The notes beneath the pieces were generated by a model, which saw only the letters and a program-made list of their open reading frames with translations, had not been told where the DNA came from and did not search any database. Shown one piece after another: positions 1-25,664 of a DNA stretch of 25,664 nt (position 1 is its first letter; each line of letters begins with the position of its first letter). A program made the translations under genes and the position numbers. The DNA comes from a virus (lineage: Duplodnaviria > Caudoviricetes), in IMG/VR virus record IMGVR_UViG_3300036760_000357, positions 1 to 25,664 of that record. The stretch is one strand, 5' to 3'.

Positions 1-125
1 CTGGCAGATTGCTGGTTTTTGGAGGTATGCGATAATCTCCGGCCTTTCAAACTGACCTGTGCCCGCCAACTTCCACTAGGCAGCTGGCAGATCGTTCCCT
101 CTCCCGCTGTACGCCGTTTTGCCAT
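1..125 (-). CDS. int: Tyrosine integrase, N-terminal fragment (runs off the left edge)
   Basis: Hand translation from ATG at 125: MAKRRTAGEGTICQLPSGSWRAQVSLKGRRLSHTSKNQQSA..., matching the typical 'MAKRR.nGEGsI.q...GrWra' arm-binding N-terminus of phage tyrosine integrases. AGGA SD lies upstream. The catalytic domain is outside the window. Confidence 0.75.
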   Translation of the reverse strand, partial: MAKRRTAGEGTICQLPSGSWRAQVSLKGRRLSHTSKNQQSA

Positions 126-147
126 AAAGTTCCTATCTTTTCCCGCT

Positions 148-156
148 AGTATAGCA
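148..156 (-). promoter_or_regulatory. Extended -10 promoter of the integrase (TG-C-TATACT)
   Basis: Minus strand reads TGTGCTATACT, about 22 nt upstream of the integrase ATG. Confidence 0.6.
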
Positions 157-167
157 CAAATTTTCTA
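152..167. promoter_or_regulatory. Putative LexA (SOS) box overlapping the integrase promoter
   Basis: TAGCACAAATTTTCTA matches TAGAACAAATGTTCTA (GAAC-N4-GTTC type) at 14/16 positions and overlaps the extended -10. Both mismatches fall in the core. Confidence 0.4.
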
Positions 168-238
168 ACAGAACGCCCTATGATGGCTGAGTTTCAAAAA
201 GGTGATACCGCTGGTCCGTCGATATGCATGGACGTCCT

Positions 239-280
239 ATAAACAAACCACCGATTATTATCCTCCATCAATCAGTGGTT
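239..280 (-). terminator. Putative intrinsic terminator upstream of the integrase promoter
   Basis: Minus-strand RNA AACCACUGAUU-13 nt-AAUCGGUGGUU forms an 11-bp stem (one G-U) followed by UGUUUAU. The loop is long. Confidence 0.4.
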
Positions 281-353
281 ATATGTTTCCCCCAAACAAA
301 TTTGTTAGTTGTGTATCCTAATATTGTCTTAGGACGTTAATATTATATGGATC

Positions 354-359
354 TATAAT
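354..359 (+). promoter_or_regulatory. Possible -10 box for the lipoprotein gene
   Basis: Perfect TATAAT in an AT-rich tract, 11 nt before the AAGGAG SD. There is no convincing -35. Confidence 0.3.
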
Positions 360-382
360 TACATATATCAAAGGAGATGACA

Positions 383-748
383 ATGAAGACAATGAAAGTT
401 TCTGTAATTGTAGTAGTGATTATGCTTATCCTGTCCAGTTGCGGACGTGATCTATCCACACCGTCAAGCCGACTTGTTGGCCACTGGAGAGCGGAGACAA
501 CTAGAAAAATAGAATATTACATCAGTAAGAGTACCATCACTGAGTATGATCCAGGAGATGGTTCGGTGTTTACTGGCAAATATACTATTTTCAGTGAAAC
601 ACCAGACGGAGAGAAGGTAACTCTGGATGTGATCTGGCCAGGGGGTAATGGGGATGACCTTATAGACTTTATGGTGGGAAAAGATGGTAATAGTACGATC
701 ATGATGTCATTTAGAATAAATTACATTGATAATAGGAACACGCCATAA
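383..748 (+). CDS. Lipoprotein, moron-like (possible lipocalin-like beta barrel)
   Basis: Basic N-terminus, hydrophobic stretch and lipobox LSSC, with a 'LVGHW' motif after the tether. SD AAGGAG (371-376) fits ATG 383 better than 377. AT-rich and opposite to the late operon. Confidence 0.75.
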   Translation: MKTMKVSVIVVVIMLILSSCGRDLSTPSSRLVGHWRAETTRKIEYYISKSTITEYDPGDGSVFTGKYTIFSETPDGEKVTLDVIWPGGNGDDLIDFMVGKDGNSTIMMSFRINYIDNRNTP

Positions 749-847
749 TAGACACTAATTCCCAGTCACCCTAGAGAACTAATTATTATATTATTGGTAA
801 TCGGCGACCATATTGGTATCCTTCTAATAGCAATAAGTTTTCGAGGC

Positions 848-1039
848 TTATTCCGCATTTATTTGCGCCGTCTCGGGTTCGATCAATCTCTTTAATTCTC
901 CGATTGCCCCATTATAAGCAGCGACCTGATTATTTGCCTGTAATACAAAATTATCCCGTTCCTTTTCCAATGCCGCAATTCGCTCTTTGACTACATCTTC
1001 AAGCGGCTTTTTTTCTTCTGATTTATTCTTTGCATCCAC
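848..1039 (-). CDS. Small coiled-coil protein downstream of the tail fibre (possible fibre chaperone)
   Basis: 63 aa, GTG start with AAGGA SD, heptad pattern (ERIAALEKERDNF...GAIGELKRL), last gene of the tail operon. Confidence 0.6.
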   Translation of the reverse strand: MDAKNKSEEKKPLEDVVKERIAALEKERDNFVLQANNQVAAYNGAIGELKRLIEPETAQINAE

Positions 1040-1072
1040 GATTAAATTCCTTGTGAATTGAATTTCCTAAGC

Positions 1073-3508
1073 TTAGGCTAAAGAATAATATGGCATCCAA
1101 TGTTCCGTACCGTTGACTTTTATCATCACGTGTCCCTGTATAGTCGCTGTTGTTGTTTTAGTTGTAACACTTGTTGTGACTCCCGATCCAGAGGTTCCTT
1201 GATAGTTCGTAAATGGTTGGTCTTGGTCATCCTGGTCAAGTTCAAGAACGGGCATTGCCCCGGCAGTAAGGGGTTGGGTGATATCAAGCGCGGCCGCTTG
1301 AATTCCCGCACCCGTATTTATTCCAACCATTTGCACATCTCCACAAATTTGAAGATATGCCGATTTACCCTTACCTTGGGCGCGTAAGGTAATTGTCCCG
1401 TTATGGTCTGCATCCGCCCATGAATCCAAGCGAACTTCACTATTTTTGGCAACCGCTTCCGGAATGATTGTACGCATGAAACAATCGTCGGCGTTTTGAA
1501 ACATTTCAATTCCGCCCTGATGAACCGCGCCCGAGGTCATAAAAGAATAACTGGTAATAGTCGACCAACTTCCAGTGGCTACAATATTAATGCCGCTTGA
1601 ATCCATCACAACTGCACCAGCCCCGGCGATAAGTTGGCCGGTTGCGGCATCAATTTTGGTTTGTAGTATGTTGGAGGCTAATGAATAAAGACCTGTTCGA
1701 TCAATCCAAATACCCGTCCCGGCGTTGGCGGCGGTAGGAGGCGTTGACCCAATCGAGATGGCACTATTGGCTCCGGGCATGGTCAACTTTTTAGTAATCT
1801 CCGCCCCGGCGCTTGCATCCAGTGTAATCACGGCTGCCCCTGCGCTATCCAGGATCGTCAAGACGCCTGCGGCGGATATTTGTAAACGAGTTACCTCTAC
1901 TCCAGAACCGTCACGATAGCGCATCCGTATCCCATTGGTCGGATCGATGGTCACAAAACTTTGACTGTTGGCATACTTTCCAAATGCTGATCCGTAGGTA
2001 TCTACCCCATAGCCGTATAATCCGTTTAGATTACCGATTGCCCAGGCTTCGATTAAATCGCTGTGCACCGTTCCGGTCCTGATGTTGCCCACAATGGTTG
2101 GACCAATATGAGAAGCCGAACGAACAGACCGCATTGAATAAAGGTCGATATAACCATCACCGATTACACCCGTGTTTAGAACGGCGTCGCCCGCGTACCA
2201 ATCATTAGTACCAGTACCGTCTAAATCTCTTTGAACGAAGTAAAGGTAGGGTCCGGGACCACCGAAATCATAAGGTCCCGCCAGCATTTTTATAAATTCG
2301 ATGTGACCGTTGGCTTCCATATATGCGATATCATTTACCGCCATTTGATTATGTTTGGTAATGATGGTATCCATATACCAGGTCACATCGTCGTAAGAGC
2401 AATATCCCCCGTTGAAGTCCGGCCCATAAAGAATTAATGCCAAAGTGGTATAACCAACCTCGGGAACGAATGTAAAAGTTACCTTTGTCCAGGTGGTGCC
2501 CGTAACACCCGTATCCGTTGGTAAAACCAGCCAACCATCCGGAGAACTATCATAAATGCCATATCTGCCCTGATGGGTTCCATCGCCTCGTGTCCAAAAA
2601 CTAACGGTATATCCTTGCCCTGCCGTAGTTCCTAAATAACAACCAACCCAACAGCCAAAACTCGGTCCAGAGGTAATCTTGGCAGAATAACTTCCACCAT
2701 GCGGGGATGTGGCATCTTGCTGAATATTGCCGTCACTCCACGATTCATCCCAACCGGCAAATACATCTGCGCCGCCGCCACCAGGCGTCTCGAAGCCTGG
2801 GTTCCCTATTAGATTAGTTTGTGAAGCCGAAACATCTGATGTAAGTGTGGTGGTGGGTGCAACGAGTACCCGCCCCCCGATAGTCGCCATTGTGTTTTGA
2901 GCGACCAACGTTTCCACCCATAGCTCGGCCGCATGGAGCATGAGGTACTTTTTGTTGATACTGCCTATGTTTAGATCGTAATTAGCATATGGGAGTAAGT
3001 CTTTTCCACCTGGATTAAACGTAACATCACCCGCGGGGGCAATGGTTAGATTAGCACCACTCTTGTCTGCCAGTATATCTACGTTTAGCCGCACCAGATT
3101 TAGATAGCCGGAAGCATCACTGGCAAGTATGCTGTCTGCAGCACCTGGATTGCTGCTGCTGGCCAATGTTATCGTCCGGTTAGCAGTTAAAGCACCACCG
3201 CCTGACAAACCCAATCCTGAAACCGATATGCTTTTATTCAGCTGATCAGCTTTCAGACCGGTGATGGTTTGCCCCTGGGCATTGGCTCCCAGGGTAAAAG
3301 GAGCTTGGGCTGCATTGGGAGCGAAAGAATGCTGGGCGGTGATGGTCCTGGCAGTAGTATTATGGACATATTGTGAATGATCATCGTCATCCAGGCCGGT
3401 CAATAGACCATGATCTCCAGGATTGATCACAATCACTTCCTGGGCTGCCATTTTGATGAATGGTCGCATGCGCTTGGCCAGGGTGGTTATGTTATTTTCA
3501 TCAACCAT
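1073..3508 (-). CDS. Tail fibre / receptor-binding protein with a carbohydrate-binding module
   Basis: Likely start MVDENN at 3508 (8-nt overlap with the upstream gene). Has the DHGLLTGLDDDDHSQY fibre motif, Gly/Thr/Ala-rich beta segments and a CBM4/9-like domain (NLIGNPGFE...YTVSFW...WTKVTFTF...YDDV, about 2375-2818). Confidence 0.75.
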   Translation of the reverse strand: MVDENNITTLAKRMRPFIKMAAQEVIVINPGDHGLLTGLDDDDHSQYVHNTTARTITAQHSFAPNAAQAPFTLGANAQGQTITGLKADQLNKSISVSGLGLSGGGALTANRTITLASSSNPGAADSILASDASGYLNLVRLNVDILADKSGANLTIAPAGDVTFNPGGKDLLPYANYDLNIGSINKKYLMLHAAELWVETLVAQNTMATIGGRVLVAPTTTLTSDVSASQTNLIGNPGFETPGGGGADVFAGWDESWSDGNIQQDATSPHGGSYSAKITSGPSFGCWVGCYLGTTAGQGYTVSFWTRGDGTHQGRYGIYDSSPDGWLVLPTDTGVTGTTWTKVTFTFVPEVGYTTLALILYGPDFNGGYCSYDDVTWYMDTIITKHNQMAVNDIAYMEANGHIEFIKMLAGPYDFGGPGPYLYFVQRDLDGTGTNDWYAGDAVLNTGVIGDGYIDLYSMRSVRSASHIGPTIVGNIRTGTVHSDLIEAWAIGNLNGLYGYGVDTYGSAFGKYANSQSFVTIDPTNGIRMRYRDGSGVEVTRLQISAAGVLTILDSAGAAVITLDASAGAEITKKLTMPGANSAISIGSTPPTAANAGTGIWIDRTGLYSLASNILQTKIDAATGQLIAGAGAVVMDSSGINIVATGSWSTITSYSFMTSGAVHQGGIEMFQNADDCFMRTIIPEAVAKNSEVRLDSWADADHNGTITLRAQGKGKSAYLQICGDVQMVGINTGAGIQAAALDITQPLTAGAMPVLELDQDDQDQPFTNYQGTSGSGVTTSVTTKTTTATIQGHVMIKVNGTEHWMPYYSLA

Positions 3509-4571
3509 CTTTTGGCCTTCCGATCTGGAATGGATCAATAAAACCACGAGGCATCGGAATGATTAGATCCTCATCCGATATATACTCCATTTCATCAATG
3601 AATTGAGTAGTTGGATCGGCTAATTTGGTGGTATCCAATGAGGCAGGAATAATATCTTTCATACGCATCCAAAATCCCACCGGGCATGTTTCCTTGCGAA
3701 GCATAGTATCAAATGGATCCCGTAATGACCCATCTTTTAACATCAGATTTGGCTTGCTAGGAATGATCGGTTCTTCATAAATCCGCAAACGACGCCCAAT
3801 TGTCACCTCACAAAGCATACGTCGATAATTGCTTGTACCCATTTTCAAGAGCTCTGTGATTTCATAAAGTCCATTGCCATTACCATCCCTGGTTTCCAGG
3901 GTGGATATTCCGCTAGATGTTTCCAAATCGACACCGGTGATAAATTCTCCGCAGCTGGTAATCATAGCTGCGATCTGAGTTGCCGTATCCACCGAATTTA
4001 CACCAGCATTGGCATAATAGCGCCAGGCCAGGGTATCAAACCAGCCACGACAATAAAGCGTGGCTGAGTTTTCTCCTTTTTCCCTGGGATTGATCACTGG
4101 TATTGGATATTTTTTTTCGGCCAGATATTTATCACGTGCAGCCAATGCATGTGTTTCATTGGACCCGCTGGAGGTATATAGCATCTCACGCCGGCCATAT
4201 TCAGCGGTCGAATCAACCGCCTCAGCCCATGCAGTCTTTGCGGGCAATCCACCATTTGCATCATCTTCATAGGCCACAGCGATATAATTGGCCATCGAAT
4301 CGATATTAATCCCGACCGACCATAAGCCAACATTAAGCAGGATCTCGGCTACAAATCCCCACCAGGTTGCATCTCCCTTATCGGAGAAAATATGCACCGG
4401 CCGCCTGGCATATTCAGCCAGCTCCCACAGCTCCAGCTCGGTCCCGGTTGCATGTATTTCCGCCTTTTTAGGACCACCGATCACCGAATGTGAATATGGC
4501 CCTATCTTATATATAACCTTTAACGGTGTCAGCAATTTGGAGAAATCTCGCATCCAAAAAACGGGATTCAT
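3501..4571 (-). CDS. Baseplate hub / Tal-like minor tail protein
   Basis: 356 aa, second gene after the tape measure, with a 'STAEYGRRE' hub-type motif. Coupled to both neighbours. Confidence 0.6.
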   Translation of the reverse strand: MNPVFWMRDFSKLLTPLKVIYKIGPYSHSVIGGPKKAEIHATGTELELWELAEYARRPVHIFSDKGDATWWGFVAEILLNVGLWSVGINIDSMANYIAVAYEDDANGGLPAKTAWAEAVDSTAEYGRREMLYTSSGSNETHALAARDKYLAEKKYPIPVINPREKGENSATLYCRGWFDTLAWRYYANAGVNSVDTATQIAAMITSCGEFITGVDLETSSGISTLETRDGNGNGLYEITELLKMGTSNYRRMLCEVTIGRRLRIYEEPIIPSKPNLMLKDGSLRDPFDTMLRKETCPVGFWMRMKDIIPASLDTTKLADPTTQFIDEMEYISDEDLIIPMPRGFIDPFQIGRPKDG

Positions 4572-5917
4572 AATGTCCGTCTCCGCGGGCGATAATAAAG
4601 CTTGACGGTTGCAGTCCGGGCAATCTCAGCTTTATCTGCTTCCCAGGTATGCATCAGAAAATATAGGCGTTGCTTCTTGCCAGGATAAAGCGCAATGGGA
4701 TTGCCGTACTCGATCAGGATACCCGCCTTATCATCCCCTGATCCATTATCGATATAAGCCACCTCGTTGAATCCATCATCAACCATACGGCTATTCTGGA
4801 TGACCCCATAACCGGCGCATTCCAGCATTCGCCAGCCATCCAGAGATGTGATCTGGATGAAGTCAAGATCAACATTGACCGGCGAGCCAGTGCTTTGTTG
4901 GCCGGTCATGATCATGGTCAATGTTTTCAGATTGGTCTGTCCAAGTAACCAGGGCGGGAGCCTTAATGTGAACAGATCCCGGATTTGCATGGACCGTGAA
5001 CTATCCATCGTTATCTGTCCCGATTGCCAGACAGTTGTACCGGCATATTGAAGTTGTGTGCGTAATTTAACCCAAGTTGGAGCTGCTCCTTGAAACCTGG
5101 CCAGGAATTTATAATATTGGCCATAGCAAGTATCCAAAAAGGTGTCATTCAAAGTCCAGGTGAACATGGTGGCTTCAGCACCGGAGGCCAACGCATATTG
5201 TCTATAATGCCCTCCGGAGCAGGTGATATCATCCTGTTGCGTCCCTGTTGACGAGCTCTCCCCCTCCAGGATATGGCTGAAATTAGCCGGATCGGTAAAG
5301 TTATGGCCAATCCATAAAGTAAGCAGCCGTGAGGTTGCATAAGTATTGATCACTTCCAGGCGGGTCGGTCCTTGCAGATCACCCAGCACATCTGCCGCAG
5401 CGATCTCCACCCAATTGTCATGATGATTAGGGCTGGCGCCTCCTCCATCGTCATGGTTAAAGACCGTCAATCCGGCTGTGTTATTAGTTCCATTCCCATT
5501 AGTAAGTGGCACTTGGATCTCGTCTTTCGCATCCCAATATGGTTTATGTTCAATGACGATAGTGGCCACCACCAGATAATGCCGCCAGGTTGATTCTAGG
5601 GTACTTTCATAGATTACATCACCATCCAGAAGCTTCGACATCCAGGCATCGCTGGAATCATCTACCTCATAATAAAACCAGGCAGCCAGGGCATCGTTTT
5701 TGTGATTGCGGGCATGCTCGAAAGCCAGCCTGATTCCCGTGATCTTCGAGTGTAAATCAGCACTGGATGATCCCACGATCCGGATCTTGAATTGGTCACT
5801 GATGCTCTCCATGCCTACATCAGCCGTTTCGGGATAAAAGCCACCTATAACTTCATATCCATCGGCCTGAAAATCCAGGGTGATCGAATTGTAAACGATA
5901 TACAGCTGCATGGTCAT
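4568..5917 (-). CDS. Distal tail (Dit-like) protein, enlarged
   Basis: 449 aa, immediately after the tape measure (ATGA overlap). Has 'PYW', 'GDLQGP' and C-terminal 'LYPG...VKLYYRPR' Dit-like motifs. Confidence 0.6.
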   Translation of the reverse strand: MTMQLYIVYNSITLDFQADGYEVIGGFYPETADVGMESISDQFKIRIVGSSSADLHSKITGIRLAFEHARNHKNDALAAWFYYEVDDSSDAWMSKLLDGDVIYESTLESTWRHYLVVATIVIEHKPYWDAKDEIQVPLTNGNGTNNTAGLTVFNHDDGGGASPNHHDNWVEIAAADVLGDLQGPTRLEVINTYATSRLLTLWIGHNFTDPANFSHILEGESSSTGTQQDDITCSGGHYRQYALASGAEATMFTWTLNDTFLDTCYGQYYKFLARFQGAAPTWVKLRTQLQYAGTTVWQSGQITMDSSRSMQIRDLFTLRLPPWLLGQTNLKTLTMIMTGQQSTGSPVNVDLDFIQITSLDGWRMLECAGYGVIQNSRMVDDGFNEVAYIDNGSGDDKAGILIEYGNPIALYPGKKQRLYFLMHTWEADKAEIARTATVKLYYRPRRRTL

Positions 5918-7980
5918 GATCCCCTCCGCTGGAATTCATCGGCTATGTAGCGTGCCTGGCGGCGCATATCCTTTTCTTTCCCGGGTATAGCATAAAGATT
6001 AATTGTTAACGGTACTGCAGCCGGCTGCATCTGATTTTTATGATCAGTCATTGCCATCCCGGTCCCTCTAAAAATATCGATCCCCTTTAATTCCATCGCC
6101 ATTGTTGGTAGTTTATAATTGGATAAATCTTGTGGCATTATATTGACATACTCTGACCCGGCCTCACCTGCCATAAATAGAGTCGGTTTCCTCACTATCC
6201 CTTCGAAGCCAGTTGCTGCACCAATATAGGGTTCATCTGTTTTCCAAACTCCACTGGGAATATTGGGGATCGCATCACCGGTCACGGTCACATTAATACC
6301 TACCTCATGCTGTCCTGTGATTTTATCAATCGACAGGGCAAGTGTATCCGCTGCAGTTGTAACTTCATCCACATCTAGCCTGGCTCTATTCATCATTGCT
6401 TCAAAACCGGCATAATCACCCGGGTGATCTCTCAGCCAATTGATTGCCTGATCTGTCGCCATCATCGTATTCATGGTCGCTTCATCGATCAATCCCCAAT
6501 CGAGAGCAATTTTTGCGAAAGCTGTTGAATCACTGAAACCCATCGCCGCCATTTCCTGTGCCAGAATCCCCAGGATGATCCGCTTTGTATCTTCCTCGTG
6601 GGCTGCGGCATTCTCATCGTACTGCCCTTTCAGCTCCGCATATTTACCTTTCAACTCTAATACTTTTTCGCCCAGGGGGTCATAACCATCCTTGATGGCT
6701 TTATCGATCTCTCCCTGGATTTCGCCCATTTTGGTATTTAACTCGTCTTGTGTCGTGGTGAATTTTTCCTCATTCGGTCCAAGCGTGCCATTGATATATT
6801 CATTCAGTCGACCCATTTGTCTCGTATCGGCTTCAATGGCTAAGGCGACATCTCGAGATGCATTTTTTACATCAGTTAATCTATCGTGTGCTCGCTCCAA
6901 TGCTTCACGATATGGACCACCAATTACATTTTGATAATCGATAGTTGTCTTGATCAATTCTTCAGTAGGAGGAATTAAGAGACCGCGCCGGATCGCTTCT
7001 TCCCGCTCTATTTGTGTGCTATATTCTTCAATATGGTTGAGTGTTTCTAGCTCAACTCCATATTGATTTGTCACCTGGGCAACAGTTTTTGTTCCAGTTC
7101 TTATATCTCTGAGGGCAACAGCAAGTTCTTTGTCTGTTATCAATCCTTTTTTATGTGCTAAACGAAGAAGATCTGCAGCATCTGAAGCATTTAAATTTTG
7201 TGTAATTAAATCATTAAGTCCTTCTGTTACTTTTATAATAGTAGGCAATAATTCATTGCCCAATTTATATTTCAATCCTGTGACTGAATCTCCCAAATTA
7301 TCCATCGCCACTTCATATTTGCGACCAGCATCGATGGATTCATTGGTGGCTATCAAATTGTCGCTGATCGACGCAGCCTGTTCTTTGAGCGCGGTCCCAC
7401 CCTTGGCAAGAATGGGAATAAGCGTGCCGAAGGATTTCCCATATTTCTTAGTGGCTTCTTCCATGAAGGCTGATTTATCAGTGGCAGATACAAATTCATC
7501 GGCTATTTGGGATAGCTTATCTATGGATGGAGTAACACCCTTTTTATTCATTAATTCAAGAGCATTACGGACTTCTCCAATTTCAATTCCCCAATCATCT
7601 GCCACCTGGATCAATCGACTTGTCTCTTCCGCCGATAAACCCGTAACCTGCATCATCTCGCGTACTGTCTTGTTATAGTCGACTATCTCTTTTACTGATT
7701 TCACAGAAACTGCTGCGAATGCTGCTACTCCAGCTGTTGCTAGAACAAGTGGATTAGATAATAAATTAAATGCAGTACCTAATGCTGGAACTTGTTTTTT
7801 GAGATTATTTACTTGCGTACCCAGGGCCTTGAGCGCACCCCCTGCCTTACCCGATTTATCCTCCATGCCCTTCATGGCACCCTCGACCTTACTGCGCGCC
7901 TGTGCCAGGTCGCCATCGAGCTTGTCTAAGGTAGCTCGAATAGGAACAAAGGCTTCACCGAGCTGTGATTCACTGCCCAT
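5914..7980 (-). CDS. Tape measure protein
   Basis: 688 aa, helical and Ala/Lys/Glu-rich. N-terminal 'LGEAFVPIRA' and C-terminal 'GIVRKPTLFMAGEAGSEYV' motifs are typical of TMPs. Confidence 0.88.
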   Translation of the reverse strand: MGSESQLGEAFVPIRATLDKLDGDLAQARSKVEGAMKGMEDKSGKAGGALKALGTQVNNLKKQVPALGTAFNLLSNPLVLATAGVAAFAAVSVKSVKEIVDYNKTVREMMQVTGLSAEETSRLIQVADDWGIEIGEVRNALELMNKKGVTPSIDKLSQIADEFVSATDKSAFMEEATKKYGKSFGTLIPILAKGGTALKEQAASISDNLIATNESIDAGRKYEVAMDNLGDSVTGLKYKLGNELLPTIIKVTEGLNDLITQNLNASDAADLLRLAHKKGLITDKELAVALRDIRTGTKTVAQVTNQYGVELETLNHIEEYSTQIEREEAIRRGLLIPPTEELIKTTIDYQNVIGGPYREALERAHDRLTDVKNASRDVALAIEADTRQMGRLNEYINGTLGPNEEKFTTTQDELNTKMGEIQGEIDKAIKDGYDPLGEKVLELKGKYAELKGQYDENAAAHEEDTKRIILGILAQEMAAMGFSDSTAFAKIALDWGLIDEATMNTMMATDQAINWLRDHPGDYAGFEAMMNRARLDVDEVTTAADTLALSIDKITGQHEVGINVTVTGDAIPNIPSGVWKTDEPYIGAATGFEGIVRKPTLFMAGEAGSEYVNIMPQDLSNYKLPTMAMELKGIDIFRGTGMAMTDHKNQMQPAAVPLTINLYAIPGKEKDMRRQARYIADEFQRRGS

Positions 7981-7983
7981 GTC

Positions 7984-8256
7984 TTACCGTTCCTTTATCA
8001 AGATCCAGATCGACCGAGTGGCAACTCGGCCCTGGTCAGTTGTGATTCGGCATCTTACATAATGTTTCCTCACAATGCCACCAGAGAGCCGTGCTGTTAC
8101 CGTGGTATCGTCTGCGGTGGATTCATCCAGGCTAATATCATCGCCGATTAGAATAATTTTATGTTCAGAGATTATCTCCCCATCGGCCAGAAAACTGCTC
8201 CAATCCCAGGTGTAATAATCAAGCACGTCTTTAGGATCTTTTATATATTTACGCAT
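7984..8256 (-). CDS. Small virion protein, fibre-adaptor-like
   Basis: 90 aa with 'KDPKDVLDY.WDW..L...E.I', 'LSGG' and 'CRITT..GR' motifs, as seen in small phage proteins that follow fibre genes. Confidence 0.55.
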   Translation of the reverse strand: MRKYIKDPKDVLDYYTWDWSSFLADGEIISEHKIILIGDDISLDESTADDTTVTARLSGGIVRKHYVRCRITTDQGRVATRSIWILIKER

Positions 8257-9913
8257 CGTTCACCTTATGATTTGAAACAATCCTGATAATCCGGTCCTCC
8301 AGATCGATGAATGTATGGTGGTCTTCCAGATCGATGAATATTTGACGGTCTGGCGGCGCAATCGTATGAGAAATCATCTTGATTTCAGGCCGGCCCAGGA
8401 TGGGAATGCCGGATATAAGACCGGTTGTAATAAGAGCATGTAACTGCCCTAAAAATGGATTATCGATCCCCGGCGCTGTAACCGTAATACCCACGGCGCC
8501 CAGAATATGGATCTGGCTCAATGTAGATGCATCCATCACGGGTATACCAGTCGTGATACCGTTAGCAGTCAGGTAATCCACACCTTCTTCGATCTCAGCC
8601 AGCACGGGCATCCCCAAGGATGCTGCACCCGTGACGTTGCCAACCGCGGTTAGTACATGCGTCTGAGTAATGACAGGTGTTCCAATGTTGGCTGCACTGG
8701 TTGTGATACCAATTGCTAATAGATCATGTGTCTGGCCGATGGTAGATGCACCAAATACTGGCGCGCCGGTAACAAATCCAGATCCGATAAGTGCATGGAT
8801 CTGATTTAGATTAGGTTCATCTACGCTTGGTGTCCCTGCAGTGATACCTGTAACTGTCAGATTATGGATTTGTCCAATGGTTGGGCTTCCCAACGTTGGC
8901 ATTCCGGCATCAATCCCATTGGCTGTCAGCGCATGGATTTGCCCTAAAACAGGCATTTCTATTGTTGGCGCTCCTGCTGCCACTCCAGATGCAGTCAGAA
9001 CATGGTTCTGCCCGACTGCTGGCGTTTGCATTGTTGGAGCATCTGCCGTAATCCCTATCCCTGCCAGCACATGAACCTGCCCTATGTCTGGGATTTCTAA
9101 TGTTGGTGTCCCTGTATCAATCCCAATAGCAGTTAATTCATCCTCATTGGCAGCTTCTTGTAACTCAGGCGTTCCTAAGGTCGGGGTTCCAGACGTTACT
9201 CCGGTTGCTACAAGATCATGAATCTGCCCAATCGCCGGCGTGTCCAAAGTTGGAACCCCGGCATCAACTCCGGTAGCTGTTAGAGCATTTATCCCGACAA
9301 AGTTGCTGGTTGTAACTGTGTTGGAACTGCCTACTGCCAGATGCGTATCGGAATTGGCATTGGAGCCTGCTCCATCTAGTTGATGCGCTATTTGGATAAA
9401 AAGATATTCATTGGTAAGTGTGTCCGCTGCACCCGGCGACCACGTGACCGTGATTGTCTGGAAAGCTGAATTAGCCAGGTTGACATATTGCGTGGTCGTG
9501 ATCGTCGCCCCGGTCAATTCGGTCGGGTTGGATCCATTTGCATTGACACTTTTCCAGATGCGGATACGCAATATGCCATCATGTGTGGAAGTGGAGCGTG
9601 TCTCACCTTCTACCTGAAAAGATAGTGACCAGTTGGCATTGGCAAATGTACCATTGATCGTATTCTCGCTGCGGAAGCAATCACCCAGGGTATTATCTGG
9701 AGCGCCGTCCGGCTGCACGGGTGTGGTCAGATGCGCTGAGCTTGCCCGCTCGGTCTGGCTATCCATGCGGGCATAGCGTGTGGCAGCCAGTGTACCCACC
9801 ACCCAACCGGTCGATATACGCACTTGACTAGGAGGCGAACCACCATCCTGTAAAGAAAGATGATTCGATCCCGCAGCCAATGCATCTTTCAGATAAAAAG
9901 TTTTCGCCGTCAA
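8249..9913 (-). CDS. Fibre-like virion protein with 13 x ~23-aa repeats
   Basis: 554 aa, TTG start with AAGGA SD. An N-terminal ~205-aa beta-rich domain is followed by repeats QxHxLxAxGIxxGxPTLxxPxIG and a short C-terminal anchor. Confidence 0.7.
   Translation of the reverse strand: MTAKTFYLKDALAAGSNHLSLQDGGSPPSQVRISTGWVVGTLAATRYARMDSQTERASSAHLTTPVQPDGAPDNTLGDCFRSENTINGTFANANWSLSFQVEGETRSTSTHDGILRIRIWKSVNANGSNPTELTGATITTTQYVNLANSAFQTITVTWSPGAADTLTNEYLFIQIAHQLDGAGSNANSDTHLAVGSSNTVTTSNFVGINALTATGVDAGVPTLDTPAIGQIHDLVATGVTSGTPTLGTPELQEAANEDELTAIGIDTGTPTLEIPDIGQVHVLAGIGITADAPTMQTPAVGQNHVLTASGVAAGAPTIEMPVLGQIHALTANGIDAGMPTLGSPTIGQIHNLTVTGITAGTPSVDEPNLNQIHALIGSGFVTGAPVFGASTIGQTHDLLAIGITTSAANIGTPVITQTHVLTAVGNVTGAASLGMPVLAEIEEGVDYLTANGITTGIPVMDASTLSQIHILGAVGITVTAPGIDNPFLGQLHALITTGLISGIPILGRPEIKMISHTIAPPDRQIFIDLEDHHTFIDLEDRIIRIVSNHKVNDA
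8293..8339. repeat. 20-bp direct repeat, 27-bp period (FIDLED twice)
   Basis: ggtcctccagatcgatgaat (8293-8312) and ggtcttccagatcgatgaat (8320-8339), 19/20 identical. Confidence 0.85.
8378..9295 (-). repeat. Degenerate 69-bp (23-aa) coding tandem repeat, 13 units
   Basis: Units include QIHDLVATGVTSGTPTLGTP, QNHVLTASGVAAGAPTIEMPVLG, QIHALTANGIDAGMPTLGSPTIG and QLHALITTGLISGIPILGRP. Confidence 0.85.
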
Positions 9914-9940
9914 ATCAATCCTTTCTTTTGAAGGATTGAT
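9914..9940 (-). promoter_or_regulatory. Perfect 10-bp inverted repeat covering the fibre-gene SD
   Basis: mRNA reads AUCAAUCCUU-caaaaga-AAGGAUUGAU-UUG(start). The 3' arm contains the SD. Confidence 0.6.
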
Positions 9941-9969
9941 ATTGTCTTATTGGGTTCACTATCAGTCCT

Positions 9970-10344
9970 TTAAGCCGGACCAGGGATGCCAATATCGAAG
10001 GCCGTCAGCGTGAACACGTTGCCATCCGTAACCAACTGTCCGGCGGACAATAAACCTGTTGCGCATAAGATGCTGCTGCCATCCGTGATCGCCCAATATG
10101 TTGCAGTGTTCGTTTCGGTAACTGTTCCATTCGTGATCGCGGGGACTGTTACCTTGCGCCCGCTGGGAGTTCTGGCTCCCGGCGCTCCAATGGTCAAACC
10201 GGTCTTGTTACCTGCACTCTTATTGGCATCTGTTACCGCCTGGGAATAGGTGGTTGCCTCACCGATCGTGATATCCAGGCGTGTGCCGTTGGTCACCAGC
10301 CATTCCAAACCTTTATCCAATACATTTTGGTTTAGATAAGACAT
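9970..10344 (-). CDS. Small beta-rich virion structural protein (first gene of the fibre module)
   Basis: 124 aa, Thr/Gly-rich ('GTVTETNTATYWAI', 'VTDGNVFTLTAFDI'), with an AAGGAG SD. Confidence 0.65.
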   Translation of the reverse strand: MSYLNQNVLDKGLEWLVTNGTRLDITIGEATTYSQAVTDANKSAGNKTGLTIGAPGARTPSGRKVTVPAITNGTVTETNTATYWAITDGSSILCATGLLSAGQLVTDGNVFTLTAFDIGIPGPA

Positions 10345-10350
10345 TTTTAT

Positions 10351-10685
10351 TTACTCCTTCTTTTTAATTAACTTATTCAAATCCACATTTGCCGTCATCT
10401 CTTTGAACTCACGCCGACGTTTCTCCAGCTCTTTACCATGCAGTGGCTTGGCTGGCTTGATATTCAAAAGAGCTTTGAGCGATGGTATCCGCTTGGCGCG
10501 CATCAGCCTGGCCATGCGCCAGGCCTGAACGATGTCCAGCTGTTGGTTGTGCTCATTCCGCCAGATGGATGCTTCGATCGCCATGAATACCTCCCGCGGT
10601 GTCATATCCCAGAACTCTGCCACGCCGATCCCGCAGCGCAGCGCCTGTTTCAGGAGCCTCTCGATATTGAGGGGCTCCTGCGTCA
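10351..10685 (-). CDS. Tail assembly chaperone, -1 frame extension (gpT-like)
   Basis: The frame is open from the slippery site through the annotated GTG (10623) to the stop at 10351. Contains the 'EFWDMTPRE' motif typical of second tail chaperones. Confidence 0.8.
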
Positions 10686-10692
10686 GTTTGGG
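10651..10692 (-). promoter_or_regulatory. Programmed -1 frameshift signal: C CCA AAC heptamer plus downstream stem-loop
   Basis: GAC CCA AAC TGA ends the first chaperone ORF. 5 nt after the heptamer comes CAGGAGCC-C-CUC-AAUAUC-GAG-A-GGCUCCUG. Confidence 0.85.
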
Positions 10693-11051
10693 TCGCTGTC
10701 ACCCTCTACTGCATCATTCTCTTCTTCAGATTTATAGATGGTCACGGCTGCCACCGCCTCCATCACTGGGTTGATCGCAGTAATGAATCCAACTTCATCG
10801 ATGATGTCGATGGCATCATTATTCGATACAGGCCGCCCGCTCGTGTGGGCATCCATCCGGGCTGCTTCCATTCCGCAACGCAGCAACGCTACCAGCTCGG
10901 TATAGCCGATGGCATTGGAGACAAAACCACGCATGATAACCGAGATACTCTTGCCTAATTGCTGCTCAGCATTGAGCAATGCCCGGGTAGTGAAGAGAAG
11001 ATAGACATCGCGGCCTTTAACGTGGATAACACCCTCACCACGCGCCGCCAT
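10683..11051 (-). CDS. Tail assembly chaperone (gpG-like)
   Basis: 122 aa after the tail tube, with the 'L.FT.RAL..AEQ.LGKS' motif and an acidic C-terminus ending at a slippery heptamer. Confidence 0.85.
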   Translation of the reverse strand: MAARGEGVIHVKGRDVYLLFTTRALLNAEQQLGKSISVIMRGFVSNAIGYTELVALLRCGMEAARMDAHTSGRPVSNNDAIDIIDEVGFITAINPVMEAVAAVTIYKSEEENDAVEGDSDPN

Positions 11052-11458
11052 CAGCTGCCAACCCCCGTCCAGAACCCATCGATGGTCAGCGACACGGAGA
11101 TGGTCGCCTCGCCCTGATCAGGAAAGGATTCGCTGATCGAGTCGATCTTGGCTTCGACCGTCTCGATAACCACGCCGGCTTCCTCACGCGCCACCAGGAT
11201 CATCTCACCATCCCGGTTGGCATTTTTGAGTGCCTGGTAGGCAACATCATTCGGCACATATAGCGCATCCAGTGAGATCGTTCCCGAATAGCGCCCGGGT
11301 AACACACGCTGCGCGCGGCTATCCTTGCTCGATATATCGATCGTATCCGTCGACTCTTCGAGCGTCGCATCCCGCTGGCTGCCTACGATCGAGTAGGCCG
11401 GCACTCCCGGTGTTCCCGTGTTTGCCAGGATTAATAGATCTGTCCCATTCATTGCCAT
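11051..11458 (-). CDS. Major tail (tube) protein, TP901-1-like
   Basis: 135 aa with 'GTDLLI...GSQRDATLEESTDTIDISSKDS...LPG...ISLDAL' motifs. Confidence 0.88.
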   Translation of the reverse strand: MAMNGTDLLILANTGTPGVPAYSIVGSQRDATLEESTDTIDISSKDSRAQRVLPGRYSGTISLDALYVPNDVAYQALKNANRDGEMILVAREEAGVVIETVEAKIDSISESFPDQGEATISVSLTIDGFWTGVGS

Positions 11459-11464
11459 TTTCGT

Positions 11465-11878
11465 TTACTCCTTTTGAGCCACAAGGCTCAAACTAATGAT
11501 CCGACCGTAAAAGTCCTTTTCATCGGCTACGATCGGTCCAGCACAATTTGAGATAACACATTGGTAACCGTTGATCGGCATCTTATGCCTGTGCAATAAT
11601 GCATACACGCGTTCGGCTATAGTTTCGATCACCACCGCCGATCCATCCGCCTTGGCATAGCAGCGCACGTCCCGCATCAGGCTCCGCCCACGCGTAGTCT
11701 TGGTATCGGATGATACTTGCGTCACTTCACCTGCGGTAACGATAAATGGCAGACCGGTATCGCCTGGGGCAGGATCGGTGGTGAAGATCGCCGGCAATCC
11801 TTTATAAGTGACCAGCAATGCCGTCAGAGTTGCATCCCCTGCCAGCCGGTCATAGATAGCAGCCGTCAAGATACTCAT
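11465..11878 (-). CDS. Tail terminator / tail completion protein (DUF3168-like)
   Basis: Likely start MSILTAAIYDRLAGDATLTALL at 11878 (ATGA overlap with the upstream gene). Located just before the tail tube. Confidence 0.8.
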   Translation of the reverse strand: MSILTAAIYDRLAGDATLTALLVTYKGLPAIFTTDPAPGDTGLPFIVTAGEVTQVSSDTKTTRGRSLMRDVRCYAKADGSAVVIETIAERVYALLHRHKMPINGYQCVISNCAGPIVADEKDFYGRIISLSLVAQKE

Positions 11879-12231
11879 TTTCCCGCCAAAAGCGCTACGA
11901 TCTTGGCTGCATTCATAAACACCGCCGGTCTCAGAAATGGGTGCGCTGGCCACTTCTTCGTGCCTATCTCGATGTAGAAACCGTGACGCCGTGATGTGCT
12001 CGAGGGTCTCACACCGACGTTGATGACCACCTCCTTCGGCTTTACGATCACTTCATAGCTCAACAGGCGTGCAACATATCTGTTGCGGTAGGCTTCGCCC
12101 CATTTTGGATCCTTGATCGCCAGCAGGCGTTGCCTGGCGTCATTTTCCACGAACTTACCCACGATCTCTCCGTTCTCGGCCAGGTCGGAGATCAGCTTTT
12201 TCTTGAATTCATCCGGGTCCCATTTCAACAT
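11875..12231 (-). CDS. HK97 gp10-like neck protein
   Basis: C-terminal 'YIEIGTKKWPAHPFLRPA' matches the E.GT.kmpa.PFLRPA signature. Confidence 0.85.
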   Translation of the reverse strand: MLKWDPDEFKKKLISDLAENGEIVGKFVENDARQRLLAIKDPKWGEAYRNRYVARLLSYEVIVKPKEVVINVGVRPSSTSRRHGFYIEIGTKKWPAHPFLRPAVFMNAAKIVALLAGK

Positions 12232-12584
12232 CAGCTACCTTCCTCTTCGCGTGATACTTCGGGTTGGCGTTCGCGGCAATCGATCTCCAGGTGCTCGCCT
12301 GCCTTGGATGGCTCACGTTTGGCGTCCACTTCCACCAACAAGCCACCATAAGAGAGCTTGTCTCCTCTCACCACGTCCTCACTCGCCAGACAATAAAATA
12401 CGTGCGTGATCACCCGTTCCTCCAGCATGGCCACTTCCCGCTCGCTCGATGATGCTGGCCGGATCCGCCCTCGTACCGGGTCGAGATCTATCTCATCGAT
12501 CGGCCAGCCACCCTGCCCGTCTGGGGTGCGTCGACGGCCGGTGTGAATGAAATCATGGTTGAGCAGGCTCTCGAAGATGGTCAT
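12231..12584 (-). CDS. Head closure (stopper) protein
   Basis: 117 aa with 'R.PDGQGG', 'THVFY' and 'HLEIDCRE' motifs. Follows the adaptor gene. Confidence 0.8.
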   Translation of the reverse strand: MTIFESLLNHDFIHTGRRRTPDGQGGWPIDEIDLDPVRGRIRPASSSEREVAMLEERVITHVFYCLASEDVVRGDKLSYGGLLVEVDAKREPSKAGEHLEIDCRERQPEVSREEEGS

Positions 12585-13189
12585 GGCTTGATCCGGTATT
12601 TATTCAATATATCCTTTTCGCTCAGCAATAGCATCCGTGCTGCCGAAGCGCCCATGATGCCCTCCCCAGCTCCACCACTTTCCGCTTGAAAAGCTACAGA
12701 GAAATCGCCCAGGCTCTTCGAAGCCACACCCATGAGTCCATCGCTGTCGGCTGCCCGCAATCCGGCCTGGTAAGCCCGGCTGGCTGCCCGTGTGCACACT
12801 GCCACAATATCATCTGGAATATCTGTATAACCATGTGAATAAGTGATCGTGATGTTTTGGATGCCGATCGACCATCTCTTCCCGATGCGATGCAGGATGC
12901 CATGCTGTCCGAGTTTATAATCATCGCCCTGGGTCAATGTCACTCCATCCTCGATCACTTTGGTTACCTCCAGTACCGGCAGTTCGGGCAGGAATAAGCG
13001 CGATCCGCCGGAAGAGTCCAGCGTGATCACATCGTCATCTATCTGCTCCAGGTATTGCCGGGTGTAATTGCGGATGGCAGCTGAAGCCTCGGTCAGCGCA
13101 CTCGCGGTTGCGATGATCTGTAATGTCTTATCGATTTCGATCTGCAAGAAGGATTCAACATCCTCTACCGTGGCAAAGTCAGCCATCAT
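12581..13189 (-). CDS. Head-tail adaptor (connector) protein
   Basis: 'FATVEDV...ASAAIRNYT...ITYSHGY..IPDDI...SKSLGDFSV.F...E..IL.KYR' pattern. Confidence 0.85.
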   Translation of the reverse strand: MMADFATVEDVESFLQIEIDKTLQIIATASALTEASAAIRNYTRQYLEQIDDDVITLDSSGGSRLFLPELPVLEVTKVIEDGVTLTQGDDYKLGQHGILHRIGKRWSIGIQNITITYSHGYTDIPDDIVAVCTRAASRAYQAGLRAADSDGLMGVASKSLGDFSVAFQAESGGAGEGIMGASAARMLLLSEKDILNKYRIKP

Positions 13190-13586
13190 TTCTCCAAGCC
13201 TCGATCGCCTGCATAGTCCTGGGCGTCACGTAACCCAACGTCCCAGTCTGGCGCAGTTGCTCGAATGTAGTGATTCCGTTGGCCGCCAGCGCCCGTGCTG
13301 TGGCCGGACCAACCCCCGGGATACTGGTGAAGTCATCCGCAGAGGGTGCGCTTTCCGCTTCGGGTTCCTGTGGAGCGGTTTTATTCTCCACGGGAAGACG
13401 CATCTTGTTTTGCATAGCAGCCGGTGACTTCGCCTTCGCCGGCAGCTTCCCTTGTGCGATGGCATCGGCTTCATACATTTTCACGAACTGGCCGCGCCCG
13501 ATCGGTATTTTTACTAATGGTCCTTTTTTCATATTAGCCTCCTGTGTGACCAATGGCCACTTGTTTTTATCGGTTAGTATTGCCAT
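13179..13586 (-). CDS. Small post-capsid protein with a helix-hairpin-helix domain
   Basis: HhH 'DDFTSIPGVGPATARALAANGITTFEQL', Pro/Ala/Lys linker with NK..NK. A second possible start at 13532 has an AGGAGG SD. Confidence 0.75.
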   Translation of the reverse strand: MAILTDKNKWPLVTQEANMKKGPLVKIPIGRGQFVKMYEADAIAQGKLPAKAKSPAAMQNKMRLPVENKTAPQEPEAESAPSADDFTSIPGVGPATARALAANGITTFEQLRQTGTLGYVTPRTMQAIEAWRNDG

Positions 13587-14932
13587 TATTTAACTCTCCT
13601 ATATTGTTTGAAAGTTGCCCGCACGCGTTCCTCATCACCCTTATGGCATTTCACGAAGCGCCCTGGCTCCAGCTCCACTTGGACCAATGGCAGTATGGGG
13701 ACCATAGGAACTCCCCGTCGCCCATGAACGATGATCGCACTTCCAATGTGCTTACGTGCCGCCCGGGATGCAAACCGGTGATATAACATATAGGCACCTT
13801 GCGGACCCCGGCAATTCCAGGTGTATGGTACGTTCAGGAAAAGCACCTCCGATCGTAGCAATGCCCGCAAGAGTGCGATCTGCTCATCCCAGCCTTTATA
13901 TTTCTGCCATTCCTCGCTCCATAGCTCGAATAGCCGTTTTGTGGCTTCATTCGTCTTCCAGAACATCATTCCGGAGTTGTGGTACAGGATGTGCGGCGTT
14001 TTTAGCCAGGCTGCGGTCTTGGAGGCCTCCGTGCGATTATCCTGGAAGGTTGCCGCCAGGCTGCGCGTCTCGGCTTCTGCTATCACGAAATCCCATTTCT
14101 CCAGCAGGTCGAAGCCTATGGCAGGTGAGATCTTGAATTCGGTCTCCGCATCCACGTATAATGTCTGCTCGAACGGACTGATCCCAGCCAGCAATGGTTT
14201 CACCCGCCCGGCCTTGAATCCGAATAATGTCGAGCTGGTGAATGGGTCCACGCAGCATGTGTGCGTTGCCACCAGTTTATGATCTGCAAAATGCTTCACT
14301 GCCTGGTCATCTCCCACTACCAGCACGGGCATGCCTGGCTCGTGCTTCCACAGGGATCGCATGCTGGCTTCAGCCTCCCGGATCGCCGGGTCGCCCCAGC
14401 ACATGTAGATCACCCCTCTGCTCTTTGGTTTTGGTCTTGGAATTGGCTCCGTGAGCAGCCATAATCCGCGTGGATCCTTCGCTTTTTTCGGCGGATGTAG
14501 AACGGTAATAGAATGATAATAATTCCTCGCCGGTGCATAGCGTTCCCGTCCGGAATCGTGTAGGATCGCTGCCCCTCCCGTATTGAGCAGCTCCCGCGCC
14601 ACATCCAGGCACCGCACCCGGTGCCTCCCATCCACGATGATCAGGTCGAACGTGCCCACATCCTCCGCTTTCAGCTCGTGGTAAGCCGGGTAATCCAGCT
14701 GGAGCAACGTCACATTAACTGTTGTCTTGCCTTTCAGCGCCTGGAAATAATCCGGGTTGTGCTCCACCGACAACCACTTTATATCCGGGAATAACTTTGG
14801 CCAATACAATGTCGATCCTCCCGCACCCCATTCCAGCACCCGGGTTGGCTTGCGCTCCTCGAGCACAGCGCACAGCGCCTCGATCTCTGGCTTATCCATC
14901 ATCGGGTAGGGTTTCAGCTCGATGTTAGCCAT
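13586..14932 (-). CDS. Class I SAM methyltransferase fused to a GT-A glycosyltransferase
   Basis: Likely start MANIELK at 14932 (GGAG SD). N-half: VLEWGAGGST, SVEHN, FDLIIVDG, ILHD. C-half: GVIY, SPFEQTLYVDAETE, NSGM, DEQIALLRAL, TWN. Confidence 0.82.
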   Translation of the reverse strand: MANIELKPYPMMDKPEIEALCAVLEERKPTRVLEWGAGGSTLYWPKLFPDIKWLSVEHNPDYFQALKGKTTVNVTLLQLDYPAYHELKAEDVGTFDLIIVDGRHRVRCLDVARELLNTGGAAILHDSGRERYAPARNYYHSITVLHPPKKAKDPRGLWLLTEPIPRPKPKSRGVIYMCWGDPAIREAEASMRSLWKHEPGMPVLVVGDDQAVKHFADHKLVATHTCCVDPFTSSTLFGFKAGRVKPLLAGISPFEQTLYVDAETEFKISPAIGFDLLEKWDFVIAEAETRSLAATFQDNRTEASKTAAWLKTPHILYHNSGMMFWKTNEATKRLFELWSEEWQKYKGWDEQIALLRALLRSEVLFLNVPYTWNCRGPQGAYMLYHRFASRAARKHIGSAIIVHGRRGVPMVPILPLVQVELEPGRFVKCHKGDEERVRATFKQYRRVK

Positions 14933-15560
14933 TAGGCGCTCTCCCAATCCGGTCTTCATGCTCACCGGACAGTTTTCTCCGGAATGCGATCGTGAAGTCC
15001 CGTTGTCCAATTAATTCCCATCTCGGGTCATTCCCATCCCGCTCCTTACACCACCATTCGGTTACTGCCTGGCATACACCGGTGATCGATGGAAAGAACA
15101 TATCATGCAGTGCAACACATCCTCCTATTTTGATGAGAGGGGTCCAATTGATTAGATCAAACATCACTGACAAATAGCCATGATGCGCATCAATAAAGAG
15201 CAGCGCAATCTCTTGATCATGCGGATATATTGTTATCGCTTCATTGGTTGTCATGGCCAGTAAAGTCGGCGGTGTCAATCCAATCTTTTTTAAATTTTTT
15301 TGCCACCTTTCAGGTGTGGCAGCCTTGCGGTCATTTGGCATCGCCGTAAATGCATCCACGGTCGTTAGCTGTGCATGAAAGATCCTCGACGCTTGCAGCA
15401 TAATCGATGTGGTCCGCCCCATCCAACAGCCCAGCTCCACCAGCTTTCCTCTCCGTCGTGCCAACTTATACAAGAAAGCCGCCTCCTGCCTCCGGTATAA
15501 GCCTGGGATACTGAAAGATTTATCCAGCGCCATCTTGATCTCTTCAACTGGTACTCTCAT
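14925..15560 (-). CDS. Class I SAM-dependent methyltransferase (Methyltransf_24-like)
   Basis: LVELGCWMGRTT motif I, TTVD, LLFIDAHH.Y and GG.VALHD motifs. Confidence 0.85.
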   Translation of the reverse strand: MRVPVEEIKMALDKSFSIPGLYRRQEAAFLYKLARRRGKLVELGCWMGRTTSIMLQASRIFHAQLTTVDAFTAMPNDRKAATPERWQKNLKKIGLTPPTLLAMTTNEAITIYPHDQEIALLFIDAHHGYLSVMFDLINWTPLIKIGGCVALHDMFFPSITGVCQAVTEWWCKERDGNDPRWELIGQRDFTIAFRRKLSGEHEDRIGRAPNG

Positions 15561-16231
15561 TGCGGCGCTCCGTCCCTGCGTGCCTGGCGGTGTTTGTGAA
15601 AGACGAAAGCAGCTCCAGACCTATGATGTGTGTTCCACGGCGTCCTCATCGGTGCGATCCGCACCGGGTATTGGTGGATCGCCCGCAGCAGTGCCATTTG
15701 GTCGTGCACCTTCCAGCGGCACCATTCTTCGTACCAGGCCGCCATCATCGCTTCCACGTGTTCATTTCTACGAAAGAAGATTACGCCGCTGTTATAGTAC
15801 ATGTGATGCCCTGTGCCCAATACCTTCTTTGTATACGCGACTTCGTCCTGTTTCAAATATGGCCAGTGGTTCTCGATGAAAATGCGGTTCACATCCTGTC
15901 CCAGCACCAGATCGACATAGTTCAAAAGCTCGAAGCCCGCCACCGGCGAGCTCAATATTTCCGTGTCGGCATCCAGGAAGAGTGTCTTTTCGAAAGGTGA
16001 AAGCCGGTACATCTGTGTCTTTTGTGTACGTGCTCCTCGATCTTCCTCGGGATGTAGGATAATATGGTCGGCCTCCTTGAGCGCCGTATCACTCACCGCT
16101 GCAATTGGGAGTCCGCGCATGTGCTGTCTCAATGTCCGCATGCTATTCTGTGCCTGCTCGCGTGCCTTCACGCCATAAGCCACATATAGCACTCCTTTAT
16201 CTGCGATGATCGCCTGCTGTTCGATGATCAC
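15557..16231 (-). CDS. GT-A fold glycosyltransferase (GT8-like / nucleotide-diphospho-sugar transferase-like)
   Basis: GVLYVAYG, SPFEKTLFLDADT (DxD), YNSGVIFF, DQMAL and PWN motifs. GTG start with AGGAG SD. Confidence 0.85.
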   Translation of the reverse strand: MIIEQQAIIADKGVLYVAYGVKAREQAQNSMRTLRQHMRGLPIAAVSDTALKEADHIILHPEEDRGARTQKTQMYRLSPFEKTLFLDADTEILSSPVAGFELLNYVDLVLGQDVNRIFIENHWPYLKQDEVAYTKKVLGTGHHMYYNSGVIFFRRNEHVEAMMAAWYEEWCRWKVHDQMALLRAIHQYPVRIAPMRTPWNTHHRSGAAFVFHKHRQARRDGAPQ

Positions 16232-16247
16232 ACCATCACTCCTGATG

Positions 16248-16271
16248 TGAGGGGCGGATATCCGCCCCTCA
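16248..16271. terminator. Perfect 24-bp GC-rich palindrome between the capsid and GT genes
   Basis: TGAGGGGCGGATATCCGCCCCTCA. A T-run follows only on the plus strand. Confidence 0.55.
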
Positions 16272-16290
16272 TTTTATGGATAGGATCGGT

Positions 16291-17622
16291 TTAGCTTCCG
16301 CCTGATAGGTCGACCTCCACGAAAGCTGACGGCCTGATCACGCCCATCGCTGCCCGAAGTTCTGCCAGGATGGCAATCATGTTACGGATAAAGAAATCCG
16401 CATGGCTGTCACTCACACTGATGTTAACCTGCTCGCGATCCCATAGCACCATCTTGCGCCAGTTGCCAAGATAGGCTGTACCCTGCGGTAGGAAGAAATT
16501 CTGCACAACCGGAACGCCCCACAAGGTGCGTGGGCCAGGTGTTTGTGGTCCGCCCCAGTAATAGCGTCCCTGCAGATCCTGCAGCAGATCAATCGACTCC
16601 CAATCGGTTGGGTTAAGCACCCAGGCGGTTGGTACCTGTTTTCCGTTGATCAGCAGATTGGTGATTGCCTTGCGCGCCGTGGTGATGATGTCGGTATCGA
16701 AGGCCTGCACCAGGATATTAGCGGTGTTTGCTAGACCGGTGAAGTTCTCACCAGTACCGTTCCCATTGAGCAGCTGGTTTTCCAGCTCTTCTCCCAGATC
16801 TTCGCGCAACTCCTGGTCGATCAAACCGCGTAGCTGCCCAACATCCGAGATTGCCCGCTTGGTTGCCGGGATCCACACCGCAATGGCTTTGACCGGCTCC
16901 TGTACGCGCTCGAACATCATTGCTCCTTCCGGTTTTTCCCCACTCACCTCTCCCGGATAGCCGGTTTTCTCGGTCACGTTGGACTCAGCCACCGGTGCAG
17001 CCTGGGTGACTTGTGTGGTTTGGCGCACGAACTCCACGCTATCAGTAGTCGTGGTGCGCACGCTGATCAGGTCCCGCAAAGTCAACGGGTAGCGCCCCAA
17101 CGGTTCATAGATGCCGGTGTCCTCTGGTGCAATGAATGCACCCGCGCTGATTGCGCTGGCTCCGGTGATCAGGTCCTTGCGGAACAGACCGAAGCGCTTG
17201 AACTCCAGAGGCGGGGAAGAGAGGCCTTTGCGGCTGTCTGCGATATGGCCTCCCGGTGCCACCTGCTTCATCCAATCCTGCCAGGCTTTTGATTTGACGA
17301 ACGCCTCGCCCAGGGTGTTGTACTCCTGTTCGGCCAGGAACTGTGCACCCTTGACCCGGCCATTACCATTGCCGCCCGGTGCATCATCCCCTCTGATCTC
17401 GATGCCTTCACCCAGATTGAGGATGCTTTGACGCATCGCATCGTCATCCTGGATGGTCTTGATCTCGCCCTTCACTTTCTTGGCGTCTTCCAGTAGTCCA
17501 GCTACCTTCTGGCGCTCTTCGGGCGTGAAGTCACGCTTTTCTTTGTCGACCAGGTTGCAAATGTCGCGTGCATCGGTTAAGAATTTTTTCAGGCTTTCCT
17601 GCAGTTCTTTCAAAGTCTTCAT
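16291..17622 (-). CDS. Major capsid protein, HK97 fold, with N-terminal delta (scaffold) domain
   Basis: Likely start MKTLKELQ at 17622 (AGGAG SD). Coiled-coil N-terminus plus 'EKPE', 'QLLNGNG', 'LNP.DW', 'LWGVPVV' and 'FIRN...ELR...RPSAF' motifs. Confidence 0.95.
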   Translation of the reverse strand: MKTLKELQESLKKFLTDARDICNLVDKEKRDFTPEERQKVAGLLEDAKKVKGEIKTIQDDDAMRQSILNLGEGIEIRGDDAPGGNGNGRVKGAQFLAEQEYNTLGEAFVKSKAWQDWMKQVAPGGHIADSRKGLSSPPLEFKRFGLFRKDLITGASAISAGAFIAPEDTGIYEPLGRYPLTLRDLISVRTTTTDSVEFVRQTTQVTQAAPVAESNVTEKTGYPGEVSGEKPEGAMMFERVQEPVKAIAVWIPATKRAISDVGQLRGLIDQELREDLGEELENQLLNGNGTGENFTGLANTANILVQAFDTDIITTARKAITNLLINGKQVPTAWVLNPTDWESIDLLQDLQGRYYWGGPQTPGPRTLWGVPVVQNFFLPQGTAYLGNWRKMVLWDREQVNISVSDSHADFFIRNMIAILAELRAAMGVIRPSAFVEVDLSGGS

Positions 17623-17672
17623 GATAGTTCTCCTATTCAAAAATATTTGATTATGAATGGGTCATGCCGACC

Positions 17673-17807
17673 TTCCCGCTCGACTTACCGTCTCCGGCCT
17701 CGTCTTCGGTAGCTTCCGCATGTTAATCCTCTAACTCAAGAATGCTGATTTGAGTTCTGATCACGTCAACATTCCCGCTCGACTTACCGTCCCCGGCCTC
17801 GTCTTCG
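17673..17807 (-). repeat. 36-bp direct repeat (35/36 identical), 99-bp period
   Basis: CGAAGACGAGGCCGG(A/G)GACGGTAAGTCGAGCGGGAA on the minus strand, at 17772-17807 (inside the protease gene) and 17673-17708 (intergenic). Confidence 0.92.
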
Positions 17808-18652
17808 AGATTGTTTCCGCTAAGAGATAATGGATCGATTGATTTGAGCTCTGGAGGCTCGATGTCTGCATCACGCAAATGTTTGGCTAAATGGTTCCAC
17901 ACGCCTTGACGGTCGGCATCGGGGATCGTCGTGCCTCCCCTCCCACCGTTGAGCACACCGATCCCGGTCTGGCAGGCCCGTATATTGGCTGCGCCCGGAT
18001 TGCCATCTCCATCTATCATGTGGTGGATGAAGCGCCAGGATGATTTGACCTCCGGATCGCCCTCCACATCCTGCCAGGCGTAGATGCGCTTGTAGTATGC
18101 TGTGTTTTCCCCGCTCCGCACACGTGCCTCATTGGTCGGACCACTCCAGGCTGCATCGGTGGTTTCCGTTGTGTGCGATGAAACCGCCCGCTTGGCGCCC
18201 TTGATCGAGGTCGTGCGTGTGTCGATACCTGCCCCTCGGGTGACCGGCGCCACGCCCCACACATCCAGCTTTTCCAGATAGCGCACGTCCTGGTCCTCTT
18301 CGTGTCCCTGACTGCTTTCCTCGATGCTGAAGGTGTATGACCACTCCTGTAGTGGTCCTAAATTCTTTACCACCTGGTAATGGTCCCGTCCGGATTCTGT
18401 ATCCAGGAAGAATTGTCCTTCGATGACCGCCTTGTTATCCTTCTCATGGATCACACCCTTGCCCACCGGCAGCTGACCATAGTTGTGATTCCAGGGCTCG
18501 ATCAATGTTTCCTGACCCTCCCGAAAGGCTCCATGCCTGGTGATATCGCCATCGTGGTCGATGACCTCCAGCGTGGCAAACTCGGCCGTAAACTCGCCCT
18601 CTTTGCCACCCTGTTTCAAAATGATGGGTGCGTTAAATATTTTTTGTTTCAT
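17723..18652 (-). CDS. HK97-type prohead protease with an extra C-terminal domain
   Basis: Likely start MKQKIF at 18652 (AGGAG SD). Has 'D.DGD', 'WNHN...PVG', 'EWSYTF' and 'PVTRGA' protease motifs, and lies between portal and capsid. Confidence 0.88.
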   Translation of the reverse strand: MKQKIFNAPIILKQGGKEGEFTAEFATLEVIDHDGDITRHGAFREGQETLIEPWNHNYGQLPVGKGVIHEKDNKAVIEGQFFLDTESGRDHYQVVKNLGPLQEWSYTFSIEESSQGHEEDQDVRYLEKLDVWGVAPVTRGAGIDTRTTSIKGAKRAVSSHTTETTDAAWSGPTNEARVRSGENTAYYKRIYAWQDVEGDPEVKSSWRFIHHMIDGDGNPGAANIRACQTGIGVLNGGRGGTTIPDADRQGVWNHLAKHLRDADIEPPELKSIDPLSLSGNNLEDEAGDGKSSGNVDVIRTQISILELED

Positions 18653-18654
18653 CT

Positions 18655-20601
18655 CTAATCTCCTAAAAACTCCACCGAACATAAACATCCTGCTGTTTCA
18701 TCTGCGCTGCCGCGTGAATCACCCGGCCAGCGTAGGCCATTGCTGAAGTTTTCCCTGATCCCCACCGTCTCACCATTTATCGCCGCATGCGTTGGGCGTG
18801 GGTTGCTGCTGTTCACCCGCCAGCGTTTCTGCCTGAGGCCCGATGCATTGGCCGCTTCATGGGCTCCAAAGTTGCTGGCATTCGTTACCGCACTAATCGC
18901 CTCTTTGGAAGCCCAGACGGTGATCGCCGTATTGAACACCCCTTTCACTGCCTCCAGCGGTTCTGGGTCCAGTAAGGCCGTTGATAGTGCCTCCCGCGTC
19001 TGGGTATTGAAATATTCAGCCTGGATCCGTGAATGTTCTGCCAGCCAGGGTACCATGCCCGCTTCGAAAGCCTCCCAATCTTCGATCTGAGTACCCATCA
19101 GCTCGAGCATGCGCTTCGCCCATTCTATGGTAGTCAGGTTATTCAAGCGTAGCAGGTCCACAGATAGTTCTGAATTCCAGCGCTCATCATCCCACCAGAT
19201 CCCCCCTCCCAGGTCAGATTTACCGTCATTTGTACCGATGGCTGCCGGCACGTGGCTGACGATTTCTGCTTCCTGGCGCCGGTAAAATCGAGATAGGATC
19301 TCGATCCACTTCAGTTCATGTCGTTCGCGCAGTTCCGGGGATACTGAATCGAAACCCTTTGCATGCAGCATCTTCAGTGGCGGGGCGCTATCCCTGGGTG
19401 AGGCCTGGCCACCAACGATAACGTTGAGCGGTGTCGCCAGCCGGTCTGCATCCCCTCCCATGCTGGGCAGGTTCATACGCGCGCGCCCCTCATTGGGTGT
19501 CATCCACGGTCTGCCAATCGCAGATTGAAGGGTTTTAATCTGCTCTTCGAAATCGCCCTTCAGCTTCTCATTCAGGTTGAACTCGACGTATACGTTGGTG
19601 TTATCCTCGAATTCGGGCAGCAGCTGCAGGTCGATGTCCTGCTCGATCATCGTTAACCACGGACCTATACAGTCCTGATAAAGATTCTGGTGCTGCTCAC
19701 GGATGTTGGTTAGCGTGGCATTGTCCAGGATGCCGACCATCGGCAGCGGGATGTGATAGGCTCGGGCACACTCTACACGCGTGAGCTTGCGCCCTTCGAT
19801 GTACTCGCTCTCCTGTGCATTGAATGACATATCCTGCCATTCCATGCCCTCTTCGAGCACAACGATCTTGCCGGAATTATCCGCTCCGCTGTGTGCCTCC
19901 TGAAAATCAGCGATGAAACGCTCACGCGCTGTATCGCTCCATTCCGGTGCCTCCCTGGGTCGTTGGACTACGCCTTCCTTGCGAGCTGCATTCTGCCAGA
20001 AATTCTCCCGGTACAGGCCGGCCTCGTGCTCCTCTGCCAGTATCCTGCGCAGTGTTTCCATTGGGGATAATCCGCTGATCGGGTTCTCCGGGTTATAGCC
20101 GTGGAAGTGGACCACATCGTTGGGCTGTAATTCTTGATAAAGCCCACCCACGGTCAGTTCGTACAATTTCGGGATCAATCCACCTCTCGGAGTAATATAA
20201 ATCGGCGGTATGCGCAATAGACCAGCTGGAATGCCATCCTGGCGAATTTTCAGCCAGTAGGCATTGAAATAGATGCCCAGGTCAGACATCAGCGCTTCGA
20301 TCATGCGGTAGGTTGTGACCTTCATTACTGGCGGAAGTGGCTGTCCCAGCAGCTTTGCCGCCCCGTGATCTATCAAGCGCTCCCGATCGGTGTCCGATAC
20401 CCTCCGGAACACGTGCAGCCCGAGTTGTGCCACGTTGCGTGCCAGGAAATCAATGCACGTCCTGAGATTAGGTTGCATGCGGTAAAGCGCAGCATAGTCG
20501 TAATTAAAATTATCGTACATGCTCAGGCTGGTGCGCGTAACGAGCGGCGACCAGGTCGGCATGAGATTTTGTAGTTCGCCAAGGGTTTGAATAAATGCCA
20601 T
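18655..20601 (-). CDS. Portal protein (HK97 family) fused to a MuF-like head morphogenesis domain
   Basis: Likely start MAFIQ at 20601 (TGATG overlap). Portal motifs 'VVHF...GLSPM', 'VLEEGMEW' and 'MTPNEGR'. C-terminal 'KRW...PRPTH...G...F.NGLRWPGD...C.C'. Confidence 0.9.
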   Translation of the reverse strand: MAFIQTLGELQNLMPTWSPLVTRTSLSMYDNFNYDYAALYRMQPNLRTCIDFLARNVAQLGLHVFRRVSDTDRERLIDHGAAKLLGQPLPPVMKVTTYRMIEALMSDLGIYFNAYWLKIRQDGIPAGLLRIPPIYITPRGGLIPKLYELTVGGLYQELQPNDVVHFHGYNPENPISGLSPMETLRRILAEEHEAGLYRENFWQNAARKEGVVQRPREAPEWSDTARERFIADFQEAHSGADNSGKIVVLEEGMEWQDMSFNAQESEYIEGRKLTRVECARAYHIPLPMVGILDNATLTNIREQHQNLYQDCIGPWLTMIEQDIDLQLLPEFEDNTNVYVEFNLNEKLKGDFEEQIKTLQSAIGRPWMTPNEGRARMNLPSMGGDADRLATPLNVIVGGQASPRDSAPPLKMLHAKGFDSVSPELRERHELKWIEILSRFYRRQEAEIVSHVPAAIGTNDGKSDLGGGIWWDDERWNSELSVDLLRLNNLTTIEWAKRMLELMGTQIEDWEAFEAGMVPWLAEHSRIQAEYFNTQTREALSTALLDPEPLEAVKGVFNTAITVWASKEAISAVTNASNFGAHEAANASGLRQKRWRVNSSNPRPTHAAINGETVGIRENFSNGLRWPGDSRGSADETAGCLCSVEFLGD

Positions 20602-20825
20602 CACAACACCTGAATGAAATCTACGTCTGATAATTTCACGAGCACCTCTCCATCTACTAAGTGCCGCTCGGTATGGTCTCGATCTTGGAGCATCTCCACA
20701 TTCCGCAGCACTACGAACTGCCCGGCGCATTGTCTGACTACCGCTCGAAATGAGGTGCCACTCCGCAGGTTGACGATCACCGTCTTGAGTTCTGGATAAG
20801 GTCGAAAGCGATCAAAAATGTTCAT
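20601..20825 (-). CDS. Small protein between terL and portal, Sm/LSm-like fold
   Basis: 74 aa, coupled on both sides. Pattern 'KTVIVNLRSGTSFRAVV...VVLRNVE...GEVLV..SDVDFIQ'. Confidence 0.6.
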   Translation of the reverse strand: MNIFDRFRPYPELKTVIVNLRSGTSFRAVVRQCAGQFVVLRNVEMLQDRDHTERHLVDGEVLVKLSDVDFIQVL

Positions 20826-22447
20826 GCCACCACCAGCCCTCTGCTCTCGTATACGCTGGTACGCTTTATTCCCACGCCGGCCGTGAGTGCATCACCGCGT
20901 GCTTCCCAGCTGAGGATCGCTGCCATTGCTGCATCGATCTTGAGTGGGCTATCCGGGCGCTCTTTATAAATTGTCCACAGCGGGCGACCTTCTTCGTCTC
21001 TCATCTTCAGGATCCTGCGCACGGCATTGCCAATGTGACGCGCCAGGTGTGGGTTGCCATCATGCAGCAGCTCACCGGTGGTGATGGCCGTACTGAATGA
21101 TTTGATCGCATAGGCCATCTGCTTCGGGCGGTTGGTCCACCACTCAATCACGCGCTTCTCACCGTACTTACCCGCCCATTCCGCTACGATCGATTCCCAG
21201 TAAGGAGGATCACAATACATGCGCCAAATTTGCCAGCGATCGAAAGCCTCTGCCACGACCCCTTTTACATCCTCCGCCGGCACTTCCCAATTTTCGATAT
21301 CCAGCATCTCGGGTTTTTCCCACAATCCCAACAGGCATTGGAAGCCGGTCTGGACTTCTGTGCCGACTATGGAGGTTGCATCATGCCAGCGACCACCATC
21401 GAAACCAAGTGTCATCATCGCTCCATCCGGAGGCAGATAATTCGGGTCTGACAGCTCATTCCAGCGCTCAATATCGAACGCCCGTTCGCTTGCTCGCACC
21501 AACCGGTTCAGCCATACGCGTTCAAGGTATGACTTATCGGCTGTGGGATCCCTCCACTGCTCGACGATATTATCGATGTCGGACCATTCAGCTACCGGCC
21601 CACTGGCTTCGAGCACGGCTGCCCTTATCCCCTCCGGAGTCGAGAGATCATGGCTATCAGAGGCCTCTCTATGAAAGAAAAATAACCTGCTATCCTTTAT
21701 AGCGCCACCGGCCACCTGGCGGGCATACTCCATCGTGTCCTCTGCCACCGAGCCTTCACCGGGCGCCGGCGCCGTGGTGATCTCCAGCGACCATGCATCG
21801 GCCAGATATCGCTTCGGAATATTGGCCAGCATCGTGCGATGTGCCGATTTCAGGCGTGGCAAATTGAGTCGGTGGGTCTCATCGAACACCTGAAAGGTCG
21901 TACGTTCGCCATCTCTGGCATCCGGGGCTGTGGCCAGGCTGACCGCCTTGCCATCGCCTCCAATGCGTAGGATGCGTGTCAGGCCGATATCGAAATCTTC
22001 CGCAACCTGGCTATATATCAGGATGATGCGCAGGGCACCATAAGCCAGCTCATCGGATTGCTCTTCGGTGTAGGCCACGAGTGGAATATAAGCATCCGTT
22101 ACTCCTAAACCAACCGGCTGGCCCTTGGCATCGAACCCATCGCAGCGTACCGGTCCATCCGGGTGTAGTTCGACGGCTGCGATCAGCGCTGCCAGTTCTG
22201 TCTTGGCGCTTCCCTTGCGTAAGCTGATCGCACAGCGTTTGAATCGCCTCCGTCCCGCCCAGGCATGACCCTTTGGATAGACTTCATACATACGATAAAT
22301 GAGAGCTCGCTTTTCCTGATCCAGCTCGACCGGCAGTCCACGCAGATCTCCAGGACCATGCACCAGGTAGCTCTCGATGAATTCACACACCTGCGGCCCC
22401 AGGGTCGGATATTTCTTATCATCTTGAGGGATCATCAGCACGCTCAT
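20822..22447 (-). CDS. terL: Terminase large subunit
   Basis: Walker A variant RKGSAKT, Walker B VFDE, ITTA coupling motif, nuclease GFDG and C-terminal KIDAAMA. Confidence 0.95.
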   Translation of the reverse strand: MSVLMIPQDDKKYPTLGPQVCEFIESYLVHGPGDLRGLPVELDQEKRALIYRMYEVYPKGHAWAGRRRFKRCAISLRKGSAKTELAALIAAVELHPDGPVRCDGFDAKGQPVGLGVTDAYIPLVAYTEEQSDELAYGALRIILIYSQVAEDFDIGLTRILRIGGDGKAVSLATAPDARDGERTTFQVFDETHRLNLPRLKSAHRTMLANIPKRYLADAWSLEITTAPAPGEGSVAEDTMEYARQVAGGAIKDSRLFFFHREASDSHDLSTPEGIRAAVLEASGPVAEWSDIDNIVEQWRDPTADKSYLERVWLNRLVRASERAFDIERWNELSDPNYLPPDGAMMTLGFDGGRWHDATSIVGTEVQTGFQCLLGLWEKPEMLDIENWEVPAEDVKGVVAEAFDRWQIWRMYCDPPYWESIVAEWAGKYGEKRVIEWWTNRPKQMAYAIKSFSTAITTGELLHDGNPHLARHIGNAVRRILKMRDEEGRPLWTIYKERPDSPLKIDAAMAAILSWEARGDALTAGVGIKRTSVYESRGLVVA

Positions 22448-22893
22448 TTACTCAATACCTCACGTGGATCATCACCATCGATAATTAGCGCACGCCGGCT
22501 GCGCTTCTGCTCATGCCGATCCCTCGCCTCTTCAGCCTGTGCCACAGACCATTCAAGTCTGCGCCTGCTTAGTGGTGTAATCCCGAATTCCCGCTCCAGC
22601 AGGCGGATCTCCTTGGCAGTATCTAGCATGCCTGTCTTCCAAAATGCATCCACAAGGATTACCAGTCTGAAAAGGGCAGGAAGATCACCCCGCAAATACT
22701 CGAAGTGCATCGGGGAAGTCCATACGTCATGCCACCACATCCTGGCCATCTTATGCCAGGTACCGCCGCCAGGGTGCCTTGGGAGGTATGGTGTCCTCTC
22801 AATAGGGGCGATTTCCGCCGGTAACATGGATCTGGTGATCGATTTGTTCCTGCGCTGCCTGATGGAAGGGTTTTTAGGTAGTGGTCCTGGCAT
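22444..22893 (-). CDS. terS: Terminase small subunit
   Basis: 'MPGPLPK...RQRRNK' N-terminus and 'EIRL.E.EFG.TP..RRRL.W' motif. Immediately upstream of terL. Confidence 0.88.
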   Translation of the reverse strand: MPGPLPKNPSIRQRRNKSITRSMLPAEIAPIERTPYLPRHPGGGTWHKMARMWWHDVWTSPMHFEYLRGDLPALFRLVILVDAFWKTGMLDTAKEIRLLEREFGITPLSRRRLEWSVAQAEEARDRHEQKRSRRALIIDGDDPREVLSK

Positions 22894-23603
22894 TAGAGAT
22901 TATTCCCAGCCCAATTTTGATAAATTTTGCGAATAAGAATTCTGAATTCATCTTTCGAAAGCAATGCCTTCGCATGATTGCATGTTCCACAACACGGAAC
23001 TACGTTATCAATCGTGTAACCACGTTTAGTATCAATCCGGTCCAAGCCGTTATATACAAAGTTTCCATTTCCATTGATAACTTTTTTCTCTTGGTGGGGC
23101 TCACCGCCACAATAAAAACATGATTGTTTGGTCAATTCAAAAACTTGATCATTTGTAAGAGTATATTCAAGCCCCTTTTCCTTTGCACGCCTTTTCAAAT
23201 GGTGGACCAAATAATTGAATGCAGCCTCTCCTTTTGGTTTTGGGTGGAGACAACCGCAGCTTCGAACGTAACCTGCTCTAAGACTTCTTCCACTAATAAC
23301 TTTTCTCTTGCCACAATCACATTGGCACAACCATAAAGCACTGGTAGGTTTGCCACCACCTGCATATTCAATTACAGTAAGCTTGCCATATTGATTCCCA
23401 GCCTCATTAATCAATTGCGATTTTTGATTACAACCACAACTGACGATGTGGCTGCGTCGGAGATCAGTGCCCATAACTTTAACCTGACCACCACAATCAC
23501 ATTGACACAGCCAAGTAGCATGCCCATGAAAACCGTTTTCGACACGTTTAATCACGGTCAGATTGCCATATTTCTTTCCAGTTTCATCAATTATTTTGCT
23601 CAT
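22893..23603 (-). CDS. His-Me finger (HNH-type) homing-endonuclease-like protein with two CxCDCG repeat domains
   Basis: Two copies of G.KYG.LTVI...WLCQCDCG...SCGC, then CFYCG...GLDRID..RGY..DNVVPCC..CN..K. Visibly AT-richer than its flanks. Confidence 0.8.
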   Translation of the reverse strand: MSKIIDETGKKYGNLTVIKRVENGFHGHATWLCQCDCGGQVKVMGTDLRRSHIVSCGCNQKSQLINEAGNQYGKLTVIEYAGGGKPTSALWLCQCDCGKRKVISGRSLRAGYVRSCGCLHPKPKGEAAFNYLVHHLKRRAKEKGLEYTLTNDQVFELTKQSCFYCGGEPHQEKKVINGNGNFVYNGLDRIDTKRGYTIDNVVPCCGTCNHAKALLSKDEFRILIRKIYQNWAGNNL

Positions 23604-24060
23604 AATGACTATTAATTTTTGATTTCAATCTAAATTCTGAACCCGTACACGATTTTTCCGTACTGCCCGCACGGTCATGGTTTGAAATGGAATTAGCATT
23701 TTCAACCCCCTTACCCCGGGGATTGCCAAAACCTCCTCCGACCTTAGCCGTATGTTGGCTATGATGATGCTTACAAAAAGAACGTAGATTATCCCAATCA
23801 TTCGTCCCGCCATCCTGGATAGGTATCACATGATCGACTTCATTTGCTTTACGCCCACAATTCACACACCAGGGGTGGGCCTTCAAATATGCATCTCGTA
23901 TCTGTTGCCACTCAGCATCATAGCCACGCTGGGCAGCAGGAGGCCTGTTACTATCGACTGCCTGTTGCCGCTCACGCAGATGCTGGGGACAGTAGCGATC
24001 TTTGCCATTTATCAGCTCGGGGCAACCTATAATTGGGCAAACACGTGCTGCTCTTGGCAT
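23587..24060 (-). CDS. Packaging-associated HNH endonuclease (HK97 gp74-like)
   Basis: Likely start MPRAARVC at 24060 (TGATG overlap). Motifs 'RGY...W...R...L..HPWC..CG...VDHVIP...GG.N...NL...C..HHS'. Confidence 0.88.
   Translation of the reverse strand: MPRAARVCPIIGCPELINGKDRYCPQHLRERQQAVDSNRPPAAQRGYDAEWQQIRDAYLKAHPWCVNCGRKANEVDHVIPIQDGGTNDWDNLRSFCKHHHSQHTAKVGGGFGNPRGKGVENANSISNHDRAGSTEKSCTGSEFRLKSKINSHYEQNN
23641..23722 (-). other. Probable cos / packaging initiation region
   Basis: G-runs followed by a GC box and an A-run (CCCCGGGGTAAGGGGGTTGAAAAT...GACCGTGCGGGCAGTACGGAAAAATCGTGTACGGG), at the 3' end of the HNH gene and upstream of terS, the usual cos position in HNH-assisted phages. Confidence 0.45.
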
Positions 24061-24782
24061 CACCCCTCCAAATTCCATCCATGAGCATGAGCTTGTGTCT
24101 CAAGGATAGAGACACGCTCTTCAAGGGTCTTGGTCTGAGGTAATGGAGTACCACACCACTTCATCAGATCTTCATAAGTCCCATTGAACCAATTCAAATC
24201 CATCTCCACAGCTTCAGCGCCGAACATTTTGCCATTGCCTTTGGCGGTGTATTGCCATATTGCATAGTCTATCCAGGGCGCAGGGATGGCTGGCTTTAGT
24301 ACACCGTAGTTGGCAATCCATAGCCTGTACTTACGCCATGCGACATTATTATTGCCAAACTCGGCCCAATAAGCAGGACTGGTGTATATCATTGGTACTC
24401 TGTTAGTAGTCTTCTCCACATATTGGAGCCAATTCCAAAGATGACCATTGGCAACGCTTCGAGCAGGAACGTTATTGCGGTCTTCAAAATCTATCACCGG
24501 CGTTATCTCAGGATCATCGCCTTTACCATAGACCACATCTACGAAGTGCTTGGCTTGGTCAAGTCCCGGACATGTCCAATCTATCCAATGGAATACGCCA
24601 CGAGGCATGATGCCCTTGCAGTCAGCCCAAGATATTTGAAACACCCTATCCACATGGGTCTTGCCCTGGGTAGACTTGAAGATGCAGAAGTTGGCTCCTG
24701 CCATCTTCATCTGATTGAAGTCTATTTCTTTGGGAGTCTCAGGATTATCTTCCCAATGTGAGATATCAGTTCCGAGTATCAT
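24060..24782 (-). CDS. Endolysin, GH25 muramidase
   Basis: Likely start MILGTDISHW at 24782 (ATGA overlap). Motifs D.S.W, KSTQG, IDFE, MIYT, LWIANY, WQYT and DLN.F. Confidence 0.92.
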   Translation of the reverse strand: MILGTDISHWEDNPETPKEIDFNQMKMAGANFCIFKSTQGKTHVDRVFQISWADCKGIMPRGVFHWIDWTCPGLDQAKHFVDVVYGKGDDPEITPVIDFEDRNNVPARSVANGHLWNWLQYVEKTTNRVPMIYTSPAYWAEFGNNNVAWRKYRLWIANYGVLKPAIPAPWIDYAIWQYTAKGNGKMFGAEAVEMDLNWFNGTYEDLMKWCGTPLPQTKTLEERVSILETQAHAHGWNLEG

Positions 24783-25159
24783 TTGAATATCACCAATGCT
24801 TGACCTGTCACTAATAGAATGATTACTGCCACCAATATGGTTGTGAACACACCCAAAAACCATTTTGATATCGTCTTCATCGTATCAATGCTATTCTTTA
24901 AGTTTTCTATCGATTTTGCTTGTGTATTTATTAGTTCCGCCAGTCTTTTAAGTTCCTTTTGATGTTCATCAGTAGTCGTTTCCAAAAGTTCGATGCGCTT
25001 ATCAAACATCGGTGTGGTTTTATCTCCTGCCCTTTCTAAACAGCGAATGCGCTCCTCGTACGCAACGAGCAGCGATTTAATATCATTAATCCGCTCGCCT
25101 AATCCCACTAATTCGGTTTGGAGCGCCGCATTACTGACTTTGCCTTCACTACCTACCAT
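24779..25159 (-). CDS. Coiled-coil protein with C-terminal membrane anchor (XhlA-like lysis accessory)
   Basis: Long heptad region followed by 'KWFLGVFTTILVAVIILLV'. Lies between the holin-like gene and the endolysin. Confidence 0.6.
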   Translation of the reverse strand: MVGSEGKVSNAALQTELVGLGERINDIKSLLVAYEERIRCLERAGDKTTPMFDKRIELLETTTDEHQKELKRLAELINTQAKSIENLKNSIDTMKTISKWFLGVFTTILVAVIILLVTGQALVIFK

Positions 25160-25171
25160 AACCGCCTCCTA

Positions 25172-25555
25172 TTATGGAGGCTCCGGTATCACTCCGCCAT
25201 CACGCAATACACCTATCTCCTTGAAACTGTCGAATAAGCTTTTCAGTATGCTAAGAACTATGGTTGTATACATTCCGTAAGCAAATACTGCCAATGAGTT
25301 TCCGACAATTGGTGGCAAGGATCCTGCGGGCAATAATTCAGCTGGGATATAACTGAGTATCGCTATCACTAACCACGCCAATATTGGTAAGACGTCAGTG
25401 TTTAGATAATGAAGCAAGTAATCCCATTTGAAGGTTTTACTTACTATAGCGATGACCACCCCAATCAGAAAATCGAAGAAAGTTATCAATAGGAGCACTG
25501 CCAGTAATGGAAATATGGCTGCCCAGATTATAGATAAAGCGGGAAATGGGTTCAT
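25172..25555 (-). CDS. Holin-like membrane protein
   Basis: 127 aa with 3-4 hydrophobic helices and a 'DFLIGV..AI..K.F.W' motif. First gene of the lysis cassette, with an AAGGAG SD. Confidence 0.65.
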   Translation of the reverse strand: MNPFPALSIIWAAIFPLLAVLLLITFFDFLIGVVIAIVSKTFKWDYLLHYLNTDVLPILAWLVIAILSYIPAELLPAGSLPPIVGNSLAVFAYGMYTTIVLSILKSLFDSFKEIGVLRDGGVIPEPP

Positions 25556-25574
25556 TTCATTCTCCTTTTCTAGT

Positions 25575-25621
25575 TAAATAGAAGCCGGGGCCGCACCAGC
25601 TTTCGCTGATTGCGGCCCCGG
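25575..25621 (-). terminator. Terminator-like hairpin in the late-operon leader
   Basis: CCGGGGCCGCA-AU-CAGC-GAAA-GCUG-G-UGCGGCCCCGG followed by CUUCUAUUUA. Confidence 0.55.
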
Positions 25622-25664
25622 TGGGTTTACACTCGGCCAGGCCGAATTAATCTAATTCATTATA

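Follow-up and report, generated by a model that had tools for sequence, protein, structure and literature searches.

The window analysed here, meaning the whole 25,664-nucleotide stretch of DNA, is a 25.7 kb siphophage fragment with an HK97-like capsid. Its minus strand carries, in order, genes for the terminase, portal, protease and major capsid protein (MCP), a glycosyltransferase (GT) with a DAD motif, a methyltransferase, a fused methyltransferase-GT (MT-GT), a small HhH protein, the adaptor, the stopper and the tail proteins. The hosts of this phage family are likely Chloroflexota, since the genome bin that contains one relative (L135) is Caldilineaceae and a homologue carries the label Anaerolineales; another relative (L136) comes from a Gammaproteobacteria bin. 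The features on which the argument depends are as follows.

16894..16929, minus strand: MCP residues 238-249, the E-loop by HK97 alignment and part of the predicted interface (complex model)
16702..16725, minus strand: MCP residues 306-313, predicted docking strand (complex model)
16294..16305, minus strand: capsid C-terminal SGGS, candidate sugar acceptor by its predicted docking site, the acceptor role being putative
15557..16231, minus strand: untailed GT with an intact DAD at 15965-15973 (Pfam, DxD column)
14925..15560, minus strand: stand-alone methyltransferase of the cluster (Pfam Methyltransf_24, E 1e-14)
13586..14932, minus strand: MT-GT gene, 448 aa, with methyltransferase domain, GT-A domain, linker and T module; the cluster's last GT (Pfam Methyltransf_24, E 0.002; Nucleotid_trans, E 1e-6)
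14144..14152, minus strand: DAE at the DxD position of the window's tailed GT
13646..13690, minus strand: T, the β-hairpin copy on the GT tail, MT-GT residues 415-429
13595..13645, minus strand: helix and basic end C-terminal to the T hairpin, MT-GT residues 430-446, specific to T (profile; helix predicted in a natural fusion)
13179..13586, minus strand: small post-capsid gene, 135 aa, with the order extension, hairpin, helix, NK motif, HhH
13530..13586, minus strand: N-terminal extension of the small protein, residues 1-19, absent from T; predicted contact with the capsid E-loop and a neighbouring subunit (complex model)
13476..13520, minus strand: S, the small-protein copy of the β-hairpin, residues 23-37; predicted partner of capsid strand 306-313 (complex model)
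13443..13475, minus strand: S helix with invariant Ala42 and Gly46
13380..13409, minus strand: basic NK...P..NK motif of the small protein
13191..13337, minus strand: HhH domain of the small protein (Pfam HHH_5, E 3e-7)
11054..11062, minus strand: C-terminal Ser of the major tail protein, second candidate acceptor (count of Ser/Thr ends)

Pfam Nucleotid_trans is found on two window genes. The MT-GT start at 14932 is preceded by a Shine-Dalgarno sequence, and the start of the small post-capsid gene overlaps the MT-GT stop, with Met19 of the small protein providing a second possible start.

An earlier note on this DNA had pointed to a segment of about 19 residues shared by the end of MT-GT (13634..13690) and the beginning of the small protein (13464..13520). 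The two minus-strand segments do align there without gaps and with 8 of 19 residues identical (BLOSUM62 score 46; 34 of 57 bases identical), but the pairwise likeness is on its own only suggestive, the score being reached by 26/5000 and 33/5000 shuffles and the BLAST E-value among the window's 30 genes being 0.10. An HMM for which N-termini of the HhH family were the sole input was searched against the window's 754 six-frame segments; apart from its own gene it recovered the GT tail (E 4.3e-5), the match after that lying at E 1.8. Against 1447 ORFs it found 16 GT tails (15 loci and the window, E 1e-7 to 4e-3), the first match outside both families following at E 1.7. Comparison of a profile of 79 T tails with one of 59 N-terminal S modules gave a profile-profile probability of 97.8 and an E-value of 9e-13. 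The HMM searches and the profile-profile comparison exclude a chance match; on sequence grounds T and S are homologous family-wide, the motif being kept in homologues. What the two copies share is narrower than first described, namely a 15-residue hairpin (small protein residues 23-37, MT-GT residues 415-429; consensus LVxVx[IL]xPGx[FY]VK[CM]) plus one Asp, while the helices that follow differ. The hairpin-then-helix reading itself holds, AlphaFold2 predicting strand-strand-helix for both copies with a pLDDT of about 87 for T and 72-83 for S in a natural fusion (12-row alignment, pTM 0.46), and about 90 for S alone; the stand-alone GT indeed has no such motif.

The distribution of T was followed in 137 loci, 103 of them distinct; 23 of the 25 loci from genome contigs (L137-L159) are weak HhH-only matches and were excluded from per-locus counts. 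T ends the cluster's last GT in 92/92 distinct tailed GT ORFs, with 67 other GT ORFs lacking T, and a database search with the T profile, in which 7989 candidates were scored, matched 64 proteins, 64/64 on a tailed-GT body. The DxD motif is kept in 70/70 untailed GTs and lost in 72/91 tailed ones, the full set of 92 tailed GTs comprising 9 with DAD, 10 with DAE (the window among them), 72 that have lost the motif and 1 truncated in that column. Judged by these residues, the tailed protein of most relatives is a DxD-less pseudo-GT; the window's own tailed GT, with DAE, may be active, and its untailed GT is likely the catalytic paralogue. The DxD-less form has a shortened GT-A-like fold (Foldseek E 5e-4). 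A quick tree (130 GT bodies, 137 columns, many forks open) places the tailed GTs on one side of a branch whose support of 88 is not decisive, and groups the DxD-less GTs in a clade with support of 100. Codon changes in the T hairpin, counted over 60 codons of four close relatives, are amino-acid-changing in 2 cases and silent in 23, compared with 16 against 23 in the linker and 69 against 240 in the GT body, a constraint that is stronger than that of the linker (p 0.004) and has p 0.13 against the GT body. Since T is kept and constrained while the DxD is lost, the tail outlasts the active site.

S begins the next small gene in 62/92 loci with a tailed GT. The HhH domain behind it is optional: among 236 profile matches the best 150 include 82 that have neither HhH nor a GT body. 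The NK motif, fused or as a tiny ORF, is kept in most loci without the S hairpin; in 9 loci the NK peptide is joined straight onto T and the S hairpin is absent, and in L198, where T lies immediately before the adaptor, the NK motif is absent too. By set cut-offs, natural GT-T-S fusions were found in 9 database proteins and 6 loci (two sets that may overlap), and in P0309 one S-type module is joined to a methyltransferase that has 55% identity to the MT domain of the window. S is also found where sugar genes are missing. In L053/L054 and L202 the MCP, S and adaptor genes are consecutive, with no sugar gene, and more distant S-like genes without sugar genes occur in L203-L207, two of which match PHROG 7530 (L205, E 1e-8; L206, E 2e-7); a search with the L053 protein returned nothing beyond that phage itself. 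S-like hypothetical genes appear in 27 cultured actinophage records at weak E-values (0.002 to 10), and in 8/8 records opened its place is between the genes for capsid and adaptor, with no sugar genes there. The actinophage profile matches S with a probability of 82 (E 1e-5); run directly against T it gave no match (E 0.29).

A census of 76 distinct capsid-to-adaptor intervals, a non-random sample in which most loci came from HhH-protein or pseudo-GT searches and sugar-less ones were sought deliberately, gave 52 intervals with sugar genes, T and S, 14 with sugar genes and T (including L056, really a two-hairpin fusion), 1 with sugar genes and S (L224, in which T is degenerate) and 9 with no sugar genes; T was present in 0 intervals without sugar genes. 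T and S each persist without the other copy, and we infer that the hairpin belonged first to S and that T is the copy. Binding of T to S, which the earlier note had offered as an alternative to a common partner, cannot be what the hairpin chiefly does, given that either copy is found alone.

Since T and S do not depend on one another, and S is retained where GTs are missing, a virion protein is the likely partner. We modelled residues 1-70 of the small protein (alignment of 104 rows) together with two copies of MCP residues 160-449 (35 rows), and obtained ipSAE values of 0.77, 0.78 and 0.77, so that the small-protein peptide passed the complex prediction with the capsid at 0.77 against 0.00 for the best of three controls. 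The score mark used was reached by 116/157 solved and 2/215 mismatched pairs, counts that are only roughly valid here because the job ran on custom alignments and with the capsid protein in two copies. Between runs 88% or more of the contacts are the same, and the partner pLDDT is 73. Among the least-error pairs 24/25 involve S hairpin residues 24-38, mostly 33-38 with MCP 306-313, and these pairs also touch MCP 328, 332 and 442; hairpin residues 24 and 26 share in the predicted pairing with MCP 306-313, which is next to the C-terminal strand. The predicted interface further includes residues 1-19 of the small protein, MCP 238-249 and residues of the second subunit, and contains no NK residue; the N-terminal extension supplies 15/26 predicted interface residues, T being without this extension and with a different helix. 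By HK97 alignment the MCP parts involved correspond to one strand of the A-domain, to the C-terminal strand and to the E-loop, all of which we take to face outward on an HK97-type shell. Leu310 is kept in 32/35 and Gln312 in 33/35 capsid proteins, and a strand similar to MCP 306-313 occurs in actinophage MCPs. A memorised complex of this kind is not apparent, because no solved chain matches the module by sequence. The model predicts that the small protein binds MCP via the shared hairpin, adding a strand to the A-domain sheet. The best-kept positions of the T hairpin (G 97%, R 86%, V 90%, C 89%) are positions that S uses in this model, and the 8 identities first seen between the segments are not enriched in the interface, 6/8 falling within the 11/19 positions that belong to it (p 0.21). 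Pairing of an extra strand with an open sheet edge is, as an arrangement, generic.

The two copies also vary together. Non-consensus residues are shared between T and S of the same genome 30 times against 16.5 expected (n=61, p 0.0006; L111 excluded), a signal that stands at 18 against 9.6 after de-duplication (n=34, p 0.006) and at 6 against 3.1 in the strictest set (n=16, p 0.085). Such sharing fits adaptation of both sequences to one site, and could also come from gene conversion. The proposal that both proteins are directed to one partner, the procapsid, is supported by the independent persistence of the copies, by the predicted binding of S to MCP and by this within-genome sharing of rare residues, with T presumptively binding as S is predicted to do.

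Candidate acceptors were sought among the ends of the virion proteins. In loci with a tailed GT a C-terminal Ser or Thr is found in 51/64 MCPs, 81/82 tail tube proteins and 77/94 stoppers, compared with 18/85 tail completion proteins and 3/92 adaptors as controls. The MCP ends in Ser/Thr in 53/68 loci not known to be sugar-less against 5/14 sugar-less ones (p 0.003, the loci not being independent), and the single sugar-less tail tube protein seen ends in Ala. The MCP C-terminus lies only a few residues from predicted interface residue 442, and its C-terminal Ser is the putative sugar acceptor. Che8 is said to use a C-terminal Ser acceptor site. A tether on the capsid would leave modification of the tail tube unexplained, since the tail tube would not be within its reach.

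We favour, as the probable reading, a T tail that docks the phage's sugar-modifying enzymes on the capsid via its hairpin, the hairpin of S being predicted to bind the MCP A-domain sheet. The small protein would be the original owner of the hairpin and, like lambda gpFI, a chaperone or cement associated with the head; a copy of the hairpin would have become fixed once on one GT paralogue, and the tailed GT would then have lost its DxD in one large clade. T would bind the same capsid strand as S, and the tailed GT would be the subunit that directs the DxD-bearing GT and the methyltransferases to their substrate. With a docking site on the outer face of the capsid, the capsid would be glycosylated, its C-terminal Ser acting as acceptor. 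A bolder form of this proposal, which we advance with some reserve, is that a dead GT bearing a capsid-binding hairpin from an old post-capsid protein aims a glycosylation machine at the phage's own capsid. The hairpin might then be a portable address of 15-30 residues, movable between enzymes (GT tail, methyltransferase front end) and holding them beside the capsid C-terminal Ser, which would give a function to a widespread hypothetical actinophage family.

The same docking site might serve another purpose if the tail holds the dead GT on the completed virion, as a decorating, sugar-binding or shielding protein, and does not bring in enzymes while the virion is being assembled. A well-folded GT-A-like body in the 72/91 tailed GTs that lack the DxD would suit such a role, as would the E-loop residues in the predicted site. 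We nevertheless think it unlikely, given that across the 76 intervals T always accompanies DxD-bearing GTs or methyltransferases, and that 19 tailed GTs carry DAD or DAE, some of them fused to a methyltransferase.

About as unlikely is that the hairpin is an oligomerisation module, joining T with S or T with T, while the NK peptide provides the tether to the head. Tandem T-S fusions, the shared drift of T and S within genomes, and the missing S hairpin at the 9 loci where the NK peptide is fused onto T could all be read in this way. It is difficult, however, to reconcile with the retention of S in the absence of any GT, with T being retained alongside a hairpin-less NK peptide and, in L198, with neither, or with a capsid model whose contacts run via the hairpin and involve no NK residue.

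It is to about the same small degree conceivable that S binds the capsid and T has switched partner, to the tail tube, stopper, adaptor or active GT. T is without the N-terminal extension and has a conserved helix of its own, and Ser/Thr ends are found on the tail tube (81/82) and stopper (77/94) too; yet T conserves best the hairpin positions through which the modelled S contacts the capsid, and these drift jointly with S. That T is a functionless remnant of fusion and splitting between neighbouring genes is scarcely credible, for although the genes abut, fusions and splits are common and T is degenerate in some fusions (L224), T persists on GT bodies that share about 25-35% identity and whose active site is decaying, with 2 amino-acid-changing changes to 23 silent (p 0.004 relative to the linker and p 0.13 relative to the GT body).

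Docking of sugar-modifying enzymes through the T hairpin can be set beside several known systems. In the mycobacteriophages Che8, Corndog and Myrna, phage GTs likely modify capsid and tail tube proteins according to the accessible parts of PMC12363180 and PMC13445384, which describe no targeting module and in which we found no account of how phage GTs find virion proteins. Phage-encoded GTs are common to both systems. Here there are methyltransferases too, the cluster is placed between the genes for capsid and adaptor, and a predicted capsid-binding tail is carried by one GT, which is mostly DxD-less. The pseudo-GT, searched against 50,697 phage records, gave no match except one at E 0.8, and with this pseudo-GT as the sole GT query there was no match to Che8 gp110 or Corndog gp38. 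No direct homologues of the HhH protein or the pseudo-GT were found in cultured phages. Dead GT-like proteins that serve an active GT are established in the inactive partner subunits GtfB and Cosmc; in the tailed pseudo-GT, by comparison, the adaptor role would come from the appended capsid-binding hairpin.

The gene for lambda gpFI lies directly after the capsid gene. S likewise lies between capsid and connector genes in sugar-less loci and in 8/8 cultured records, and in the window a sugar cluster is inserted upstream of the S gene. gpFI is a small protein that binds the prohead or capsid lattice and, non-specifically, DNA, as stated in the available parts of PMC4856287, PMC13595911 and PMC4493119. 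S for its part has a capsid-binding part predicted by the complex model and an HhH domain that is optional (82 of the best 150 relatives are without HhH). No Pfam family match connects S with gpFI, whether the window protein or sets of 18 or 8 relatives are used, nor does a sequence or fold match, and our searches showed no gpFI-like module copied onto an enzyme. For the 70-residue S model the best Foldseek match in the PDB has E 2.7 and the best VIA match Z 2.0, the domain being too small for these values to exclude a gpFI fold. A likeness of the S module to gpFI, YqbF or Mu gp35 domains is only a lead, because sequence and fold searches gave nothing significant.

The actinophage proteins of PHROG 7530, 4850 and 36760 (Faith5x5 gp7, Gudmit gp8, Shoya gp6 and MichelleMyBell gp7 among others) share the gene position, the hairpin, a DA-x-x-x-G helix and the NK motif. 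They are annotated as hypothetical and have no sugar genes between capsid and adaptor, and the window's small protein gave no direct match to the three families. A different solution is seen in Patience and Adjutor gp4, which in the available parts of PMC11965321 is small, unfolded alone and binds several capsid subunits including the E-loop. This gp4 protein has a helical fold and occupies a gap through the hexamer, unlike the hairpin module, which is without a match to solved chains.

Searches for the module itself were otherwise negative. The window segments and short relatives have no Pfam, PHROG or NCBIfam match, the ESM Atlas gave no usable match, and PDB sequence searches with the module returned nothing below E 0.2. 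A fold search of BFVD gave a best E-value of 0.19, with proteins of Gordonia phage Mahdia and mycobacteriophage Charlie among the top matches. We found no description of the module, or of a capsid-targeting tail on a phage GT, in a literature search that left subscription papers largely uncovered, nor anything on the module in the accessible portions of bioRxiv 2022.09.09.507160, PMC11445458 and the Jabs preprint. The module is thus apparently undescribed, virion glycosylation by phage GTs being already known.

The present analysis names a candidate targeting module, a capsid strand (306-313) and a candidate acceptor, the C-terminal Ser. It also predicts capsid binding for an unannotated post-capsid gene in cultured phages of Gordonia, Arthrobacter and M. 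smegmatis, and a short, portable capsid-binding peptide of this kind would serve display on HK97-type shells. A Plectin-like repeat, in tandem arrays, was considered for the module and rejected, two long repeat proteins matching the helix half only, at about 10 bits a stretch.

The tailed glycosyltransferase (GT), which carries the T copy of the hairpin at its C-terminus, is accompanied by virion proteins that frequently end in Ser or Thr. The last residue is Ser/Thr for the tail tube protein in 81 of 82 loci with a tailed GT, for the stopper protein in 77 of 94 and for the capsid protein in 51 of 64, while the adaptor protein has such an end in just 3 of 92. The C-terminal Ser/Thr of the tail tube, capsid and stopper proteins is a possible glycosylation signal. 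The corresponding positions in the window are:

16294-16305, minus strand, Ser/Thr C-terminal end of the capsid protein
12231-12584, minus strand, stopper gene, its product considered for the Ser/Thr end
11054-11062, minus strand, Ser/Thr C-terminal end of the tail tube protein

The small post-capsid gene, whose product opens with the S copy of the hairpin, has two candidate starts on the minus strand, Met1 (13586) and Met19 (13532), each preceded by a Shine-Dalgarno sequence. As read from the gene, the short form initiated at Met19 would lack the N-terminal extension, as T does. In numerous S proteins the usual extension is replaced by a Cys-rich CPxCGAxxxxCG motif, and this type is found in phages both with and without sugar genes:

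P0209, P0254, P0265, P0283, P0299-P0301, P0307 (database proteins) and L200-L207 (related loci), CPxCGAxxxxCG-type S

In most loci without the S hairpin, a basic NK/DK peptide is either fused to the GT tail or encoded as a separate ORF of 30-50 aa; this peptide has no place in the predicted capsid model.

L012, L082, L088, L092, L102, L107, L109, L110, L115; L073, L076, L091, L099, L101, L129, loci with the NK/DK peptide and no S hairpin

P0309 is a methyltransferase (55% identical to the MT domain of the window) with an S-type hairpin-helix at its N-terminus, and the repeat proteins P0186 and P0275 (3112 and 3970 aa) each contain six stretches matching the helix half of S, in repeats that presumably resemble plakin repeats.

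Within the sugar cluster the fixed pair is the DxD GT and the tailed GT. Around this pair genes are gained or lost, so that the cluster is highly variable; on reading their sequences, these genes resemble GT-B, GT2 and sulfotransferase genes and, in several cases, methyltransferase genes:

L004, L015, L017, L172, L196, capsid-to-adaptor intervals with variable sugar clusters

At L002:2091-5650 a cassette inserted between the MT-GT and small genes, with ORFs of 350 aa (reverse-transcriptase-like on reading), 124 aa and 444 aa, looks like a diversity-generating retroelement.

Window 7984-10344 holds three genes, flanked by the tail chaperone genes on one side and the tape measure gene on the other. 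One encodes a gp77-like adaptor (Pfam E 7e-18) and another a 554-aa protein containing repeats rich in Gly and Pro; the product of the remaining gene has 124 aa, and its homologue follows the adaptor gene in L011. L003:3744-5591 is a 615-aa ORF with residues 1-130 matching the tail tube protein, and is directly followed by a normal tail tube gene (135 aa).
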